IMG/VR virus record: IMGVR_UViG_3300012286_000299 | Coordinates: 109,277-173,276 of that record | Source of the DNA: a virus | Lineage: Duplodnaviria; Heunggongvirae; Uroviricota; Caudoviricetes | Length of the DNA: 64,000 nucleotides | Direction: 5' to 3' (one strand) | Shown here: positions 1 to 64,000 of the stretch, piece after piece | How positions within the stretch are numbered: the stretch's first letter is position 1 | Layout of the letters: each line of letters begins with the position of its first letter | Program-made: the position numbers and the translations under genes | The notes under the pieces: model-generated | The model's input: the letters and a program-made list of their open reading frames with translations, nothing else | Databases searched by the model: none | What the model was told of the DNA's origin: nothing

Positions 1-1
1 T

Positions 2-1111
2 GAATATGGTCGTGTTGATTCTTCAAGTACTAAACTAACTAAATCTATGTCACAATGGGGTTCTATCTACCGTGAAAAAACTAAAAAAGGTTACAAAGAT
101 ATAACTCATTTAGTTACTGAAAAGGTAGAAGATGATTCTACAGATGAAGTAGATGAAGTATTAGCAAAATTAGATGAAGCTAAAGTAAATGCTTTTCTAG
201 ATTTAATGCAAAAGTATACTGATGGGTTAGTTAAAAATACTTATTCGGTTACTTATAAAAGTGTAACAGTTGAGCAAGTTAAAAAAGCACAGGATATCTT
301 AAATGAATTCGATGACATTAATAAAAGCGATGAGAAGGCTGTAAACGAAAAGTTAATCGAGTTATACACTGTTATTCCCCGAAGAATGGGTAAGGTTGGT
401 GATTATTTATTACCAAGATTAGATTTAGATAAAGCCTTAGAAAAAGAACAAGATAACATTGACGCGATGTCTTCTAAAGTTCAAATGTACGAGCAAGAGA
501 AAGAAAACTCTAAACAAAATAAGGATAAAAAAGAGAAACCAAAACAAACAATGTTGGATGTTTTAGGATTATCTAAAATGGTTGAAACTAAATCTAATTC
601 TGATTTAAAGTACTTAATTGATCAAATTGGTGGTAGTAGAAGAGTTGAAGGTATATTTGAATTAGTTAAACCTGAAGAAGATAAATCATTTGATAAGTGG
701 ATGAGTGGGCAGAAAAATGTTCAAACACGAACTTTAATTCATGGAACTAGATGTTCATCAGTATTATCAATTCTTAAACAAGGTTTGAAAATCAGACCTT
801 CAGGTAACTTCCAATTTTCAGGTAAAGTATATGGGAATGGTAATTACTTCTCAGAAGTAGTACAAAAATCCTTAGGTTATACTGGATATGATAATGATAA
901 AATATTATTAGTATACGAAGTACATACAGGTAATCCATTTGTTTATGATGGTTGGTATAGAGGTAATTCATTTACTTTAGATTACAAAAACTTACAACAA
1001 CGTGGATTTGATTCAACTTACGTTAAAGCAGGTAATGGATTATTAAACAGTGAAATTATTGCCTATAAAGAGGAACAATGTAGAATTAAATATATAATTT
1101 GGTTAAAATAA
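2..1111 (+). CDS. PARP-like ADP-ribosyltransferase (catalytic domain at the C-terminus); the 5' end is probably upstream of the window
   Basis: The frame is open from nt 2, with no stop before the first in-window Met at 47. The C-terminus carries the PARP catalytic signature: TLIHGTRCSSVLSILKQGLKIRP (compare PARP1 [23 protein letters not shown]), GKVYGNGNYFSEVVQKS (donor-site Tyr loop) and LLVYEV (catalytic Glu), giving an H-Y-E triad. Confidence 0.75.
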   Translation, partial: EYGRVDSSSTKLTKSMSQWGSIYREKTKKGYKDITHLVTEKVEDDSTDEVDEVLAKLDEAKVNAFLDLMQKYTDGLVKNTYSVTYKSVTVEQVKKAQDILNEFDDINKSDEKAVNEKLIELYTVIPRRMGKVGDYLLPRLDLDKALEKEQDNIDAMSSKVQMYEQEKENSKQNKDKKEKPKQTMLDVLGLSKMVETKSNSDLKYLIDQIGGSRRVEGIFELVKPEEDKSFDKWMSGQKNVQTRTLIHGTRCSSVLSILKQGLKIRPSGNFQFSGKVYGNGNYFSEVVQKSLGYTGYDNDKILLVYEVHTGNPFVYDGWYRGNSFTLDYKNLQQRGFDSTYVKAGNGLLNSEIIAYKEEQCRIKYIIWLK

Positions 1112-1139
1112 TAAGAACTTAATAAAAACTATAAGTAAT

Positions 1140-1712
1140 ATGAAAACAAGTAAGATTAACAAAGTGTTTAAAGTAGCAAAAGGTTTGTGTAAAGCAAATA
1201 ACACAGTAACTACTCTAGAAATTAAAAATGAATTGAGAAAAAAATACTCAAAAAGAAATTGGAGACAAGATGAAATTTCTCAAGTTATGGCTGATTTCTA
1301 TTTAGAGGGTAAATTTGATTACTTAGATAATGGTACATTCAGAGTGTATTCATTAGCAGGCACTAACCCAACATCAGCTCCAGCTACACAATCTACTGTA
1401 GTAAATAAAGTTGCAAAAGTAAAAGCACCAAAAGCTCCATTAACTACACAAAGAATTTCACGTACTAAAGCTTTGGATGTTATTCAAAACTCAAATGGTA
1501 AATTCTTCACAGTAACTTTCATTAAAAAAGATGGTTCACAACGTGTAATGAATGGTCAACATACATCAGATATGGGAGTAAGTCCATTAGGTTATATTTT
1601 AGTAAAAGATATGACAGCGGTACGTAAAAAAGAAACTTCAACTGTTAAAAGTGTAAATTTACAAACTATCGAAAGCATTAAATTAAATAATGTGTTGTTT
1701 AAAGTAGATTAA
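1140..1712 (+). CDS. hypothetical basic, Lys-rich protein
   Basis: 190-aa ORF tightly spaced after the upstream gene and followed by a strong intrinsic terminator. Confidence 0.5.
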   Translation: MKTSKINKVFKVAKGLCKANNTVTTLEIKNELRKKYSKRNWRQDEISQVMADFYLEGKFDYLDNGTFRVYSLAGTNPTSAPATQSTVVNKVAKVKAPKAPLTTQRISRTKALDVIQNSNGKFFTVTFIKKDGSQRVMNGQHTSDMGVSPLGYILVKDMTAVRKKETSTVKSVNLQTIESIKLNNVLFKVD

Positions 1713-1732
1713 ATTTTAAAAATTATTCAAAG

Positions 1733-1759
1733 AGAGCTTGCTTACGCAAGCTCTTTTTC
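1733..1759 (+). terminator. rho-independent terminator
   Basis: Perfect hairpin agagcttgc-ttac-gcaagctct followed by a T5 run, which merges into the tcgtatatttaagtat promoter-like motif. Confidence 0.7.
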
Positions 1760-1790
1760 GTATATTTAAGTATATTAATTTAAAATAAAG
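1757..1790 (+). promoter_or_regulatory. conserved phage promoter-like element (ttcgtatatttaagtatatt...aaaggttATG)
   Basis: First of more than 30 copies of the same motif found about 15-35 nt upstream of ORF starts. Confidence 0.5.
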
Positions 1791-1793
1791 GTT

Positions 1794-2054
1794 ATGAAGT
1801 TTTTAAGATTTCTTTTTGGAGTTCTGATAATGCCTGTAATAGGTTGTTTAGAAATTTTTCTAGCAATAATGTTTCTATGTTGGGCATTTAGTGGATTTGG
1901 GTTAATTATGATAGCTATAGATTATACTGATCATAATCATCATTTTACTTGGGTAGGGTATAGTTTAATGGTTTTAGATGCTATAATATTAATACTGTTT
2001 CTATATGAGCATGTAACAAATGTTTACGAAAAAGTTTATAAAAATCAAAATTAA
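1794..2054 (+). CDS. small hydrophobic membrane protein
   Basis: 86-aa ORF with two or more predicted transmembrane helices (FLRFLFGVLIMPVIGCLEIFLAIMFLCWAF...), immediately downstream of the promoter motif. Confidence 0.5.
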   Translation: MKFLRFLFGVLIMPVIGCLEIFLAIMFLCWAFSGFGLIMIAIDYTDHNHHFTWVGYSLMVLDAIILILFLYEHVTNVYEKVYKNQN

Positions 2055-2059
2055 AAGTT

Positions 2060-2413
2060 ATGTTTAAAAAATTATTCGCTTACAAACCAACAGAGCAAGA
2101 ACAGCAGTTTATAGACATTGTTAAAGATTTATTAAATCATCCTGACACTGTAGTGAGAATGTCTTTTTATTCAAGAAAGTACTTTTTGACTAACGAGAAA
2201 AAGCATTACTATATGATGCTACAATGGCCAAATGTACAAGTAACTAATACTAAGTTTTCATTTTGTAAATCAATGCATCCAAAAGCATATGATATAATTT
2301 TAAAATTAGTACATGATTATATTGAAAAAGATCGTCAAGCGTTAGAAGATCATATTTTTGCAAACGAAAATAAAATGCTTGAACAAGTAAGAACTAAATT
2401 ACAATTAGCATAA
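2060..2413 (+). CDS. hypothetical protein
   Basis: 117-aa ORF; its stop overlaps the start of the next gene. Confidence 0.45.
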   Translation: MFKKLFAYKPTEQEQQFIDIVKDLLNHPDTVVRMSFYSRKYFLTNEKKHYYMMLQWPNVQVTNTKFSFCKSMHPKAYDIILKLVHDYIEKDRQALEDHIFANENKMLEQVRTKLQLA

Positions 2414-2652
2414 TGTATACAAAAAATATTTACATAGAAGGATTTTTAACTCGTAATGGGTTTAAAAAAATGAATGAAAATGATTTTGCTAATATGAAAT
2501 GTGTTGTAAAAGTTTTTCCCAAATATTATGAAATAGTATTTAATGATGATGAATTTGGGGAAATGACAATGTATACTGATAATATTTCAATACCTCAATT
2601 AGTAGGTATTTTAACTTGGCACGGTTTAATTGATAAAGATTACAATAAATAA
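2413..2652 (+). CDS. hypothetical protein
   Basis: 79-aa ORF in an ATAATG overlap chain. Confidence 0.4.
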   Translation: MYTKNIYIEGFLTRNGFKKMNENDFANMKCVVKVFPKYYEIVFNDDEFGEMTMYTDNISIPQLVGILTWHGLIDKDYNK

Positions 2653-2927
2653 TGAGAGTAAAACATAGTAAATTTAAAGATTGTGAATTTGTCGTTAGTG
2701 TTGATACTGATGGTAAAAGTTTTACATTAGTAAAAGATCCTTATCCGGCTTATGATGTTAAACCTGATTACTACATTTATTGGAGAAATATAGGAGAAGA
2801 TATTAGAACAGCAGGAAGAACATTATTACGTACTCCTTCAGGACGTAAAGTATCACAAAGTAGAGCTACTAAAATATTACATAATATGATAGCAGCATCA
2901 AAACAACTAACATTTAGCAAATTATAA
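2652..2927 (+). CDS. hypothetical protein
   Basis: 91-aa ORF in an overlap chain. Confidence 0.4.
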   Translation: MRVKHSKFKDCEFVVSVDTDGKSFTLVKDPYPAYDVKPDYYIYWRNIGEDIRTAGRTLLRTPSGRKVSQSRATKILHNMIAASKQLTFSKL

Positions 2928-3160
2928 TGGCAGCACTATCAGACAACAAATACGATGTATTTAATTGGATTATAAAAGTTTATGATTCATGTGAGAATGT
3001 ATCTCAAATAATAACAACAGAAAAATTAATTCGAAACTTTTATAAAATGTACGACGATTATACTTTGTATGATAAGTTACAGGACTATTATTTCGAAGTA
3101 TCAGAAAGACTACAACAAAAAGTAGATAAAAAGACTAGAAAACAAATACTAAAAGGATAA
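2927..3160 (+). CDS. hypothetical protein
   Basis: 77-aa ORF in an overlap chain. Confidence 0.4.
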   Translation: MAALSDNKYDVFNWIIKVYDSCENVSQIITTEKLIRNFYKMYDDYTLYDKLQDYYFEVSERLQQKVDKKTRKQILKG

Positions 3161-3163
3161 ATT

Positions 3164-3565
3164 ATGACATTTATACAGAAATACGTAGACTTTATCTTAG
3201 ATAACATCATACAGGATAATATAAGAGTTCAGCTTTACAAACCTTTTGAAGATGGTTCAAGAATGATTACAAAGATAGGACCTACAGTACATTGTAAAGT
3301 AAAGATTGAAGTAATTGAAAAGTATACACGATCTGCTAAACTAAAACTGACCTTTGATAAATACGAAATCGAAGAACTATTCTTCATACCTTTCAGCTCA
3401 AGTCCAGAATCAATTGAAGGTAAGACACGAACTAAAATTGAAAAGATCGTAAATCAAACTTTCATTGACGATAACAGAACTGAGGATATAAAGCAGATGT
3501 ACGAACAACAACACAAGTTATTAGGAGAAGCACTATCAAAAATAGTAGGTAAGAAAAAAATATGA
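3164..3565 (+). CDS. hypothetical protein
   Basis: 133-aa ORF. Confidence 0.45.
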   Translation: MTFIQKYVDFILDNIIQDNIRVQLYKPFEDGSRMITKIGPTVHCKVKIEVIEKYTRSAKLKLTFDKYEIEELFFIPFSSSPESIEGKTRTKIEKIVNQTFIDDNRTEDIKQMYEQQHKLLGEALSKIVGKKKI

Positions 3566-3912
3566 AGCTAGATAAACAACTCACAACATTAAATCAAGTT
3601 GCTGGTGCTATGTTTTTAGCCAACTCTAGATTTAAAACACAAGCCCATATATCTTCTCAAATGCTAAATCCTGAATGCAATGTAGATCATGAGGAAAGAG
3701 TTAGATATGAAATAATACAAAATCTATCAAAGCATGCAGTTGATACTTTCTCCAAAGAAATTAAAAAACAACAAGTACATGATGGAGAAGTACATTCACT
3801 TGAATTATTTATATTTCCAACTGAAGCATTAAAACTAGCAGTAGAGTACATTATTTCAGAAATGCCACAATCAGAAATAGACAGAATAAGAACAACACCA
3901 ATTTTTATTTAA
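3562..3912 (+). CDS. hypothetical protein
   Basis: 116-aa ORF with an ATGA start/stop overlap. Confidence 0.45.
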   Translation: MKLDKQLTTLNQVAGAMFLANSRFKTQAHISSQMLNPECNVDHEERVRYEIIQNLSKHAVDTFSKEIKKQQVHDGEVHSLELFIFPTEALKLAVEYIISEMPQSEIDRIRTTPIFI

Positions 3913-4002
3913 GATTAAGTAAAATAAAATGGAAAAAGTTTGCTTATTTAGATTTTTCTTCGTATATTTAAGTATTATAAATTTAAAAAATAAATAAAAA
4001 TT

Positions 4003-4953
4003 ATGAAAAACATACACATAATACCAACTACAAAGTCAAATAAGTTGTATAAAAATCTATTAACAGATAAATTATTTATTTTAGAAAATTCATTTATGGA
4101 TGTTTCTGAATGTAATAGAGAATATCAAAACATCTACATCACTTCTGATGAAGAAATTAAAGAAGGAGATTATGGATTAATAGTAAATGAAGTATTATCA
4201 TATAGTCAAATGCACAAAAAATGGGGTATACCACAAGGTAAAAAAATCATTCTAACAACAGACCAAGACTTAATCAAAGATGGTGTACAACCTATTGATG
4301 ATGAGTTTTTAGAATGGTTTGTTAATAATCCAAGTTGTGAAAGTGTTGAGATTGAAGAATTATGTGGTGGATGTGGCAGTAATGATGGGGACTGTTGGAG
4401 AAGTAAAGAGTGTAATAAAGGGTATTATAAAAATAAATACAAAATAATCATTTCAAAAAAAGAACCTAAACAAGACATAAACACTTGTAAAAACTTTGAT
4501 AGAGAAATTGGTTGTGATTTAGCAGATTGTCTTTGTGAAAAAGAAGAACCTACTCAAGAACTAGCTAAAACAGAAATTGATTGGTCAGGTTTTCCAAAAT
4601 CAACACAAGAACAAGTTGGTTTTACTGAACCAAATATCATTGATGAATGGTTAGATAAAAATGGTAGTCCAGAAATTGCTAAACAAGTTGATGAAGAAGC
4701 AAAAGAGTTATGTGAACAAGAAACACTTGAAGAAGCTTTGGAAAGATTATCTTTAACAGATACTAAAAAATTAAGTATATTTTTAGATGGAATGAGGTAT
4801 CAACAAGAAAGAAGTTATAGTGAGGAAGAAGTTAAAATAATGTACAGAAGTTTATGGACTCCGAAGGATTTTGGGTTTTATAGTTCTTATGAAATGGAAA
4901 GTAATTTTGAAGACGATTTTAATTTATGGTTTGAACAATTTAAAAAGAAATAA
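4003..4953 (+). CDS. hypothetical protein, paralog A, with a Cys-rich insert
   Basis: 316-aa ORF behind the promoter motif at about 3955-3975. Its N-terminal 60 aa and the blocks KKIILTTDQDL, DEFLEWF and EEPTQEL.KTEIDWSG are shared with ORF 5706..6194. It carries an extra CGGCGSNDGDCWRSKEC cluster. Confidence 0.55.
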   Translation: MKNIHIIPTTKSNKLYKNLLTDKLFILENSFMDVSECNREYQNIYITSDEEIKEGDYGLIVNEVLSYSQMHKKWGIPQGKKIILTTDQDLIKDGVQPIDDEFLEWFVNNPSCESVEIEELCGGCGSNDGDCWRSKECNKGYYKNKYKIIISKKEPKQDINTCKNFDREIGCDLADCLCEKEEPTQELAKTEIDWSGFPKSTQEQVGFTEPNIIDEWLDKNGSPEIAKQVDEEAKELCEQETLEEALERLSLTDTKKLSIFLDGMRYQQERSYSEEEVKIMYRSLWTPKDFGFYSSYEMESNFEDDFNLWFEQFKKK

Positions 4954-4954
4954 G

Positions 4955-5191
4955 ATGAAACAAACAGCAGTAGAATATTTAGAAAAAGAATTTAATACGT
5001 ATGGAACATTATTAAATGCTGATTTTATAAACGCAAAAGCAATGGAAAAGCAACAACAAGGCTATAGTGAAAATGAAGTTGAATTAATTGCTAATGAAAT
5101 GGTAAATTGGGCTATTGATAATATTGGTAATCCAAACCCTCAAAGTGGTAAAAAGTTTGATGAAGTTTTGGCTAAATATAAAAACAAATAA
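4955..5191 (+). CDS. hypothetical protein
   Basis: The track ORF 4871..5191 overlaps the upstream gene. The first ATG after the upstream stop (4955, MKQTAVEYLEKEF...) is the more likely start. Confidence 0.4.
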   Translation: MKQTAVEYLEKEFNTYGTLLNADFINAKAMEKQQQGYSENEVELIANEMVNWAIDNIGNPNPQSGKKFDEVLAKYKNK

Positions 5192-5196
5192 AAATT

Positions 5197-5547
5197 ATGA
5201 AAACAGAAATTGCAGAATTAGAAATTAACCAACTAAAATCAGAAGGATTAAATTTTGATTATGAGTTTACACAAAAAAATTATCTTAATTACTTAAACTT
5301 GTGTATTGAAAAAGAAGGTTATGATATAAAAACAATTATATCAAAATTAAAACAAAATGAGAAAATTATTTTTTCACTTAATTTAGGTGATAACTTCAAT
5401 GGTTCAAAAGACCAAAAAAAAGGTAGCATTTATTGGAAACACCCACAATATGGTTTGTGCATTAGAGTTCAGTCAAGTGAAAAAAGTTTACAAGAATGGT
5501 CTTATGAATTAGAAAAAACATTTTCCTTAACTCCTTCTAACATATAA
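5197..5547 (+). CDS. hypothetical protein
   Basis: 116-aa ORF. Confidence 0.45.
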   Translation: MKTEIAELEINQLKSEGLNFDYEFTQKNYLNYLNLCIEKEGYDIKTIISKLKQNEKIIFSLNLGDNFNGSKDQKKGSIYWKHPQYGLCIRVQSSEKSLQEWSYELEKTFSLTPSNI

Positions 5548-5705
5548 AAACAAATAAAATGAATAAACAAAATTTTTTTTTATCCTAAGAAAAATAATTG
5601 GGATATTGGGTGGCCTTGCTCTCCAAGATTTTTTAGTCTTTTAGTTTTAGGTATGACAGTGGTGATTTTAATATTAACTAATAACTTTTAAAAATAAATA
5701 AGATT

Positions 5706-6194
5706 ATGAAAAACATACACATATTATCAACAGATAAACCAAGTAGGTTGTATAGAAATCTATTAACAGACAAATTATTCATTTTAGAAAATTCAGTTAT
5801 GGATGTTTCTGAATGTAATAGAGAATACCAAAACATCTACATCACTAATGATGAAGAAATTAAAGATGGTGATTGGTTTTTAACTCCGATGAATGATTTA
5901 GAATATGCAAATAAGGAATGGATAATTACTATTTCAAAATTTATACCTAAAACTAATTTTAAAAAAATCATCCTAACAACAGACCAAGATTTAGATGGAA
6001 TACAAGCTATTGATTATGAGTTTTTAGAATGGTTTTGTAAAAATAGTAGTTGTGAGTTTGTTGAGGTTCAAAAAGGATTTGCTGATGGAAGTAATTATGG
6101 TTATAACTTTCTTGATTACAAAATAATCATTACAAAAGAAGAACCTACTCAAGAACTTCCTAAAACAGAAATTGATTGGTCAGGACAAAACTAG
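5706..6194 (+). CDS. hypothetical protein, paralog B (shorter copy of 4003..4953)
   Basis: 162 aa. About 70% identical at the N-terminus to 4003..4953 and ending right after the shared TEIDWSG block. It lacks the Cys-rich insert and the C-terminal extension. Confidence 0.5.
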   Translation: MKNIHILSTDKPSRLYRNLLTDKLFILENSVMDVSECNREYQNIYITNDEEIKDGDWFLTPMNDLEYANKEWIITISKFIPKTNFKKIILTTDQDLDGIQAIDYEFLEWFCKNSSCEFVEVQKGFADGSNYGYNFLDYKIIITKEEPTQELPKTEIDWSGQN

Positions 6195-6273
6195 CAGCTG
6201 TACACTTAGGATGTGATCCATCAACAATTACAGCTAATTTAAGAGGAATAACAAAAAAAGGATTCGGTTATAT

Positions 6274-7509
6274 ATGGAAAAGAAAAACAACATAGATTCT
6301 CAGTATATTAAGCTACTAGAGGATATTTTAGAAAATGGTATTAAAAAACAAACAAGAAATGGTGAAACTATTTCAGTATTCGGAAGACAAATACGTCACG
6401 ATATGAAAGACGGTTTTCCGTTGCTTACAACCAAGAAAATGCCGTTCAAAACAATCGTAACAGAACTTCTTTGGTTCTTACGAGGTGATACCAATATTAA
6501 GTATTTGGTTGATAATAATTGTCATATTTGGGATGGTGATGCTTATAAGAATTATATAAATACCGCACCACCTACATTAGATGGGAAGTATTTATCACAA
6601 CCAGAATTTATTCATTGGATAAAAACAGATGATGAGTTTGCTAAGAAGTGGGGTGAGTTAGGTCCAATTTACGGTAAGCAATGGAGAGATATTCCTGTAA
6701 TAAAAGATGGAGATGTAGAAGGTCATAAGATATTAAGTAGTATAGACCAAATCCAAAACCTAATCAACGACCTTAAAACAAATCCAGACTCAAGACGATT
6801 AATGGTTAATGCTTGGAATGTTGGAGAATTAGACCAAATGGTTCTTCCACCTTGTCATTATGGATTTCAAGTTTATACTAGAGAGTTGACTAAACAGGAA
6901 CGTTGGATGGCTTATTGTAATAAATGTAATGAATTAAAAACAGAATCAATTATAGGTTCTACCGATGATAAAGTAATGGAAAGTTATTATCAAGAATATA
7001 ACATACCAACACGAGCAATCTCTTTAATGTGGAATCAACGTTCAGTGGATACATTCTTAGGTTTACCATTTAATATTGCTTCTTATGGATTGTTGTTGGA
7101 AATCATTGCTGAAATCGTTAACATGGTTCCTGACCAATTGATTGGTAATCTTGGTGATACACACTTGTATTCAAATCATATTGAACAAGCAAAAGAACAG
7201 ATTGGAAGAGAGCTTAATGAAGATGAGAGATATGAATTAGTAACCCAGCAAATGAGTAAACTAAGAGCGATCAGAGATGAAGATTACATTAATTACAATA
7301 TTCCAACTAGAACAAGACAACCTTATTCTTTACCTAAAGTAAGAATCAATACTGAATTCTGGAACCCTGGTACAGAAGATGGATGTGGAATGGGACCAGG
7401 AACTTATACAAAAGATATAGGTGCTCTTGTAGAAGGAATGGAAGTAAATGATTTTCAAATTGAGGATTATCAATCACATCCAACAATCAAAGCACCCTTA
7501 TCAAATTAA
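6274..7509 (+). CDS. thymidylate synthase (ThyA) family enzyme with two large insertions (TS, or dUMP hydroxymethylase-type)
   Basis: ThyA motifs are present: LWFLRGDTN, GPIYGKQWR, SRRLMVNAWNVGEL..LPPCH (active-site Cys), QRSVDTFLGLPFNIASY (Asn, hence dUMP-type) and GDTHLYSNHIEQAKEQ, with a ThyA-like C-terminus DFQIEDYQSHPTIKA. It is 411 aa against about 265 aa for ThyA, because of inserts of about 45 aa and about 60 aa. Confidence 0.75.
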   Translation: MEKKNNIDSQYIKLLEDILENGIKKQTRNGETISVFGRQIRHDMKDGFPLLTTKKMPFKTIVTELLWFLRGDTNIKYLVDNNCHIWDGDAYKNYINTAPPTLDGKYLSQPEFIHWIKTDDEFAKKWGELGPIYGKQWRDIPVIKDGDVEGHKILSSIDQIQNLINDLKTNPDSRRLMVNAWNVGELDQMVLPPCHYGFQVYTRELTKQERWMAYCNKCNELKTESIIGSTDDKVMESYYQEYNIPTRAISLMWNQRSVDTFLGLPFNIASYGLLLEIIAEIVNMVPDQLIGNLGDTHLYSNHIEQAKEQIGRELNEDERYELVTQQMSKLRAIRDEDYINYNIPTRTRQPYSLPKVRINTEFWNPGTEDGCGMGPGTYTKDIGALVEGMEVNDFQIEDYQSHPTIKAPLSN

Positions 7510-7513
7510 AAAT

Positions 7514-7735
7514 ATGACACGAACTGAAATACACCCAAACACTTTTATATTTAGTGAAATACATGAATTAGAACCAGTTTCTTTAGAAATGGTGGTTGTG
7601 GATAAACAAGATGTTGTGTTATTTGACCATAAACAAGCAGCAGAACAGTTTTTAAATACTTTCCATGAAAAAGTTTGTGATTATTTTTTAATAGAACTAG
7701 TTGAAATAATTCAACAAACTAGATTAAATAAGTAA
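7514..7735 (+). CDS. hypothetical protein
   Basis: The track ORF 7448..7735 overlaps the thyA-like gene. The ATG at 7514 (MTRTEIHPNT...) follows the upstream stop. Confidence 0.4.
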   Translation: MTRTEIHPNTFIFSEIHELEPVSLEMVVVDKQDVVLFDHKQAAEQFLNTFHEKVCDYFLIELVEIIQQTRLNK

Positions 7736-7740
7736 TTAAT

Positions 7741-8079
7741 ATGAATTTTATAATAGGGTTTTTATTAGGTTTATTGGCACAAGTATTAACTTTTATACAA
7801 TTACAAGGTCAATTCAAGTTTACTTGGATGAGAGAAAATCCATTTTTTGTAGCATTATTAGGATTACCCATTTCTTATTTATTAATTAAATCTGTTAATA
7901 GATTAGTAATACACTTTGATGGTCAATTATGGCCATCAAGGTTAATGGGTTTTTCAATAGGAGCAATAGTTTTTACTTTAATGTCACGTTGGTTATTTAA
8001 TGAACCCTTTACTTTAAAAACTGTTGTTTGTTTAACATTAGCATTTTGCATATTAATGATTCAATTATTTTGGAAATGA
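7741..8079 (+). CDS. small membrane protein
   Basis: 112 aa with three or four hydrophobic helices. Confidence 0.45.
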   Translation: MNFIIGFLLGLLAQVLTFIQLQGQFKFTWMRENPFFVALLGLPISYLLIKSVNRLVIHFDGQLWPSRLMGFSIGAIVFTLMSRWLFNEPFTLKTVVCLTLAFCILMIQLFWK

Positions 8080-8378
8080 AAAATTTAGAAACATGTCACC
8101 ATTGTGGTGAAGAAAAAGAAAACTGTTATCATGGATTTATAGCAATGACTCTTCCAATTCCTGAAGCAGAAGCTAAAAAGGAAAAATGGGGAGGGAAAGA
8201 ATGGTGGAAAAATTTAGAAAGAACAGATCTTACTAAAGAAGAGATGGAAGAGTTAGATGGACTTTGTACGTATGACCAACTACTAAATACAGTTGGAAGA
8301 GGAGTGCAGTGTGATGATTGTGGAAAAAGAGAAGCAGAACTTTATGAAATATATTATCCAAAAAGTTTGGAATCTTAA
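8076..8378 (+). CDS. small zinc-binding protein (two C-x2-C pairs)
   Basis: ATGA overlap with the upstream stop; CHHCGEEKENC...CDDCGKRE. Confidence 0.4.
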   Translation: MKNLETCHHCGEEKENCYHGFIAMTLPIPEAEAKKEKWGGKEWWKNLERTDLTKEEMEELDGLCTYDQLLNTVGRGVQCDDCGKREAELYEIYYPKSLES

Positions 8379-8413
8379 AATAAATTTTGTATATTAAATA
8401 AAAAATAAAAGTT

Positions 8414-8590
8414 ATGTTTGATACAATTTTAAAATGGTGGAACAGAAAGTGGAGTAATTGGGAACTTGATACTCCTGATTGTAAAGTATTTAATGATGAT
8501 TCATCAAAACGGCCTTGGCAGATCTACGATAGATTTAAACGTACATCTAATGATGGGTTAGTAGAGTATAAAAAAGTTATTAAATCATGA
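8414..8590 (+). CDS. hypothetical small protein
   Basis: 58-aa ORF filling a gap, with an aaaagttATG leader. Coordinates approximate to 1 nt. Confidence 0.3.
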   Translation: MFDTILKWWNRKWSNWELDTPDCKVFNDDSSKRPWQIYDRFKRTSNDGLVEYKKVIKS

Positions 8591-8763
8591 GACAAATAAA
8601 CGACCATATGAAAGACGTAGTAGGTATCGAACCCGTACAAAAACCACAACAACCACAACCTTCATTCAATCCTTTAAAATGGAATTGGACAGCAATTATT
8701 ACATGGGCAATAATGGGATTTATTGCTTTCAATATTTTTAAATACTTATTTAGTTTAATATGA
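8587..8763 (+). CDS. hypothetical small membrane protein
   Basis: 58-aa ORF with ATGA coupling and a C-terminal transmembrane helix (WNWTAIITWAIMGFIAFNIFKYLFSLI). Confidence 0.3.
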   Translation: MRQINDHMKDVVGIEPVQKPQQPQPSFNPLKWNWTAIITWAIMGFIAFNIFKYLFSLI

Positions 8764-8924
8764 GATCATTTTACGTTATTGCATTAGCAATTATTTTATT
8801 ACCTATACCTTATTTTACAGGATTACCACAATGGTTAGCTTTAATACCAACTGCTTATTTGGTTTGGATATTTATAACCTCTTCTTGGTATGCTATTAAA
8901 CGTACATTCTTTAACAAAGACTAA
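8760..8924 (+). CDS. hypothetical small membrane protein
   Basis: 54-aa ORF with two hydrophobic helices, ATGA/TAATG coupled to its neighbours. Confidence 0.3.
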   Translation: MRSFYVIALAIILLPIPYFTGLPQWLALIPTAYLVWIFITSSWYAIKRTFFNKD

Positions 8925-9403
8925 TGATCTACACAATACAAAAAGGAAGTCATAGGAGTACCTGGTTACCTAAATTTAATACAAATACAATAATAAACTT
9001 TAAGTTTAAATTTTTATCTGATCCTTCATATATTTTAGGTAATAAATTAGATCAAGAAGACACTAACAAAATATTTGGAATATCAGATTCATGGTATCAT
9101 CGTAGACATTCAGTTAGATTAGGTTGGAGATATGATGACAAATTGCAAAAATCTATACTTTGTGTGTATTACTACAGAGATAGTAAACATTATACTCAAG
9201 ATTTAGGTGAAATGTATCAAGATAAAACATATTATGGTTTTATATCAATGTATAAAGATGAGTACATGATAGCATGTTTAGGAGATGTAATAACAATTCC
9301 AAGAACATCAAAATGGTGGGGTCCTCGATATTTATTGTTCCCATACTTTGGGGGACAACAAGTGGCACCAAAACAATTTAAAATAGAATTAACAAACTGG
9401 TAA
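8924..9403 (+). CDS. hypothetical protein
   Basis: 159-aa ORF immediately upstream of the deazaguanine genes. Confidence 0.45.
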   Translation: MIYTIQKGSHRSTWLPKFNTNTIINFKFKFLSDPSYILGNKLDQEDTNKIFGISDSWYHRRHSVRLGWRYDDKLQKSILCVYYYRDSKHYTQDLGEMYQDKTYYGFISMYKDEYMIACLGDVITIPRTSKWWGPRYLLFPYFGGQQVAPKQFKIELTNW

Positions 9404-9405
9404 AA

Positions 9406-9882
9406 ATGGGAAAATATCAATCAACAAAATTATTCGAGAACTACTCAGTAGCTATCAGACAATGGAAAGCACAACACTCACATTGTCAATTACTTCACGG
9501 ATATGCTTTAGAATTTAAAGTATGGTTTGAATCAATCGAACCTTTAGAAGAAAATCAATTAGACGAAATGAACTGGATCATGGACTATGGTGGGTTTAAA
9601 GAACAACCACAAGGAAACGGTTTAAAAGCATGGATGGACTATATGTGGGATCATACTCTACTAATCGAGAAAGATGATCCGCAATTAGAAACATTCCAAT
9701 ACATGCAAGAATTAGGTTTGTGTCATTTAAGAGTTATGGATAAGATTGGAGCTGAATCAGCTGCTAAACTAGTCTTCGATAAATTCAATGATGTAATGTC
9801 TAAGAATGGAGGAGGTAGAGTAAAAGTAGTAAAAGTAGAGTGCTGGGAAGCTCCTAAGAATTCATCAATTTATGGAGAGTAA
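9406..9882 (+). CDS. queD: 6-carboxy-5,6,7,8-tetrahydropterin synthase-like (QueD/PTPS family)
   Basis: About 158 aa with a C-x4-HGY..E.K motif (HCQLLHGYALEFKVWFE) resembling the PTPS/QueD Cys-x-His-Gly-His zinc site. Context between QueE-like and FolE genes. Confidence 0.5.
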   Translation: MGKYQSTKLFENYSVAIRQWKAQHSHCQLLHGYALEFKVWFESIEPLEENQLDEMNWIMDYGGFKEQPQGNGLKAWMDYMWDHTLLIEKDDPQLETFQYMQELGLCHLRVMDKIGAESAAKLVFDKFNDVMSKNGGGRVKVVKVECWEAPKNSSIYGE

Positions 9883-10747
9883 ATTTCTACAAGAGAATGG
9901 TTTTTTCGATGATAATACAGGAAAAATATCTCTAGCAGATAAATTAGAAGGTAAAACAAAACAGTATATGAAATTAAAAAGAATAGAAGATTACAACAAA
10001 ATACTGCCGATAGTAGAAGTCTATACAGCAGTACAATCAGAAGGAAGTAGAGCAGGATATCCTACAGTAGTAATTCGAACAAGTGGCTGTACTCACCGCT
10101 GCTGGTTCGGTGAAGGAGGTTGGTGTGATAGTCCATACACATCAATTCATCCAGAGAAAGGGAAATATTCATTCCAGAATATAATTGAAGCATACGACAG
10201 AAATCCTCACATCACAGAGATGATGTTAACTGGAGGATCACCAACAATGCATCCAGCATTAGTAAACGAATTAACACATTTTGCACATGAAAGAGGAATT
10301 TTTATTACTATGGAAACAGAGGGATCACATTACTTGGAAACAGACTTTCCGATTAATTTACTTAGCATTAGCCCTAAGTTTTCAAATTCAATTCCAGCAT
10401 TGGGAACCCGCACTCCAGGCGGTGACATCGTTGATGAAAAGATGGTTAAACAGCATAACAAACTTAGATTAAATTATGATGCAATGTCTAAGTCAATTGC
10501 GTATCATTCTGATTATCACCTGAAACCAGTGTGGGATGGAGAGGATGAAGGAGCATTGAAAGAGATTATGGCTTGCATTAAAATTCTAGATATTCCAGAA
10601 GACAAAGTTTGGTTCATGCCAGCAGGAGATTCAAGAGAGGCTTTATTCAAATCATATCCTAAAATGTTTGATTGGGTAAGAGATAATGGATATAGATTGA
10701 CTTGGAGACCACACATCATTGCATTTGAAGATAAAAGAGAAGTATAA
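9872..10747 (+). CDS. queE: radical-SAM 7-carboxy-7-deazaguanine synthase-like (QueE)
   Basis: Cys triad in SGCTHRCWFGEGGWCDSPY (non-canonical spacing, as known for some QueE), a glycine-rich SAM motif MLTGGSPTMHP, and a position adjacent to queD/folE. Confidence 0.6.
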   Translation: MESKFLQENGFFDDNTGKISLADKLEGKTKQYMKLKRIEDYNKILPIVEVYTAVQSEGSRAGYPTVVIRTSGCTHRCWFGEGGWCDSPYTSIHPEKGKYSFQNIIEAYDRNPHITEMMLTGGSPTMHPALVNELTHFAHERGIFITMETEGSHYLETDFPINLLSISPKFSNSIPALGTRTPGGDIVDEKMVKQHNKLRLNYDAMSKSIAYHSDYHLKPVWDGEDEGALKEIMACIKILDIPEDKVWFMPAGDSREALFKSYPKMFDWVRDNGYRLTWRPHIIAFEDKREV

Positions 10748-10803
10748 TATCATTTGGATATTAAAATAGAATTTATTACATTTACCTATTAAAAAAATTA
10801 TAA

Positions 10804-11499
10804 ATGACAGAAAATAGAAAAAAAGTCCACAACGATTTAGAAGTGGTACAAGTGGGATTTGCTAATGGTGTAGCACCTGGATTTCCCCTAAATGAGATTG
10901 AAAAACAAGGTATGATTGAGCAGGCTGCTGAAGCCTATGGTCAGTTTTTAACAGCATTAGGTTGTGATTGGAAAAATGATCCTAATAGTGCTGATACACC
11001 AAGACGTGTAGCTAAAGCCTATGTTAACGATCTATGGAAAGGTAGATATACTCCAATGTCTGAAATTACTTCATTCCCAAGTGATGGTTATGATGGGATT
11101 GTGATTGAAAGAAATATCCCTTTAACATCAATGTGTTCACATCACCACCAAACAATTGGAGGGGTAGTTCATATTGGGTATGTGGTAGGTGAAAATGGTA
11201 GAGTAATTGGTTTATCTAAATTAAACCGAATTGTAGAGCATTTTGGGCGTAGAGGTGCTATTCAAGAACAATTAACCTCTGCTATTCATCAAGCTGTAGA
11301 TAAAATTTGTGAAAATAATAGAGGTGTAATAGTTTCTATTGTTGGTACTCACAATTGCGTTTCTTGTAGAGGTGTTAAGCATCAAGGTGCTTCAATGATT
11401 ACAACTAAAGCATCAGGTGTTTTTATGGAGAATGGAAACTTAGCAAGAGAAGAATTCTTTGATTCAATTAAAATTAATAATGGTAATCATCCAGTATAA
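10804..11499 (+). CDS. folE: GTP cyclohydrolase I
   Basis: SMCSHHHQTIGGVVHIGYV matches the FolE zinc-site/active-site block (SMCEHH...VHIAY) in a 231-aa protein. Confidence 0.8.
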   Translation: MTENRKKVHNDLEVVQVGFANGVAPGFPLNEIEKQGMIEQAAEAYGQFLTALGCDWKNDPNSADTPRRVAKAYVNDLWKGRYTPMSEITSFPSDGYDGIVIERNIPLTSMCSHHHQTIGGVVHIGYVVGENGRVIGLSKLNRIVEHFGRRGAIQEQLTSAIHQAVDKICENNRGVIVSIVGTHNCVSCRGVKHQGASMITTKASGVFMENGNLAREEFFDSIKINNGNHPV

Positions 11500-11903
11500 T
11501 GGCTTTAAGAATTCATAATAAAATTTATTTAGGTTGGGATGATATTAATGATTTAATTGATACATTATGTTCAAAAATTATTACTGATCTTCCTAATATT
11601 GATTCAGTTCATGGTATAAAACGCGGTGGGTTAATTCCTGCCGTGTTGGTATCACATAAATTAGGTTTACCGTGGTCTGACGTGATGTTACCTAATACTT
11701 TAGTAATAGATGATATTTGTGATACTGGAGTTACTTTAAAAAATACAGTTGGAACTTATACGGCTGCTTTACATTATAAACCTCATACTTCTTGTTTTAT
11801 ACCTAATATTTATGCCCACGAACATAAAGGTGATGAATGGATTATCTACCCTTGGGAAAGAAAAGATTCAGAATCTATACAAGATTATTTAAAAACAAAA
11901 TAA
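11499..11903 (+). CDS. phosphoribosyltransferase (type I PRT) domain protein
   Basis: PRPP-binding motif LVIDDICDTGVTLK (compare HGPRT VVDDIVDTGGT) in a 134-aa protein. TAATG-coupled to folE. Confidence 0.5.
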   Translation: MALRIHNKIYLGWDDINDLIDTLCSKIITDLPNIDSVHGIKRGGLIPAVLVSHKLGLPWSDVMLPNTLVIDDICDTGVTLKNTVGTYTAALHYKPHTSCFIPNIYAHEHKGDEWIIYPWERKDSESIQDYLKTK

Positions 11904-11907
11904 AAAC

Positions 11908-12099
11908 ATGGCAAAAACTGAACAAATTCTCCAAATTACAGAAGTTATTTCAAATTTAGGAAAAGATCTTTTATCTGCAAATGAATCTAAAACAAATGCA
12001 TCATCTGAAGATCTACTTTTAATAGAACAAAATATTCAATATCTTGAAACTGTTTTACAAGAACATAAAGATAAACTTCAACAACTTATTTCTGAATAA
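11908..12099 (+). CDS. hypothetical protein (coiled-coil)
   Basis: 63-aa ORF. Confidence 0.35.
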   Translation: MAKTEQILQITEVISNLGKDLLSANESKTNASSEDLLLIEQNIQYLETVLQEHKDKLQQLISE

Positions 12100-12102
12100 T
12101 AA

Positions 12103-12492
12103 ATGACAGAAAATTTTGATCCAAATGCTCCTTCAAGAGGATTAGGTGATACAATTGCTAAATTTACTCATACAACTGGTATAGCTAAAGCTGTAGAAGT
12201 TGTAACGGGTGCTTTAGGAATAGAAGATTGTGGTTGTGGAAGAAGACAAGAATGGGTTAATAATTTAATTCCATATGAGAATCAGCCCAACCATAATGTT
12301 CAATATGATCCTAATAATGCTACAGAAGTAGAAGAAGGGATATATGAGGTAATGTATGAGATCCATGCTACTAAAGAAGGTAATAAATTTGATTACAAAG
12401 TAGGTGAAAAAATTTTGATAAATGAAAATCATTTATTATATTCAAATTGGCCTTATTATATAATGATAGGCGCAGTTAAAAAACAAAATTAA
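12103..12492 (+). CDS. hypothetical protein
   Basis: 129-aa ORF. Confidence 0.45.
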   Translation: MTENFDPNAPSRGLGDTIAKFTHTTGIAKAVEVVTGALGIEDCGCGRRQEWVNNLIPYENQPNHNVQYDPNNATEVEEGIYEVMYEIHATKEGNKFDYKVGEKILINENHLLYSNWPYYIMIGAVKKQN

Positions 12493-12501
12493 ATTAAAGT
12501 T

Positions 12502-13026
12502 ATGATTACAAAACCCAATGTACCTTTTATTGACGAGGTAGAAGAATTTAATGCCGTGATGGGCAAACCAAACAATTATGAACCAATTATTCCCGAAAGA
12601 AAAGAGTGGGAGTTCGTGTACAATTTCATCCTTGAGGAACTTGAAGAATATCGAGAAGCTTGCGAAGCAGGAAACATCGTGGAAGTTTTGGATGCTTTGT
12701 GCGATATTACTTATGTTGCCACTGGGAACGGTGCTATGCTACATGGCCTTAAGGGTAAGGTATGGCCGGCATATCAAGAAGTACAAGCTTCAAATTTATC
12801 GAAAGCTTGCCAAACTGAAGACGAAGCTAAAGCAACTGTCATTCAAAGATCGAGTGAACAAGGTGAAGAATGTCATTACGAAAAAGTTGGAGAATATTTC
12901 ATCGTATATCGAACAAGAGATAGAAAAGTAATGAAAAACGTAAATTACTTCAAACCAAACTTAAAACAATTCTTTACAGATAAAGAAATTCAAAAATCAT
13001 ATTTAATACAAATAACAGGAAATTAA
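12502..13026 (+). CDS. MazG-like nucleoside triphosphate pyrophosphohydrolase (putative)
   Basis: An all-alpha NTP-PPase-like motif: EELEEYREACEAGN..EVLDALCDITYVATG (E-E-x-x-E ... D metal-site pattern). Confidence 0.45.
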   Translation: MITKPNVPFIDEVEEFNAVMGKPNNYEPIIPERKEWEFVYNFILEELEEYREACEAGNIVEVLDALCDITYVATGNGAMLHGLKGKVWPAYQEVQASNLSKACQTEDEAKATVIQRSSEQGEECHYEKVGEYFIVYRTRDRKVMKNVNYFKPNLKQFFTDKEIQKSYLIQITGN

Positions 13027-13041
13027 TTTAAACTAGAAAAC

Positions 13042-13464
13042 ATGACAGCAATACAAGTATTAGGATTAATAGCATTTATAATAGCATTATCAGGTGTATT
13101 AGGGTTCTTATTTCAAGCCGGAAACGACGAAGAAGAAGAAGTTACATTTACTACTCCTGAGTATACTAAAGAAGAACTAGAAAATATTAAAGCTGCTGAA
13201 GCAGAATATAATAAACCTGTAGTAGCCGAAGAACTTGAAGTTACAGAACCTGAATTTGTAGCAAAAGGACTTAGTAGTACACCAGTAGCTCCGGAATTTC
13301 CAAACATAGGAAAGGATCTTACAAAAGTATTCCCACCAGATGCAACTATTAACACAGAAGAAATAGTAGAAACTAAATTGAAAAAGGTAAAAGAACCTAA
13401 ATCAGAGTTTCCAATTGATAAACCAAAGAAAAAAAGAAAATATTATCCTAAAAAAGCAAAATAA
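13042..13464 (+). CDS. membrane-anchored acidic protein
   Basis: N-terminal transmembrane helix, then a low-complexity E/P/K-rich region ending KKKRKYYPKKAK. Confidence 0.4.
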   Translation: MTAIQVLGLIAFIIALSGVLGFLFQAGNDEEEEVTFTTPEYTKEELENIKAAEAEYNKPVVAEELEVTEPEFVAKGLSSTPVAPEFPNIGKDLTKVFPPDATINTEEIVETKLKKVKEPKSEFPIDKPKKKRKYYPKKAK

Positions 13465-13539
13465 TATTAAATAAAGGTTAATTTTACATTATGGACTGAA
13501 TTAATTTAATTATTTTATAATCTGTCCATATTTATATGC

Positions 13540-14085
13540 ATGGATAAAAAAGTATGCAGTAAATGTAAAATTGAAAAAACTTTAGAAGAGTTTTCAATAG
13601 ATTTGTCTACTAAAAGTGGTAGAAAAAGTCAATGTAAAGAATGTAGAAAATTAATTTCTAAAAAGGAATATAAAAGTGATCCTTTATCTCATAATGTTAG
13701 AACTAGTGCTTATTATAAGGATAATAAAGAGTCTACTAGGAAGCAACAACGTGATTATGAAAGAAAACGTTTAAAAGTAGATCCCTTATTTAAATTAGGA
13801 AAATCAATGAGATGTCATTTGTATAGAATATTACAAGGACAAAAATCCATGAGTACTAAAGAATTATTAGGGTATAATGTTGAAGAATTAAAAATTCATA
13901 TTGAATCTCTTTGGGTAGAAGGAATGAATTGGGAAAATTGGGGTAAAGAATGGGAAATTGATCATATTTATCCTCTATCTCAATATTTAAAAGAAGGAGA
14001 AACTAGGCCTAGTATAATTAATAGTCTTAAAAATCTTCAACCTATAAGTAAAATTGAAAATCGAAAAAAATCAAATAAGTTATAA
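13540..14085 (+). CDS. HNH homing-type endonuclease
   Basis: N-terminal Cys4 (CSKCKIEK...CKECRK) and an HNH core EIDHIYPLSQ...NLQPISKIENRKK. Paralogous to 50911..51546. Confidence 0.65.
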   Translation: MDKKVCSKCKIEKTLEEFSIDLSTKSGRKSQCKECRKLISKKEYKSDPLSHNVRTSAYYKDNKESTRKQQRDYERKRLKVDPLFKLGKSMRCHLYRILQGQKSMSTKELLGYNVEELKIHIESLWVEGMNWENWGKEWEIDHIYPLSQYLKEGETRPSIINSLKNLQPISKIENRKKSNKL

Positions 14086-15812
14086 TGTATAAGAATATTG
14101 TTACGAATTCATTAGGGAAAAATAGATATAAGGTCATTTTATACACTGATGATGGAGTTGAAGAACATGAATTTCAAAATTATGCATATGAAGTGTGTAG
14201 CCAAAACCAGGCTACACATTTTGGTCTAAATGGAGAACCTTTAATGAAAACTACTTATTGGGATAAAACCAATCCCTTTATTCATTATCATGATATGCCT
14301 ATTCATCAAAAATTTTTAATTGATAAATATGGTACTAATGATGAACCCTCAACTACACATCAAGAAATATTTTTTGATATTGAGATTGAAATGGGAGGTG
14401 CTCTTACACCTGAGTACATTAGAAAAGCTCCAAAACCTGTTACTTCAATTGCTTGGTGGCATAAACAAGAAGATAAATGGTATATTTTAATTTTAGATAA
14501 AGATAATAAAATTGAAAAAACTACTATAGAGAATAAATATATTATTCCTGTACCTAACGAAAGAGAATTATTAAATAAGTGGTTAAATTATTTGAACAAA
14601 GTTAACCCTGATATCTTAATTGGCTATAATAGTGATTACTTCGATATACCTTACCTATACTATAGAATACTAAATCAATTAGGTGAACGTAGAGCTAATG
14701 CTTTCTCTCCAATAGGTAAAGTTAAAGAACAAAAACATTCAAATGAATCAGGAATGGTTTTTTGGAATGAAGAACAACCTATAAGAATAGAAGGAATGTA
14801 TTCTTTGGATTACATTCGCTTACATAAAAAATATTCGTTTGCAGATGAACCATCTTATAAATTAGATGCTTTAGGAGAAAAGTATTGTAAATTAGGTAAA
14901 ATTGAATATGAAGGTAGTTTAGACAGATTATTTGAAACTGATAAAGAAAAATTCATTGAATATAACTTTCGAGATGTTGAAATCCTAAAAGCACTTGATA
15001 ATAAATTTAATTATATTAGTTTAACTAAAAATCTAGCTCATAAGGGTAAAATCCATTATGATGATGTTTATCAATCATCTAAAATTCATGATGGAGCTAT
15101 TTCAGCATTCTTATTATCAGAAGATATAATTCCTCCTTCACGAGATAGAAACCCAATTAAAAAAGCTAATTACGCTGGTGGTTATTTGTTTTGTCCTAAA
15201 GCAGGGTTATATCGCTATATGTTTGATGAGGATTTAACTTCACTATACCCATCAATTATTATGTCTCTTAACATTGGTAAAGAAACATTAATAGGTAGAA
15301 TTATTGATTTAAATGATAGAAACAATCATTTAGGTTTAAATGATTTAATAAATGATATTGAAGATAGACCTCGTACTATGGAATGGTTTACTAATAAAGA
15401 TAAGTTCAGTAAAATTGATTGGACTTCTTCTAAAGTAGTTAAACTAATTCAACAATATAATTTGGCTATCTCAGCAAATGGTGTTATCTTTCGTACAGAT
15501 AAAGAGTCTGTATTATCAACTATTCTGAATAAGTGGTTTGATGAAAGGGTTTTATACAAAAATAAAATGAAAGCTGCATATAAAGCAGGAGATACAGTAG
15601 GTGGTGAGAAATATCATTTATTGCAATATACAATGAAAATCTTACTTAATTCACTTTATGGTGCTACAGCATTACCTTCATTTAGATATGGGAATGTAAT
15701 TCTATCAGAAGCAATCACTTTAAGTGGACAACGTATTATTCAAGAATCAGCACTTTGTGCTAACAGACATATGAACAAAGTTATTCGTGGTGAAATTAAA
15801 TTAGAGATATAA
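14085..15812 (+). CDS. family-B DNA polymerase, N-terminal fragment (3'-5' exonuclease plus polymerase motifs A and B)
   Basis: Exo I FDIEIEM, Exo II YNSDYFDIPYL, motif A DLTSLYPSIIMSLNIG, motif B KILLNSLYGA. Stop lies 50 aa after motif B. Confidence 0.85.
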   Translation: MYKNIVTNSLGKNRYKVILYTDDGVEEHEFQNYAYEVCSQNQATHFGLNGEPLMKTTYWDKTNPFIHYHDMPIHQKFLIDKYGTNDEPSTTHQEIFFDIEIEMGGALTPEYIRKAPKPVTSIAWWHKQEDKWYILILDKDNKIEKTTIENKYIIPVPNERELLNKWLNYLNKVNPDILIGYNSDYFDIPYLYYRILNQLGERRANAFSPIGKVKEQKHSNESGMVFWNEEQPIRIEGMYSLDYIRLHKKYSFADEPSYKLDALGEKYCKLGKIEYEGSLDRLFETDKEKFIEYNFRDVEILKALDNKFNYISLTKNLAHKGKIHYDDVYQSSKIHDGAISAFLLSEDIIPPSRDRNPIKKANYAGGYLFCPKAGLYRYMFDEDLTSLYPSIIMSLNIGKETLIGRIIDLNDRNNHLGLNDLINDIEDRPRTMEWFTNKDKFSKIDWTSSKVVKLIQQYNLAISANGVIFRTDKESVLSTILNKWFDERVLYKNKMKAAYKAGDTVGGEKYHLLQYTMKILLNSLYGATALPSFRYGNVILSEAITLSGQRIIQESALCANRHMNKVIRGEIKLEI

Positions 15813-16075
15813 TGGCATTAAAAGGACAATCAATTAGAAACGGGGTTACTATTAATATAAATGGTGTTAAAGCCGAAAAACAATTAGTTATTGATTTATC
15901 TGAAAATTGGGATGAATCACAAGAAAGATTCTTTAAGAAAATGCTTAAACAAGGAGGAAAATGTAAAGTTAATGGAAACTCATTTGAAATTATCCTCAAA
16001 GAAAGATCTGATATAGATTCAAAAGGAAATAGACCTATTAATTTACCACCAGTACCAGGAGAAAGAACATTTTAA
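15812..16075 (+). CDS. small ORF inside the polymerase split
   Basis: 87-aa ORF in a different frame, exactly filling the 264-nt insertion between the two polymerase cistrons. Confidence 0.35.
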   Translation: MALKGQSIRNGVTININGVKAEKQLVIDLSENWDESQERFFKKMLKQGGKCKVNGNSFEIILKERSDIDSKGNRPINLPPVPGERTF

Positions 16076-16076
16076 T

Positions 16077-17012
16077 ATGAAACATTTAGAAGATACCCCA
16101 TGGTGGATATGTGATGAAGGTGATTTTAATTTTTGTGCTTATGTTGATACAGATTCTAATTATTTCAATGCTGAGCCATTATTGAAACATTTATATCCTG
16201 ATTTTGATGAAAAAACTGATCAAGAAAAAGATGATTTATTAGAGAAAGTAGCTCTTAAGTACCAAGATATTATAACTGAACACTATGATATACTTGCTAA
16301 AGAAGCCTTTAATATTAGTACACACCGATTAGAAATGAAAACTGAGTGTGTTATTCGTTCTGCTTATTTTAGAGCTACAAGACGTTATGCTCAATGGATT
16401 ACTAAAAAAGAAGGTATAGCAAAAGAGGAATTAGACATTAAAGGATTAGAATTTAAAAAAGCTAATTTCCCTAAATATTTTGGAAAGTTTTATCAAGAAA
16501 TTCTTGAATTAATCATTAAAGGTACTTCACAGAGTATTATAGATAAGAAAATTCATGAATTTAGACAAGAAGCAACCTCAACTGATATAGATTTTACCCT
16601 TATAGGTAACCCAACATCAGTTAAAACATTAAATGAGTATATAGCTTCCCACCCTAAACCAGGTAAAATATTATCTGAAATAAAATCAGGAGCTGGTGCA
16701 TCAGTTAAAGCTTCTATCAAACATAATGATTTATTACGATTTTGGCAATTAGATTCAAAACATAGTCAAATAGTACAAGGTGATAAAGTAAAATGGGTTT
16801 ATTTAAAAAATAACCCTTATAATATAGAAGCTATTGCATTTTTAGAATTTGATATGGCTGATAAAATCAAAGACTTCATTAATGAATATATTGATAGAGG
16901 GAAAAGTTTTGAAACTATATTACAGAAAAAACTACAAGGCTTCTATGATGACCTTGAATGGATGTTACCACCAGCAAATCCACTAATACATAAATTTTTT
17001 ACATTCAACTAA
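16077..17012 (+). CDS. family-B DNA polymerase, C-terminal fragment (motif C plus thumb)
   Basis: Own ATG; motif C CAYVDTDSNYF 22 aa from the start; KKANFPKYF (KxY-like). Confidence 0.8.
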   Translation: MKHLEDTPWWICDEGDFNFCAYVDTDSNYFNAEPLLKHLYPDFDEKTDQEKDDLLEKVALKYQDIITEHYDILAKEAFNISTHRLEMKTECVIRSAYFRATRRYAQWITKKEGIAKEELDIKGLEFKKANFPKYFGKFYQEILELIIKGTSQSIIDKKIHEFRQEATSTDIDFTLIGNPTSVKTLNEYIASHPKPGKILSEIKSGAGASVKASIKHNDLLRFWQLDSKHSQIVQGDKVKWVYLKNNPYNIEAIAFLEFDMADKIKDFINEYIDRGKSFETILQKKLQGFYDDLEWMLPPANPLIHKFFTFN

Positions 17013-17734
17013 TGGATAAAACAATATTAACACAAATAATTGAAAGCTTTTACTTAAATGGATTAACATCTCAAGTTAAATTTAAGGTAAAAAACAACGA
17101 AGCTCACATTAAATTTGCAGTCGACAATAAGGATTGCATAGGAGAAGTTATTGCGCCTATAACTTTAGAAGATTGCGAGATTGGTATTTTTAATACTAGT
17201 CAATTACTTAAATTAATTAATATAACTAATGATTTTATTGATTTAAAATTAGAAAAAAATGGTATTCACTTTTTAAAACTTCATATTAGTGATAACCAAT
17301 TTGATTTATCATATAATTTAAGTGATTTAGGGTTAATTCAAGATCCTGGTGTAGTTCCTAATTTACCTCCTCATGATTTAGAATTTGATATTAATTTTGA
17401 TTTTACTCAAAAATATATTAAAGCACATAACGCATTAGATAAACCACCTCGTTTTGAAATAGGTGTATCTAAAGATTTTAAAAATGATGAAGTTATAAAT
17501 TTCATGATTGGTGAAAAATCATCTTATTCAAATAAAGCAAATTTTGCAGAATCTGGGAAAATTATAAATAAAATAAAACCTATAGCATTTAGTGCTAATA
17601 ACTTTAGAGAAGTAATATCTGTAAATAAAAATGCAGTAGGTAAGGTATGTGTTTATAAAGATGGGTTGTTAAAAATTAATCTAGAAGAAGCAGGAGTAAA
17701 ATCAGAATATTTTCTTGTAGCTTTACATGAGTAG
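17012..17734 (+). CDS. putative sliding clamp / polymerase accessory protein
   Basis: 240 aa, translationally coupled (TAATG) to the polymerase, similar in size to gp45-type clamps. No diagnostic motif. Confidence 0.3.
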   Translation: MDKTILTQIIESFYLNGLTSQVKFKVKNNEAHIKFAVDNKDCIGEVIAPITLEDCEIGIFNTSQLLKLINITNDFIDLKLEKNGIHFLKLHISDNQFDLSYNLSDLGLIQDPGVVPNLPPHDLEFDINFDFTQKYIKAHNALDKPPRFEIGVSKDFKNDEVINFMIGEKSSYSNKANFAESGKIINKIKPIAFSANNFREVISVNKNAVGKVCVYKDGLLKINLEEAGVKSEYFLVALHE

Positions 17735-17806
17735 TAATATTTATGACAAATGACCTAAGGGCAATTAATAACGAGTAGCAAAAGCACTCACAAAACGTAA
17801 ATCAAT

Positions 17807-18214
17807 ATGAGTACAAAATTTAATGAATTTGACATTCTATTCCACAATTTCTTTTACCCAACAAGTGGATTCGGTTCAGCAGCAACCACAAAACAACCTC
17901 ACCCTTTAAATATCTTTTATGACGATAACGGACTTCACTTTGAAGTAGCGTGTACTGGTCTTACTAAAGATGAGGTAAATGTAGATATCGAGGATGATAT
18001 CTTAAAAATTAGTTATAATAAAGCAGAAGAAGAAAAAGAACTTCATCCTGGAACAATCGTAAGAGGATTGTCTAAAAAATCTTTTAATTTAGGTTATAAA
18101 ATTTCAGCTAAATATGATTTGTCATTAGCACTAGCAAAACTAGAAAATGGTTTGCTAGAAATTTCTATACCTGTAGCTGAAAAAGCAAAACCAAAATCAA
18201 TAAAAATAAAATAA
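17807..18214 (+). CDS. small heat-shock protein (Hsp20/alpha-crystallin family)
   Basis: Alpha-crystallin domain pattern: DDNGLHFEVACTGLTKDEVNVDIEDDILKIS...ENGLLEISIP. Confidence 0.65.
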   Translation: MSTKFNEFDILFHNFFYPTSGFGSAATTKQPHPLNIFYDDNGLHFEVACTGLTKDEVNVDIEDDILKISYNKAEEEKELHPGTIVRGLSKKSFNLGYKISAKYDLSLALAKLENGLLEISIPVAEKAKPKSIKIK

Positions 18215-18299
18215 AAATCTAAGCCCTTAGGTTAAGTTTTATTTGGAGATTCAAGAAAAATTTATTATATTATATAATAAAAATTTAATTATAAAAGTT

Positions 18300-18602
18300 A
18301 TGGCAAATCCTCAATTCAAAGGTAGACAAAAAGGATCTATCAAAAAAACATCAACAATTTCCGATCCATCATTGGGTAATTTTAAAATTATCGTAGATGA
18401 TGAAAGTTATAATCTAGTTTTAACTGACCCTGAAACTGGAAAGGAAAAAATTATTGGTTATTATACTAGATTAACTAATGCTTTAAAGTATGTAGTTAGA
18501 ACCCAAACAGTTGAGAAAAAACCAACTTATACTATTAAAGAATATATCCAAGAATTAGAAACAGTTTTAAACAATTTAAACAATTTAATTAACAATGAGT
18601 AA
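18300..18602 (+). CDS. hypothetical protein
   Basis: The track ORF 18243 starts inside the upstream hairpin and leader. The ATG at about 18300 (MANPQFKG...) follows an AT-rich leader. Confidence 0.4.
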   Translation: MANPQFKGRQKGSIKKTSTISDPSLGNFKIIVDDESYNLVLTDPETGKEKIIGYYTRLTNALKYVVRTQTVEKKPTYTIKEYIQELETVLNNLNNLINNE

Positions 18603-18888
18603 ATTAGAATCAAGAGGTGGTAGTATCATCTTAAAACAACTTGAAGAAAATGAAATGAAAGTTGGTAACATCATTATCCCTGATAATGGTCATGAAAAAT
18701 CACTTGTAGCTGAAATTATAGCAGTATCAGATGTATTTAATTGGCATAGAGGAGAATTTGTACCATCAGATCTAAAAATAGGTCAAAAAGTAGTAATCCC
18801 ACCAATGGGAGCACAAAAATTAACATTAGATAATGTAGATTATTTAATCATTTCACAAGAACAAATCCCAGCAATAATAGTAGATTAA
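18595..18888 (+). CDS. groS: co-chaperonin GroES (Cpn10)
   Basis: 97 aa with the GroES fold pattern: GGSIILKQ..EMKVGNIIIPD...EIIAVSD...GQKVVIPPMGAQKL..DNVDYLIISQEQIPAII. Directly upstream of groEL. Confidence 0.75.
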   Translation: MSKLESRGGSIILKQLEENEMKVGNIIIPDNGHEKSLVAEIIAVSDVFNWHRGEFVPSDLKIGQKVVIPPMGAQKLTLDNVDYLIISQEQIPAIIVD

Positions 18889-18890
18889 TT

Positions 18891-20531
18891 ATGACAGAAA
18901 CAGTATTTGGACCCGAATTAAAATCAAAACTATTAGAAGGAGTTAGAAAACTCAATAATAGTGTATCATCTACCCTAGGACCAGCAGGTAGAACAGTATT
19001 AATTAAAGGTGAGTATGGTCAATTAACCGTAACTAAAGACGGTGTATCCGTAGCTAAGGCTTTTAAAGAATTAGAAGATCCAGTAGAATCTACAGGTGCA
19101 GAATTAGTACAAAAAGTATCAGTTAAATCCGCAAATGAAGTTGGAGATGGAACAACTACAGGTACTTTATTAACCTATGCTCTTTTAGAAGAAGGTTTAA
19201 AACATGTTAATGCAGGACAAAATGCAGTAGAAATTAAAAAAGGTATTGATGCTGCTGTAGAAGAAATTAAATCCTCACTTAACAATTTAACAGAAGATAT
19301 TTCTGATAACCAACAAATTAAAGAAGTTGCTACTATTTCAGGTAATAACGATGAAGAAATTGGTAATTTAATTGCTACTGCTTTAGAAAAAGTAGGCAGA
19401 GATGGAGTAGTTGCTATTGAAGAGTCTAAATCAGGCGAAACTTCACTTGAAGTTGTAGAAGGTATGCAGTTTGATAGAGGTTACAAATCACCTTATTTTG
19501 TAACTGATAATAATACAATGACAGCTGTATTAGATAACCCATATATTTTAATTTATAATGGTAGAATTACTAACCACCAAGAATTAATTCCAGCTTTAAC
19601 TTTAGCTAACACTGAAAAACGTTCATTATTAGTAGTAGCAGAAGATATTGATGGTGAAGCATTAGCAGTAGCTATTGTTAATAAAATGAGAGGTATTGTA
19701 AATGTTGTTGCTGTTAAAGCTCCTGATTTTGGAGATCGTAGAACAATGGCTTTAGAAGATTTAGCTATTATTACAGGTGGTCAAGTTTTATCTAAAGATA
19801 AGGGGCATAAATTAGAAAAAATTGATGTTAATACCTTAAAACAATGTTTAGGTACATCTCGTACTGCTACAATTGGAAAAGAGAAAACTACTATTGTAGA
19901 TGGTAAAGGTGAAGAAGAAGCTATTACAACTAGAGCTCAAGAAATTAAAAAACAAATTGATGACGCTGGTTCACCATTTGAAAAAGAAAAATTACAAGAG
20001 CGTTTAGGTAAGATGATTGGTGGAGTAGCTATTATTAACGTAGGTGGTAATAGTGAATTAGAAATCAAAGAGAAAAAAGATAGAGTAGAAGATGCTTTAT
20101 TCGCTACAAGAGCTGCTTTAGAAGAAGGTATTGTAGTAGGTGGTGGTACTGCTTTATTATATGCTAGAAAATCTATTACATTTGAAGGTGCAAATGATTT
20201 TGTTTTAGGTAAAAAAATAGTTTATAAAGCTGTAACAGCACCCTTCCAGAAAATTTTAACTAATGCCGGACACGATCTTGTAGAAGTACAATATTTAGGT
20301 TCTAAATTAACTGATTCTGAAAAAGGAAGTAATTGGGCAGGTCTTAATTATAAAGATTTATCAACAATGGATTTCAAATCAGCAGGTATTATTGATCCTA
20401 AAAAAGTAACTCGTATTGCATTAGAAAATGCAGCATCAGTTGCAGGTACAATTTTAACAACTGAATCTGTAATCTACGAGAAAAAAGAAGACAATAAAGA
20501 AGAAATCAATCCTATGCAAGGAATGATGTAA
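18891..20531 (+). CDS. groL: chaperonin GroEL (Cpn60)
   Basis: LGPAGRTVLI, AVKAPDFGDRR, GGGTALL and the C-terminal Gly-Met tail PMQGMM, in 546 aa. Confidence 0.9.
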   Translation: MTETVFGPELKSKLLEGVRKLNNSVSSTLGPAGRTVLIKGEYGQLTVTKDGVSVAKAFKELEDPVESTGAELVQKVSVKSANEVGDGTTTGTLLTYALLEEGLKHVNAGQNAVEIKKGIDAAVEEIKSSLNNLTEDISDNQQIKEVATISGNNDEEIGNLIATALEKVGRDGVVAIEESKSGETSLEVVEGMQFDRGYKSPYFVTDNNTMTAVLDNPYILIYNGRITNHQELIPALTLANTEKRSLLVVAEDIDGEALAVAIVNKMRGIVNVVAVKAPDFGDRRTMALEDLAIITGGQVLSKDKGHKLEKIDVNTLKQCLGTSRTATIGKEKTTIVDGKGEEEAITTRAQEIKKQIDDAGSPFEKEKLQERLGKMIGGVAIINVGGNSELEIKEKKDRVEDALFATRAALEEGIVVGGGTALLYARKSITFEGANDFVLGKKIVYKAVTAPFQKILTNAGHDLVEVQYLGSKLTDSEKGSNWAGLNYKDLSTMDFKSAGIIDPKKVTRIALENAASVAGTILTTESVIYEKKEDNKEEINPMQGMM

Positions 20532-20538
20532 TAAATTT

Positions 20539-20560
20539 GGAGTCTCGAAAGAGACTCCAT
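20539..20560 (+). terminator. intrinsic terminator after groEL
   Basis: Hairpin ggagtctc-gaaa-gagactcc followed by an A/T-rich tract. Confidence 0.55.
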
Positions 20561-20573
20561 ATATTAAAAAGTT

Positions 20574-21485
20574 ATGTTCAATAAAAAACACACTATTTGG
20601 GTAGAAAAATACAGACCAGATACTTTAGAAGGGTATATTGGTAATGAATTTTTTGTAGAGAAATTAAATCAATGGGTAGGAGATAATGATATCCCTCATC
20701 TATTACTTACAGGTCCTGCTGGTACAGGAAAAACAACTGCTGCTAAATTAATAGTAAATAATATTAATTGTGATTTTATCTACATTAATTGTTCAGATGA
20801 AAATGGTGTTGATACTATTAGAGATAAAGTAAAATCGTTTGTTTCCGCTGCTAGTTTTAAACCACTTAAAGTGGTTATAATGGATGAAGCAGATTTCTTA
20901 ACACTTAATGCTCAAGCATCTTTAAGAAACGTAATTGAAACTTATAGTTTAAATGCTCGTTTTATATTTACTTGTAATTTTGTAGAAAGAATTATGGAAC
21001 CAATTCAATCTAGAACAAATATATTTGAATTAATGCCTCCTTCTATGCAAGATGTAGCATTCAAATGTGTTGAAATTTTAGATTTAGAAAAAATTACTTA
21101 TACTAGAGCAGATATAGTAAGAATTGTAAAACAAACTTACCCTGATATTAGAAAGTGTTTAAACTTACTCCAAATATCTATTAGAAATGGAGAATTAATT
21201 GAAAGTAGAACTTCATCTAATTTTAAACAAACCTCTGACCAAGTAATAGAATTACTTAAAACTAAAAACGTTAAAAACTTTACTGCTATAAGACAGTTAG
21301 TAATGGATTCTAATGTTAGAGATTACAACGAGTTATATAGAGTATTATTTGAAAGAGCAGATGAATTTAATGAATCTGCTGTTACTACTCTTATAATAGC
21401 TGATTACCAACACAAATCAATTATGGCACCTGATAAAGAAATTACATTTTGTGCCTGTATCGCTAAATTATTAACAACTAAATAA
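20574..21485 (+). CDS. clamp-loader AAA+ ATPase (RFC/gp44-like)
   Basis: Walker A LLLTGPAGTGKTT, Walker B VVIMDEADFLT and sensor IQSRTNIF (an SRC-like SRT). Confidence 0.75.
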   Translation: MFNKKHTIWVEKYRPDTLEGYIGNEFFVEKLNQWVGDNDIPHLLLTGPAGTGKTTAAKLIVNNINCDFIYINCSDENGVDTIRDKVKSFVSAASFKPLKVVIMDEADFLTLNAQASLRNVIETYSLNARFIFTCNFVERIMEPIQSRTNIFELMPPSMQDVAFKCVEILDLEKITYTRADIVRIVKQTYPDIRKCLNLLQISIRNGELIESRTSSNFKQTSDQVIELLKTKNVKNFTAIRQLVMDSNVRDYNELYRVLFERADEFNESAVTTLIIADYQHKSIMAPDKEITFCACIAKLLTTK

Positions 21486-21487
21486 AA

Positions 21488-21736
21488 ATGGAAGGACAAC
21501 AACCACAAATGAGCTTAGATTTAAGCAAAACAACTCCAATTTTAACTGCTGCTGGCGGTAAAATTTGGCATCAAGGATACCTTTTAAGAAAAGTATCTAA
21601 ATTTATAACTGGTACTAATGAAGACAATGTGCTACCAATCCAAGTATTCTATGATCCAGAAACTGGTGAGATTTTAAAAGATGGTTTACCTGATGAGTTT
21701 AAATTCATTTTAGAAGATGGACAAGAAAATCAATAG
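21488..21736 (+). CDS. hypothetical protein (possibly a clamp-loader small subunit)
   Basis: 82-aa ORF immediately after the clamp loader. Confidence 0.35.
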   Translation: MEGQQPQMSLDLSKTTPILTAAGGKIWHQGYLLRKVSKFITGTNEDNVLPIQVFYDPETGEILKDGLPDEFKFILEDGQENQ

Positions 21737-22139
21737 TATATTTGATTGGGTAAAACAAATGTCTTATGATAAAGAATCATGGTCCTCATTTTCGAATGAG
21801 GAGCATGAAATCTTTAGTAATTTTATGGTTAACAAAATAATTTCAATGAATCCTAACTATATTGAGTTAGTAGCTGAAATACAAGAATACCAAATGCCCA
21901 AACAAAAACTATATGAATTTTATTGTAAAACTTTACCTAAACAAAAATTCTTTAACAAATATCAAAAACCCTCTAAACAACAATACCCAAAAGAAGTAAT
22001 AAATTTATTAACACTTTATTATCAAATAAGTACAAGAGAAGTTTTAGATTACTGTAATATCTTAACACAACAAGATATAAAAGATATTTTATTACAATTA
22101 GGTAAAGATGAAAAAGAAATCAAAAAATTACTAAAATGA
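21717..22139 (+). CDS. hypothetical protein
   Basis: 140-aa ORF. Confidence 0.45.
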   Translation: MDKKINSIFDWVKQMSYDKESWSSFSNEEHEIFSNFMVNKIISMNPNYIELVAEIQEYQMPKQKLYEFYCKTLPKQKFFNKYQKPSKQQYPKEVINLLTLYYQISTREVLDYCNILTQQDIKDILLQLGKDEKEIKKLLK

Positions 22140-22420
22140 GTGATTCAATAAAAAAATTTGAAGAAATGAATGATAGAGAAATGCATTTCACCATTGATGA
22201 TGATGAAAATAATATGGTAATACATCCAAATCACTATGGAGGTAAAGATAACCCTTATGAGGCTATCAAAGTTATAGAAGCTTGGGAAGTAGGATTTAAT
22301 TTAGGTAATACACTTAAATATATTTCCAGAGCAGGTAAAAAAGATAATATAATCCAGGATTTAGAAAAAGCTCTATTTTATTTAGATAGAGAAATCCAAA
22401 ATAGAAAAAAACTTGGCTAA
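22136..22420 (+). CDS. hypothetical protein
   Basis: 94-aa ORF, ATGA-coupled. Confidence 0.4.
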   Translation: MSDSIKKFEEMNDREMHFTIDDDENNMVIHPNHYGGKDNPYEAIKVIEAWEVGFNLGNTLKYISRAGKKDNIIQDLEKALFYLDREIQNRKKLG

Positions 22421-23384
22421 ACAAATCCCACCAGTATTAAAGGATCTTAAGAAGGTAATAGTTCCACCCGTCAACTACGAAGTTAATAAGTATATATCGT
22501 ATTCTCAATTAAGTATGTTTTCTAACTGCCCTTTTCAATGGGGTTTGAGATATAGAGATGGCTTTAAAGTATTTGAACCAAGTATACACGCGGTATTTGG
22601 AACAGCATTACACTTAACTCTACAAAACTATTTAACAGTATTGTATGAAGAAAGTGGTGTAGCAGCAGATCATTTAGATATTGAGACAGATTTTAAAAAT
22701 GCTTTAAAAAACGAATACAAACTTACTTTAGAAAAGAATAATAATGTTCATTTTTCTACAGCTGCGGAATTAGCAGAATTTTGTGATGATGGGATTCAAA
22801 TCCTTAATTTCATTAGAGAAAAACGAGCTGCTTACTTTTCTAAAAAAGGTTGGTATTTAGTAGGTTGTGAGTTACCAATTGTTTTGAACCCTATTAAAAC
22901 TCTAGAAAAAGTCTTTATAACAGGTTTTATTGATGTAGTGTTTTACCATGAACCAACTAATACAATTAAGATTCTTGATATAAAGACTTCAACTAGAGGT
23001 TGGGGTGACAAAGAAAAGAAAGATGATGTTAAAGTGACTCAAATACTTCTATACAAAAAGTTCTTTGCAGAACAATATGATTTCCCAATGGATAACATTG
23101 AGGTAGAATTCTTTATTACAAGAAGAAAAGTATATGAAGGTGGAGATTTCCCACAAAAACGAATTCAAGAATTTAAACCTGCTGCAGGTAAAATAAAATT
23201 GAATAAATCTACACAATTATTAGAAGGGTTTTTAAAACAAGTATTTGATTCTGAAGGGAATTACAATATGGCCGAATTAGAGAAAAAACCAAGTAAACGT
23301 AATTGTCATTTTTGTCCTTACAAAAATAATCAAGATTTATGTGATAAAAACGAGGATATTAAAAAAACATTCAAATTTTATTAG
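22413..23384 (+). CDS. PD-(D/E)XK nuclease with a C-terminal Cys cluster (Cas4/RecB-like exonuclease)
   Basis: GFIDVVFYH...ILDIKTS (D...D/E-x-K core) and C-terminal CHFCPYKNNQDLCDKN, typical of Cas4-like Fe-S nucleases. Confidence 0.6.
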   Translation: MAKQIPPVLKDLKKVIVPPVNYEVNKYISYSQLSMFSNCPFQWGLRYRDGFKVFEPSIHAVFGTALHLTLQNYLTVLYEESGVAADHLDIETDFKNALKNEYKLTLEKNNNVHFSTAAELAEFCDDGIQILNFIREKRAAYFSKKGWYLVGCELPIVLNPIKTLEKVFITGFIDVVFYHEPTNTIKILDIKTSTRGWGDKEKKDDVKVTQILLYKKFFAEQYDFPMDNIEVEFFITRRKVYEGGDFPQKRIQEFKPAAGKIKLNKSTQLLEGFLKQVFDSEGNYNMAELEKKPSKRNCHFCPYKNNQDLCDKNEDIKKTFKFY

Positions 23385-23425
23385 AGTACATATATTTATA
23401 TATAATAACAATAAAAATATAAATT

Positions 23426-23614
23426 ATGTCACAAAATCAACAATTAACAAGTGTGAAGGTAGACAAAGATATCTTTGAAGCTTTCAAAATTGAGACTATT
23501 AAAACTAAGTTCTCATTACAAAAATTAGCAGATAGGTGTATGCATCTATACTTAACAGACCCTGAATTTCAAAAAATGGTTCACGATCATATGAATTTGG
23601 AATTAGAAAAATAA
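23426..23614 (+). CDS. hypothetical small protein
   Basis: 62-aa ORF. Confidence 0.35.
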   Translation: MSQNQQLTSVKVDKDIFEAFKIETIKTKFSLQKLADRCMHLYLTDPEFQKMVHDHMNLELEK

Positions 23615-23619
23615 AATTT

Positions 23620-25044
23620 ATGAAAGAAGGTTATATACCAAAAGAACAAAGAAAAAAGATATTATTCATTTGTGATGATATCAGAATGCACTCGGGTGTA
23701 GCTACAATGGCTCGAGAAATAGTTTTAGGAACCTCTCACCATTATAACTGGGTAATAATTGGAGCAGCTATTGATCATCCTGAATCAGGACAAAGATTAG
23801 ACTTATCTGATGCTACTAACAAAGAAACTGGAAATGAGGATACAAATGTAATTATCTATCCTAGTAATGGATATGGAAGTGCTGATTTAATCAGATATAT
23901 GATAAAGAATGAAAAACCTGATGGGTTAATGTTCTTTACGGATCCAAGATATTATGACTGGTTATTTGCTATCGAAAATGAAGTAAGAAAACAAATACCA
24001 ATGATTTACTTAAACATTTGGGATGATTTACCTGCTCCACTTTATAATAGAGCATTCTATGAATCATGTGATGCTTTATTAGCTATCTCAAAACAAACCA
24101 AAAACATTAATGAAATGGTTTTAGGTAAAAAAGCAGATGGTAAAGTTATCTCTTATGTACCTCATGGTATTAATGAAAAAATGTTTTATCCTATAGAAGA
24201 TAAAACACAGTTACAAGAAACTAAGAAAAAATTATTTGGAGATAAAGAATTTGATTTTGTATTATTCTTTAATTCACGTAATATTAGGAGAAAATGTACT
24301 AGTGATTTATTAGCAGCTCATAAAATGTTTTTAGATTCTTTACCTAAAGAAAAAGCTGATAAAATTGCCTTAGTATTACATACACAAGTTGTAGATAATA
24401 ATGGTACTGATTTAGATGCTGTTAGAACTTTATTATTTGGTAAGAAATCAAACATATTCTTTTCAGATCAAAGAATTGATACTGCTGAGTTAAATAGAAT
24501 TTATAATATATCTGATGCTGTAGTATTACCTTCTTCAAATGAAGGATGGGGATTAGCAATAACTGAAGCTATGATGGCTGGTAAAATGATAATCGCTAAT
24601 GTAACTGGAGGTATGCAAGATCAAATGCGTTTTGAGGATGAAAATGGTAAATGGATTGAATTAACACCTGAATTTCCTTCTAATCATTTTGGTACTTATA
24701 AAAAATGTGGTAAGTGGGCTGTACCTGTATTCCCTAATAACATGTCATTAGTAGGTTCACCTATAACTCCTTATATTTGGGATGATAGATTAGATTTTAG
24801 AGACTTAGCAAATGCTATTAATCAGGTTTATGAATTATCTCCTGAAGAAAGAGTAGAAAATGGTAAAGCAGCTAGAGAATGGGTAACTTCTGATGAATCT
24901 GGTATGAGTGCTAGAATGATGTGCAATAATGTAATTAAAGATATTGATTTAACTTTAGAAACATTTAAACCTAAAAAATCATTTGATCTACTTTTAGTAG
25001 AAGATTTGGAACCTCTAGAATTAGTTCATAAATTAACGTATTAA
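23620..25044 (+). CDS. glycosyltransferase, GT-B fold (GT4-like)
   Basis: E-x7-E motif region LPSSNEGWGLAITEAMMAGKMII; 474 aa. Confidence 0.7.
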   Translation: MKEGYIPKEQRKKILFICDDIRMHSGVATMAREIVLGTSHHYNWVIIGAAIDHPESGQRLDLSDATNKETGNEDTNVIIYPSNGYGSADLIRYMIKNEKPDGLMFFTDPRYYDWLFAIENEVRKQIPMIYLNIWDDLPAPLYNRAFYESCDALLAISKQTKNINEMVLGKKADGKVISYVPHGINEKMFYPIEDKTQLQETKKKLFGDKEFDFVLFFNSRNIRRKCTSDLLAAHKMFLDSLPKEKADKIALVLHTQVVDNNGTDLDAVRTLLFGKKSNIFFSDQRIDTAELNRIYNISDAVVLPSSNEGWGLAITEAMMAGKMIIANVTGGMQDQMRFEDENGKWIELTPEFPSNHFGTYKKCGKWAVPVFPNNMSLVGSPITPYIWDDRLDFRDLANAINQVYELSPEERVENGKAAREWVTSDESGMSARMMCNNVIKDIDLTLETFKPKKSFDLLLVEDLEPLELVHKLTY

Positions 25045-25102
25045 TTAGATAAGATAAGTTTTCCATTGGGTACATATATTTATTATCATAAATACGTACC
25101 TA

Positions 25103-25774
25103 ATGGATTATCAAAGAATTTACAACCAATTAATAGAAAAAGCTCAAAGTAGAACCTTAGAAGGTTATATTGAAAAACATCATATTATCCCTAAATGTCT
25201 AGGAGGAAGTAATGATAAAGAAAATTTAGTAGAATTAACAGCAAGAGAACATTTTTTATGTCATATGTTACTTTGTGAGATTTATCCTAAAGAAAATAAA
25301 CTAAAACATGCCTTATTTTTAATGTCTATTGGTAAACAAAGGATTAAAGAAAAACATTATGTTGTTGGTTCTAGAGTTTATGAAAGGCTTAAAACTGAAT
25401 ATTCTCAATTTTTAACAGGTAAAAAACAATCACAAGAAACTAAAGATAAAAAGAGTAAAGCTATGTTAGGAATTTGGGAAGATAAAACCCAAGAAGAAAA
25501 ATCTAAGATAGGACAAAAAAGATGGGACACTAGAATCAAAAATGGGACTACTAATATTAAAAGTATTAATAGAAGTAAATCATTAAAGGGTAGAGAAATT
25601 ACATGGGACCGAGGAGTTAATAAAATCATTATTCAATATGATAAACAAAATAACTTTATTAAAGAATGGTCTAGTATATCAGAAGCTCAAAGGCAAATAG
25701 GAGGGGATATTAAAGGTGCTTTAGCAGGGAGGCAAAAAACTGCTGCAGGTTTTATTTGGAAATACAAAAACTAG
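25103..25774 (+). CDS. HNH homing-type endonuclease
   Basis: EKHHIIPKCLGGSNDKENLVELTAREHFLCH (HNH core) plus a C-terminal IENR/NUMOD-like region. Sits between two glycosyltransferase genes. Confidence 0.6.
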   Translation: MDYQRIYNQLIEKAQSRTLEGYIEKHHIIPKCLGGSNDKENLVELTAREHFLCHMLLCEIYPKENKLKHALFLMSIGKQRIKEKHYVVGSRVYERLKTEYSQFLTGKKQSQETKDKKSKAMLGIWEDKTQEEKSKIGQKRWDTRIKNGTTNIKSINRSKSLKGREITWDRGVNKIIIQYDKQNNFIKEWSSISEAQRQIGGDIKGALAGRQKTAAGFIWKYKN

Positions 25775-25797
25775 TTATTATATTAAAATAAAAAAAA

Positions 25798-27105
25798 ATG
25801 AAAAATACATTTGTGATATCATGTCCCATAGATTGTTATGCAGGGTATGGAGCACGTTCACGTGATTTAGTTAAAGCGTTAATTAATTTAGATAAATACG
25901 ATGTTAAAATAATGCCTCAACGTTGGGGAAATACACCTTGGAGTTTTATTGAAGATCATCAAGAAGAATGGGGATTTTTACAACCACATATTTTAACAGG
26001 TCAGTTAACTCAACAACCTGATATTTGGGCTCAAATAACAGTACCTAATGAATTTCAAGCTATTGGAAAATATAATATTGGAATAACAGCGGGTATCGAA
26101 ACTACTATTTGTGCTCCTCAATGGATTGAGGGTATGAATAGAATGAGTTTAAATTTAGTTTCATCAGAACATGCTAAAAAAGTATTTCAAGATTCTAAAT
26201 TTCAAAAACATGATGAAAGGACTAAACAAGTTGTTGGTGTAATAGAATTAACATCTCCTATTGAAGTATTATTTGAAGGAGTAGATATTGTTAAATACTT
26301 TGCATCTACATTAACTCCTACTTCCGAAATAAAGCAAGCCTTAGATAATGTAAAAGAAGAGTTTGCATTTTTATTTGTGGGTCATTGGCTTCAAGGTGAT
26401 TGGGGTCAAGATAGAAAAGATGTAGGAGGGTTAGTTAGAGTATTCTTAGAAGCCTTTAAAAATAAATCTAAAAAACCTGCTCTTATATTAAAAACAATGT
26501 CAGGTCCAACTAGTATTATAGATAGAGATAATATCTTGAAAAAAATAGACGTTATAAGACAATCTATGCCTACTAAAAACTTACCTAATATTTACTTATT
26601 TCATGGTGAAATATCAGACGATGAAATGAATCAATTATATAACCATTCTAAAGTAAAAGCAATGGTTAGTTTTACTAAAGGAGAAGGATTTGGTAGACCT
26701 TTACTTGAATTTACTCAAACTAAAAAACCAGTTATTGCTTCAAATTGGAGTGGACAATTGGATTTCTTAAACCCTGAATTTACTTCATTAATACCTGGTA
26801 CTTTAACTAATATTCATCCATCTGCTCAAGTTAAGGATATGTTAATTGATGGTTCACAGTGGTTTACAGTAGATTATGGATTTGCTGGTGGTATATTAAG
26901 AGATTATTTTGAAAATTATAAAAAATATCAAGATAATGGTAAACGTTTAGCACATTATTGTAAAACTAATTTCTCATTTGAGAAAATGCAAGAAAAATTA
27001 GATACTATATTAACTGCTAATATACCTGAGTTTCCAAAGCAAGTGCAATTGAAATTACCTCAATTAAAAAAGGTTGAGTTACCTAAATTAAAAAAAGTAG
27101 AATAA
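25798..27105 (+). CDS. glycosyltransferase, GT-B fold (putative)
   Basis: FTKGEGFGRPLLEFTQTKKPVIASNWSGQLDFL resembles the GT4 E-x7-E donor-binding block; 435 aa. Confidence 0.5.
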   Translation: MKNTFVISCPIDCYAGYGARSRDLVKALINLDKYDVKIMPQRWGNTPWSFIEDHQEEWGFLQPHILTGQLTQQPDIWAQITVPNEFQAIGKYNIGITAGIETTICAPQWIEGMNRMSLNLVSSEHAKKVFQDSKFQKHDERTKQVVGVIELTSPIEVLFEGVDIVKYFASTLTPTSEIKQALDNVKEEFAFLFVGHWLQGDWGQDRKDVGGLVRVFLEAFKNKSKKPALILKTMSGPTSIIDRDNILKKIDVIRQSMPTKNLPNIYLFHGEISDDEMNQLYNHSKVKAMVSFTKGEGFGRPLLEFTQTKKPVIASNWSGQLDFLNPEFTSLIPGTLTNIHPSAQVKDMLIDGSQWFTVDYGFAGGILRDYFENYKKYQDNGKRLAHYCKTNFSFEKMQEKLDTILTANIPEFPKQVQLKLPQLKKVELPKLKKVE

Positions 27106-27106
27106 A

Positions 27107-27559
27107 ATGAAAGATAAATTATCTATATGCCCACGTTGCGGGAGTGATGCTTGTTATGTCACTCCTGTAAATGAAGTAAAAAACAACTATTTCTGTTTTG
27201 GATGTGGTTTTCAAACAAATGACCTAATGAAAGAAGGTGAATTTGATTTTGAAACATATGAAGAACCATTACCTGAACTATATAAAGATCTTAAAAACAC
27301 TGATTCAGAAAAACGTGTTTGGTATCCAATTACTATTAATATTCAGGATAAAGGAACGGTATTTGCCAATGGAAAAACCAAAGATAATTGGACATGGGCA
27401 GGAGTAAAGGCCGTTGAAGTAAGCGAAGAAGAAAAAGGTAAATTTAAAATACCTGGTACTGAAGATTACTATACTCATAAAACTGATATTAAATCTTTAA
27501 AGAATTATCCACAAGATGATTTTATTGAAGCCCTAGATTATATAGGTTTTTATAATTAA
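27107..27559 (+). CDS. zinc-ribbon protein
   Basis: CPRCGSDACYV...CFGCGF at the N-terminus. Confidence 0.4.
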   Translation: MKDKLSICPRCGSDACYVTPVNEVKNNYFCFGCGFQTNDLMKEGEFDFETYEEPLPELYKDLKNTDSEKRVWYPITINIQDKGTVFANGKTKDNWTWAGVKAVEVSEEEKGKFKIPGTEDYYTHKTDIKSLKNYPQDDFIEALDYIGFYN

Positions 27560-27562
27560 TAT

Positions 27563-28180
27563 ATGAGAATAAGTTATGCAATTCCTGTTTGTAATGAACA
27601 TGAAGAATTAATGAGATTACTAAGCATCCTCATCACCAATAAAAGAGATGAGGATGAAATAGTAGTTCAATGTGATCAGGGTAATACTACACCTGAAGTA
27701 TATAAAGTATTAGACCAATTTTTTGGTAGAATAAGTGTTATAGAATTTCCATTAAAAGGTAATTTTGCGGCTTTTAAAAATAATTTAAAGAAGCATTGTA
27801 CTGGAGAATGGATTTTTCAAATTGATGCTGATGAATACGTAACTATTGAATTTTTACAAAGTTTACATTTAATTTTACAAGATAATCCTACAACAGAAGT
27901 ATTTTTGCTTCCTAGAATTAATACTGTAGAAGGATTAACTCAAGAGCATATTAATAAATGGAGATGGAATGTAAATGAGAAAGGATGGGTTAACTTCCCA
28001 GATTTACAACCTCGTATACTTCAAAATTCACCTAAAATTAATTGGGGTAATAAAGTACATGAAGTACTAATGGGTCATAGTACATGGTCTACTTTACCAT
28101 TAGAAGATGATTATTGTCTGTATCATCCAAAACATATTGAAAGACAAGAACGACAAAATAATTTATACGATTTATTATGA
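27563..28180 (+). CDS. glycosyltransferase family 2-like (putative)
   Basis: N-terminal ISYAIPVCNEHEEL resembles the GT2 ...IPxYNE... start, with EIVVQCDQGNTT at the DxD-like position. Confidence 0.4.
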   Translation: MRISYAIPVCNEHEELMRLLSILITNKRDEDEIVVQCDQGNTTPEVYKVLDQFFGRISVIEFPLKGNFAAFKNNLKKHCTGEWIFQIDADEYVTIEFLQSLHLILQDNPTTEVFLLPRINTVEGLTQEHINKWRWNVNEKGWVNFPDLQPRILQNSPKINWGNKVHEVLMGHSTWSTLPLEDDYCLYHPKHIERQERQNNLYDLL

Positions 28181-29529
28181 TAAAATTTATAATATTTGAT
28201 TTAGATGGTGTTTTAGTAGAAGCCAAAAATATTCATTTTGAAGCTTTAAATGAAGCTTTAGGAAAAAAATATGAAATATCTTGGAATGAACATTTAAGTA
28301 AATATGATGGTTTAAAAACAAATCAAAAACTTGAAATGTTAACTCAAGATAAAGGGTTACCTGTTGCATTATATAAACAAGTTTGGGATGAAAAACAACG
28401 ATTAACTTTACATAAGTTAAAAAACTTACAACCTGATACTCAATTAATGGTTTGTATGGATTCATTAGTACAACAAGGTTATAAATTAGCAGTATGTTCA
28501 AATAGTATACGTAAAACTGTATTAACAGTGTTATCTAAATTAAATATAATTGAAAATTTTGATTTAATATTATCTAATGAAGACGTAAAGAATAGTAAAC
28601 CTCATCCTGAGATTTATTGGAAAGCCATATCACAAATGGGTTTTTTACCTGAGGAAACACTTATTGTTGAGGATTCACCTTATGGTTTACTAGCCGCAAG
28701 CAGGAGTAAAGCTTCTGTAATGAGAGTTGGATCCCCAAAAGATATTTCGTATAATAACATTTATAAATACTTAAACCAAGAAAAAATGAATTTAACACCT
28801 AAATGGAAAGATGACAAATTAAATGTTTTAATTCCTATGGCTGGAGCTGGTTCACGTTTTGAACAAGCAGGTTATACTTTTCCTAAACCTCTAATAGAAG
28901 TAAAAGGTAAACCAATGATCCAAGTTGTAGTTGAAAACTTAAACTTAGAAGCAAATTATATTTATGTAGTACAAAAAGCTCATAGACAAAAATATAACTT
29001 AGATACATTATTAAATCTAATTACACCAGGATGTAAAATTGTAGAGACTGATGGGTTAACTGAAGGAGCAGCATGTACTGCTTTATTAGCTAAAGAATTT
29101 ATAGACAACAATGCTCCATTGTTTTTTGCTAATTCAGATCAATTTGTAGAATGGGACTCAAATGAATTTATGTATAAAATGAATGAAACTAACGCTGATG
29201 GTGGTATTGTTTCATTTACTGCTACTCACCCTAAATGGTCATTTGCTAAAGTTGATGAAAACGGATTAGTAACTAAAGTTGCTGAGAAAAATCCTATTTC
29301 AGATATAGCAACTGTAGGATATTACTACTGGAAACATGGTTCAGATTTTGTTAAATATGCTGAGCAAATGATTGAAAAAAATATAAGAGTAAATAATGAA
29401 TTCTATGTATGTCCTGTATTTAATCAAGCAATTGAAGATTGTAAACAAATCCGAACTTTTAACACTAATGGAATGTGGGGTCTTGGAACACCTGAAGATT
29501 TAAATTATTATTTAGAACATTATGTATAA
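28177..29529 (+). CDS. bifunctional HAD-superfamily hydrolase / sugar- or alcohol-phosphate nucleotidyltransferase
   Basis: N-terminal HAD motifs FIIFDLDGVL (I), SKPHPEIY (III, Lys) and VEDSPYGLLAA (IV). C-terminal nucleotidyltransferase P-loop LIPMAGAGSRF (G-x-G-[ST]-R), compare LicC/RmlA/HddC-type. Confidence 0.6.
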   Translation: MIKFIIFDLDGVLVEAKNIHFEALNEALGKKYEISWNEHLSKYDGLKTNQKLEMLTQDKGLPVALYKQVWDEKQRLTLHKLKNLQPDTQLMVCMDSLVQQGYKLAVCSNSIRKTVLTVLSKLNIIENFDLILSNEDVKNSKPHPEIYWKAISQMGFLPEETLIVEDSPYGLLAASRSKASVMRVGSPKDISYNNIYKYLNQEKMNLTPKWKDDKLNVLIPMAGAGSRFEQAGYTFPKPLIEVKGKPMIQVVVENLNLEANYIYVVQKAHRQKYNLDTLLNLITPGCKIVETDGLTEGAACTALLAKEFIDNNAPLFFANSDQFVEWDSNEFMYKMNETNADGGIVSFTATHPKWSFAKVDENGLVTKVAEKNPISDIATVGYYYWKHGSDFVKYAEQMIEKNIRVNNEFYVCPVFNQAIEDCKQIRTFNTNGMWGLGTPEDLNYYLEHYV

Positions 29530-30322
29530 ATTACATATAGTAATACCTATTGGAGTAAGTTCACCTGGGACTCCAGTACCTGAATTTTTATTAAATGGTA
29601 TAGAAAGTTTAAAAGAACAAACATTAGATGATATTCTAATTACAGTAGCAGCTGACGAAAATATATCAGATGAATGTAAACAAGTATTAAAAGATACAGG
29701 TGTAAATGTTGAATGGTTTCCTGAGTATTCTTATTTTACTAAAGAAGGAATTTGGGGTAAAATATTTAAATGTTGGGAAAATTATGATTCACAATATGTT
29801 TCATTTCTTCATTATGATGATCTTTGGGAAAGTAATAAAGCTTTAAATCAAATTAATTTTATTGAAAAAAACAATTTAGATGGTTGTTGGTCCCAAGTAT
29901 ATCTTATAAATGATAATAATGAAATTACTAGTGGAGATAGTATGCAAATTAGTAAATTATCTGCTAATTCTGTAGGATATTTAATTCCATGGATGTGTCA
30001 TTCTACTATTATAAAAAAAGATACCATATTAAACTGTGGAATATTAGAATATAGAGAAAAATGGAATTGTGATTTTGAATGGTTATATACTGTATTTTTA
30101 CATAAAATTAAAAACCTAATGAAATGTGAGGATGCTATATTTTTATGGAGACAACATGAAAGTCAAGTATCACACGCTCAAGGGATTAATATGAAAGAAG
30201 ATAATAATCATGTTAAAGAACAAAGAGAACTTGTAGGTTATTCGTTTGATGAAACCATGGAAGATTCTCGTTATGTGATGGAAAATATAAATTTAGAGGA
30301 GATTAAAAAACTATACAAATAA
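29522..30322 (+). CDS. hypothetical protein (possible glycosyltransferase)
   Basis: 266 aa with a HIVIPIGVSS...TLDDILITVAADEN N-terminus within the glycosylation island. Confidence 0.3.
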   Translation: MYKLHIVIPIGVSSPGTPVPEFLLNGIESLKEQTLDDILITVAADENISDECKQVLKDTGVNVEWFPEYSYFTKEGIWGKIFKCWENYDSQYVSFLHYDDLWESNKALNQINFIEKNNLDGCWSQVYLINDNNEITSGDSMQISKLSANSVGYLIPWMCHSTIIKKDTILNCGILEYREKWNCDFEWLYTVFLHKIKNLMKCEDAIFLWRQHESQVSHAQGINMKEDNNHVKEQRELVGYSFDETMEDSRYVMENINLEEIKKLYK

Positions 30323-30324
30323 AA

Positions 30325-31011
30325 ATGGAAAATTTAAATCAATATGTAAATATGCTTAATGAAGCATACAAAATGGGAACAAATAACCACCCAGAACACA
30401 ATTCAAATCCTAATTATTGGGGCTTACTTTTAAATAGTATTAAATCAAATCCTGAAAACTGGGATGGGAAAAAAGCACTTGATTTTGGGTGTGGTAAAGG
30501 AAGAAATGTAACTAATATGTTATCTTTAGCTAATTTTGAAAGAGTAGATGGTATAGATGTTAGTGAAGATAATGTTAGATACTGTAAAGAAATATACACT
30601 AATCAACCTTCTGACTTTTATAAAAATTCAGGGGAAGATTTATCTGATTTAAATGATAATGAATATGATTTTGTAATGAGTACTATTGTATTCCAACATA
30701 TTTGTGTACATGAATTAAGATATAAATTAAAAGAAGAAATATATAGAGTATTAAAACCTGGAGGAGAATTTTCATTCCAAATGGGATTTGGACCTATAGA
30801 TTGGAGTGGTAATACAAAACAGAGAACTTACTTTGAAAATGGGTATAACGCTGAAAATTCTAATGGAAGTAATGATGTTCGAGTATCAGACCCACAAGAT
30901 TTAGTTAATGATTTAAGTAAAATTGGTTTTAAAGATATTACTTATTCTGTTGAAGAGCCTTGGGAAGATGGAGGTCATCCTAATTGGATTTATGTAAAAT
31001 GTTTTAAATAA
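30325..31011 (+). CDS. SAM-dependent methyltransferase
   Basis: Motif I ALDFGCGKGRNV and post-I acidic RVDGIDVSE, with a Rossmann-fold MTase layout. Confidence 0.65.
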   Translation: MENLNQYVNMLNEAYKMGTNNHPEHNSNPNYWGLLLNSIKSNPENWDGKKALDFGCGKGRNVTNMLSLANFERVDGIDVSEDNVRYCKEIYTNQPSDFYKNSGEDLSDLNDNEYDFVMSTIVFQHICVHELRYKLKEEIYRVLKPGGEFSFQMGFGPIDWSGNTKQRTYFENGYNAENSNGSNDVRVSDPQDLVNDLSKIGFKDITYSVEEPWEDGGHPNWIYVKCFK

Positions 31012-31871
31012 TGAACACTTGTATATTTACAACTCATACCACTTTAAATTTAAAACATGCTGAATACAGTTTGAAGTCCCTATTGGGGCTTCAAAGTGTT
31101 GATGTGATATGGGATAATTTTATAATTTATAATACTCATGATCATGAATTGAGTAACTATGATTTAGTAAATTTAATTAAACAATTTGATGTTAAGAATT
31201 ATATTAAAAACCTTTTAATATTTCCTTATGATTCTGAAATAAATAAAAAAAATTTATTACAAGATATAAGAAATTGGTATGATATAGGATTATCATTAGA
31301 ATTACAAAACACACCAGGTAAAATGTTATGGTTAAAATCAGACTATTGTGTTTCTAATAATTTCAACCAAATATTCTTAGAACATAGTCTTAATAATTGT
31401 ATGTGGTCATTACCTACATTAGGGGCTAAACAAAAAATTAGTTATGACACTATATTAACTAAACTTAATTTACCTGAGTTTACTACATCAGATTTTGAAA
31501 CATATTATAGGGGAGGAGATAATCCTAATAATGAATTATCTAATGAAGAAATATCACCTAATGGAGAAATGGATTATCATCCATCTATAAATTATGTTTC
31601 TCATAATTACGTTCATGATTTTAACTTACATGTTATATCTAATGATACTTTAGAATTAGGTAGAGAATTAGCTTATCATCCTCAAGTATTCGATATGAAT
31701 TCAACATGGGGTGGTCCCCATAATTTATTTTATGGTTTGAAACAAAATGGAGTGTATTTTAGTGGTGAATATAGAGCTTATGGTATCCATATGTTTCATG
31801 AAATAATTTCTGAAAATAGGTTGGAAGACAGAGGAGATGATCGTAAATTACATATAGGAGAAAAATATTAA
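31011..31871 (+). CDS. hypothetical protein
   Basis: 286-aa ORF in the glycosylation island. Confidence 0.45.
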   Translation: MNTCIFTTHTTLNLKHAEYSLKSLLGLQSVDVIWDNFIIYNTHDHELSNYDLVNLIKQFDVKNYIKNLLIFPYDSEINKKNLLQDIRNWYDIGLSLELQNTPGKMLWLKSDYCVSNNFNQIFLEHSLNNCMWSLPTLGAKQKISYDTILTKLNLPEFTTSDFETYYRGGDNPNNELSNEEISPNGEMDYHPSINYVSHNYVHDFNLHVISNDTLELGRELAYHPQVFDMNSTWGGPHNLFYGLKQNGVYFSGEYRAYGIHMFHEIISENRLEDRGDDRKLHIGEKY

Positions 31872-31877
31872 AAAATT

Positions 31878-32312
31878 ATGATACTAATTTCACATAGAGG
31901 GAATACAAACGGGAAGTTTGAATCCTATGAAAATGAACCTAATTACATTGATAAAGCCATATCAGAAGGATATGATGTTGAAATTGATATTTGGTGTATT
32001 GAAGGTCTTTTATTATTAGGACATGATAAACCACAATACGGTATAACACAACATTGGTTAAATGAACGACATGATAAATTATGGATACATTGTAAAAATG
32101 TAGAAGCTGTAGAATGGTTTAACATGATTAAAGGGTTTAATTATTTTTGGCATGAAGAAGATACAGTAACATTGACATCACATGGATTTATTTGGGCTTA
32201 CCCAGGTAAACAACCTATAAAAAATTCAATAGCAGTATTACCTGAAAAATACAATGATAATTTAAATCAATGTATAGGAATATGCTCCGATTATTTAAAA
32301 AATTATAAATAA
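31878..32312 (+). CDS. glycerophosphodiester phosphodiesterase-like (GDPD) small protein
   Basis: ILISHRGN ... YDVEIDIW matches the GDPD HR(G) and E-x-D catalytic blocks, though the protein is only 144 aa. Confidence 0.4.
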   Translation: MILISHRGNTNGKFESYENEPNYIDKAISEGYDVEIDIWCIEGLLLLGHDKPQYGITQHWLNERHDKLWIHCKNVEAVEWFNMIKGFNYFWHEEDTVTLTSHGFIWAYPGKQPIKNSIAVLPEKYNDNLNQCIGICSDYLKNYK

Positions 32313-32908
32313 TGAAAAACAGAGTTATTTTAGGAGGACCTTTAAGAGGAAATATAAATAACTGGAATAAATTACAAGAATTATTCTCATTATTATCAGC
32401 TGAGGTATACGTGTCATCTTATACAAAATGGGAAAATGTTCCTTTTGAATATCATTATACTCAAACAAAACCCTTTTTAGATTTAACATGTTTTTCTCAA
32501 GGACAACATGTTCACAATGCTAGATATAAAGAACAATGGGAATCATTATATACTTGTTATTCTACCTTTTCTCCATCATTTTCAGAAGATGATATAATCT
32601 TTAAATTAAGAAATGATATATGTTTAGAATCTTCATTAAATATATTATTAGAACTCCAAATAAAAGATAATTACATACACGCTCCCAATACTGAATTTCA
32701 TATGAATTGTCCATTTGATGTGAATGTAGTATGTAATGACCAATTTTATATTTCTAAAAAACCAGTAGCTGATAAGATCTTTAATCTTCCTTATAATTTT
32801 GTATTTGATTCTAATAAAGATTTAGGTATAGAAGCTATTTTACGGGATTATATGTCACAACAAAATATCAATTTAGAAACATTTGAATTTAAATACTCCC
32901 GAGTATGA
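32312..32908 (+). CDS. hypothetical protein
   Basis: 198-aa ORF. Confidence 0.45.
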   Translation: MKNRVILGGPLRGNINNWNKLQELFSLLSAEVYVSSYTKWENVPFEYHYTQTKPFLDLTCFSQGQHVHNARYKEQWESLYTCYSTFSPSFSEDDIIFKLRNDICLESSLNILLELQIKDNYIHAPNTEFHMNCPFDVNVVCNDQFYISKKPVADKIFNLPYNFVFDSNKDLGIEAILRDYMSQQNINLETFEFKYSRV

Positions 32909-33618
32909 AGTTAGCAATTTGCATAAGTGGTCAACCTAGAAATTTTGAACAAGGTTATGAAAGTTTAAAAACTTATTTTTTAGACAAATATGATTGTGAT
33001 ATTTACTTTCATACTTGGAAAATTGATAGTTTTGAATCAACTAATTTTGGTTTTGGTAATCATCAATATAGTTTTGATAGAAATGATTATTATAGTTTAA
33101 ACTTTTTATATCAACCCAAAAATCACATTTTAGAAAATCCTATTATATTTGATAGTAGTGGTTATAAATGTCCAATTTGGAGACAACCACTAAATAATAC
33201 ATTAAGTATGTTTTATTCTATTTATAGATCTTTTCAATTAATTGAAGGGAATTATGATTATATTATAAGAACTAGATTTGATGTAAATTACTCTAAATTT
33301 AATTTGGAGTTTCCAGAAAAAGGTATTATATTACCAGAATGGAATACTGATATTAGAGTTAAATCTAGGGGTTATTATGATGTATTTGCTTTGGGTAAAC
33401 CCGAAGATATGAAAATATATTCACAAGTATTTTCAAATATTATATCTTATGTAACTAATGATGAAGATTTTCTTAACTTCTTAACAGGAGGTTGGCCTGG
33501 ACAAGACTCACCATTAAGAAATGAGTATTTATTAAAATGGCATTTATTAAAAAATAATATAAAAGTAAAAGAATTACCTACATTAGAAATAAAAGCTGAT
33601 GTTGGTTTAATAAGATAA
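32905..33618 (+). CDS. hypothetical protein
   Basis: 237-aa ORF. Confidence 0.45.
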   Translation: MKLAICISGQPRNFEQGYESLKTYFLDKYDCDIYFHTWKIDSFESTNFGFGNHQYSFDRNDYYSLNFLYQPKNHILENPIIFDSSGYKCPIWRQPLNNTLSMFYSIYRSFQLIEGNYDYIIRTRFDVNYSKFNLEFPEKGIILPEWNTDIRVKSRGYYDVFALGKPEDMKIYSQVFSNIISYVTNDEDFLNFLTGGWPGQDSPLRNEYLLKWHLLKNNIKVKELPTLEIKADVGLIR

Positions 33619-33619
33619 T

Positions 33620-34534
33620 ATGAAAGGAGTCATAACTATATTTGCATTACCCCAAGAATTAGAAGATTTATCTTTAACATTATATAACCTAAAAAGAAAT
33701 TCAGTTTATTTAGACCCACAAGACAAATATTCAGTAGACATAACATTATGTTTATCAGATGAATTAACAGATTGGAACAGTTCTATATTACCTAAAGATT
33801 ATATTGAACAACGAACTATTGAATTATGTAAAAAGTTTTTAGATTGGTGTGAATATGATTTAAATATTGAAAAAGGAGATAATATATTAGGATGTGTTTC
33901 TCAAAGACGATATAGTTTAAATAAACATCAAGATGCTGATTTTTTTATTTGGTTAGATTGTGATTTTATATTTAAAGATTCAACATTATCCTATATGGCT
34001 ACTGCATATCAAAATATAAAAGATATAGGAACTAATAATTTTATTCTAACCCCTCAATTTGTAAGACAATGGGACACTTCATGGGATGTATTAGTTAATG
34101 AAAAATTTATAAATCACCCTATATGTTACCACGAATCAGCAGATGTTTATATTGATACCCTTCCACAAAATGATGAAATACAAGTTAAACAAATCAATAA
34201 CATTAAATTTGCAGGTGGGTGGTTCACATTAATAACAGGTAAATTATTACAAGAAATAACTATCCCTGAATCTTTAGGCCATTATGGTTTAGAAGATAAT
34301 TTTGTTATTGAGTGTTCTAAAATACTACAACATAAAGGTGTAAATATATCTCAATTTATATTAGACGGACTTGTTATAGGTGAAAGTTATACTCATAGAC
34401 CAAATCAAACTATTAAAAATTTTATTACAAGTAAAAATAGAAAACAAGAATTTACTCAAATAGCACAAGATAATTTTCCAATTGAATTAAATAAATTTTA
34501 TGAAAGAAGTAACAGTAGTATTAACAGCCTGTAA
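33620..34534 (+). CDS. hypothetical protein
   Basis: 304-aa ORF. Confidence 0.45.
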   Translation: MKGVITIFALPQELEDLSLTLYNLKRNSVYLDPQDKYSVDITLCLSDELTDWNSSILPKDYIEQRTIELCKKFLDWCEYDLNIEKGDNILGCVSQRRYSLNKHQDADFFIWLDCDFIFKDSTLSYMATAYQNIKDIGTNNFILTPQFVRQWDTSWDVLVNEKFINHPICYHESADVYIDTLPQNDEIQVKQINNIKFAGGWFTLITGKLLQEITIPESLGHYGLEDNFVIECSKILQHKGVNISQFILDGLVIGESYTHRPNQTIKNFITSKNRKQEFTQIAQDNFPIELNKFYERSNSSINSL

Positions 34535-35189
34535 TAGGGCAGATTTATTAGAACGAACTTTAGATAGTTTTTTCGAAATGAACACTTATCCTCTTAAACG
34601 TTTTATTATCATTGATGATGGGATGAATTTTGGATGTAATGATTTTGTTAAAGATAAATATGATTTTCCTATTGAATTAATTTATAATGATCCTAAATTA
34701 TATCAAATTAAATCTATTGATTATGCCTATTCTTTAGTTGATACTGAATATATATTTCATATGGAAGAGGATTGGTTATTTCTTAAATCAGGTTTTATTG
34801 AAGATTCAATAGAAATATTAGAACAAGATCCTAACATAGTTCAAGTATGGTTAAGAGGTTTAGATGATAAAACTTTAAATCACCCTTATTCTCCTGATTT
34901 ATATTCTAGTGGTGATAAAAAATTAGTAATGAATTTACCTAATGGAGTATGGGGTGGAATTAGTTTTAACCCGGGATTAAATAGATTAAGTGATTGGAAA
35001 TCATTTGCTAATGGTTATGATGGATGTACTAGATTAACTCCTCCAGAAAACAGTGGTGGTGTAACACTTGAATGTGATATATCATATGAAAACATTCAAC
35101 GAGGTAAAATCACTATGAGATTTGTAGAATCATACATAGAACATATAGGATGGGATAGACATATAATACACGGAATAAATGGAGAATAA
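34500..35189 (+). CDS. glycosyltransferase family 2-like
   Basis: VTVVLTACNRADLLERTLDSF ... FIIIDDGMN (GT-A DxD region). Confidence 0.5.
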   Translation: MKEVTVVLTACNRADLLERTLDSFFEMNTYPLKRFIIIDDGMNFGCNDFVKDKYDFPIELIYNDPKLYQIKSIDYAYSLVDTEYIFHMEEDWLFLKSGFIEDSIEILEQDPNIVQVWLRGLDDKTLNHPYSPDLYSSGDKKLVMNLPNGVWGGISFNPGLNRLSDWKSFANGYDGCTRLTPPENSGGVTLECDISYENIQRGKITMRFVESYIEHIGWDRHIIHGINGE

Positions 35190-36384
35190 ATTTAATATAA
35201 GCAATATATCAGTTGTTGTACCAAGTTACAATAATTTAGAATACCTTAAATCTTTATATAAATCAGTTAGACAAGTTTCATCTGAAATTGAATTAATAAT
35301 GTTTAGTGATGGTTCAACTGATGGGACTAAAGAATGGTTAGAACAATTAAATGATTCTAATTCAATAATAAAATGTTATAATGAAAGAAAGGGACATACC
35401 TTATTATATGATGAAGGATTTTTATTAGCAACTAAAGAAATCATAGGTATATTACATGCTGATATGATTGTAAATAAGAATTTCTTTAATTCTATTATAA
35501 AACATATTGCTACTAATAATATAGTTTGTGGAACGTGTATAGAACCACCTTTACACCCACCTGGAGGAGAAAAACATATATTAGATCTTGGAATGTATCC
35601 TAATGAATTCAATGAGGATAAATTTAATAGTTTTTGTAATGATAAAGATGTAAATCAAATATCCGAAGGTATATTTGCTCCTTGGTTTTTACTTAAAGAT
35701 GATTATATATCAAAAATAGGTAAACATGATATTATATATGCTCCTTATGGATACGAAGATAGTGATCTATTTACTAGAATGGCTTTAGCTAATTTTAATT
35801 TTATACAAAGTAGAGATGCTTTTGTATATCATTTTACTCAAAGAGGTCATAAATGGACTAAAGGAGTAGGGATAGAAAATAATGATTATCAGTATCAAAT
35901 GGGTAAAACTCGAAAAGAATATATTAGAAAGTTTGGGAGTGATCCTAAATTTGATTTTAATCATAAACCTACCCCTTCACCTAAATATAATATTGCTTAT
36001 GTAGTTAAACATGCAAACATGCAAATAGTAGAAGTATTAGAACCTTGGTGTGATAGACTTTATATTGAAGACAGTATGCAAGTGATTACAGATTCTTATA
36101 GAGAAAAAGAACAACTAAATACCAAGTTTGATTTATCAAAAAGAGTTCTTACATTGGAGTATAATGATCCAAAAGGAGAGAATGACATCGTAGTAGAATT
36201 TGATGCAAAACAATTTACAAATGCCGATTTTGCTTTCTTACAAAGACTTCCTGAGATTATAAAAGATAATGGAGATATAGGTGAATTTGAATTTGATATA
36301 TTTAAAATAACTATCAATTCAATGACTGAATACCAAAATGATTTAATTTATTTTGATAAAAATAATATTTATATTAAAACATAA
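35179..36384 (+). CDS. glycosyltransferase family 2
   Basis: ISVVVPSYNNLEYL ... MFSDGSTDGT, the canonical GT2 N-terminus and DxD block. Confidence 0.6.
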   Translation: MENKFNISNISVVVPSYNNLEYLKSLYKSVRQVSSEIELIMFSDGSTDGTKEWLEQLNDSNSIIKCYNERKGHTLLYDEGFLLATKEIIGILHADMIVNKNFFNSIIKHIATNNIVCGTCIEPPLHPPGGEKHILDLGMYPNEFNEDKFNSFCNDKDVNQISEGIFAPWFLLKDDYISKIGKHDIIYAPYGYEDSDLFTRMALANFNFIQSRDAFVYHFTQRGHKWTKGVGIENNDYQYQMGKTRKEYIRKFGSDPKFDFNHKPTPSPKYNIAYVVKHANMQIVEVLEPWCDRLYIEDSMQVITDSYREKEQLNTKFDLSKRVLTLEYNDPKGENDIVVEFDAKQFTNADFAFLQRLPEIIKDNGDIGEFEFDIFKITINSMTEYQNDLIYFDKNNIYIKT

Positions 36385-36387
36385 ATT

Positions 36388-36834
36388 ATGGAATTTAAAT
36401 TACGAGATTTTTTCTTAAATGAAGAACTTCTTAGAGAAGAAGGTGAACTAAATTATGAAGCCACTTTAGGAGGTGAAAAATTTAGAGTGGTAGTTGATGT
36501 AAATAAAAACCCAACTAAAAAAGGTATCAAGGTTAAATTTTTCCCTGTTAATGAACAAGGAATGGTCCTTAGTAACTTAACACCTGAAGAAATAGATACA
36601 TTACAAAATAGTATTGCAACTGCAGTAACATCAAAATTTACTGATTATGGTTTAGAATTTGATAGAGATACAGATGCCCCTGATAGACAAGCAGCTAATT
36701 TCCAAATCCCATTAGATTCAGTATTTGCTTTTATTAGAGATACAATATTAGGAGGAGGCGAAGAATCAAGTATGGAAACACAACCTACTGAAGTTCCAAA
36801 TGAAATAGGTTATGATGAAGAAGAAAACGCCTAA
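36388..36834 (+). CDS. hypothetical acidic protein
   Basis: 148-aa ORF. Confidence 0.45.
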   Translation: MEFKLRDFFLNEELLREEGELNYEATLGGEKFRVVVDVNKNPTKKGIKVKFFPVNEQGMVLSNLTPEEIDTLQNSIATAVTSKFTDYGLEFDRDTDAPDRQAANFQIPLDSVFAFIRDTILGGGEESSMETQPTEVPNEIGYDEEENA

Positions 36835-37135
36835 TTTAATTTTAACAAGCTATAGTTTAAGAGGGGTACTAGATACCCTTTTTAATACTGAAATTCAAAA
36901 TGTTTTATATAATGAAACTTTTGAAAGTATTAAAACTGCTTTACAAACTAAAAAACGAGAATGTGTTGTATGTAACATTGGGCAATTAGAAACAACTATA
37001 ACACTTTCTAAATCCAATTGGGAACCTGCTTTAAAATCAATATTAGACTTTTATGTTAAAATAGAAGATTATGATAAATGTTCTCAAATTAACAAATTAA
37101 TACAAGAATTAAATGGAGAAGGAAGTAAAAAGTAA
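36812..37135 (+). CDS. hypothetical protein
   Basis: 107-aa ORF with a 23-nt overlap. Confidence 0.4.
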   Translation: MMKKKTPNLILTSYSLRGVLDTLFNTEIQNVLYNETFESIKTALQTKKRECVVCNIGQLETTITLSKSNWEPALKSILDFYVKIEDYDKCSQINKLIQELNGEGSKK

Positions 37136-37532
37136 TCTTGAAGAGGGATTTAATAAACTTTTCAACACTACAGTTAATATTAAGAGACAAAAAAAGGATA
37201 AAGAATTAAGAAAAAAAACATTATTCATATCTCTTATTAAACAATATGAAGATGTTATATCTAATTCATTTAAATTATTTGAAGGTTTTGGAATTGATTT
37301 AAAAGATTATGAAGATAATTATCATCAAATCATAGATAAAGTGCTCTTACTAAGTTGGGGTGCTGATGTATATGAAATAATTAATTATTATTTATATGAT
37401 CGTTTCGCTATGGATGGATTACCTAATTGCATTATAGAAGAAGTAGAAGGTGTAGAACAAGAGGTATTTTTAAGTAACCCTGAAGAATTGTATAACTACT
37501 TAGTAAATATAAATCCGAATTTTTTAAAATAA
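37113..37532 (+). CDS. hypothetical protein
   Basis: 139-aa ORF. Confidence 0.4.
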   Translation: MEKEVKSNLEEGFNKLFNTTVNIKRQKKDKELRKKTLFISLIKQYEDVISNSFKLFEGFGIDLKDYEDNYHQIIDKVLLLSWGADVYEIINYYLYDRFAMDGLPNCIIEEVEGVEQEVFLSNPEELYNYLVNINPNFLK

Positions 37533-37535
37533 GTT

Positions 37536-38192
37536 ATGGGAACTAGAGGTAAAGCCCCTAAAATTTACTCTAAGGAAGATTTGTTACGTTCAATGAAGGT
37601 TACTAAGAGTATCAGAGCAGCTGCTCGATACTTAAACTGTTCATATCAACATATTAAACCTTATTTTAAATCATATCGAGTTGATGACAACGATCCCAAC
37701 TCGCCTACATTATTTGATGTTCATAAAAATCAATTAGGTAAAGGTATTCCTAAATTCCTAAAACATCATGGTAAAGACCCGGATTTACAGAAAATACTAA
37801 CAGGAGAGTTATACACTGAATCATTTAGTATAGACAAATTCAAACGTCGTTTAATTCAGGAAGCTATATTAGCTGAAGAATGTGTTTGTTGTGGATTTAA
37901 AGAACAACGTGTATCAGATTATAGAGTACCCTTATTAATTAATTTTAAAAATGGGAATAAACGAGATTGGAAACGAGAAAATTTAGAATTTCTTTGTTAT
38001 AACTGTTACTTCTTAACAATTGGAGATGTGTTTACTAAAAAACAAACACAGGATATTGAAGATTATAATGAGGGGTATAAAGCAAATCAGGTAACTTGGG
38101 AATTAGATGAATATGCTGAAGAGCATTTCCGTTCACTAGGGTTAATTGATACTCCAAATGAAGAAGATGACTTTGTTTCTTATAATAGATAA
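37536..38192 (+). CDS. putative HNH-like / zinc-finger nuclease or DNA-binding protein
   Basis: C-terminal CVCCGF...NFKNGNKRDW...LCYNCY (C-x2-C ... N ... C-x2-C, an HNH-like scaffold lacking the canonical His). Possible N-terminal HTH. Confidence 0.3.
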   Translation: MGTRGKAPKIYSKEDLLRSMKVTKSIRAAARYLNCSYQHIKPYFKSYRVDDNDPNSPTLFDVHKNQLGKGIPKFLKHHGKDPDLQKILTGELYTESFSIDKFKRRLIQEAILAEECVCCGFKEQRVSDYRVPLLINFKNGNKRDWKRENLEFLCYNCYFLTIGDVFTKKQTQDIEDYNEGYKANQVTWELDEYAEEHFRSLGLIDTPNEEDDFVSYNR

Positions 38193-38210
38193 GTTTGGAA
38201 ATTTAAAATT

Positions 38211-38235
38211 TTCTTCGTATATTATAAGGTAAATC
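38211..38235 (+). promoter_or_regulatory. conserved promoter-like element
   Basis: ttcttcgtatattataaggtaaat, 10 nt upstream of the ATG at 38243. Confidence 0.45.
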
Positions 38236-38242
38236 AAAAATT

Positions 38243-38608
38243 ATGAAAGTAGAAAATAGAGGTAGACAAGCCATAAATGATACTGTTATAAAACAATATA
38301 CTCAAGTATTTAAAGACCACAAAGGTGAAATAACTACTTGGGAATGGGACAAAAACATTCACGCAAATGGTCCTATTAGTGTTACTATTAAAGATCCCTT
38401 CTGGAGTGTTTTTGATAAAAAAGAAAAACAATTAGCTGATCTCTTAGATAGATACGAACCCAAAGGTAACGAGCGCAAACCACGTATTACAAAAGCTGAT
38501 AAAGAATTAATGGAGCAACTAGAATCCGAAATAAATGAAATCTGGTATGACTCATTCCCTGAAGATAGACCCAAAACTAGAAAACCAAGAACACCTAAAA
38601 ACAAATAA
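38243..38608 (+). CDS. hypothetical basic protein
   Basis: 121-aa ORF. Confidence 0.45.
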   Translation: MKVENRGRQAINDTVIKQYTQVFKDHKGEITTWEWDKNIHANGPISVTIKDPFWSVFDKKEKQLADLLDRYEPKGNERKPRITKADKELMEQLESEINEIWYDSFPEDRPKTRKPRTPKNK

Positions 38609-38920
38609 ATGAAAGCCAAAAAAATGACCTTAAGGGATTTAGATGAACTAATTGATTTCTCTGAAAATGAACCTGATCAAATTCATAATCAGACCTACAA
38701 AATGTTAAACCAAGAATGGAATAAGAATAAAAAATTCTCCATAGTTGACTTGTTTGTAGTTGAATTAACTGATGATGATGAAATGGAAGAGGTTATTTTA
38801 ACAGTTCAAGAACATGAATGGGAACGAGCCTTAGAATTAGGATTAGAACATTTTGAATCAGTTGAAAATTATGAAATGTGTGCTAAAGTTAAAAAATTAT
38901 TAGAAACAATTACTTTATAA
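38609..38920 (+). CDS. hypothetical acidic protein
   Basis: 103-aa ORF. Confidence 0.45.
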   Translation: MKAKKMTLRDLDELIDFSENEPDQIHNQTYKMLNQEWNKNKKFSIVDLFVVELTDDDEMEEVILTVQEHEWERALELGLEHFESVENYEMCAKVKKLLETITL

Positions 38921-38952
38921 TATTTATATCATATAATTTAAACTAATATAAA

Positions 38953-39429
38953 ATGAATAACGACTTTAACTTAAAACAATTCCTTACTGAAGGAAAATTA
39001 TTGAAAGAAAGTAAAGAAACTTTTAATACTCCTGAAGATTTAGCTGATTTTCTTAATCAGCATAAAGAAGAATTCTTTAATGAATTTAATACAGATGTTA
39101 TAATGTATGTAGTAGATGCCTTTGGGCCATTTGACGTTGATGGTGAAAATATAGATAACGAATGGGTTGAGGATCACTGGGATCATGAAAATATTAAAAA
39201 TTTTATTAAAAAATATTGGATGAAACCTGAAATGAAATTTGAAGTTGTAGATTTAGATACAGCAGAGGGTAATTTTCCTATAGTAAGTATATCTTGGCCC
39301 GGGTCCGATACTGATGTAGATATGTCAGGATATACATGGTTCCAAAATACTCCTGATACTGATACATCTTTTGGAGGTGATAAAACTGTAAACTTTTTAG
39401 GTAGAAAATTTTGGTATGATTATAATTAA
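38953..39429 (+). CDS. hypothetical protein
   Basis: 158-aa ORF. Confidence 0.45.
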   Translation: MNNDFNLKQFLTEGKLLKESKETFNTPEDLADFLNQHKEEFFNEFNTDVIMYVVDAFGPFDVDGENIDNEWVEDHWDHENIKNFIKKYWMKPEMKFEVVDLDTAEGNFPIVSISWPGSDTDVDMSGYTWFQNTPDTDTSFGGDKTVNFLGRKFWYDYN

Positions 39430-39453
39430 ACTAAAATTTACATATAAAAATTT

Positions 39454-39470
39454 GGCTCCCTAAGGGAGCC
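39454..39470 (+). terminator. intrinsic terminator hairpin fused to a promoter-like motif
   Basis: ggctccc-taa-gggagcc followed by tttgtatatt. Confidence 0.5.
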
Positions 39471-39507
39471 TTTGTATATTTAACATTATAAATTTAAAAC
39501 AATAAAA

Positions 39508-39711
39508 ATGAGTTATTTCCAAGTAAACGTGTCTATTATAGACACAAATGACAAAGGTAAACAAACTAAAGTTACCGAACAATACCTAGTTGACGCTGTA
39601 AGTGTAACTGATGCCGAAGTAAAAGTTACTAAAATGTACGAAGACGAAGGTGGAAGCGTTGATTTCCAAGTTAAAAGTGTTAAGGAAACTAAGATCTTAC
39701 AGGTAATTTAA
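39508..39711 (+). CDS. hypothetical protein
   Basis: 67-aa ORF. Confidence 0.4.
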   Translation: MSYFQVNVSIIDTNDKGKQTKVTEQYLVDAVSVTDAEVKVTKMYEDEGGSVDFQVKSVKETKILQVI

Positions 39712-39747
39712 TACCCGTCCCTATTTATATCCCTCCATATATACGCC

Positions 39748-39951
39748 ATGAAACACCTATTTAAACACAACGACAAACTCTATGTTATCATACGCGATAT
39801 GGCTATGCACAATTTTGAAAACAAAAATGGTAGCATTAACATGGAGGTACTCAAAGCATGGAGGGATCATATGGGGTGCGATCACGTTTTAAGACACAAC
39901 GACCGTTATTTATTAGTACAAACAATACAAGACGCAATAATAGAAGAATAG
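39748..39951 (+). CDS. hypothetical protein
   Basis: 67-aa ORF. Confidence 0.4.
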   Translation: MKHLFKHNDKLYVIIRDMAMHNFENKNGSINMEVLKAWRDHMGCDHVLRHNDRYLLVQTIQDAIIEE

Positions 39952-39952
39952 T

Positions 39953-40157
39953 TATGGCAAGTGAATTTATAAATCACATGAAGGGTAAATACCCGGAATT
40001 AGATATAGACACGATTGTTAAATTAGTTAACCAAAATGTTAACAGTATTCAAACTCATACTAAAAATCCTAACAAACAAATATCTGTTCCATTAGGATGT
40101 GACATGAATAAAAATTTGATAATCAAAACTATTTCAGAATATTTAAAAAAAGATTAA
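39953..40157 (+). CDS. hypothetical protein
   Basis: The track ORF 39858..40157 overlaps the upstream gene. The ATG at 39953 (MASEFINHMKG...) follows the upstream stop. Confidence 0.35.
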
Positions 40158-40158
40158 A

Positions 40159-40410
40159 ATGAAAACAGTAATTAAATACGGAGCAGCATGGTGCGGGCCT
40201 TGTAAGGTTTATGCCCCTAAATTTGCTCAAGCACAAAGTGAAATTTCAGGAGTTAATTTCCAATCAGTAGATGTTGATTCGGGTGATCCAAGAATTGTTG
40301 AACATGGAATTAGAAACGTTCCTACTACAGTGGTAATTGATGAGAATGGAAGCGTTCGTAAACAAACAGGTGTTATGAGTGTAGACCAATTAAGAGCGTT
40401 CATAGGGTAA
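40159..40410 (+). CDS. thioredoxin
   Basis: WCGPCK active site in an 83-aa thioredoxin-fold protein. Confidence 0.8.
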   Translation: MKTVIKYGAAWCGPCKVYAPKFAQAQSEISGVNFQSVDVDSGDPRIVEHGIRNVPTTVVIDENGSVRKQTGVMSVDQLRAFIG

Positions 40411-40434
40411 TATTTATTACCATACACTAAACTT

Positions 40435-41658
40435 ATGGCTCAATTAAAAGATATATTACCTCAAATACCTAAAGATGAATTAGCGATTTTAAAATCATTA
40501 AATCAGGAATTAGGAAAAGAATTAACAGAAGCAACTGCTAAAGAAACTGCTCAAGCTGTTAAAACAATAATTAAAGGATGGAAAGGTTGGTCACAGGCCA
40601 TGTTAGCAGCAATGCTATTAACACCAAATATATCTAATGCCTTAGAGACATACGCACCTGATACTTTAGATGCAATTAAAACTGAAATATCAGGAGAAAA
40701 ATCAAGTGAAATTAAAGGTAACCCAACTGCTGTTAAAACAGTAGACTTCTCACAAACCTTTTCTTCAGGGCAATCAGAAATTGTTAATAAACAAGTTATA
40801 CTTGAGAAAGTTAATGATTTGAAAAAATGGATAAGTGAAAATAAAACTAAACCATTTAAAATTGTAATCACAGCTAGCGAATCAAGAGTACCAAATCAAG
40901 CAGGATTTGAAGAAGGTGAATTGGCTCAAGCAAGAGGTGAAGCAATTAAAGCCGTAGTTGACAATTTAGGAGCACAAGATGTTGAAATCAAATCATTAGT
41001 AGGTGGACCTGCTTGGGATGGTAAAAACAAAGATGATGTTAAATATACTAAACACCAATACATTAAAGTTAGTATAGTAATTGATACAGAAAGTATCTGT
41101 ACTATGAATAGTATTGATGATACAGGTAAACAAGGTAATTCAACCAACAACTTTAGAACATATGATGAGTATCTAAGTGGAGATGGTAATATAACACTTC
41201 ATACAGGAACAATACCTGATAGAATGATTGTATTGGATGAAAATGATAATATCACACACGATACAGGATATGTAGCAACTGATGAGACTAATGCTCAAAG
41301 TGGGTATCAAGAATGGAATTACGTTCCAATTTATGTTTTAAAATTAACTAAATTGAAATCTAATCAAACTGTAATGGGATCAAATGTAGAAACCATTAAA
41401 GTAACATCTTATGAAGATTTAGTTAACAAAATGTTAAAACCAGGAGCTAAACAAGCTAAAAGTGATACTGTAGATAAAGCATTAGAAGAGTTAAAATCAA
41501 TGGTTGAAAGTGGGGTTAAAGAATTTGTTATTTATAAAGTAGGAACAGGTGATTTAAAAGTCGAGTTCATGAATAATAAAGGAGATACTAAAGTGCAAAT
41601 ATTCTCACCCGTTGGTAAAACAGGGTTCAGTTTAAAAGGACAATGTACTAGAATATAA
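40435..41658 (+). CDS. hypothetical protein
   Basis: 407-aa ORF. Confidence 0.5.
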   Translation: MAQLKDILPQIPKDELAILKSLNQELGKELTEATAKETAQAVKTIIKGWKGWSQAMLAAMLLTPNISNALETYAPDTLDAIKTEISGEKSSEIKGNPTAVKTVDFSQTFSSGQSEIVNKQVILEKVNDLKKWISENKTKPFKIVITASESRVPNQAGFEEGELAQARGEAIKAVVDNLGAQDVEIKSLVGGPAWDGKNKDDVKYTKHQYIKVSIVIDTESICTMNSIDDTGKQGNSTNNFRTYDEYLSGDGNITLHTGTIPDRMIVLDENDNITHDTGYVATDETNAQSGYQEWNYVPIYVLKLTKLKSNQTVMGSNVETIKVTSYEDLVNKMLKPGAKQAKSDTVDKALEELKSMVESGVKEFVIYKVGTGDLKVEFMNNKGDTKVQIFSPVGKTGFSLKGQCTRI

Positions 41659-41662
41659 AAAG

Positions 41663-41700
41663 AGGCTTGTTAATTCAAGCCTTTCTTCGTATATTATATC
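41663..41700 (+). promoter_or_regulatory. terminator hairpin (aggcttg-ttaatt-caagcct) fused to promoter-like ttcttcgtatattatatc
   Basis: Hairpin immediately after the stop at 41658, with the motif 19 nt upstream of the ATG at 41719. Confidence 0.5.
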
Positions 41701-41718
41701 AAATTAAAATAATAAGTT

Positions 41719-42327
41719 ATGGAAGTTAAAATCTACAGAGAGCCTGAAAATGAAGCTCTAATATTGGATGAAGAACAATTAGCAGAATATCATGAATTAA
41801 CTGCTGAGTTGGGTCTTCAAGTTGTTGATCAGCAAGAACAAAAAGTACCAAACGTTTATACATTTCTAAACTCTGCTATGACTAAACAATTACATGCTAT
41901 ATGTCCTAGACATTTAAAAGTGGAAGAGTATAAAAAATCTACTATACCTGTAGAGGTATTGAAAGTGTTAAAGTTTGCTAAAGAACAAAACATGTATGAA
42001 GGTTATGAAATTTGGTATAATGATGTTGAACCAGATCCACTGTTAATTGGATGGAATTATTCAAATGATAGAGCTAGAGAAAACAATTATGATTGGCAAA
42101 AAGATAGATTCTTAATGGCTCGTTGGGGTGATTGCGCTATGGAATTACCTGAATTACTACAAGTAGGATTTGATAAGTTAAAACAAGAATTAATTGATAA
42201 AGCTAAACAAGCCATATCAACTTGCAAATCAGTAATAGAAGACCCTGACATGTATGTTAGAAAAGTGTTGAGTGATCAATCTGCTAACATCGATTTAACT
42301 ACTACTTCATCAAACACAATTTATTAA
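41719..42327 (+). CDS. hypothetical protein
   Basis: 202-aa ORF. Confidence 0.45.
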   Translation: MEVKIYREPENEALILDEEQLAEYHELTAELGLQVVDQQEQKVPNVYTFLNSAMTKQLHAICPRHLKVEEYKKSTIPVEVLKVLKFAKEQNMYEGYEIWYNDVEPDPLLIGWNYSNDRARENNYDWQKDRFLMARWGDCAMELPELLQVGFDKLKQELIDKAKQAISTCKSVIEDPDMYVRKVLSDQSANIDLTTTSSNTIY

Positions 42328-42328
42328 T

Positions 42329-42925
42329 ATGAAATTCAAATCACAACAAGCTTTTAATTATCACGAATTAAAAGGGTTATATCCTTACATTAAAGGTACA
42401 AAAGGTTTTATAGCAGGAGGATGCTTCAAAGACATATTTGCAGGTAACAAAGCTAGAGACATTGATGTTTTCTTTGAAAATGAAAGCGACTATAAAAAGG
42501 CTGTAAAACTTTATAAAACCAAAAATAATTTTAAGAAAATATACTCAAACGACAACTGTACAGGGTATAGAGATCTTAAAAACAATGTTGGAGTTGAATT
42601 AGTTAAATCAATATTTGGAACACCTGAAGCGGTGTTGGAGCAATTCGATTTTACTATTGTAAAAGCAGCTTACTATAACCCACCTACAGACGAGCAAGAA
42701 ATTCAATTCATATTTCACCCTGACTTTTTTGAGCATTTGCTTCTTAAAAGATTAGTTTTAGATGATGCTATACCTAGAGCTGTAGCAACACTTAACAGAA
42801 GTTGGAAATATGCTGCTTATGGATTTGGGTTGTGTAGAGAAAGTAAAGTTAAATTATCAAATGAGATTATCAACAAAGGAGTTGTTGATGACATTAATGG
42901 AGATTTATATTTTGGATATGACTAA
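42329..42925 (+). CDS. hypothetical protein
   Basis: 198-aa ORF. Confidence 0.45.
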   Translation: MKFKSQQAFNYHELKGLYPYIKGTKGFIAGGCFKDIFAGNKARDIDVFFENESDYKKAVKLYKTKNNFKKIYSNDNCTGYRDLKNNVGVELVKSIFGTPEAVLEQFDFTIVKAAYYNPPTDEQEIQFIFHPDFFEHLLLKRLVLDDAIPRAVATLNRSWKYAAYGFGLCRESKVKLSNEIINKGVVDDINGDLYFGYD

Positions 42926-42938
42926 TAAAATATATAGA

Positions 42939-43403
42939 ATGTATGGGTTAGTTCCATACAATATTAGCCCAATTCAGCAAGCTATTCAATATGGACATGC
43001 AGTTGTTGAGTATTTGAACAGTTATTTTAATGAACCTGACTGTACTGAGTGGAGATTGAATGATAAAACATTTATTATCTTAAATGGGGGTACAACTAAC
43101 AAATCATATTCAGAGTTTGGTACATTAAATAAACATCAACAGACGTTAAAATTTGCTGGAGTACGTAATGCTAGTTTTTTTGAACCTGATTTAGGAAATC
43201 AATTAACAGCAGTTGTCTTCTTGGTTGATGAAAGAGTTTATGATAAAAAGATGTGGCCTGATTATAATGGGTTATGTTACATGGATGGAACACCTGATGA
43301 AACAGAGTATTATACTTGGAAAATGCAATTTGCTGAAACTGAAGAAGAAGTAAACCAAATATTATTTTTAAGAGATTTCTTAAAACAATTTAGATTGGCT
43401 TAA
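42939..43403 (+). CDS. hypothetical protein
   Basis: The track ORF starts inside the upstream gene. In-frame ATGs at 42918 and 42939 are the likely starts. Confidence 0.4.
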   Translation: MYGLVPYNISPIQQAIQYGHAVVEYLNSYFNEPDCTEWRLNDKTFIILNGGTTNKSYSEFGTLNKHQQTLKFAGVRNASFFEPDLGNQLTAVVFLVDERVYDKKMWPDYNGLCYMDGTPDETEYYTWKMQFAETEEEVNQILFLRDFLKQFRLA

Positions 43404-43442
43404 CTAAAAATTCTTCGTATATTAAATCAAAATTAAAAGGTT

Positions 43443-44180
43443 ATGCCAAAATTATTTAAAGTAGGAGGATGTGTTAGAGATAGGTTGCTAGGAGTAAAGA
43501 CAAAAGATATTGACTTTGTATTTGTTCTAGATGATCTAAACAAAACAGTTGAAGAAGGATTTCAAGAGATGAAATCTTGGATGGAGAATGAAGGATTTAC
43601 AATATTCCTATCAGTCCCTGAAATGTACACAATCAGAGCTAAATTCCCACCTGACCATAAATTCGCTAAATTAGATGCTGACTTTGTAATGGCTCGTAAA
43701 GAAACTGGTTATGAAGAAGGAACAAGACGTCCTGTTTTAGAATTAGGAACTCTTGAAGATGATTTGGTTCGTAGAGACTTCACAGTTAATGCTATGGCTG
43801 AGGATGAGGATGGAAACATTATTGATATGTTCAATGGATTAGAAGATTTAGATTTTATGTTACTTCGTACTCCATTAGATCCAAAAGATACATTCATGGA
43901 TGATCCTTTGAGAATCTTACGTGCATTGAGATTTGTAATTACAAAAGGATTTACAATGTACGTAGATGTTTGGGAAGCAATACAACAACCACACATCCTA
44001 GCCAAACTAACTCAAACTGTAAGCAGTGAGAGAATAAGAGAAGAGGTATTAAAGATGATGGCTGTAGATACTCCAAGAACAATTCGATTGTTAATAGATA
44101 TTGATAATGAAGTGCCAGGATTTTTAGAAGTAGTATTCAAAGAAGGATTGTGGTTAAAACCAACATTTGAAAAAATATAG
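43443..44180 (+). CDS. tRNA nucleotidyltransferase / poly(A) polymerase family head-domain protein (minimal CCA-adding-type enzyme)
   Basis: N-terminal VGGCVRDRLLGVKTKDIDFVFV matches the class II nucleotidyltransferase GGxVRDxLLG...DxD signature. 245 aa, so the head/neck region only. Confidence 0.65.
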   Translation: MPKLFKVGGCVRDRLLGVKTKDIDFVFVLDDLNKTVEEGFQEMKSWMENEGFTIFLSVPEMYTIRAKFPPDHKFAKLDADFVMARKETGYEEGTRRPVLELGTLEDDLVRRDFTVNAMAEDEDGNIIDMFNGLEDLDFMLLRTPLDPKDTFMDDPLRILRALRFVITKGFTMYVDVWEAIQQPHILAKLTQTVSSERIREEVLKMMAVDTPRTIRLLIDIDNEVPGFLEVVFKEGLWLKPTFEKI

Positions 44181-44182
44181 TT

Positions 44183-44404
44183 ATGGAGAATTTTAGATTA
44201 CAAGCACTAGAAAGACGTGCTGAGGAACTAGTATTGGAATTAAGGGAACAAGGATTAATCAATCCAGATTTTGAATTGATCGGAGCAATAATATTTAATA
44301 AGTATAAGGGCTCTGAAGATAGGTTTAATGACCTTATTGGTAATATTGTAGAATTGAGAAAAGAAGCAGAAGACTTCCTTAAAAAACTAAAAGATGATAA
44401 ATAA
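44183..44404 (+). CDS. hypothetical coiled-coil protein
   Basis: 73-aa ORF. Confidence 0.4.
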   Translation: MENFRLQALERRAEELVLELREQGLINPDFELIGAIIFNKYKGSEDRFNDLIGNIVELRKEAEDFLKKLKDDK

Positions 44405-44996
44405 TATAGAACAAATAAAAGGATTGCTTCATTTTGAAGCACCAGGTGATTTTTATATGTTATACGTTTTTAAACGTAAGAAAGATCAGCCTGAAGGTGA
44501 AAGAGATAATCATCAATCAGTACGAACAATTAAGACATACTGTATTGAAAGTATCGATCACTTGGAAAGACGTTATGATGAGATCATACAACTGTGTGAA
44601 ATGTTTAAAGCAAGAGCTTATATTCACGTACAGAAACAGAACCATGCAGATGTATCATTGGAAATGATGATGGCACTTGCTCAACGTATTAAGAACGGAC
44701 AGCCAAATCAAAAAGGTTTATTCGATTCTGTTGTAGGTCAAATCAAGACTCAAGAAAAGAGATGGATTGTTGACATTGATACAAAAGATTTTGACTATGT
44801 GAAGAATGTACATGACTTTATCAATACTTTACAACCTGCAGGGCATAAAACTGAAGCTATTGTACCTACTAAGAATGGTTGTCATTTAATTACTTGTAAG
44901 TTTAATGTAATGGAATTTGCAAAACAATTCCCGGATGTTGATATACAGAAAAAGAATCCAACTTTATTATACTATCCTGATAGTTTGGATTTTTAA
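44394..44996 (+). CDS. hypothetical protein
   Basis: 200-aa ORF. Confidence 0.45.
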   Translation: MINNIEQIKGLLHFEAPGDFYMLYVFKRKKDQPEGERDNHQSVRTIKTYCIESIDHLERRYDEIIQLCEMFKARAYIHVQKQNHADVSLEMMMALAQRIKNGQPNQKGLFDSVVGQIKTQEKRWIVDIDTKDFDYVKNVHDFINTLQPAGHKTEAIVPTKNGCHLITCKFNVMEFAKQFPDVDIQKKNPTLLYYPDSLDF

Positions 44997-45037
44997 ATTA
45001 AACTTCGTATATTTAATCAAATAAAAAGATAAAGGTT

Positions 45038-45490
45038 ATGAAATTAAAAGAAAAGTTATTTGCTGACTTCATCACAGCAATGAAAGCTAAAGATGAAGTA
45101 GCTAAATCTGCCTTAAGTAGTGTTAAAGCCAAAATTATTGAAGCTGAAAAAGCAGCTGGTAATTGGGAACCTACAGATAGTGAAGTGTTAAAGATTATAA
45201 TCAAAGCTATTAAACAACGTGAAGAATCACAAGCTATATTTTTTAGTTCAGGCAGGATTCAACTTTCAATAGACGAAGCCAATGAAGCATCTGTACTGAG
45301 AAATTATTTACCCCAACAAATGACTGAAGTTGAAATTGAAAATGCAATACGCACAATTTCATCTGATATAATTGGTGTTGTTAATAATATGCAGGCCCTG
45401 AAAGGTAAAGTTATTGGTGAATTCAATAAACAATATAATGGGCAAGCTGATATAAATTTGGTAAAGCAAATTGTAGAGCGTATATTATGA
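45038..45490 (+). CDS. GatB/YqeY-domain protein
   Basis: AMKAKDEVAKSALSSVKAKI...SDSEVLKIIIKAIKQREES...GR...NYLPQQMTEVEIENAI matches the YqeY (COG1610) pattern. Confidence 0.6.
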   Translation: MKLKEKLFADFITAMKAKDEVAKSALSSVKAKIIEAEKAAGNWEPTDSEVLKIIIKAIKQREESQAIFFSSGRIQLSIDEANEASVLRNYLPQQMTEVEIENAIRTISSDIIGVVNNMQALKGKVIGEFNKQYNGQADINLVKQIVERIL

Positions 45491-45666
45491 AAACAGTTTT
45501 AAGATTAATAAGTCGTGAGGGTAGTGACTTCATTGAAGTCCCAAACCCTTATAATATGACTCCAAGAAAAGACGATAATTTCGTTTGGAAAGAAAAATGT
45601 TATGTAGTTGATTGGGTTGAGTTTGATTTTGACACAAACACACTTTATATAATTTCAGTAAAATAA
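45487..45666 (+). CDS. hypothetical small protein
   Basis: 59-aa ORF, ATGA-coupled, filling the gap before the ligase. Coordinates approximate to 1 nt. Confidence 0.3.
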   Translation: MKTVLRLISREGSDFIEVPNPYNMTPRKDDNFVWKEKCYVVDWVEFDFDTNTLYIISVK

Positions 45667-45668
45667 TT

Positions 45669-46790
45669 ATGACAAAATTTCCAGCGTTGTATAAACGTTC
45701 AAACAGTAAAGACCACATTAATGAGTGGCAAATCGAAGTTGATGGTTGTATGTTTAGAACTACAACTGGGTTTGTAGGTATGAAAATGTTTACAGGCGAT
45801 TGGACAGTATGTTCTCCTAAAAATATTGGGAAGAAAAACGGAACCACTGCAGAACAACAAGCATTAGCTGAAGCTCAAGCGCTATGGCAAAAACGTAAAG
45901 ATTTAGGTTATTGGGAGGACGTTAATGACTGTGATAAGAAAGTATTCTTCCAACCTATGTTGGCACAAGACTATGATAAACGTAAAGGTAAAATCAAATA
46001 CCCTATCTTATCACAACCTAAATTAGATGGTGTTAGATGTGTCATTAAATCAGACGGAATGTGGTCTCGTAATGGTAAAGAAATTATATCTGCACCACAT
46101 ATATTTGAGAATCTAAAGCATATCTTCGAGAGTCAACCTGACCTAGTGTTAGACGGTGAGTTATATACTTCAGATAGGAGCGTTGATTTTAACACAATTA
46201 TTTCATGTGTTAGAAAGACAAAACCAACACAAGATGATTTAGATATGTCACAACAATACATAGAGTATTGGATGTATGATATAGTAAATGATAAGGATCA
46301 AGGTTATGAAGAGCGATATGAAGATTTAATTGACTTGATGTTGAATTACAAATTAGATACTTTATTGTTTCATGTAGTAGCTACTTATGAACTGCCTGAT
46401 GAAAAACACGTTATTGACCAGTTAAGTCATTACCTTGAACAAGGTTTTGAAGGGCAAATACTACGTGAATGTAATTCGTTTTATGAAAATAAACGCTCAA
46501 ATGGTTTATTAAAGCATAAAATATTTCATGATGAAGAATTTAAAATTCTAGCTATCAATGAAGGTGTAGGTAAATTTGCTAATAAAGCTGCTACAATGTC
46601 GTTTCAAACATCAATTGGTGTTAAATTTGATGCTACTATTAATGGTACTATGGCTTATTTAGAAGAAATTTGGGCTAATAAAGACAATTTAATAGGTAAG
46701 TTAGCAACTGTTAAGTATTTTGAAGAAACTACTGATGGTTCACTACGTTTTCCTAAAGTAATTAATATTGATAGAGCTAGTTATGAATAA
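45669..46790 (+). CDS. ATP-dependent DNA ligase
   Basis: Motif I SQPKLDGVRC (KxDGxR adenylation lysine); 373 aa. Confidence 0.75.
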   Translation: MTKFPALYKRSNSKDHINEWQIEVDGCMFRTTTGFVGMKMFTGDWTVCSPKNIGKKNGTTAEQQALAEAQALWQKRKDLGYWEDVNDCDKKVFFQPMLAQDYDKRKGKIKYPILSQPKLDGVRCVIKSDGMWSRNGKEIISAPHIFENLKHIFESQPDLVLDGELYTSDRSVDFNTIISCVRKTKPTQDDLDMSQQYIEYWMYDIVNDKDQGYEERYEDLIDLMLNYKLDTLLFHVVATYELPDEKHVIDQLSHYLEQGFEGQILRECNSFYENKRSNGLLKHKIFHDEEFKILAINEGVGKFANKAATMSFQTSIGVKFDATINGTMAYLEEIWANKDNLIGKLATVKYFEETTDGSLRFPKVINIDRASYE

Positions 46791-47163
46791 GTTTATATTA
46801 ACAATATTATTAATGAGCAGTATGTTGTGTACTGCTCAGTTTTTTAACAGTGATTTAGATAGAAGATATTTTTATCATTGGGAATCAGTTAATCCACAAC
46901 AGAATGATATGGAAATTATTATTCATAGAGAAAGTGGTAAAGCTAGGGTAACTGAAATTAAATTTGAGAAAGAAGGTAAATTAGGACAAGCTGTTGTTTA
47001 TACTACAGTTTATGTTTGTAAAAATAGAAAAGGTAAAATGGTAGTTGAAACTATTGATCCATCTACATTACAAATCATAGATAGTGAGTATATTCTCACT
47101 AAGGATAAAAAGTTATTGAGAATAACACAAAACGATACTATTACATTTCAAAGGCGATATTAA
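46768..47163 (+). CDS. hypothetical secreted protein
   Basis: N-terminal signal-like segment ILTILLMSSMLCTAQ. Confidence 0.45.
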   Translation: MIELVMNKFILTILLMSSMLCTAQFFNSDLDRRYFYHWESVNPQQNDMEIIIHRESGKARVTEIKFEKEGKLGQAVVYTTVYVCKNRKGKMVVETIDPSTLQIIDSEYILTKDKKLLRITQNDTITFQRRY

Positions 47164-47433
47164 ATGGAAAAAACAGGTAATACTGAGAAACTCAAATACA
47201 CATTTGAAACTGCAGCTAATTTAGAAGTGTTTATGCCTAATTTAAACGATTGGTATAGAGTTACAGCAAGAGAATTTCGCTCATTTAATGGAAAAAGACG
47301 TATAAACAACGTTGAGTATAATGGTGATATATACTTGTATGGAACCAATAAATTAATCGATTTAAACACAGAGATTCAAGGGAAAATAGCAGGTTATAGT
47401 TGGGTTTCTAAAAGAAGAGCAGGAGAGGATTAG
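47164..47433 (+). CDS. hypothetical protein
   Basis: 89-aa ORF. Confidence 0.4.
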   Translation: MEKTGNTEKLKYTFETAANLEVFMPNLNDWYRVTAREFRSFNGKRRINNVEYNGDIYLYGTNKLIDLNTEIQGKIAGYSWVSKRRAGED

Positions 47434-47484
47434 AATTATTAAAACTTTCTTCGTATATTTAAGTATAATTTTAAAAATAAAATA

Positions 47485-47679
47485 ATGTTAGAAAAAATTG
47501 GAACAGTTATTGGATTATTAGTTGTAGTAGCAGTATTATTGGCTTGGCCAGTCCAGTTACTATGGAATGGTTGTTTAGTTGGAGCAGTTGATGGAGTACA
47601 TCCAATTGGCTTTTGGCAAGCAATGGGGTTAAATTTCTTGTTTGGTATGTTATTTAAATCATCTAGTTCAAGTAAGTAA
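47485..47679 (+). CDS. small membrane protein
   Basis: 64 aa with two hydrophobic helices; promoter motif upstream. Confidence 0.4.
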   Translation: MLEKIGTVIGLLVVVAVLLAWPVQLLWNGCLVGAVDGVHPIGFWQAMGLNFLFGMLFKSSSSSK

Positions 47680-47897
47680 TGAGTGGTAAAATAACAAAAA
47701 TTCAGGAAAAAGTACCTCAAGAGACTACACTACCTGATGGAACATATACCGGAACGTGGGGTGGATACACCATTGACGTTAGGTACAAGGACAAGTCTTA
47801 TGAACTTACTACTGAAGAAGGAGTAAGAGGAATGGGATTCAAAGTAGTAGTTCATATTGTGGACGGAGTAGCAACATTCACATCAACAAATAATTAA
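47679..47897 (+). CDS. hypothetical protein
   Basis: 72-aa ORF. Confidence 0.4.
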   Translation: MSGKITKIQEKVPQETTLPDGTYTGTWGGYTIDVRYKDKSYELTTEEGVRGMGFKVVVHIVDGVATFTSTNN

Positions 47898-47899
47898 TT

Positions 47900-48133
47900 A
47901 TGAAGATATCAACAGGATGGAAAATAATATTATATGCTTTTGCAGTAATATTACTAATACAGGGTTTGGATTTATCATATTATTTGATGAATCAAAAAGA
48001 TAGTTACTTAGCTAACTTAGGGATAATAGCCTTAGTAGCAAATATTGCAGCTATAGGATATTGTTTAGTGCAAATAGTAACAAATGCTTTACAACACATT
48101 AAAGAACAAATTAAAAAAGAAGAACAGCCATGA
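47900..48133 (+). CDS. small membrane protein
   Basis: 77 aa with two transmembrane helices. Confidence 0.4.
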   Translation: MKISTGWKIILYAFAVILLIQGLDLSYYLMNQKDSYLANLGIIALVANIAAIGYCLVQIVTNALQHIKEQIKKEEQP

Positions 48134-48501
48134 TTATATTATTTTTATTAGTAATAGCTTTAGTTATAGGAATTATAATAGAGTGTATAAACATGGCTGA
48201 ACATGGAACACCCGCTAAAGATTCTGACATTTTAGAGATGTTAGAGAATTGTGAATCAAGTTATGAAGTAGAAAAAAAATGGAATGACAAATTCAAACTA
48301 AAAGCATCATATAGAACATTAGCACCTACTATACATCAAACACAGTATAGTGTTATATTTCCATATTATATAAGTGATGTAGGTGTTATTCCTATCTGGT
48401 ATAAGTCAGCAGGTAGAATTAGAAAAATATTTGAGGAAAAGATCTCTGCCTCAAAATATGATGTAACAAAGAGAGATAAATTAGGTTTAAATAAAAAATA
48501 A
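48130..48501 (+). CDS. hypothetical protein with an N-terminal transmembrane helix
   Basis: 123-aa ORF. Confidence 0.4.
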   Translation: MIILFLLVIALVIGIIIECINMAEHGTPAKDSDILEMLENCESSYEVEKKWNDKFKLKASYRTLAPTIHQTQYSVIFPYYISDVGVIPIWYKSAGRIRKIFEEKISASKYDVTKRDKLGLNKK

Positions 48502-48504
48502 GTT

Positions 48505-48861
48505 ATGATGATATTATTAATAATATTAGGAGTTATATGGATTGCTGGTACAATAGCATCATTTAGTAGTTTTAAATACTATAAATCAACTTACCAAAAA
48601 TTAGTAAATGGTAATGTTGTGTTTAATTATAAATCAAGTGGGTTATATTGGTTTTGTGAACCTTCAAATAAAGATAAATATATAGATGATGTTGTATTTT
48701 TTACACATCTTGATGGGACTATAAGTGATATAAAAGTAGGAGATGGAGAATATATACATGGGGGTGTATTATCATATATGAGCCCTTATTCACTTTACTG
48801 GTTGTTCAAGTATAAAAATTGGTTTAAAGAAAATAAAGCTAAATTTGATTCTATAAAATAA
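48505..48861 (+). CDS. hypothetical protein with an N-terminal transmembrane helix
   Basis: 118-aa ORF. Confidence 0.4.
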   Translation: MMILLIILGVIWIAGTIASFSSFKYYKSTYQKLVNGNVVFNYKSSGLYWFCEPSNKDKYIDDVVFFTHLDGTISDIKVGDGEYIHGGVLSYMSPYSLYWLFKYKNWFKENKAKFDSIK

Positions 48862-48901
48862 TTTTCGTATATTTAATTATAATTTTAAACAAATAAAGTT
48901 T

Positions 48902-49156
48902 ATGACAACGTACAAACACATTCGTACAGGTAGAGTAATTACCGAATCAGATTACAGAAGATTAAGTTCATACGAACAAAGAGACTATTCATACAATGGA
49001 AGCTCTTCATCAACATCAGACAGTTCAGGAGATTTTTTAACATCAGCAGCTATTGGTTATGCAACTGATAATGCTTTGTTAGGAGGTGCACTTGGAGGAG
49101 ATATGCTTGGAGGTATTGTAGGTGATCTTTTAGATGGTGACGGAGGATTATTCTAA
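48902..49156 (+). CDS. hypothetical Gly/Ser-rich protein
   Basis: 84-aa ORF. Confidence 0.4.
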   Translation: MTTYKHIRTGRVITESDYRRLSSYEQRDYSYNGSSSSTSDSSGDFLTSAAIGYATDNALLGGALGGDMLGGIVGDLLDGDGGLF

Positions 49157-49443
49157 TGAAAAAAGTACTATTAGCATTACTGTTAGTTATAAGTATAGCT
49201 AGCTGTAATAAGGCTGAAGAAGCAAAAGATACAGGTAATACACAACAAGAACAAGTAGCTTGGGATTTAGACACAACTACATATGATGCTGTTGACGTAG
49301 ATGAAACTTCAGAAGATGAAGTATCTAATGGTCCCACAGAATGGATTTGGGACGGTAGTCAATTCGATACATTATATGTTGGAGCTACTTTAAGAATCTC
49401 AAACATTGATGGAGATAAAGTTTATTTAGTTATGTCAAAATAA
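49156..49443 (+). CDS. putative lipoprotein
   Basis: Signal peptide with a lipobox-like LVISIASC. Confidence 0.45.
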   Translation: MKKVLLALLLVISIASCNKAEEAKDTGNTQQEQVAWDLDTTTYDAVDVDETSEDEVSNGPTEWIWDGSQFDTLYVGATLRISNIDGDKVYLVMSK

Positions 49444-49567
49444 ATTTGATTATATAAATTTTTCTTCGTATATTAAATCATTAGAAATTTAAAAATTAAG
49501 GTTGATACTACCTTTGCAAAAATAGTATTAGATAAATAAAAACAAGTTATAAATTAAAAACAAAAAA

Positions 49568-50407
49568 ATGAAGAAAATTTTAGGTATTTTAGGAGCGATT
49601 GTATTAATTTTCGCAATGTTTAGTTCATGTGATGTGGTAAATGCCGGTCACGTAGGGGTTAAGGTTGATATGTTTGGTTCCGGTAAAGGAGTACAGAATG
49701 TAACAGCATGTACAGGATGGGTATTTTACAACCCAATCACAACAAAGGTATATGAGTTCCCAACTTATATCCAGCATAAAGAGTATAAGAAAACAGAAGA
49801 TGGAGATAATTCATTTACTGTAAATACTAAAGACGGGTCTGAGTTTAGAGTGTCACCTATACTAAATTATTCAGTTAATCCTGATAAAGCACCTTCAATC
49901 TTTGCTAAATATAGACGTACATTACCTGAATTAGAGGAAGGATTTTTAAAGACTGCTATTTATGATGCATTTAGATTAGCAACAAATAAATATTCAGCTG
50001 AAGAATTAATATCTAATCGAGCTAAATTTGAAGTTGAAGTACGTAAATTATTAGAAGCACAAATTGTTAAAGAAGGATTTATTGTTAATCAATTTACATC
50101 TAATTTAGAATATCCAACATCATTTAAGAATGCTATTAATGCTAAGAATAATGCAGTACAAGCTGCTTTAACAGCTGAGAATCAAGTTAAAACAGCTGAA
50201 GCACAAGCTAAAATTAAAGTAGCACAAGCAGCTGGTAACGCTGAAGCATTACTTACAAATGCACGAGCTGAAGCTGAATCTAATAAATTAAGATTATCAA
50301 CATTGACTCCAATGCTATTACAACAACAATGGATTGAAAAGTGGGATGGTGCATTACCAACTACACAGTTAGCATCAGGTGCTAATACAATGTATGGTTT
50401 GAAGTAA
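49568..50407 (+). CDS. SPFH/band-7 (prohibitin-like) domain lipoprotein
   Basis: Lipobox AMFSSC; an SPFH-like core; C-terminal coiled-coil AEAQAKIKVAQAAGNAEALLTNARAEAE. Confidence 0.5.
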   Translation: MKKILGILGAIVLIFAMFSSCDVVNAGHVGVKVDMFGSGKGVQNVTACTGWVFYNPITTKVYEFPTYIQHKEYKKTEDGDNSFTVNTKDGSEFRVSPILNYSVNPDKAPSIFAKYRRTLPELEEGFLKTAIYDAFRLATNKYSAEELISNRAKFEVEVRKLLEAQIVKEGFIVNQFTSNLEYPTSFKNAINAKNNAVQAALTAENQVKTAEAQAKIKVAQAAGNAEALLTNARAEAESNKLRLSTLTPMLLQQQWIEKWDGALPTTQLASGANTMYGLK

Positions 50408-50424
50408 TAAAAATACTCAAAGAG

Positions 50425-50460
50425 GGGCTTGTTAATACAAGCCTTTCTTTGTATATTAAA
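50425..50460 (+). promoter_or_regulatory. terminator hairpin (ggcttgt-taat-acaagcc) fused to a promoter-like motif
   Basis: Same architecture as at 41663. Confidence 0.5.
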
Positions 50461-50473
50461 TCAAATAAAATAT

Positions 50474-50656
50474 ATGCCTCAAAAATATTATCAAGTACTG
50501 TTAAAAACAGGAAAAACACACCCATCACTTTATATTAATCTTCAAACAGCAATTAAAAAAGTAGGAGTAGAAAATATAAAAGAAATCAAAGAAATTAGAG
50601 CAGAATTAGTTAATGCCAAGTACAACGAAATAGTAGGAACAATCAATATAGAATAG
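50474..50656 (+). CDS. hypothetical small protein
   Basis: The track start at 50429 lies within the terminator. The ATG at 50474 (MPQKYYQ...) is downstream of the motif. Confidence 0.35.
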   Translation: MPQKYYQVLLKTGKTHPSLYINLQTAIKKVGVENIKEIKEIRAELVNAKYNEIVGTINIE

Positions 50657-50910
50657 TATGTCTAAAAACTCAGCAAAATCAAATTACGAACAATTAATGG
50701 CATGGTTACCAACATTGAATGCACCAAAATTAAAAGTAGAACAATCTTCTACTAAGTTTTCAAAATCTACATATTACAAAGAAAAAGGTGTAAAGTAATA
50801 TAAAATATTAATATTTATAGGTATAGTGTCGGACCTATAATATAAAATATTAATTTAAAGCTTATGGTGAGTAGAGAGTCCGACCTCGAAAACCTAAGCT
50901 TTTATTTTTT

Positions 50911-51546
50911 ATGGAAACCAAGGAATGTAAAGTTTGTAAAAATGAAAAAACATTAAATAATTTTAGTAAAAATCAAAAATCTATTGATGGGTTACATTAT
51001 AAATGTAAGGAATGTGTTAAAGAATATAATAAACATCATTACCAAAATAATGAGGAATCTATTAAAAATTATCACCAAAAATGGAGAGAAGATAATTTTA
51101 GTTATTTTAAAGATTACTATCAAAATAATGAGGAATACCTTAAAGGTAAAAATAAAGATTGGAGAGAAAATAATAAGGAAATGTTTAAAAATTATCAAAA
51201 AAACTATTCTAAATATAGGTTACAAAATGATCCTGTTTTTAAATTCAAATTTAATGTTAGAAATTTAATCAAGGGGTCTTTTAAAAGAGCTTGTAATGGT
51301 TTATTTCCTAAAACAGCAAAATCTATAGATATATTAGGATGTAATTTTGAATATTTTATTCAACATATACAATCTCAATTTACAGAAGGTATGACTTTAG
51401 AAAATTATGGTAAATGGCATTTAGACCATATTATACCCATATCAAAAGCACAAACCGAGGAAGATATTATAAAATTAAATCATTATACTAATTTTCAACC
51501 CTTATGGGCTATTGATAATTTAAAAAAAGGAAATAAAATTAAATAA
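50911..51546 (+). CDS. HNH homing-type endonuclease
   Basis: Cys4 N-terminus (CKVCKNEK...CKECVKEY) and an HNH core HLDHIIPISKA...NFQPLWAIDNLKKGNK. Paralog of 13540..14085. Confidence 0.65.
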   Translation: METKECKVCKNEKTLNNFSKNQKSIDGLHYKCKECVKEYNKHHYQNNEESIKNYHQKWREDNFSYFKDYYQNNEEYLKGKNKDWRENNKEMFKNYQKNYSKYRLQNDPVFKFKFNVRNLIKGSFKRACNGLFPKTAKSIDILGCNFEYFIQHIQSQFTEGMTLENYGKWHLDHIIPISKAQTEEDIIKLNHYTNFQPLWAIDNLKKGNKIK

Positions 51547-51553
51547 ACAACTA

Positions 51554-51730
51554 ATGACTGAAAGAAAACAAATTATTCAGCAAGTAAAAGAGTTAGGTAT
51601 CAAAACTGATAAACCTGCTCATATGTGCACTACATCTTATCTTAAAGGGTTATTACCTAAAGAAGAAGTTAAACAAGAAGAAGTTAAAATTGGGTTTTTT
51701 AAGAAGGTTTTAAGAGGATTAGGCTTTTAA
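51554..51730 (+). CDS. small protein with a Rho-N/SAP-like N-terminal domain
   Basis: 58-aa ORF. MTERKQIIQQVKELGIKTDKPAHMCTTSYLKGLL parallels the N-terminus of the 59038 gene (MNRIEIIAEVKKLGLTTEKPAHQCKTDYLQQVL). Confidence 0.35.
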   Translation: MTERKQIIQQVKELGIKTDKPAHMCTTSYLKGLLPKEEVKQEEVKIGFFKKVLRGLGF

Positions 51731-51765
51731 AGCCTTTCTTCGTATATTAAAGCATTATTAATTTA
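51721..51765 (+). promoter_or_regulatory. terminator hairpin (aggcttt-taa-agcct) fused to promoter-like ttcttcgtatattaaagcattattaa
   Basis: Motif 17 nt upstream of the ATG at 51778. Confidence 0.5.
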
Positions 51766-51777
51766 AAAATAAAGGTT

Positions 51778-52575
51778 ATGAGTTTAAAAGCATTATCAAA
51801 AGGGGAATTAGCAGCATTAGCTCCTCAAACATTCAATCATGAAATCGGTTCTAATTTAACTGATAAGTATGTTCATATTCCAACTGATACCATAGTTGAT
51901 GATATGGAAGCGTTAGGTTGGTTTCCGTATGATGTAAAAACAGTTAGAGCAAGAAAGAAAAATGCTCAAACTGCTAAACATTTAATTCAGTTTTTTAACC
52001 CAAATATTGTTATTAATAACGAAGAAGGTGAAGCTGATATGCACCCAACACTATTACTTATCAATTCACATGATGGCTCTACAGCGGTTAGATTTGAAAT
52101 GGGTGTGTTTAGAATGATTTGTGAAAATGGTTTAGTAATCAAATCACAGGATTTCGGTGGATTCAGAATGAGACACATGGGTTATACCTTTGAAGATTTA
52201 CGTCAGTACATTAATCAATTGGTTGAAACACTACCAACTGTAGTTGCTAACCTGAATAAGTTTTCACAAGTATTAATGACACCTGAGCAACAACACGATT
52301 TCGCTGTTAAAGCAGTTGCAGCTCGTTTTGGTGAAGATAAACAATTGTCAGATGAGGCTATTAAAGATTTATTATTAGCAGAACGTAAAGAGGATATTGG
52401 TGATAATGTTTGGGTTGTATTAAATCGTGTTCAAGAAAAATTAACAAGTGGTGGTTTTAGTTACTTGGGTGTTAAAGGTAAACCAAGAAAAGCACGAGCT
52501 GTTAAAAATTTCACACAGGATGTTGAAATGAACTCCAAATTGTGGGAATTAGCTGAAACATATTTAATTAACTAA
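51778..52575 (+). CDS. hypothetical protein
   Basis: 265-aa ORF. Confidence 0.5.
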   Translation: MSLKALSKGELAALAPQTFNHEIGSNLTDKYVHIPTDTIVDDMEALGWFPYDVKTVRARKKNAQTAKHLIQFFNPNIVINNEEGEADMHPTLLLINSHDGSTAVRFEMGVFRMICENGLVIKSQDFGGFRMRHMGYTFEDLRQYINQLVETLPTVVANLNKFSQVLMTPEQQHDFAVKAVAARFGEDKQLSDEAIKDLLLAERKEDIGDNVWVVLNRVQEKLTSGGFSYLGVKGKPRKARAVKNFTQDVEMNSKLWELAETYLIN

Positions 52576-52579
52576 TAAT

Positions 52580-52625
52580 AAAGGGCCTGGAATAGGGCCC
52601 TTTAAATTTTCTTCGTATATTTAAT
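52580..52625 (+). promoter_or_regulatory. terminator hairpin (aaagggcc-tggaatag-ggcccttt) fused to promoter-like ttcttcgtatatttaat
   Basis: GC-rich stem right after the stop, with the motif upstream of the ATG at 52638. Confidence 0.55.
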
Positions 52626-52637
52626 AAAATAAAGGTT

Positions 52638-53075
52638 ATGACAAGAATTAATGCATTCATACCAGTTGAGGATTTATCAAACAAACATTTGATAGCTGAA
52701 CACAGAGAGATAAAACGTATACCTAATCACGTAGCTAAACATTTTAGTAAAATGTCTCTATCAAAAATACCTAAACAATTTACGCTTAATACTGGTCACG
52801 TTACTTTCTTCTTTGATAAAGGGCAATTTACCTATGAAAGGTATAAGCAGCTTTATGAAGAGTGTAAAAAAAGAGGGTTCAATATCACTTATTATGGACA
52901 TGCTTGGGATGTTTATAAAGATAAACCTGATGTTTGGAATAAAGATTTAAACGTAACATCACAAGAAAAAATACGCATACAAACCCTAATTAAAGATAGA
53001 ATTAGGAGTAATGAAAAAATAGCCCTTGAAAAAAAGTTAGCAAAAAAGTTAAGTAAATCTATTTTGGATTTATAA
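52638..53075 (+). CDS. denV: pyrimidine-dimer DNA glycosylase (T4 endonuclease V / DenV family)
   Basis: MTRINAFIPVEDLSNKHLIAEHREIKRIP...GHVTFFFDKGQFTYERYKQLYEECKKRGFNI parallels T4 EndoV (MTRINLTLVSEL..HLMAEYRELPRV...GHVTFFYDK...CLKRGFNI), including the N-terminal Thr2 and the catalytic Glu region. Confidence 0.85.
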   Translation: MTRINAFIPVEDLSNKHLIAEHREIKRIPNHVAKHFSKMSLSKIPKQFTLNTGHVTFFFDKGQFTYERYKQLYEECKKRGFNITYYGHAWDVYKDKPDVWNKDLNVTSQEKIRIQTLIKDRIRSNEKIALEKKLAKKLSKSILDL

Positions 53076-53116
53076 AATAATCTTCGTATATTTAATTATA
53101 ATTAAAAATAAAGGTT

Positions 53117-53350
53117 ATGACATCACAAATGAATGAATACCATACTACTTTAAATAAGGTAGAAGAAATTATCACAATGTTAAGAAGTTTAACTCATAAA
53201 GGTGATTGTGTTGATGGAGAGACAATGCAATACATACTTGAACAGGTAGGTATGCAAGACCAAATGTTAAGACAACTAATGATGTCTATGCCTTATGATG
53301 AGGTTGAGTACATAATGGAAGAAAGAGCAATCTTTGAAAACAATAAGTAA
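53117..53350 (+). CDS. hypothetical protein
   Basis: 77-aa ORF; promoter motif upstream. Confidence 0.4.
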   Translation: MTSQMNEYHTTLNKVEEIITMLRSLTHKGDCVDGETMQYILEQVGMQDQMLRQLMMSMPYDEVEYIMEERAIFENNK

Positions 53351-53625
53351 TGATAGTAGAACTATACACAATAGCATTTCCACATAATGGGGAAATAGTG
53401 TCTGAATTACACACATTCGATTCAGAAGATGAAAGTGATTTATTTGCTGTAATAGAGTATTTGGAAGAAGATGGAATTGATAGAGATGAAATGTCTCAAG
53501 ATGAATTTGAAACTGCTTGTAGAAAATGGTTATTTGAAGATGAAGTAGCATCTTGGGGACAAGCATTTGTTAATTGCATAGTTGTAACTAAAGAACAGTT
53601 AAAAAGAATTAAAAATATACAATAA
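53350..53625 (+). CDS. hypothetical acidic protein
   Basis: 91-aa ORF. Confidence 0.4.
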   Translation: MIVELYTIAFPHNGEIVSELHTFDSEDESDLFAVIEYLEEDGIDRDEMSQDEFETACRKWLFEDEVASWGQAFVNCIVVTKEQLKRIKNIQ

Positions 53626-53628
53626 GCT

Positions 53629-53991
53629 ATGGATAATAATTGGAAACCCGGAGACATTGGTATTTGTATCAATACAGGAAAACTACCTCATCAAAAAAAT
53701 GGTACAAACTTACCACCATTAAGACTTAAGGCAGAATATCTAGTTCAAAATGTTTCAAATTGTGGATGTGGTCTAATAGTGTTAGATGTAGGTTTTGGCT
53801 TAACTGACGGCAAAGGTGTAAATTGTAGTTGTGGAGCAACTACATCACCAGCAACCGGAATTAGATGGATAGCAGCTGAAAGATTAGTTAAGAAACAAAC
53901 TAAAAGTGAAATTGAATCGCAAATTGAAGAAGCAGTTGCTAATGAAAATTATGAGTTAGCTCCGGAATTAACAAAAAAATTAGAACAATAA
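53629..53991 (+). CDS. hypothetical protein
   Basis: 120-aa ORF. Confidence 0.4.
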   Translation: MDNNWKPGDIGICINTGKLPHQKNGTNLPPLRLKAEYLVQNVSNCGCGLIVLDVGFGLTDGKGVNCSCGATTSPATGIRWIAAERLVKKQTKSEIESQIEEAVANENYELAPELTKKLEQ

Positions 53992-53997
53992 AAGGTT

Positions 53998-54396
53998 ATG
54001 AAAAGAGTAATAGTTAAGTACAAAGATAGTGAACAAACACTAATTTATCACATTGTTAGTTTTAAAAACGACAAACGTCAAATTCTAGTTGAGGATGTAA
54101 AAGAATTCTTAGCAAACCCAAGAGTAGAATCATACGAAATCATAGACATGTCAGGGCGATCATCGAATTCTGATGGTGAAGGTAAAGTATACGAATCGAA
54201 GTACGAACGGGAAAATAATAACTTACCTAAAATAATCGCTAATGAGGTAATACAAGTTGCTACATCATTAAAAGGTTGTACTAAGGAAACCATTGATAAA
54301 TGGAACCAACATCTTGATTTTGACTTACATGAAAAGTTAAATGGTGAATACGGTTTTACAGGCGCCAAAAGATTATATAATATCTTTGGATTGTAA
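53998..54396 (+). CDS. hypothetical protein
   Basis: 132-aa ORF. Confidence 0.4.
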   Translation: MKRVIVKYKDSEQTLIYHIVSFKNDKRQILVEDVKEFLANPRVESYEIIDMSGRSSNSDGEGKVYESKYERENNNLPKIIANEVIQVATSLKGCTKETIDKWNQHLDFDLHEKLNGEYGFTGAKRLYNIFGL

Positions 54397-54436
54397 AATA
54401 TAACTTCGTATATTAAAGCATAATTAAAATATAAAT

Positions 54437-54550
54437 TATGAAAGATTTTGCAGATTGCGGGTTTTATTTTGCAATGGGATGTTGTCTCTTTGCTTGTGGT
54501 GTAATGGTGAGTGCACTAATTTTTAGAATGTTTAAAGATTTATTTAGATA
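54437..54550 (+). CDS. hypothetical small membrane peptide
   Basis: About 38 aa (MKDFADCGFYFAMGCCLFACGVMVSALIF...) behind a promoter motif. Coordinates approximate. Confidence 0.25.
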
Positions 54551-54552
54551 AT

Positions 54553-54669
54553 TATGAGTTTAGTAAGTAATTGTTGTGGTGCGTATTCAGAATATGCTGA
54601 GGACATAGACATTTGTCCTGATTGTCTTGAACATTGTGAATTCGAAGATGATGAAGAAGATGAAGATTA
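54553..54669 (+). CDS. hypothetical small Cys-rich acidic peptide
   Basis: About 38 aa, CCGAY...CPDCLEHCEFEDDEEDED. Coordinates approximate. Confidence 0.25.
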
Positions 54670-54729
54670 AATAAATTTGTTTTATTAAAATTTACTTAGT
54701 ATATTAAATCATAATTAAAATAATAAGTT

Positions 54730-54933
54730 ATGTTTAAAACGGAAAAAGCAAGAGATTTATTTAGTCAATTATTGGATGTTAATTGGAAAATTGACAATAA
54801 AGAATATCGTTCACCTGAAGAACGAATTGAATTGAATGCCCAATACCGTAAGTTATATGATGAACTTATGTTAGAGATGGGTACAGAAGAGTTCACCAAA
54901 TTCATGGAAATGGGTCACAAATTGTTTAATTAA
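54730..54933 (+). CDS. hypothetical protein
   Basis: 67-aa ORF; promoter motif upstream. Confidence 0.4.
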   Translation: MFKTEKARDLFSQLLDVNWKIDNKEYRSPEERIELNAQYRKLYDELMLEMGTEEFTKFMEMGHKLFN

Positions 54934-54943
54934 AATAAAGGTT

Positions 54944-55132
54944 ATGATATTACAGGTAATTAACACCAAAAAGGAAAAACACAATCAAATTCGTACAACT
55001 AAGGAAACTTTATTTCAAGACCTTAAAACTCAAGGTTGGGCAGTCCAAGATTGTAAAGTAACAGAACTAAATGAGGCTTTAGTAAACACTGTATATCGTG
55101 GTACTGATGGTAAAAATTCATTAAAACGTTAA
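54944..55132 (+). CDS. hypothetical protein
   Basis: 62-aa ORF. Confidence 0.4.
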   Translation: MILQVINTKKEKHNQIRTTKETLFQDLKTQGWAVQDCKVTELNEALVNTVYRGTDGKNSLKR

Positions 55133-55135
55133 AAT

Positions 55136-55288
55136 ATGGTAGTATTATTAGCACAACTTGTATTAATGGGTATAAATTTATATCTAGCAAAAGTACAAAC
55201 AGAACAGGGTAGAAATCCAGCAATACAATATTTTGTTGCAGGAATGTGTTTTATGGGTGCAATTGATGCACTTATTAAATTACTTTAG
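55136..55288 (+). CDS. hypothetical small membrane protein
   Basis: 50-aa ORF with two hydrophobic segments. Confidence 0.3.
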   Translation: MVVLLAQLVLMGINLYLAKVQTEQGRNPAIQYFVAGMCFMGAIDALIKLL

Positions 55289-55297
55289 TAAGGCAAT

Positions 55298-55367
55298 AGT
55301 CAGGTAGTGTAATGGTAGCACCCGGAGGTCACACTTCTAGAACAGGTTCGAATCCTGTCCTGACTAC
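55298..55367 (+). tRNA. tRNA-like gene 1 (anticodon not confidently assigned; possibly CAC)
   Basis: Perfect 7-bp acceptor stem AGTCAGG/CCTGACT, D-arm GTGT-AATGGTA-GCAC with a GG D-loop, and a canonical T-arm ACAGG-TTCGAAT-CCTGT. The anticodon stem is irregular by hand folding. Confidence 0.5.
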
Positions 55368-55482
55368 AAAGTAATGCCTGGCGAAGTTGTCAAAACCGGG
55401 ATGAAGCAGAATTGTAAATAAAACACGCGAGTGTATAATGACAGATGGGATACACAAAAGTTACAATTAGAATTACTTAAAC

Positions 55483-55582
55483 AGTCAGGTGGCACTGAAG
55501 GTAGAGTGCTCCATAAAATAAGCAATAAGTGGTAATATGGTACCAATACTTATAGCCTTAGGTTCGAATCCTGTCCTGACTA
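55483..55582 (+). tRNA. tRNA-like gene 2, about 100 nt (long variable arm or intervening hairpin)
   Basis: Same acceptor strands AGTCAGG/CCTGACT, D-arm GCAC-TGAAGGTAGA-GTGC, T-arm TTAGG-TTCGAAT-CCTGT, and an internal long hairpin TAAGTGGTA-ATATGG-TACCAATACTTA. Confidence 0.4.
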
Positions 55583-55638
55583 CTATAACAATATAAGTGT
55601 TTCATAACCACTTATTATTTTTAATTATGCCCGTAATT

Positions 55639-55700
55639 AGCCCCGAAAGGGGCTATTACTTTATTTGGAGGGTATAAATTAAATTCGTATATTTATTACA
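55639..55700 (+). promoter_or_regulatory. terminator hairpin (agcccc-gaaa-ggggct) followed by promoter-like gagggtataaattaaattcgtatattt
   Basis: GC-rich stem-loop plus the conserved motif downstream of the tRNA-like genes. Confidence 0.5.
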
Positions 55701-55711
55701 AATAAAATAAA

Positions 55712-55849
55712 ATGAAAGTAGTACAATTCACATTACAGGAAAGATGGGCTGCATCAAAGCACATGGTTCAAAAGAACAAGAAAAAATACAATAGGGAAAA
55801 AGATAAAAGAGAAAATAGGGAGGCTGGTAAGTCTCCTTACTTCATTTAA
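55712..55849 (+). CDS. hypothetical small basic protein
   Basis: About 45-aa ORF behind the motif. Confidence 0.25.
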   Translation: MKVVQFTLQERWAASKHMVQKNKKKYNREKDKRENREAGKSPYFI

Positions 55850-55932
55850 TATATTTATAAGGGTCCTTATTTAGTTTCTTTGAGTGTTTAAAACTAATTC
55901 GTATATTAAAGTATAATTAAAAAATAAAGGTT

Positions 55933-56202
55933 ATGAATAAAATTGAAATAGAAGGTAAAGTTTATGAGCAAATTGAACAAAAATCTTCTAATAATGGGGT
56001 AAGTAAAAAAATGCTAGGAATGTTAGCTATGGCACAAGCTATGTATAACTTATCTTTTGGTGGTTCCAATTATAGCCGACAAAGACCCTCTGTAAATATA
56101 GTTGAAGAGTTCCGACTAATACAACAAAAGAAAAGTAAATTAAATCGTTCTGATAGGGACTGGGTTATATATCAATTTAATAGAAATTTTAAAGAAGTAT
56201 AA
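55933..56202 (+). CDS. hypothetical protein
   Basis: 89-aa ORF with promoter motif 55894-55920 upstream. Confidence 0.45.
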   Translation: MNKIEIEGKVYEQIEQKSSNNGVSKKMLGMLAMAQAMYNLSFGGSNYSRQRPSVNIVEEFRLIQQKKSKLNRSDRDWVIYQFNRNFKEV

Positions 56203-56206
56203 GGTT

Positions 56207-56524
56207 ATGAATTTAGATTTTGACTTAATTAGAAGTGAGGTATTAGTAGCACGTAAGGAAGATAGTCCTAACGATTGCCCTTCCACAAATGTTGAAGAAC
56301 TTTCTGAAAATATAAAATATTTACTTGAAGAGCTTCCTATAATGAATTTATCTAATATTGAAGACCTCGATGAGGATGAATTCAGTTTATTTGATGATTA
56401 CTTTGAGGATGAACAATTCTGGATATTGATTTGGAAAGGCAGAACATTCTTTGTAGATACTCAAGGGTATTCCTATGCAAGATATTGTGGTGAATTAATT
56501 AATTATAATGAAGTTGAGGGTTAA
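56207..56524 (+). CDS. hypothetical acidic protein
   Basis: 105-aa ORF. Confidence 0.45.
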   Translation: MNLDFDLIRSEVLVARKEDSPNDCPSTNVEELSENIKYLLEELPIMNLSNIEDLDEDEFSLFDDYFEDEQFWILIWKGRTFFVDTQGYSYARYCGELINYNEVEG

Positions 56525-56566
56525 AATTAACTTAGTATATTAAAGTATATTAATAATTAAAAAGTT

Positions 56567-56761
56567 ATGGCAAGTAAGATATTAATGTATAATGATGTAA
56601 CCGGGGAAGTAGTAGCTACTACTGCTAGTCTTGAAGGGCATAAGTTTGCAAACTTCATTGAAAAAGGATTTAAACCTATTTGTATAGCTTACCCTGTAAG
56701 TTACTCAGTAGCTGTAGAATCCTATACTGAAGAAAAACATGTAAGGTTAACTAAAAAATAA
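56567..56761 (+). CDS. hypothetical protein
   Basis: 64-aa ORF with promoter motif 56528-56560. Confidence 0.4.
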   Translation: MASKILMYNDVTGEVVATTASLEGHKFANFIEKGFKPICIAYPVSYSVAVESYTEEKHVRLTKK

Positions 56762-56765
56762 GATT

Positions 56766-56927
56766 ATGACACAATTTGAAAAAAATTCTTTATCAATAGC
56801 AAAAGAACTAATTGAATTAAAATTTAAGGTTCAAGTTATTGCAATAGATTTTGAAGATGGTTCGGGAAGAAATTTTATTGTAACTACAAAGGATAATCCT
56901 TTAAAGAAAAGATTTGTTAAATTTTAA
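56766..56927 (+). CDS. hypothetical small protein (MTQFEKN... paralog pair, copy 1)
   Basis: About 53-aa ORF. Its N-terminus MTQFE is shared with the next ORF. Coordinates approximate. Confidence 0.3.
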   Translation: MTQFEKNSLSIAKELIELKFKVQVIAIDFEDGSGRNFIVTTKDNPLKKRFVKF

Positions 56928-56935
56928 ATAAGGTT

Positions 56936-57100
56936 ATGACACAGTTTGAAGAAAACAACCCTAAGGAATTAAAGAAATTTATTTCCGAGTTAGACAATCT
57001 TATAGATGAATTTCACCCTAACATATATCTAATTGATGATGTGTTTAAAGGGGTAGAAATTATAAGAAACGCTATTAAGGAAGTGATTGCTGAGAAATAA
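56936..57100 (+). CDS. hypothetical small protein (MTQFEEN... paralog pair, copy 2)
   Basis: About 54-aa ORF. Coordinates approximate. Confidence 0.3.
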   Translation: MTQFEENNPKELKKFISELDNLIDEFHPNIYLIDDVFKGVEIIRNAIKEVIAEK

Positions 57101-57136
57101 CTTCGTATATTTAAGCATAATTAAAATAATAAAGTT

Positions 57137-57382
57137 ATGGCAAGAGGAGAAGGAACAATTACCTATGATGGTGTAGAAATTGATATTGAATTCCAATATG
57201 AACCTTTAGTAAGAGGTAGAATGTGGATGGACAATGGTGACCCAGGTTACCCTGATGAAGGAGGTGAATTCTATATTGAAAAAGCATTCATTGGAGGGCA
57301 AGATGTAACTGATTTACTTGGTGAAGACAAGCTAGAATCAATAGCTGAAGCCTATCAAGAAAAACATGGTGGGGAATATTAA
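57137..57382 (+). CDS. hypothetical protein
   Basis: 81-aa ORF with promoter motif 57099-57125. Confidence 0.45.
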   Translation: MARGEGTITYDGVEIDIEFQYEPLVRGRMWMDNGDPGYPDEGGEFYIEKAFIGGQDVTDLLGEDKLESIAEAYQEKHGGEY

Positions 57383-57446
57383 TTCCCTGTCGTGTTTATT
57401 ATAAATTTACCTCGTATATTAAAGCATAATTAAAATAAGAAAAGTT

Positions 57447-57842
57447 ATGAGTGCTGAATCAATTAAAATTGCATTTATTAAATTAAATGCTGCTGATAAA
57501 ATTAAAGTAAGGGCTTATATAAAATCCCTTAGTGAATCTTATAAGAAACCACCCTTAAAAGTTAAGGAATATAAAGTTAATACTATAACGGGTGCACTCA
57601 AACATACCCTATCCTCAATGGGGTGTGATATTGAAAATAAATATACATTTTCAGATAATCGTACCATTGGAATCAGTGTTAAAATATGTAACTTAAAACT
57701 TACAAAATCCCAGGAACAAGAAGTGAAATCTAAAATGGAAAACTTGGGGTACACTTACCACAGTATAAAAAGACCTTCACATAATCATGGTTCACCATAT
57801 TATAGAGATACTTTTAAGGGTACAAGATTTCATTTTTCTTAA
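57447..57842 (+). CDS. hypothetical protein
   Basis: 131-aa ORF with promoter motif 57401-57430. Confidence 0.45.
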   Translation: MSAESIKIAFIKLNAADKIKVRAYIKSLSESYKKPPLKVKEYKVNTITGALKHTLSSMGCDIENKYTFSDNRTIGISVKICNLKLTKSQEQEVKSKMENLGYTYHSIKRPSHNHGSPYYRDTFKGTRFHFS

Positions 57843-57859
57843 AATAGTTAAGGTATAGT

Positions 57860-57897
57860 GAGGTATAAATTAACTTCGTATATTAAGGCATAATTAA
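57860..57897 (+). promoter_or_regulatory. extended conserved element gaggtataaattaacttcgtatattaaggcataattaa
   Basis: About 40-nt element recurring with 90% or greater identity at 58224, 58583, 59809, 60680, 61138, 61584, 61902 and 62683. Confidence 0.55.
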
Positions 57898-57913
57898 TTA
57901 AAACATTAATATA

Positions 57914-58222
57914 ATGGATTACGGAAAAAAGTATTTCACTAACAACAATAAATTTGGTGTTGGTAGAGTTGAGACAATGAGGTTAGTTAATCAACCTGAA
58001 ATTTTGAATTTCATAACTCACAATCCTGGAAGAACAGAACTACAAATTATGGAGCAGTTGTATAATTACCCTAATTATGTAGGTATATTTCAGGAAAGTA
58101 ATAAAAAGTATGCTGACCGATTAAGAGCATTACTTCATAGTGGGAAAATATCCCGAGTTAAAGCTAGAACCATAGATGGGCCTCGTTTTATATATTTCTC
58201 AATATATGAGAAAAAGGCATAG
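57914..58222 (+). CDS. hypothetical protein
   Basis: 102-aa ORF. Confidence 0.45.
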   Translation: MDYGKKYFTNNNKFGVGRVETMRLVNQPEILNFITHNPGRTELQIMEQLYNYPNYVGIFQESNKKYADRLRALLHSGKISRVKARTIDGPRFIYFSIYEKKA

Positions 58223-58274
58223 TAAGGTATAAATTAACTTCGTATATTAAGGCATAATTAAAATATTAAATGTT

Positions 58275-58571
58275 ATGAGTAAGTATGTAGAATTAATGAA
58301 TAACCCACCTAAATTAACTATTAAGGAGGGTGCTCGAGAAGTAGTGTTTAAAACCATAGCAAGTATGTGTGATAATGTTCACTACATTACATTCAAGAAA
58401 AATAATGAAGGTGACTTCAAAATGAGCGGTAATGGGTTTTCACTCTCAAACTGGGGAATGAAACATACACCTCAAGAGATTGAGTGGGAAGCAGATGAAA
58501 ACCTATGGGGAGGGGTTATTGCAATGGTTAATTCAGGTTATGAAGTTATTGAATCTGTAGTAAGTAGATAA
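58275..58571 (+). CDS. hypothetical protein
   Basis: 98-aa ORF. Confidence 0.45.
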   Translation: MSKYVELMNNPPKLTIKEGAREVVFKTIASMCDNVHYITFKKNNEGDFKMSGNGFSLSNWGMKHTPQEIEWEADENLWGGVIAMVNSGYEVIESVVSR

Positions 58572-58637
58572 TAAGGCATTTTGAGGTATAAATTAACTTC
58601 GTATATTAAAGTATAATTAAAATAAATAATTAAGGTT

Positions 58638-58952
58638 ATGACAAAAACACAAACAGTAGACTTATTAAAAAGTCAATTGCCAGGATTTTATTCCGCAGAA
58701 CAAGTAATCAATCTAATTGAGAAGATGGAGGACACTCCAAAAATTACTCAGGAACACATTAAAGAAATTGCAAGAAGTATCATGAATGATATTGAAAGCG
58801 AGGCACAAAGAGGTCACATTGTCAGTAATGACGAGGTTGAATTTGACTTAAGACACAGAGAAATTGAAGTGACTGACGTTCCAATTAACTTTGATACCAT
58901 CAGAGAGTGTATTGAAGAAGGTCTATCAAATGCCTTTGAAGAAGAAGAATAA
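58638..58952 (+). CDS. hypothetical acidic protein
   Basis: 104-aa ORF. Confidence 0.45.
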   Translation: MTKTQTVDLLKSQLPGFYSAEQVINLIEKMEDTPKITQEHIKEIARSIMNDIESEAQRGHIVSNDEVEFDLRHREIEVTDVPINFDTIRECIEEGLSNAFEEEE

Positions 58953-59037
58953 ATCAAGGTAGTTGAGGGACAAAAATAAATTCGTATATTTAAAACATAT
59001 TAATAATAAAAAAGTTTAATTTTAAAATTTAAAGGTT

Positions 59038-59499
59038 ATGAACAGAATTGAAATCATTGCAGAAGTAAAAAAATTAGGTTTAACAACAGAAAAACCTGCG
59101 CACCAATGTAAAACTGATTACTTACAACAAGTATTAGATGCACACTATGCAACTAGTGTTGAAGTAAAACAGAAAGGTAGACCTGTGAATGAAAACAGTG
59201 AACGCCAAAAACGACTTGCTGAATTAGAAGCAAAACGTGAAGCAGGTGAACTACGTAAAGGTAGACCAGTAGTGGAAGGTAGTGCTCGTCAAGTGAGATT
59301 ATCACTTAAAGGTACATTGCCATTAGGTAGAAAACCAAATCCTGAAAGCGCTGCTTACAAACGTAAAATGGAATTGGAAGCAAAACGTGCTGCGGGTGAA
59401 CTAAAAAGAGGTAGACCAGCACAAGTAAAAGAAGCAGCTGAACCAGTAGCAGCTCAAGTAGAAGCGCCTGCAGCAGCAGAGCCACAAACTGAAGTATAA
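59038..59499 (+). CDS. DNA-binding protein with three AT-hook motifs and a Rho-N/SAP-like N-terminal domain
   Basis: KGRPVNEN, KGRPVVEG and RGRPAQVK (AT-hook GRP cores flanked by basic residues), with an Ala/Glu-rich tail. The gene has locally elevated GC. Confidence 0.5.
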   Translation: MNRIEIIAEVKKLGLTTEKPAHQCKTDYLQQVLDAHYATSVEVKQKGRPVNENSERQKRLAELEAKREAGELRKGRPVVEGSARQVRLSLKGTLPLGRKPNPESAAYKRKMELEAKRAAGELKRGRPAQVKEAAEPVAAQVEAPAAAEPQTEV

Positions 59500-59568
59500 G
59501 AATTAATTACAGAAAAGGGACATGACGATTAGTTATGTCCCTTACTTTAACCCTTAATCAGTATATAT

Positions 59569-59805
59569 TTGAAAAGACATACAGTAATTAGCAAAAAATA
59601 TGTTGAAACCTACAAAAATTACCCTAAAGCAAAACCCAAACCACAATATATAATTGGGTGTGTTTATTATGGAAGAAACCGCTCAAATCATTTAAAATTA
59701 GGCATACTAACCTTATTTGGTGATAGGGTATCAACTTTAAAAACTAAAGATGGTAAATTGGTTAAAGTTAAAAATAACACTCTAAAAAGCGCTCAAACAG
59801 GGTAG
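59569..59805 (+). CDS. hypothetical basic protein
   Basis: 78-aa ORF, duplicated identically at 60440..60676. Confidence 0.4.
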   Translation: MKRHTVISKKYVETYKNYPKAKPKPQYIIGCVYYGRNRSNHLKLGILTLFGDRVSTLKTKDGKLVKVKNNTLKSAQTG

Positions 59806-60055
59806 TTTGAGGTATAATTTAACTTCGTATATTAAAGTATAATTAATAAATACATTATTATGGTAAAAGTAGTTAAATCAGGCATCACATATTATGAGGT
59901 AAATTTAGGTAGTATATCTCTAATTGCATTTGAACCACAGGAATTAGTTATTAGCAACAGAAAAACCTGCGCACCAATGTAAAACTGATTACTTACAACA
60001 AGTATTAGATGCACACTATGCAACTAGTGTTGAAGTAAAACAGAAAGGTAGACCT

Positions 60056-60370
60056 GTGAATGAAAACAGTGAACGCCAAAAACGACTTGCTGAATTAGAA
60101 GCAAAACGTGAAGCAGGTGAACTACGTAAAGGTAGACCAGTAGTGGAAGGTAGTGCTCGTCAAGTGAGATTATCACTTAAAGGTACATTGCCATTAGGTA
60201 GAAAACCAAATCCTGAAAGCGCTGCTTACAAACGTAAAATGGAATTGGAAGCAAAACGTGCTGCGGGTGAACTAAAAAGAGGTAGACCAGCACAAGTAAA
60301 AGAAGCAGCTGAACCAGTAGCAGCTCAAGTAGAAGCGCCTGCAGCAGCAGAGCCACAAACTGAAGTATAA
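60056..60370 (+). pseudogene. 5'-truncated second copy of the AT-hook gene (lacks the original start and N-terminal domain)
   Basis: Identical to the 3' 417 nt of 59038..59499. The track ORF uses an internal Met. Confidence 0.5.
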
Positions 60371-60439
60371 GAATTAATTACAGAAAAGGGACATGACGAT
60401 TAGTTATGTCCCTTACTTTAACCCTTAATCAGTATATAT

Positions 60440-60676
60440 TTGAAAAGACATACAGTAATTAGCAAAAAATATGTTGAAACCTACAAAAATTACCCTAAAG
60501 CAAAACCCAAACCACAATATATAATTGGGTGTGTTTATTATGGAAGAAACCGCTCAAATCATTTAAAATTAGGCATACTAACCTTATTTGGTGATAGGGT
60601 ATCAACTTTAAAAACTAAAGATGGTAAATTGGTTAAAGTTAAAAATAACACTCTAAAAAGCGCTCAAACAGGGTAG
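60440..60676 (+). CDS. hypothetical basic protein (duplicate copy of 59569..59805)
   Basis: 100% identical to 59569..59805. Confidence 0.4.
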   Translation: MKRHTVISKKYVETYKNYPKAKPKPQYIIGCVYYGRNRSNHLKLGILTLFGDRVSTLKTKDGKLVKVKNNTLKSAQTG

Positions 60677-60864
60677 TTTGAGGTATAATTTAACTTCGTA
60701 TATTAAAGTATAATTAATAAATACATTATTATGGTAAAAGTAGTTAAATCAGGCATCACATATTATGAGGTAAATTTAGGTAGTATATCTCTAATTGCAT
60801 TTGAACCACAGGAATTAGTTATTAGAATGGTAAACATGAATATATCACTAAACTAATAAAGGTT

Positions 60865-61128
60865 ATGACGGAAAAATCAACTCAACAAGCGGCAAACGTT
60901 GCCAAAATAGGATTAATTATTTTATGGGCGGCATTCATGTATTCCCTAACATCATGTGGTTCACAATGTTCAAGAACAAAACGTTATTGGAGAAACCATA
61001 GATGTGTCGAGGTGAAAACCCAAAAATCAATCAACAGGGCAAGAAGATCATTGGATAGAAGAATACAATCAGCACAACAACAGTATGCTATTGTCAACAA
61101 TGAAATCATAATGTTTGAAAATTATTAG
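60865..61128 (+). CDS. hypothetical protein with an N-terminal transmembrane segment
   Basis: 87-aa ORF. Confidence 0.4.
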   Translation: MTEKSTQQAANVAKIGLIILWAAFMYSLTSCGSQCSRTKRYWRNHRCVEVKTQKSINRARRSLDRRIQSAQQQYAIVNNEIIMFENY

Positions 61129-61192
61129 TGGTCGTTTGAGGTATAAATTTACTTCGTATATTTAAGCATATTAATAATTAAAATATAATGTT

Positions 61193-61375
61193 ATGAAATT
61201 TAATGGTTTTGAAAAGTACTTAATTATACAAGGGTTAAATATAGTTAAGGAACAAGCTAAAACTGAAATACGTGAAGCTATAGCCAAAGGTGAAATGCCT
61301 ATTATGACGGAAGATTTCATTGATATAACTGTGAAAGAAGCCCTAGACAAATTAAATAAATTAACTGTAGAATAA
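61193..61375 (+). CDS. hypothetical protein
   Basis: 60-aa ORF with promoter motif 61138-61180. Confidence 0.4.
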   Translation: MKFNGFEKYLIIQGLNIVKEQAKTEIREAIAKGEMPIMTEDFIDITVKEALDKLNKLTVE

Positions 61376-61377
61376 TT

Positions 61378-61563
61378 ATGGTAGCTAAAGTAAGAGAATA
61401 CTTCAGACAAAACTATGGACACGTGTACTTTGATGACATTAGTGATTCATTTATTGAAGAATACATGTCACGTTCCTACGTAGTCTCATTATCATTTGAA
61501 ATGCAAATGGACTGTTTGTATGATGCAGTCATGTCACAATCAATGGTTGATTATGACGAATAA
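61378..61563 (+). CDS. hypothetical protein
   Basis: 61-aa ORF. Confidence 0.4.
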   Translation: MVAKVREYFRQNYGHVYFDDISDSFIEEYMSRSYVVSLSFEMQMDCLYDAVMSQSMVDYDE

Positions 61564-61634
61564 AAAATTAATTATGGTATGTGAGGGTTAAATATAACCT
61601 CGTATATTTAAGTATAATTAATAAATAAAACATC

Positions 61635-61901
61635 ATGACAAAAGAGGAATTTATAGCAGGAACACCGTTCTATGTAGGTAAAAAAAGATACAGAGGTGAA
61701 TCAACACACTATTATGACCCAAAAATAGGTTGTATTTGTAAACAAAATAGATCTTCGGCCGATGAAAGAATTGTACTTGAAGATTATGCTTGCAATATTA
61801 AAAAAGTAGGTAGATTAGGGTTCGAAGGGTTCACTCATGTAATGAATAAACAAGTGAATGTTAAATATAAATTTGAGCATTTGAGTGTATTTGAGGGTTA
61901 A
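61635..61901 (+). CDS. hypothetical protein
   Basis: 88-aa ORF with promoter motif 61584-61620. Confidence 0.45.
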   Translation: MTKEEFIAGTPFYVGKKRYRGESTHYYDPKIGCICKQNRSSADERIVLEDYACNIKKVGRLGFEGFTHVMNKQVNVKYKFEHLSVFEG

Positions 61902-61950
61902 GATTAGCTTCGTATATTAAGGTATAATTAATAATAAAAACATAAAGGTT

Positions 61951-62316
61951 ATGAAAAAAGTTGTAAAAAAAGCATCACAGGTTAAGGTATCTATTACCCA
62001 CAAAACATTAATGGTGAATTTCGAGTTCCCAATTGTAGTAGGACAAGTTAAGATAATTGCTATTGGTCTAGCTCATGTTTATAAGGGTGATGAATCAGGA
62101 CAAATTGAAGCAGATATCGATTTTATGGATTATGGGGAAACAACCTATATGGACATGCCTGTTGAGGGGTATGAGGGTGTGAAAAAGTTAAAGGAAATGC
62201 ACAAAGGATTTGGTATTGACTTAGGTACCCTAATTGATAATGAATTCAATAAGGTTGTAACAGAGGAATTCAAAACCGAATTCCTAAAACAATTCGACGT
62301 TAGAATGTTTGAATAA
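61951..62316 (+). CDS. hypothetical protein
   Basis: 121-aa ORF with promoter motif 61902-61940. Confidence 0.45.
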   Translation: MKKVVKKASQVKVSITHKTLMVNFEFPIVVGQVKIIAIGLAHVYKGDESGQIEADIDFMDYGETTYMDMPVEGYEGVKKLKEMHKGFGIDLGTLIDNEFNKVVTEEFKTEFLKQFDVRMFE

Positions 62317-62323
62317 TAAAAAT

Positions 62324-62376
62324 AAGCCCCGGAATGGGGCTTATAAATTTTACTTCGTATATTTAAGTATAATTAA
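62324..62376 (+). promoter_or_regulatory. terminator hairpin (agcccc-ggaat-ggggct) fused to promoter-like tacttcgtatatttaagtataattaa
   Basis: Same terminator-promoter architecture as elsewhere in the window. Confidence 0.55.
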
Positions 62377-62387
62377 AAATTAAGGTT

Positions 62388-62705
62388 ATGTTAAATACAA
62401 CTTATTTAGGAAGAGAAATCACTAGACGTGATAATGTTAAAGTAGAAGGTACATTCCAATCATTTTATGAGGCATCAAAACGTTTGATGGGGATGGGTTA
62501 TATAATGGGAAGCATGTGTGGAGATGAACCAATAGGGTTTGCCGATGCAGACAAATACGAGTATATTGCCAAATGGAGAAACATTGACCCGAGCGATAGA
62601 GTAAAAGTGGACGGGGTAATGATCAGTAGTGACTGGAGAGAGGGTAGTGTTGAAATAATATGGTTTAAAGAGCCATTAAATAAGGCAGTAGCGGGTATAA
62701 ATTAA
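62388..62705 (+). CDS. hypothetical protein
   Basis: 105-aa ORF. Confidence 0.45.
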   Translation: MLNTTYLGREITRRDNVKVEGTFQSFYEASKRLMGMGYIMGSMCGDEPIGFADADKYEYIAKWRNIDPSDRVKVDGVMISSDWREGSVEIIWFKEPLNKAVAGIN

Positions 62706-62742
62706 CTTCGTATATTGAGGTATAATTAAAAAAGTAAACGTT

Positions 62743-63087
62743 ATGGTAAAAGAAATTACTGCAATAGATAAACTGATTGCTATTGAGGAAATGCTTGTTA
62801 AAATGAGGTATGACACTACAGGAATGAGTGTGAGCCAAGCACTGGAAATAATGAAGGCAACGGTAAAGGCTATTGATAAAGCAAAATTACCCTCAAACAC
62901 GATTTACCCTATGACACGAGACGATTTATACAAAATAATGGATTCAGAAAACTATACGGTGGACGAGATCAAAGATTCAGTGTATATGGGGAACAGAATA
63001 ACCACTATATTGGAGAATGAGGACGTGGAGATAGATGACGAACAGGTAAAGGTGTTGGTGGTAGAGTACCAAAATGCTAGAGCATAG
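62743..63087 (+). CDS. hypothetical protein
   Basis: 114-aa ORF with promoter motif 62683-62719. Confidence 0.45.
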   Translation: MVKEITAIDKLIAIEEMLVKMRYDTTGMSVSQALEIMKATVKAIDKAKLPSNTIYPMTRDDLYKIMDSENYTVDEIKDSVYMGNRITTILENEDVEIDDEQVKVLVVEYQNARA

Positions 63088-63370
63088 TAATGTTAAACCA
63101 TTCCAATATCTAAAGATATCGTAATGTGGAAACTTATTCCTAGTATATTGGGGTAACGGACAAATGTTCCGGCGGTAACGCTTAATAGTATAGTTGTATG
63201 TGGAAATTGGGTTAAATTGGGGTGGATAATAGGGCAGGGTCTCCGCTCCCCTGCCCCGTTATGGAATAACTTTCCTCCCTACCTCCCTTGTATATACAAT
63301 TTTTAATGGAACTAGGTGGAACAAATCAACTTCGTATATTATAGTATATTAATAATTAAACAACTATATT

Positions 63371-63553
63371 ATGATAAAGTTTGAGGTTTACCCAAGTGTT
63401 AGATTACAAGCACACCAATTGTTAATCAATTCGAACCGTTTGAAAAGTGTATTTTATAATACTGGAAATACTTTCCTAATTGACCCCGTTGATTTACCTC
63501 GTTGTAAGGAAATACTTACCAAACGAATGATTAAATTAAAGGTAGTTAATTAA
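63371..63553 (+). CDS. hypothetical protein
   Basis: 60-aa ORF with promoter motif 63327-63359. Confidence 0.4.
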   Translation: MIKFEVYPSVRLQAHQLLINSNRLKSVFYNTGNTFLIDPVDLPRCKEILTKRMIKLKVVN

Positions 63554-63618
63554 GGTAATAGGGGAATAAAAATCCCTTCGTATATTATAGTATAATAAAA
63601 AATATAAAATTAAAGGTT

Positions 63619-63855
63619 ATGAAAGCTAAAGTACAAATTAAATCAGTGTTCGAACAAATTGCAGGTAAAGTATTTACCATGACCAATGTTACCCAAGCCA
63701 AAGAGTATATCACTGAATTTATTACCAGTAAAGGTATTGATGGTACCGACAAACAAACCATCGTTAATAACGTTAATAAATGTACCTCAATTGCACAACT
63801 ACAACGTTACGTGTGTAATTCATTATTAATGTATGAGGGTATGGGTATCAGTTAA
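63619..63855 (+). CDS. hypothetical protein
   Basis: 78-aa ORF with promoter motif 63562-63600. Confidence 0.45.
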   Translation: MKAKVQIKSVFEQIAGKVFTMTNVTQAKEYITEFITSKGIDGTDKQTIVNNVNKCTSIAQLQRYVCNSLLMYEGMGIS

Positions 63856-63885
63856 TACCCCGCTATTACCCACATTCCCACCGCA

Positions 63886-63936
63886 GGGACCCAGGCTTTA
63901 CAGCCCCGGGTCCCTTCTTTGTTTTTCTTTCCCTTT
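63886..63936 (+). terminator. strong GC-rich intrinsic terminator
   Basis: 7-bp GC stem gggaccc...gggtccc with a 15-nt loop, followed by a T-rich tract ttctttgtttttctttccctttt. Confidence 0.6.
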
Positions 63937-64000
63937 TCGTCCGAATTCGGTCCGCATGCGGATCGGCACGGGTTGCCCACGCGGCGTTGCTGTCCATAAA

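What the first reader, a model, noticed from the sequence alone, without database searches (positions are those of the whole stretch)
55298..55582. Two tandem tRNA-like genes with identical acceptor and near-identical T-arm halves, one about 100 nt long
Both elements start AGTCAGG and end TTCGAATCCTGTCCTGACTA, but their middles differ. The first (69 nt) has a normal D-arm yet an irregular anticodon stem, possibly anticodon CAC. The second (100 nt) carries a long internal hairpin, so it has an extra-long variable arm, a small intervening sequence, or is a decoy or tRNA-like regulatory RNA. The 115-bp spacer between them is GC-richer than surrounding sequence. Duplicated tRNA 3' halves can also mark past integrative recombination.
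Basis: seen in the sequence. Interest (0 to 1): 0.5.

Follow-up and report, generated by a model that had tools for sequence, protein, structure and literature searches.

The report
Anticodon-less tRNA-like phage RNAs
The two elements are real members of a large, apparently undescribed family of phage genes that look like a tRNA at both ends but carry a different structured insert where the anticodon arm should be, so they are probably cut out of transcripts like tRNAs yet cannot read codons.

Summary
Element 1 (55298-55366, 69 nt) and element 2 (55483-55582, 100 nt) share an 8-nt start and a 23-nt end, and both fold into acceptor, D and T arms.

They are not a one-off pair. The 3' 22-mer GGTTCGAATCCTGTCCTGACTA occurs exactly in more than 120 IMG/VR contigs, up to 7 copies per 5 kb, and in 18 MAG contigs. 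It always belongs to a tRNA-like gene with a constant chassis, usually with a tRNA-Leu-type D arm. The 20-135-nt insert is highly diverse.

- Only 2 of 141 members have an anticodon arm, against 140 of 166 ordinary tRNAs in the same loci.
- The flanks match those of ordinary tRNA genes there: U at -1 and C after the discriminator.
- The stems change by compensatory substitutions.
- Individual insert types stay about 97% identical in unrelated contexts.

The window also encodes a CCA-adding-type nucleotidyltransferase.

Best reading: tRNA-processed, non-decoding "scaffold" RNAs that carry variable structured modules. The biological role is unknown. The closest known analogue is T4 RNAC. A second chassis of the same design sits unannotated in cultured Lactobacillus plantarum phages. 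The tRNA-Val(CAC), intron and integration-scar readings are not supported.

The parts
54386..54432 (+). Promoter-like motif (TTTG-N19-CTTCGTATATTAAAGCATAATTAA) that opens the small-ORF transcription unit ending in the two elements
   Evidence: One of 29 copies of this motif on the + strand, each 25-35 nt before an ATG. Function as a promoter is inferred.
54676..54722 (+). Second, variant promoter-like motif (TTTG-N19-CTTAGTATATTAAATCATAATTAA) upstream of ORFs 54730-54933, 54944-55132 and 55136-55288
   Evidence: Sequence read; ORFs listed. Inferred.
55136..55288 (+). 50-aa hydrophobic ORF directly upstream of element 1. It is absent at this site in the close relative L263 and sits directly downstream of a tRNA-like element in L244.
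55298..55366 (+). Element 1 (69 nt). Acceptor 55298-55304 / 55359-55365; D arm 55307-55321 (GUGU/GCAC); hairpin GGAGGU-CAC-ACUUCU 55324-55338 in place of the anticodon arm; T arm 55342-55358; discriminator A at 55366; T at -1 and C at +1.
   Evidence: The insert core GGAGGTCACACTTC is identical in L010, L252 and L253.
55367..55482 (+). Conserved structured spacer between the elements: a 5' hairpin CCUGG..CCGGG, a long helix AAUUGUAA/UUACAAUU enclosing the hairpin GUGUAU..AUACAC, and a TGTATAAT -10-like box
   Evidence: About 83% identical to sequence lying next to tRNA-like elements in L091 and L252. Three pairs of the long helix change on both sides in L252. Sigma-70-like hexamers at 55412-55439.
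55483..55582 (+). Element 2 (100 nt). Acceptor 55483-55489 / 55575-55581; D arm 55492-55509 (GCAC/GUGC); 48-nt insert 55510-55557 with hairpin 55522-55556 and a possible pseudoknot (CCAUA/UAUGG with AUAAGU/ACUUAU); T arm 55558-55574 (4 bp); discriminator A at 55582; C at +1.
   Evidence: The insert is related to a conserved type in L013, L254, L255 and L256. The pseudoknot is by inspection only.
55593..55622 (+). AT-rich hairpin AUAAGUG..CACUUAU followed by a U-run, in the trailer of element 2. About 94% conserved in L263.
   Evidence: by inspection
55638..55655 (+). Intrinsic terminator (UAGCCCC-GAAA-GGGGCUA plus U-rich tail) that closes the unit. The next promoter-like motif starts near 55660.
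43443..44180 (+). Phage gene for a class-II nucleotidyltransferase (CCA-adding enzyme / poly(A) polymerase family, 245 aa). Candidate enzyme to complete the ...A73-C74 ends.
   Evidence: Pfam PolyA_pol 7.5e-20 plus PolyA_pol_RNAbd 7.2e-06. The link to the elements is inferred.

Best explanation
Both elements belong to a widespread family of phage-encoded tRNA-like RNAs that do not decode.

**Anatomy.** A near-invariant tRNA chassis (acceptor AGUCAGG/CCUGACU, discriminator A, T arm ACAGG-UUCGAAU-CCUGU, a D arm that is usually tRNA-Leu-type) carries a structured insert of 20-135 nt in place of the anticodon and variable arms. The inserts fall into very many discrete types.

**Proposed mechanism in the window.**
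- The elements are co-transcribed with upstream small ORFs from phage promoters.
- RNase P cuts at the 5' end (U at -1).
- The 3' end is trimmed to A73-C74 and completed to CCA, possibly by the phage's own nucleotidyltransferase.
- The result is a stable L-shaped RNA that displays the insert where the anticodon would be.
- The chassis supplies processing and stability. The insert is the specific payload and acts in trans on a partner that is still unknown.

**Shown:** family membership, tRNA-like fold with compensatory changes, absence of an anticodon arm, tRNA-type flanks, strand bias, conservation of insert types, insert replacement at orthologous sites.

**Inferred:** transcription, processing, CCA addition, stability, trans action.

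**My estimates:** about 0.85 for identity and tRNA-type maturation, about 0.35-0.4 for 'the payload acts in trans'.
For: **Family and distribution**
It also occurs in 18 MAG contigs, and every one of those is an insert-bearing element.
- 158 copies were extracted, 69-182 nt long, with a constant 5' arm AGTCAGGTGGCGGAAT(T)GGTAGACGC and a variable middle.

**Not decoding**
- 2 of 141 members have a canonical anticodon arm, against 140 of 166 ordinary tRNAs in the same loci.
- 0 of 158 can be rescued by removing one segment.

**RNA-level structure**
- Compensatory variants include AGTCCTG/CAGGACT, AGTTAGG/CCTAACT, AGCCAAG/CTTGGCT and T stem ACTGG/CCAGT.
- 14 of 16 pairs show double changes, with 0 of 500 shuffles as high.
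- An anchor-based check found 30 non-dominant acceptors with 7/7 pairs, against at most 5 when the partner is slid.
- U8, G18G19 and U48 are kept.

**Processing signature identical to real tRNA genes in the same loci**
- T at -1: 133/167 against 119/170.
- C after the discriminator: 162/167 against 170/170.

**Context**
- 146 of 159 copies are co-oriented with flanking genes.
- The window encodes a CCA-adding-type enzyme.
- The unit runs from a promoter to a terminator.

**Inserts are functional**
- 148 of 173 unique elements have singleton insert types.
- The element-1 type (L010/L252/L253) and the element-2 type (L013/L254/L255/L256) are nearly identical across unrelated flanks.
- Stems covary, for example L010 against L042.
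- Inserts fold better than shuffles: mean z = -0.61, p = 3e-13.
Against: - There are no expression, end-mapping or charging data. All maturation steps are inferred from sequence signatures.
- The covariation table is biased, because my finder required paired stems. Only one search is free of that bias, and it is noisy.
- Retrieval by an exact 22-mer inflates the apparent invariance of the chassis.
- No partner protein gene recurs next to the elements.
- There is no excess antisense complementarity to neighbouring phage sequence. The 'payload' therefore has no identified target.
- Mean structural z-scores of the inserts are modest.
- In the window the elements lie at the 3' end of an operon. 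That placement also fits a simple stabiliser or processing role.
Confidence: 0.45

Rival explanations
1. tRNA-style punctuation. The chassis is only a processing signal (RNase P and 3' maturation) that cuts polycistronic phage transcripts into separate mRNAs or stabilises their ends. The insert is structural filler with no function of its own.
For: - Many copies lie 5-15 nt after a stop codon and 13-25 nt before the ATG of diverse small ORFs, or directly after a TAnnTTTG-like promoter box.
- They carry tRNA-type flanks.
- They show strong co-orientation with flanking genes.
Against: - Specific inserts are conserved at about 97% in unrelated flanks, and their stems covary.
- Copies also sit inside tRNA arrays, where tRNAs already punctuate.
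- In the window they are followed by terminators, not by a cistron.
- The idea explains neither inserts of up to about 135 nt nor the near-invariance of the chassis sequence.
Confidence: 0.2
2. A DNA-level role is primary. The conserved 25-nt arms act as linker sequences, or as targets of homing endonucleases, at which co-infecting phages exchange small gene and RNA cassettes.
For: - Against its closest relative L263, the window's homology (94%) resumes exactly inside the conserved 3' arm. Upstream of that point, [ORF50 + element 1 + spacer + element 2] replaces a single 146-nt element with another insert.
- ORF50 is next to an element in L244, but on the other side.
- Eight loci share flanks around a 215-aa gene but carry entirely different inserts.
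- GIY-YIG-like (T5orf172) and HNH genes occur among the neighbours.
- T4 SegB in the tRNA cluster is a precedent (annotation; its role is from my own knowledge).
Against: - Compensatory changes preserve RNA helices.
- The flanks match tRNA processing signals.
- The strong strand bias is not expected of a pure DNA site.
- Only one junction was mapped, and its left end is not in an arm.

This is more likely a consequence of the conserved arms than their purpose.
Confidence: 0.15
3. Aminoacylatable non-decoding tRNA-Leu mimics whose active part is the acceptor end, serving as an amino-acid donor or as a sponge or decoy for LeuRS, EF-Tu or toxins that attack tRNA. The destroyed anticodon arm only keeps them off the ribosome.
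For: - The commonest D arm is identical to that of bacterial tRNA-Leu (GUGGCGGAAUUGGUAGACGC).
- The discriminator is A in 159 of 167 copies, and the tertiary-core nucleotides are kept.
- From my own knowledge, not tested here: E. coli LeuRS does not read the anticodon, and the anticodon and variable arms are dispensable for leucylation (Asahara 1993; Larkin 2002).
- The window encodes a CCA-adding-type enzyme and a YqeY/GatB-like protein.
Against: - The two window elements do not have the tRNA-Leu D arm.
- Other chassis types end in C, U or G.
- One member on the same chassis looks like a genuine tRNA-Lys(UUU).
- The idea does not explain conserved, discrete insert types.
- No charging data exist.
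Confidence: 0.12
4. Genuine decoding tRNAs: element 1 is tRNA-Val(CAC), and element 2 is a tRNA with an intervening sequence or a giant variable arm.
For: - Element 1 scores 44.8 bits on RF00005.
- Its loop can be written GUCACAC, with U33 and A37.
Against: - ARAGORN finds only a 2-nt anticodon.
- The MFE fold is a 6-bp stem with a 3-nt loop.
- The D-to-T segment is 20 nt, with no 5-bp anticodon stem.
- Element 2 is below every tRNA threshold, and no deletion restores an anticodon arm.
- 139 of 141 relatives on the same chassis lack an anticodon arm.
- A GUG-reading tRNA would be of little use to a 30% GC phage (inference).
Confidence: 0.03
5. Decaying tRNA pseudogenes, or duplicated tRNA 3' ends left by site-specific integration.
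For: - Duplicated 3' halves are typical of att sites.
- Two contigs (L209, L234) carry copies whose 3' acceptor strand is replaced.
Against: - Complete 5' arms and D arms are present in both elements.
- There are hundreds of copies with a maintained fold, compensatory changes and processing flanks.
- Insert types are conserved.
- No host tRNA has this 3' half in 185,579 species genomes.
Confidence: 0.03

Closest known systems
Phage T4 RNAC (species 1 RNA, rnaC) and RNAD
   Same: - A stable small RNA encoded in a phage tRNA cluster.
- RNAC (139 nt) has a canonical T arm, CCGGG-UUCGAAU-CCCGG, 9 nt from its 3' end.
- It has long internal hairpins in place of an anticodon arm.
- Its role has remained unknown for decades (PMC3014915; PMC9697503).
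   Different: - There is no obvious sequence similarity.
- RNAC's terminal stem is imperfect, and no tRNA-Leu-type D arm is evident (by inspection).
- It is a single gene in T4, not a multi-copy family with one chassis and many inserts.
Bacterial Y RNAs of the YrlA type (tRNA-mimicking partners of Ro60/Rsr)
   Same: - A tRNA-like module with D and T arms and tertiary pairs.
- Stem sequences are unusually invariant.
- M. smegmatis YrlA is cut by RNase P and receives CCA.
- A protective role of the tRNA fold has been proposed (PMC4201824).
- YrlA-type RNAs are found in phages too.
   Different: - In YrlA the RNA ends form the Ro-binding stem on the anticodon side and the 'acceptor' is closed. 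Here the ends form the acceptor stem and the variable part is on the anticodon side.
- There is no Rfam Y-RNA hit.
- No TROVE/Rsr gene was found among the scanned window ORFs.
tmRNA tRNA-like domain
   Same: - Acceptor stem and T arm are kept.
- The anticodon arm is replaced by other RNA, which includes pseudoknots.
- Charging is independent of the anticodon.
   Different: - ARAGORN and Rfam give no tmRNA call.
- The pair at 3:70 is U3-A70, not G3-U70.
- The elements are far too short for a tag ORF plus four pseudoknots.
- A full D stem is present.
Engineered 'tRNA scaffold' for expressing recombinant RNAs (Ponchon and Dardel; PMC3753655 is a later paper of that approach), and viral tRNA-linked small RNAs such as MHV68 TMERs (own knowledge)
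   Same: The design principle is the same. A tRNA body gives correct processing and nuclease resistance, and an arbitrary structured RNA is inserted at the anticodon arm or attached to the body.
   Different: Those are man-made or eukaryotic-viral. Here the design would be natural, bacterial-viral, multi-copy and diversified.
PeSL-flanked mobile cassettes of T4-type phages and lambdoid 'boundary sequences' (own knowledge)
   Same: Short conserved intergenic sequences sit between small accessory genes in hyperplastic regions and coincide with mosaic junctions.
   Different: Those are promoter/stem-loop DNA motifs without a tRNA fold, compensatory changes or tRNA-type flanks.

Membership tests
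Canonical decoding tRNA | 7-bp acceptor stem, discriminator, D arm with GG, T arm with GTTCGAATC | tested here: met
   Both elements
Canonical decoding tRNA | 5-bp anticodon stem and 7-nt loop with U33 and a purine at 37, at the expected position | tested here: not met
   Neither element has one. ARAGORN gives a 2-nt 'anticodon' for element 1 and nothing for element 2.
Canonical decoding tRNA | Score at or above the Rfam RF00005 gathering threshold (29 bits) | tested here: inconclusive
   Element 1 scores 44.8 bits, with the anticodon region skipped as a local end. Element 2 gives no hit even at E<=10. Other family members score 37-41 bits, against 47-73 for ordinary tRNAs.
AGTCAGG-chassis tRNA-like elements (family defined here) | 5' AGTCAGG and 3' GGTTCGAATCCTGTCCTGACTA, forming the acceptor and T arms | tested here: met
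   Exact in both elements
AGTCAGG-chassis tRNA-like elements (family defined here) | Variable structured insert between the D and T arms, without an anticodon arm | tested here: met
   Insert homologues occur in other contigs.
AGTCAGG-chassis tRNA-like elements (family defined here) | tRNA-gene flanks (T at -1, C after the discriminator) and the same strand as neighbouring genes | tested here: met
   Element 1 has T/C and element 2 has C/C.
tmRNA | tmRNA covariance or ARAGORN call, G3-U70, tag reading frame | tested here: not met
YrlA / bacterial Y RNA | Rfam Y-RNA model hit, termini in a Ro-binding stem, rsr gene nearby | tested here: not met
   No hit. The termini form the acceptor stem. No TROVE domain was found in the scanned ORFs; small ORFs were not scanned.
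T4 RNAC-like stable RNAs (no formal model exists) | Phage-encoded, T arm next to the 3' terminal stem, no anticodon arm, located among tRNA or ncRNA genes | tested here: met
   In the window itself no ordinary tRNA is present.
T4 RNAC-like stable RNAs (no formal model exists) | Sequence or covariance homology to RNAC | not tested
   Only visual comparison, which shows no evident similarity beyond the T loop.
tRNA-Leu interrupted by a group I intron | Intron_gpI model hit, and exons that rebuild an anticodon arm | tested here: not met
   The inserts are 20-135 nt.
att-site / tRNA-linked repeat (duplicated tRNA 3' end) | Only the 3' part is repeated, next to an intact host-type tRNA | tested here: not met
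   Full 5' halves are present. No ordinary tRNA with this 3' half exists in the genome collection.
Leucine-accepting tRNA (LeuRS substrate) | A73 plus a tRNA-Leu D-arm and tertiary core; actual leucylation | not testable with these tools
   A73 is present in both elements. The tRNA-Leu D arm is present in most family members but not in the two window elements.

The most novel reading that the evidence does not exclude
Phages keep an exchangeable library of small structured RNA modules mounted on a single tRNA chassis that differs between phage groups. The AGTCAGG type occurs in freshwater phages that probably infect Bacteroidota. The GTGCTTG/UGCAAAU type occurs in Lactobacillus plantarum phages of unrelated families. 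The chassis hijacks tRNA maturation for excision, CCA capping and stability. Its conserved arms also serve as recombination handles for swapping modules between co-infecting phages. The modules would act as an RNA-level arsenal (aptamers, decoys or sponges) in phage-host or phage-phage conflict. T4 RNAC would be a lone, long-known example of the same principle.
Probability: 0.2. Interest if true: 0.85.

Novelty: new variant of a known kind. Interest (0 to 1): 0.7.

Why it matters
Phage genomes are routinely annotated with tRNA finders. Those tools either skip these genes or give them meaningless anticodons: ARAGORN assigned Pro, Glu, Ser, Tyr, Leu, Ile or '???' to copies of one chassis.

If the reading is right, a sizeable class of phage small RNAs has been overlooked. 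It includes copies in cultured Lactobacillus phages that can be studied at the bench. It would be a natural counterpart of the engineered tRNA scaffold.

It would also give comparative leverage, through hundreds of sequences and discrete insert types, on an old open question: what tRNA-like stable RNAs such as T4 RNAC do. A practical consequence is that counts of 'phage tRNAs' and codon-usage arguments built on them may be contaminated by non-decoding look-alikes.

Tried and rejected
- **Near-identical phage genomes.** Megablast of 3 kb around the finding against 50,697 phage records found nothing. A whole-element blastn found only separate hits of the 5' arm to ordinary tRNA-Leu genes and 24/25-nt hits of the 3' arm to Enterococcus phage tRNA-Gln. 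The Synechococcus phage S-PM2 hit proved to be an ordinary unannotated tRNA-Leu(TAG).
- **Known RNA families.** Nothing other than tRNA reached threshold, in the window or in 15 loci.
- **Intron hypothesis.** 0 of 158 elements were rescued by one deletion, against 2 of 158 shuffled controls.
- **Antisense regulator of neighbouring phage genes.** The longest complementary matches equal those of shuffled inserts: mean 8.9 against 8.9, and 3/132 against 47/1320 at 12 nt or longer.
- **Dedicated partner protein encoded nearby.** 336 neighbouring ORFs fall into 267 clusters, and no Pfam family occurs in more than 2 of 150 representatives. The recurrent 215-aa downstream protein has no Pfam hit and only a PHROG of unknown function.
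- **Common sequence motif in the inserts.** Only weak enrichments were found: TAAGTCC 7 against 0.7 expected, AGGTCG 10 against 1.7. Extra T-arm-like hairpins occur in 6 of 173.
- **Relatives through the ORF at 56207-56524.** None were found.
- **Relatives through the nucleotidyltransferase.** Four were found, but their flanks stop short of the orthologous site.
- **Literature.** Six full-text searches found no description of such a family. This is absence from the held library, not proof of novelty.
Full report
**1.

The window is about 30% GC, with all genes on the + strand. It is a piece of a large phage genome encoding PolB, GroEL, thymidylate synthase, a ligase and many glycosyltransferases. 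It has no close relative among 50,697 deposited phage records.

| | Element 1 | Element 2 |
|---|---|---|
| Coordinates | 55298-55366 | 55483-55582 |
| Length | 69 nt | 100 nt |
| ARAGORN | 'tRNA-???', 2-nt anticodon | no call |
| Rfam tRNA | 44.8 bits | no hit at E<=10 |

- The elements share the first 8 and the last 23 nt. The shared 20-mer is expected 0.00 times by chance.
- Element 2 nevertheless folds into a 7-bp acceptor stem, a D arm, a long internal hairpin and a 4-bp T arm.
- The spacer is only mildly GC-richer: 36% against 30%, and 12% of windows of that size are at least as rich.

**2. The pair belongs to a large family**

It often occurs 2-6 times within a few kb.
- It occurs in only 18 contigs of 185,579 species genomes. 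All 18 are MAG contigs, many binned as Bacteroidota, and every one carries the same kind of element rather than a normal host tRNA.
- Extracting 158 copies gave elements of 69-182 nt:
  - a constant 5' arm AGTCAGG-TG-GCGG-AAT(T)GGTAGA-CGC, whose D arm is that of bacterial tRNA-Leu;
  - a wholly variable middle;
  - a constant (C)AUACAGGTTCGAATCCTGT-CCTGACT-A.
- ARAGORN, where it calls them at all, assigns unrelated anticodons: Pro-AGG, Glu-CTC, Ser-AGA, Tyr-ATA, Leu-CAA, or 2- and 4-nt 'anticodons'.
- Rfam's tRNA model scores some copies at 37-41 bits by skipping the insert. No other Rfam family matches.

**3. They are tRNA-shaped RNAs, not tRNAs**

- A tolerant test required a 5-bp stem and a 7-nt loop with Y32, U33 and R37, starting anywhere near position 27. 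It is passed by 140 of 166 ordinary tRNAs in the same loci and by 2 of 141 family members. One of the two is a plausible real tRNA-Lys(UUU) on the same chassis.
- No member becomes canonical after removing one contiguous segment: 0 of 158, against 2 of 158 shuffled controls.
- Ordinary type-II tRNAs in these loci (Leu, Ser, Tyr) have other acceptor stems.
- The helices are maintained at the RNA level. Natural variants change both strands together:
  - AGTCCTG/CAGGACT, AGCCAAG/CTTGGCT, TGTCAGG/CCTGACA;
  - AGTTAGG/CCTAACT in L252;
  - T stems ACTGG/CCAGT, AGAGG/CCTCT and ACAAG/CTTGT.
- On a spliced alignment of 119 distinct chassis sequences, 96% of cells pair and 14 of 16 pairs show double changes. 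No shuffle or slid control comes close. That set was collected with a finder that demanded pairing, so it is biased.
- A check anchored only on the D-arm and T-loop motifs still found 30 non-dominant acceptor pairs with 7/7 pairing, against at most 5/7 when slid.
- U8, A14, G18G19 and U48 (the partner of A15) are kept.

**4. They carry the processing signature of real tRNA genes**

| Position | Ordinary tRNA genes | Family |
|---|---|---|
| T at -1 | 119/170 | 133/167 |
| C after the discriminator | 170/170 | 162/167 |
| Most frequent trailers | CAA, then CTA | CAA, then CTA |

- U(-1) is the nucleotide preferred by bacterial RNase P (my own knowledge). A genomically encoded C74 without CA implies completion by a CCA-adding enzyme.
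- The window encodes a 245-aa class-II nucleotidyltransferase of that family (43443-44180) and a YqeY/GatB-like protein (45038-45490).
- 146 of 159 elements lie on the coding strand of their neighbourhood.
- Many sit 5-15 nt after a stop codon and 13-25 nt before the next ATG. Others lie within tRNA arrays or just after a promoter box.

**5. Anatomy in the window**

- A phage promoter-like motif, TTTG-N19-(C)TTCGTATATTWAAGYATAAT, occurs 29 times on the + strand.
- Copies at about 54386 and 54676 precede five small ORFs.
- Then follow element 1, a 116-nt spacer, element 2, an AT-rich hairpin with a U-run, and a GC-rich intrinsic terminator at 55638-55655. The next promoter motif is near 55660.
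- No ordinary tRNA gene lies in the 64 kb.
- The spacer is itself conserved next to family members in L091 and L252. Its long helix keeps pairing through three double changes. It is probably a further structured RNA, or a structured leader that carries a -10-like box.

**6. The inserts are discrete, conserved and exchangeable**

- Among 173 unique elements, 148 have an insert with no detectable relative in the set.
- Individual types are strongly conserved in unrelated contexts:
  - The element-1 core GGAGGTCACACTTC is identical in L010, L252 and L253.
  - An element-2-like 49-nt insert is about 97% identical in L013, L254, L255 and L256.
  - In each case the flanks are non-homologous.
- Related inserts covary. 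In L010 against L042, the stem GTTGAA/TTCAAC becomes GAGCAA/TTGCTC.
- Inserts fold slightly but significantly better than shuffles (mean z = -0.61).
- At orthologous sites the insert is replaced outright. Eight loci share both flanks around a 215-aa gene yet carry different inserts of 90-160 nt.
- The window's nearest relatives, L263 and L264 (85% identical DUF932 protein), have one 146-nt element with another insert. It stands where the window has ORF50 + element 1 + spacer + element 2. The 94% homology resumes inside the conserved 3' arm.

**7. The design is not confined to this chassis**

- A scan with only the tRNA-Leu D arm recovered insert-bearing elements with other, internally complementary acceptors: GGTATCG, GCTTTGG, GGATAGG, ATGAGAG and others.
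- Relatives of the window phage carry further 'anticodon-less' tRNA-like genes, for example with a GNRA-capped stem in place of the anticodon arm.
- A distinct chassis, GTGCTTG-TGGCGGAATAGGTAGACGC ... GTAGGG-TGCAAAT-CCCTAC-CAAGCAC-A, has both arms conserved and the middle variable. It occurs unannotated in cultured Lactobacillus plantarum phages of unrelated types:
  - Sha1, between rinA and the HNH/terminase genes;
  - ATCC 8014-B2, between two tRNA-Arg genes;
  - LP65, LpeD, Lenus, phiJL-1 and others.

**8. Interpretation**

The best-supported account is that these are tRNA-processed, non-decoding scaffold RNAs. The chassis provides excision, CCA capping and stability. The insert is a specific module displayed at the anticodon end.

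- What the modules do is unknown. I found no antisense targets nearby, no recurrent partner gene and no shared insert motif.
- The rivals are processing punctuation, recombination linkers and leucylatable decoys. Each explains part of the data and may be partly true at the same time. They are weighed in the rival section.
- The readings as real tRNAs, intron-containing tRNAs or integration scars are rejected.

**9. Comparison with what is known**

- The nearest analogue is T4 RNAC (species 1 RNA). It is a stable RNA in the T4 tRNA cluster with a canonical T arm near its 3' end and no anticodon arm. Its role is still unknown (PMC3014915, PMC9697503).
- YrlA Y RNAs also mimic tRNA and can be cut by RNase P and CCA-tailed (PMC4201824). 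They are topologically permuted relative to these elements and give no Rfam hit here.
- Six literature searches found no description of the family. One candidate paper, on structured RNAs in IMG/VR, mentions only five tRNA-overlapping motifs.
- I therefore rate it a new variant of a known kind (phage tRNA-like RNAs). The caveat is that the held library is incomplete.

**10. Limits**

- There are no expression data.
- Retrieval by exact pattern inflates the apparent invariance.
- The covariation table is biased, as noted in section 3.
- Host assignment to Bacteroidota is an inference. It rests on SD-less, A-rich leaders (4 of 78 ORFs with an SD-like 4-mer), TTTG/TAnnTTT-like promoter boxes, MAG binning and a DUF2693-FD RNA hit in one locus.

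Noticed in passing
window, 29 sites on the + strand (e.g. 1757, 3959, 38214, 41686, 54405, 55684, 55898, 57102 ... 63577): A highly conserved promoter-like motif, TTTG-N~19-(C)TTCGTATATTWAAGYATAATTAA, lies 25-35 nt before start codons. The TTCGTATAT core also appears in other loci that carry the tRNA-like elements (L006, L048, L117). It is probably the promoter consensus of this phage group.
   Followed up: partly
window, all ORFs of 100 aa or more: Only 4 of 78 ORFs have a Shine-Dalgarno-like 4-mer. The consensus leader is A-rich and ends ...AAAGGTT-ATG. This suggests a host without SD-dependent initiation (Bacteroidota-like).
   Followed up: partly
window 43443-44180, 45038-45490, 45669-46790: A cluster of a short (245 aa) CCA-adding/poly(A)-polymerase-family nucleotidyltransferase, a YqeY/GatB-like protein and an ATP-dependent ligase. 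Together they may form a tRNA end-maturation or repair module.
   Followed up: partly
loci L001-L138 (IMG/VR and MAG contigs): All 170 ordinary tRNA genes detected in these phage loci encode C, but not CCA, immediately after the discriminator (CAA, CTA, CAT ...). This is a uniform partial-CCA signature.
   Followed up: partly
L257 (Lactobacillus phage ATCC 8014-B2) 2501-2609; L258 (phage Sha1) 2501-2584; other L. plantarum phages: A second tRNA-Leu-like chassis with a non-canonical T loop (UGCAAAU), conserved arms and a variable middle. It is unannotated in cultured phages of several unrelated families that share one host species.
   Followed up: partly
L258 (phage Sha1) about 2279-2338: A roughly 60-nt tRNA-like sequence with an acceptor stem (ATCGCTG/CGGCGAT), a D arm and a T arm, but only about 10 nt where the anticodon arm should be. 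This is an 'armless' mini tRNA-like gene (by inspection).
   Followed up: no
window 55367-55482; L252; L091: The spacer between the two elements is a conserved, apparently structured unit that travels with tRNA-like elements of different types. Its 8-bp helix is kept through 3 double substitutions.
   Followed up: partly
downstream of elements in many loci (e.g. L001/L020/L085; L071/L117/L129/L095; L027/L035/L059/L081; L075/L097/L098): Several other recurrent non-coding sequences lie next to the elements: CTGACACGCACGGCAAC..., CAATGAGTAAGAGGTACTCAG......GACGGCTCGGAAAGACGAGC... and CACGTTCCAGG...GATGAGAAACGG. They are probably further unannotated small RNAs of these tRNA/ncRNA islands.
   Followed up: no
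L039, minus strand (ARAGORN 13030-13101): A 71-nt gene on the same AGTCAGG chassis has a canonical anticodon arm with UUU (tRNA-Lys). The chassis is therefore also used by at least one apparently real tRNA.
   Followed up: partly
L232 (IMGVR_UViG contig), 183-nt element: One tRNA-like element (GCTTTGG chassis) contains a second, nested tRNA-like unit with its own D arm and T arm inside its insert.
   Followed up: no
window 9406-11499: QueD-like (PTPS), radical-SAM (QueE-like, below the Pfam cutoff) and GTP cyclohydrolase I genes lie in a row. This is a 7-deazaguanine (preQ0) pathway, typical of phages that modify their DNA.
   Followed up: no
window 6274-7509: The thymidylate synthase ORF is 411 aa, but it matches a 335-position profile over residues 1-410. 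The protein therefore carries an insertion of roughly 130 aa (intein, homing element or extra domain?).
   Followed up: no
window 54438-54551 and 54554-54670: Two tiny ORFs lie at the head of the transcription unit. One is a 37-aa hydrophobic, Cys-rich peptide. The other is a 38-aa peptide with a CxxC...CxxC pattern and an acidic tail.
   Followed up: no
L141, L155, L169, L181, L187, L193, L245, L248: The 5' portion of a host-type tRNA-Leu (GCGGATGTGGCGGAATTGGTAGACGCGCTAGTTTCAGGT) is followed by unrelated sequence. These are probably att junctions of prophages integrated in tRNA-Leu. They are unrelated to the family but were retrieved by the D-arm pattern.
   Followed up: no

Follow-up and report, generated by a model that had tools for sequence, protein, structure and literature searches.

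Two identical copies of an 871-bp sequence lie side by side in an array of small genes on a 173,276-bp JGI/IMG metagenome contig, which is the source sequence of an uncultured phage. The question raised by this locus is whether the repeat is present in the phage DNA, as the result of a recent duplication, or was generated when the contig was put together. The analysis was performed on a 64,000-nt stretch of the contig, hereafter the window, and all positions given below refer to it.

Extent of the repeat and anatomy of its junction

Direct string comparison of positions 59084-59954 with positions 59955-60825 showed that all 871 of 871 bases are equal, the two units being adjacent and oriented head to tail, as in a tandem segmental duplication. 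The perfect 871-bp tandem duplication described in the earlier note was therefore borne out. The match at a period of 871 does not extend by a single base to the left or to the right, so that the unit is present exactly twice. A repeat search recovered the same pair at a spacing of 871 (repeat families D3, D6, D9 and D18). After this pair, the longest direct repeat with exact identity within the 64 kb is a promoter motif of 37 nt, and inverted 24-mers were not found in the window. Tandem Repeats Finder was silent on the 871-bp pair, which reflects the limit of the tool (its longest period is 500) and is not evidence about the repeat. An exact match of 871 bp cannot have arisen by chance.

The duplicated unit and the elements in and around it are the following:

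59084..59954, + strand: duplicated unit, copy 1, 871 bp, exactly identical to 59955-60825
59955..60825, + strand: duplicated unit, copy 2, 871 bp, exactly identical to copy 1
58963..58992, + strand: promoter-like motif 5′ of gene A, not part of the unit; belongs to the TTCGTATATT motif family
59038..59499, + strand: gene A, intact, 153 aa (from the ORF list)
59515..59543, + strand: hairpin just 3′ of the gene A stop, -19.1 kcal/mol, z = -4.8
60386-60414, + strand: second copy of the hairpin, duplicate of 59515..59543
59569..59805, + strand: gene B, copy 1, 78 aa, TTG start (from the ORF list)
60440..60676, + strand: gene B, copy 2, identical to copy 1 (from the ORF list and string identity)
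59806..59835, + strand: putative gene C promoter, copy 1, TTTG-N18-TATATTAA; assigned by motif family, with coordinates from the family D1 sequence
60677..60706, + strand: putative gene C promoter, copy 2, in its ancestral place before intact gene C (motif family)
59860..59982, + strand: C′, junction-spanning fusion ORF, 40 aa (from the ORF list)
59957..60370, + strand: A′, gene A remnant, codons 17-153; contains the ORF 60056-60370, which starts at a GTG
60731..60856, + strand: gene C, intact ancestral form, 41 aa, ending in ...ELVIRMVNMNISLN; 41-aa orthologues in loci L034 and L035
60865..61128, + strand: gene D, 87 aa, nearest gene on the right side of the duplication and marker of the syntenic flank; orthologues follow gene C in L034, in L035 and on the P0002 contig

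The unit comprises, in this order, gene A from codon 16 to codon 153, the hairpin, gene B, the gene C promoter and gene C up to codon 32. It begins with the second base of gene A codon 16 and ends with the second base of gene C codon 32. At the junction, 59954 and 59955 are joined with 0 bp of microhomology, the letters being ..GGAATTAGTTATTAG on the left side and CAACAGAAAAACCTG.. on the right side; the same junction is also quoted as ..GTTATTAG followed by CAACAGAA.., and as ..CCACAGGAATTAGTTATTAG followed by CAACAGAAAAACCTGCGCAC.. Upon comparing the two parental breakpoints with each other, a local similarity score of 8 was obtained against a null mean of 7.0, a value reached by 30% of random pairs (p ~0.3). 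An imperfect homology at the breakpoints, consisting of the bases AATTAG that both share a few bases upstream, was for this reason rejected as being at chance level. Two other candidate causes were discarded as well: recombination between the repeated promoter motifs, as neither boundary of the unit lies within a motif, and insertion of a mobile element or cassette, as both ends are inside ORFs and neither terminal repeats nor a recombinase accompany them. A 40-mer spanning the junction and a 35-mer from the interior of the unit had no match in IMG/VR.

Genes A, C and D each retain one intact copy. What has been doubled is gene B, which is the only whole gene included in the duplication, together with the gene C promoter. 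As 871 equals 3x290+1, the second copy of gene A is one frame off from the gene C ORF that runs into its sequence. The first 31 codons of C′ come from gene C and its tail, SNRKTCAPM, is gene A sequence read out of frame; the earlier note had likewise described an ORF beginning with MVKVVKSG that is fused at the junction to an out-of-frame piece, and the ORF at 59860-59982 is indeed of this kind. The exact C′ product is not called in any assembly of the protein collection.

The ORF anatomy also agrees with the claim that one copy of gene A is intact and the other start-less. An in-frame TAG at 59945 lies just upstream of A′, and the sole in-frame start within it is a GTG at 60056 (codon 50). 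It had further been claimed that the second copy lacks both the start and the N-terminal domain of gene A. The start is lost, as claimed; with respect to the domain, the missing DNA is limited to codons 1-16, which include the start and helix 1. As the GTG at codon 50 is the only in-frame start remaining, any A′ product would be devoid of the whole N-terminal domain. With regard to gene C, the 41-aa form (60731-60856) is the ancestral one, its orthologues in L034 (..ELVIKMAQVNLSLN) and L035 (..ELVVRMASMNISLN) matching to the last residue.

The locus in related phages

The phage is large and AT-rich. The window has 30% G+C, with all of its long ORFs on the + strand, and encodes a DNA polymerase, a GroEL-type chaperonin, a thymidylate synthase, a DNA ligase and several glycosyltransferases. 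According to GroEL, the nearest named relatives are Flavobacterium phage vB_FspM_immuto (53% aa identity, 160 kb) and the Bacteroides DAC phages, and the phage is distantly related to immuto. When the region was compared at the DNA level with 50,697 GenBank phages, for both near and distant similarity, no match was obtained, and tblastn with gene A found nothing. The relatives that could be used for comparison come mostly from JGI metagenomes, with contigs of up to about 173 kb, and we take these metagenomes to be freshwater-lake samples.

The repeat is located within an array of small genes that extends from about 52 kb to 63.86 kb, each gene being preceded by a conserved motif. All 28 occurrences of TTCGTATATT are on the + strand, with 0 on the - strand; when the motif is relaxed to T[CT]GTATATT, the number rises to 34. 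The consensus, ..TTTG-N18-20-(CTTCG)TATATTnAAG.., is followed by an ATG 20-45 nt further on. We take it to be similar to the Bacteroidota sigma-A type of promoter (-33 TTTG, -7 TAnnTTTG). Judging from the motif, such Bacteroidota-type promoters would be compatible with early genes transcribed by the host.

All relatives that span the region, about 15 independent contigs with 72-93% nt identity, carry one copy, in the order A-B-C-D. This applies to the IMG/VR loci L001-L004, which have 74-84% nt identity, and to the region-spanning metagenome loci among L024-L033. The P0002 contig presents, in the order of the window, genes of 98, 104, 144 (A), 50 (a shorter call at the position of B), 41 (C) and 87 (D) aa. 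Locus L034 has A, B, C (41 aa) and D (87 aa) in single copy. The closest of them, L035 (Logan ERR2843943), is 93% identical at the nt level to the sequence reconstructed with a single copy, in an alignment that runs from the 104-aa gene through A (here of 152 aa), B and C into the first part of D. Behind the gene A stop, L001, L002 and L024 also have a hairpin in the corresponding position, the stems of which differ in sequence.

As all relatives are single-copy, the duplicated state is derived and young. Judged from these alignments, the duplication is specific to this contig and younger than the split from the 93%-identical strain L035. The 0 differences along 871 bp set the divergence of the copies below 0.34% (95% bound), a soft bound, as identical copies would also be printed whenever a graph assembler passed twice along one edge. 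No comparable long repeat is present in 388 kb of related loci, so that a long repeat at this place is not a trait of the family. Within the protein collection, the exact proteins A, B (with both L and M start), C and D, as well as the 104-aa neighbour, were found on the source contig only. Apart from the source contig, the same strain is represented in one assembly only, Logan ERR3489837 (an ENA run), contig L036 of which is 100% identical to positions 61436-62824. That data set has no exact gene product on record within 57914-61563 and is fragmentary there, and hence speaks neither for nor against the junction.

Origin of the duplication

We infer that the junction exists in real DNA, and consider it reasonably probable that the repeat is a genuine, very young 871-bp tandem duplication, either fixed or polymorphic in the sequenced population. 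A de Bruijn assembler emits a unit, a junction and a second unit only if the reads contain the k-mers of the junction, and it is more common for short-read graph assemblers to collapse a tandem repeat than to expand it. A real junction is favoured by the position of the copies, which are internal to a long contig and away from its ends, by the collinearity of both flanks with relatives and by the clean and viable gene arrangement. A unit that comprises a complete promoter and a complete gene, and leaves each interrupted gene intact once, has what may be taken as the look of a viable tandem duplication. What counts against a real duplication is that it appears in one assembly only, and that the junction shows 0 bp of microhomology against 2-10 bp in T4. 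The 100% identity is weaker evidence than it seems, as an edge walked twice by a graph assembler gives identical copies by construction. Taken together, zero homology, perfect identity and boundaries in the middle of ORFs are compatible both with non-homologous recombination and with an unmerged overlap of 871 bp.

If the duplication is genuine, an uncultured phage of ~170 kb, from freshwater and with Bacteroidota-type promoters, would have acquired it within its array of early genes. The ancestral order may be written P-A-hairpin-B-P-C-D, where P is a promoter. A non-homologous join of gene C codon 32 to gene A codon 16, on a sister or concatemeric template and by way of either illegitimate recombination or a replication template switch, would have converted it into P-A-hairpin-B-P-C′/A′-hairpin-B-P-C-D, with the slash at the junction. 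Nothing would be lost by such an event, as A, C and D each keep an intact copy. The gains would be a second gene B and a second promoter of the host type, with C′ (40 aa) and the start-less A′ as by-products. Promoter copy 1 (59806..59835) would now drive C′ and the A′ remnant, and A′ might be translated only from the GTG at codon 50, which would yield a protein with the GRP repeats and without the N-terminal domain.

The main alternative is an artefact of assembly or of later processing, in which the real genome is single-copy and either an overlap of 871 bp between contig ends was joined without being merged or a loop of the graph was traversed too often, such a loop being possibly made by chimeric reads or by reads of a minor variant. 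We regard this as possible, if rather doubtful. The perfect identity, the absence of junction homology and the breakpoints, arbitrary with respect to the genes and unrelated to biology, give the repeat the appearance of an unmerged overlap, an appearance that is not specific to artefacts, and, with about 15 relatives compared, one contig alone shows the duplication. Breaks within or beside gene A are frequent in the relatives' contigs (L001, L007, L017, L018, L022, L023, L027, L030 and L034), so that assemblies are fragile there, and repeated promoters and GRP modules are located nearby. False duplications, whether unmerged overlaps or over-traversed loops, are usually located where contigs or scaffolds were joined or where contigs end, and the overlaps between contigs from standard short-read metagenome assemblers equal k, which is about 141 nt at most, and not 871 nt. 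The copies of the present repeat differ from such cases in the internal location, collinear flanks and viable arrangement already mentioned.

Another way in which an exact repeat of hundreds of bases could reach the contig is by mis-resolved terminal redundancy, the 871 bp being a direct terminal repeat whose copies were set side by side upon circularisation or rotation of the sequence. Direct terminal repeats, of the T7, T5 and SPO1 types, sit at both ends of the molecule, and in T5 and SPO1 early or host-takeover genes are within them. Perfect identity and lack of junction homology are expected of a terminal repeat, and the region here is an early, 'host-takeover'-like gene array. This explanation is nonetheless scarcely credible to us. 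The two copies are adjacent and internal, with 3.2 kb of unique collinear sequence to their right and 59 kb to their left, instead of lying at opposite ends, and the boundaries, instead of falling outside genes, cut two conserved ORFs at gene A codon 16 and gene C codon 32. Long contigs of relatives (L004, of 168 kb, L002 and L035) cross both boundaries with one copy. Moreover, virion DNA with terminal repeats has no end-to-start junction, so that an error in manual rotation would be needed, and rotation of a JGI metagenome contig is unlikely. The earlier note had left the choice between a very recent duplication, a heterogeneous population with variable copy number and an artefact; all three can be maintained, and it is the terminal redundancy named among the artefacts that is disfavoured by the adjacent copies, the boundaries within ORFs and the collinear flanks.

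The closest documented case is that of phage T4, which gives experimental precedent for a real duplication in a phage of comparable size and shows tandem amplification under selection. T4 overcomes the toxIN defence repeatedly and within few passages by amplifying dmd-tifA, a small early locus (Srikant, Guegler and Laub, 2022, PMC9391042). The boundaries of the T4 unit vary by lineage, and one lineage has recruited a downstream promoter by means of the amplification; the junctions are at homologies of 2-10 bp, ~10 copies are reached, and sequencing depth and PCR provided confirmation (PMC9391042). PMC9391042 also cites Wu, Wu and Black (1991) for the Hp17 amplifications, which involve T4 genes 16-18. 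The present repeat resembles the T4 case in being a head-to-tail unit in the sub-kilobase to kilobase range in a lytic phage of ~170 kb, in its location in a region of small early genes, in its including a whole small gene between boundaries that are independent of genes, and in having a promoter in or near the unit that would drive the next copy. It differs from it, apart from the absence of microhomology, in that two copies are present in one assembly, are known from the assembled sequence alone and have no known selective agent. The 'genomic accordions' of poxviruses, with amplification of K3L and RhTRS1 (PMC3953438), are the counterpart among eukaryotic viruses and are similar in that recent identical tandem copies occur in a large dsDNA virus, there in a region of host-interaction genes. 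They differ from the present case in the virus and its replication and recombination machinery, and what defines an accordion is a copy number that varies under selection.

It is conceivable, and in our opinion very unlikely, that an adaptive accordion is at work here, with two or more copies selected for the dosage of gene B, or for the truncated GRP protein, as a help in withstanding a host defence, in which case the copy number given by the assembler would be a minimal one. The unit does consist of one complete early gene and a complete promoter, and both T4 in its escape from toxIN (PMC9391042) and the poxviruses (PMC3953438) proceed in this way. Against it, gene B belongs to no family and its resemblance to SH3/Tudor folds is weak, and an older, diverged duplicate of gene B is absent from every relative examined. 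By analogy with T4 tifA, gene B would be a counter-defence or host-takeover gene caught in a natural snapshot of its amplification under selection, to which we assign little probability. On this same reading, the recruited promoter would simultaneously give rise to a new, N-terminally truncated GRP-repeat protein.

Under the reading that we favour, a young and genuine duplication, the locus would be a further instance of a familiar process, observed in nature at age zero, and early-region tandem duplications of this type would be raw material for new phage genes. If the repeat is an artefact, it is a warning to users of the contig, in which the 'fusion' ORF would be false and both the length of the genome and the number of genes incorrect. 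The locus itself is ordinary, a hypervariable array of early genes with a tandem duplication that is either of zero age or false, and knowledge of phage biology is unchanged in either case.

Predicted proteins of genes A and B

If the duplication is real, gene B would be a candidate dosage-sensitive early gene. Its homologues, 31 in number, are all within this phage group, and none of them has a Pfam or PHROG assignment. AlphaFold2 predicts a small beta-barrel of moderate confidence (pLDDT 70.9), and the matches of the model to Tudor/SH3-like folds are weak (E 0.03-0.2). Searches with the products of genes A, B, C and D against Pfam, PHROGs and PDB sequences gave nothing usable.

Gene A has at least 530 homologues, annotated as 'hypothetical', and no precomputed Pfam domain was recorded among the 120 homologues listed. 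Its product contains the motifs KGRP, KGRP and RGRP and one GRKP, that is, a G-R-P core with basic flanks. Alignment of 42 homologues identified G47 and R48, G75, R76 and P77, G97 and R98, and G125, R126 and P127 as invariant columns, and each of the four G-R-(P) motifs is followed in these homologues by xNxxSxRQxRL and a helix. When compared with Pfam, the protein gave no match even at E <= 1. The designation of gene A as an AT-hook gene in the earlier note is thus acceptable as far as the resemblance of the GRP motifs is concerned and does not extend to a match with the family model (PF02178 / SMART AT_hook); at the level of the motif, 'AT-hook-like' may be considered a fair description.

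The AlphaFold2 model of gene A (pLDDT 76.5) predicts helices at residues 3-13, 26-40, 55-68, 83-90 and 105-118. The N-terminal part, residues 3-40, is modelled as a helix, a linker and a helix, the remaining three helices separate the GRP loops, and there is disorder in the C-terminal tail. When the N-terminus is compared with the HeH/SAP-like domain, the model has the helix 3-13, the linker and the helix 26-40, with no Pfam match. A fold search gave no significant PDB match, and, the model being elongated, the outcome of that search carries no meaning. The N-terminal module of gene A recurs in the window in a 58-aa ORF at 51554-51730, which is the single older, diverged paralogue found there for genes A, B and C.

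Contig ends and modules at the gene A locus

The contig ends of many relatives, obtained from independent samples, fall within or directly beside the homologue of gene A, the 153-aa gene most of which lies inside the duplicated 871-bp unit. As these ends recur, the locus is marked as an assembly weak spot. The breaks are likely caused by the repeats of promoter and GRP module (the G-R-(K)-P motifs of gene A), together with strain mosaicism. The features concerned are as follows.

L001:1, L007 end, L017:1, L018:1, L022:1, L023:1, L027:1, L030:1, L034:1: contig ends of related phages at the gene A homologue
51554-51730: stand-alone 58-aa ORF, paralogue of the gene A N-terminal module, 7.5 kb upstream; gene A counterpart at 59038-59140
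59221-59269 versus 59371-59419: internal repeat of gene A; second copies at 60092-60140 and 60242-60290
59515-59543: hairpin immediately 3′ of the gene A stop codon; in related phages at L001 ~483-506, L002 ~9310-9335 and L024 ~2892-2917

The helix-linker-helix module of gene A, made up of the 31 residues at its N-terminus, is 55% identical to the paralogue. The internal repeat (49 nt, 84% identity, spacing of 150 bp) is older and encodes ELEAKRxAGELxxGRP; the number of GRP modules differs among gene A homologues, for instance in P0049 and P0101. The hairpin that follows the gene is retained in all four strains (the window, L001, L002 and L024) with stems of different sequence, which is compensatory change, and it probably acts as a terminator or as an RNA-stability element.

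Promoter-like motif of the early genes

The sequence T[CT]GTATATT occurs 34 times on the + strand of the window and is absent from the − strand; 28 of these copies read TTCGTATATT.

1757-63586, + strand only: promoter-like motif copies, densest at 52000-63600

An ATG is found 20-45 nt downstream of every copy, and TTTG lies 18-20 nt upstream of the motif. It looks like an early promoter of the Bacteroidota type (-33 TTTG / -7 TAnnTTTG-like) whose conserved core, CTTCGTATATTnAAG, is unusually long.

The early-gene array also includes a tRNA gene (55298-55366; Rfam RF00005, 44.8 bits), and L004 likewise carries one at 5866-5950. The 102-aa protein encoded at 57914-58222 shares a 90% cluster with HMS90850.1, from a 61.6-kb contig deposited under "MAG TPA: Candidatus Absconditabacterales bacterium". 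The latter probably stems from a phage contig that was assigned to the MAG during binning; alternatively, the label may be a hint of the host.

GC-rich block at the window end and a repeat near its start

The last small early gene is followed by a non-coding block whose GC richness contrasts with the genome-wide 30% GC.

63856-64000, extending past the window end: GC-rich non-coding block of ~250 nt, 3′ of the last small early gene
L001:4940-5260, L002:12600-12915, L004:11000-11320: counterparts in related phages, present also in L030, L031 and L032

Across these relatives, the flanking genes are less conserved than the block itself, the conserved parts of which are GCCCACGCGTCGTTGCTGTCCGT, AAAATTTCC, CATATATACnCATATA, TGCAGGTCTCC, CATATACTTATA and a hairpin, CAGATCGAAAACGATCT. 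A search of the block against Rfam gave no match; its possible identities are a non-coding RNA, an origin, a packaging site and a regulatory region.

Towards the beginning of the window, the presence of paralogous genes is suggested by a 196-nt dispersed direct repeat (3977-4171 versus 5681-5874, 89% identity).
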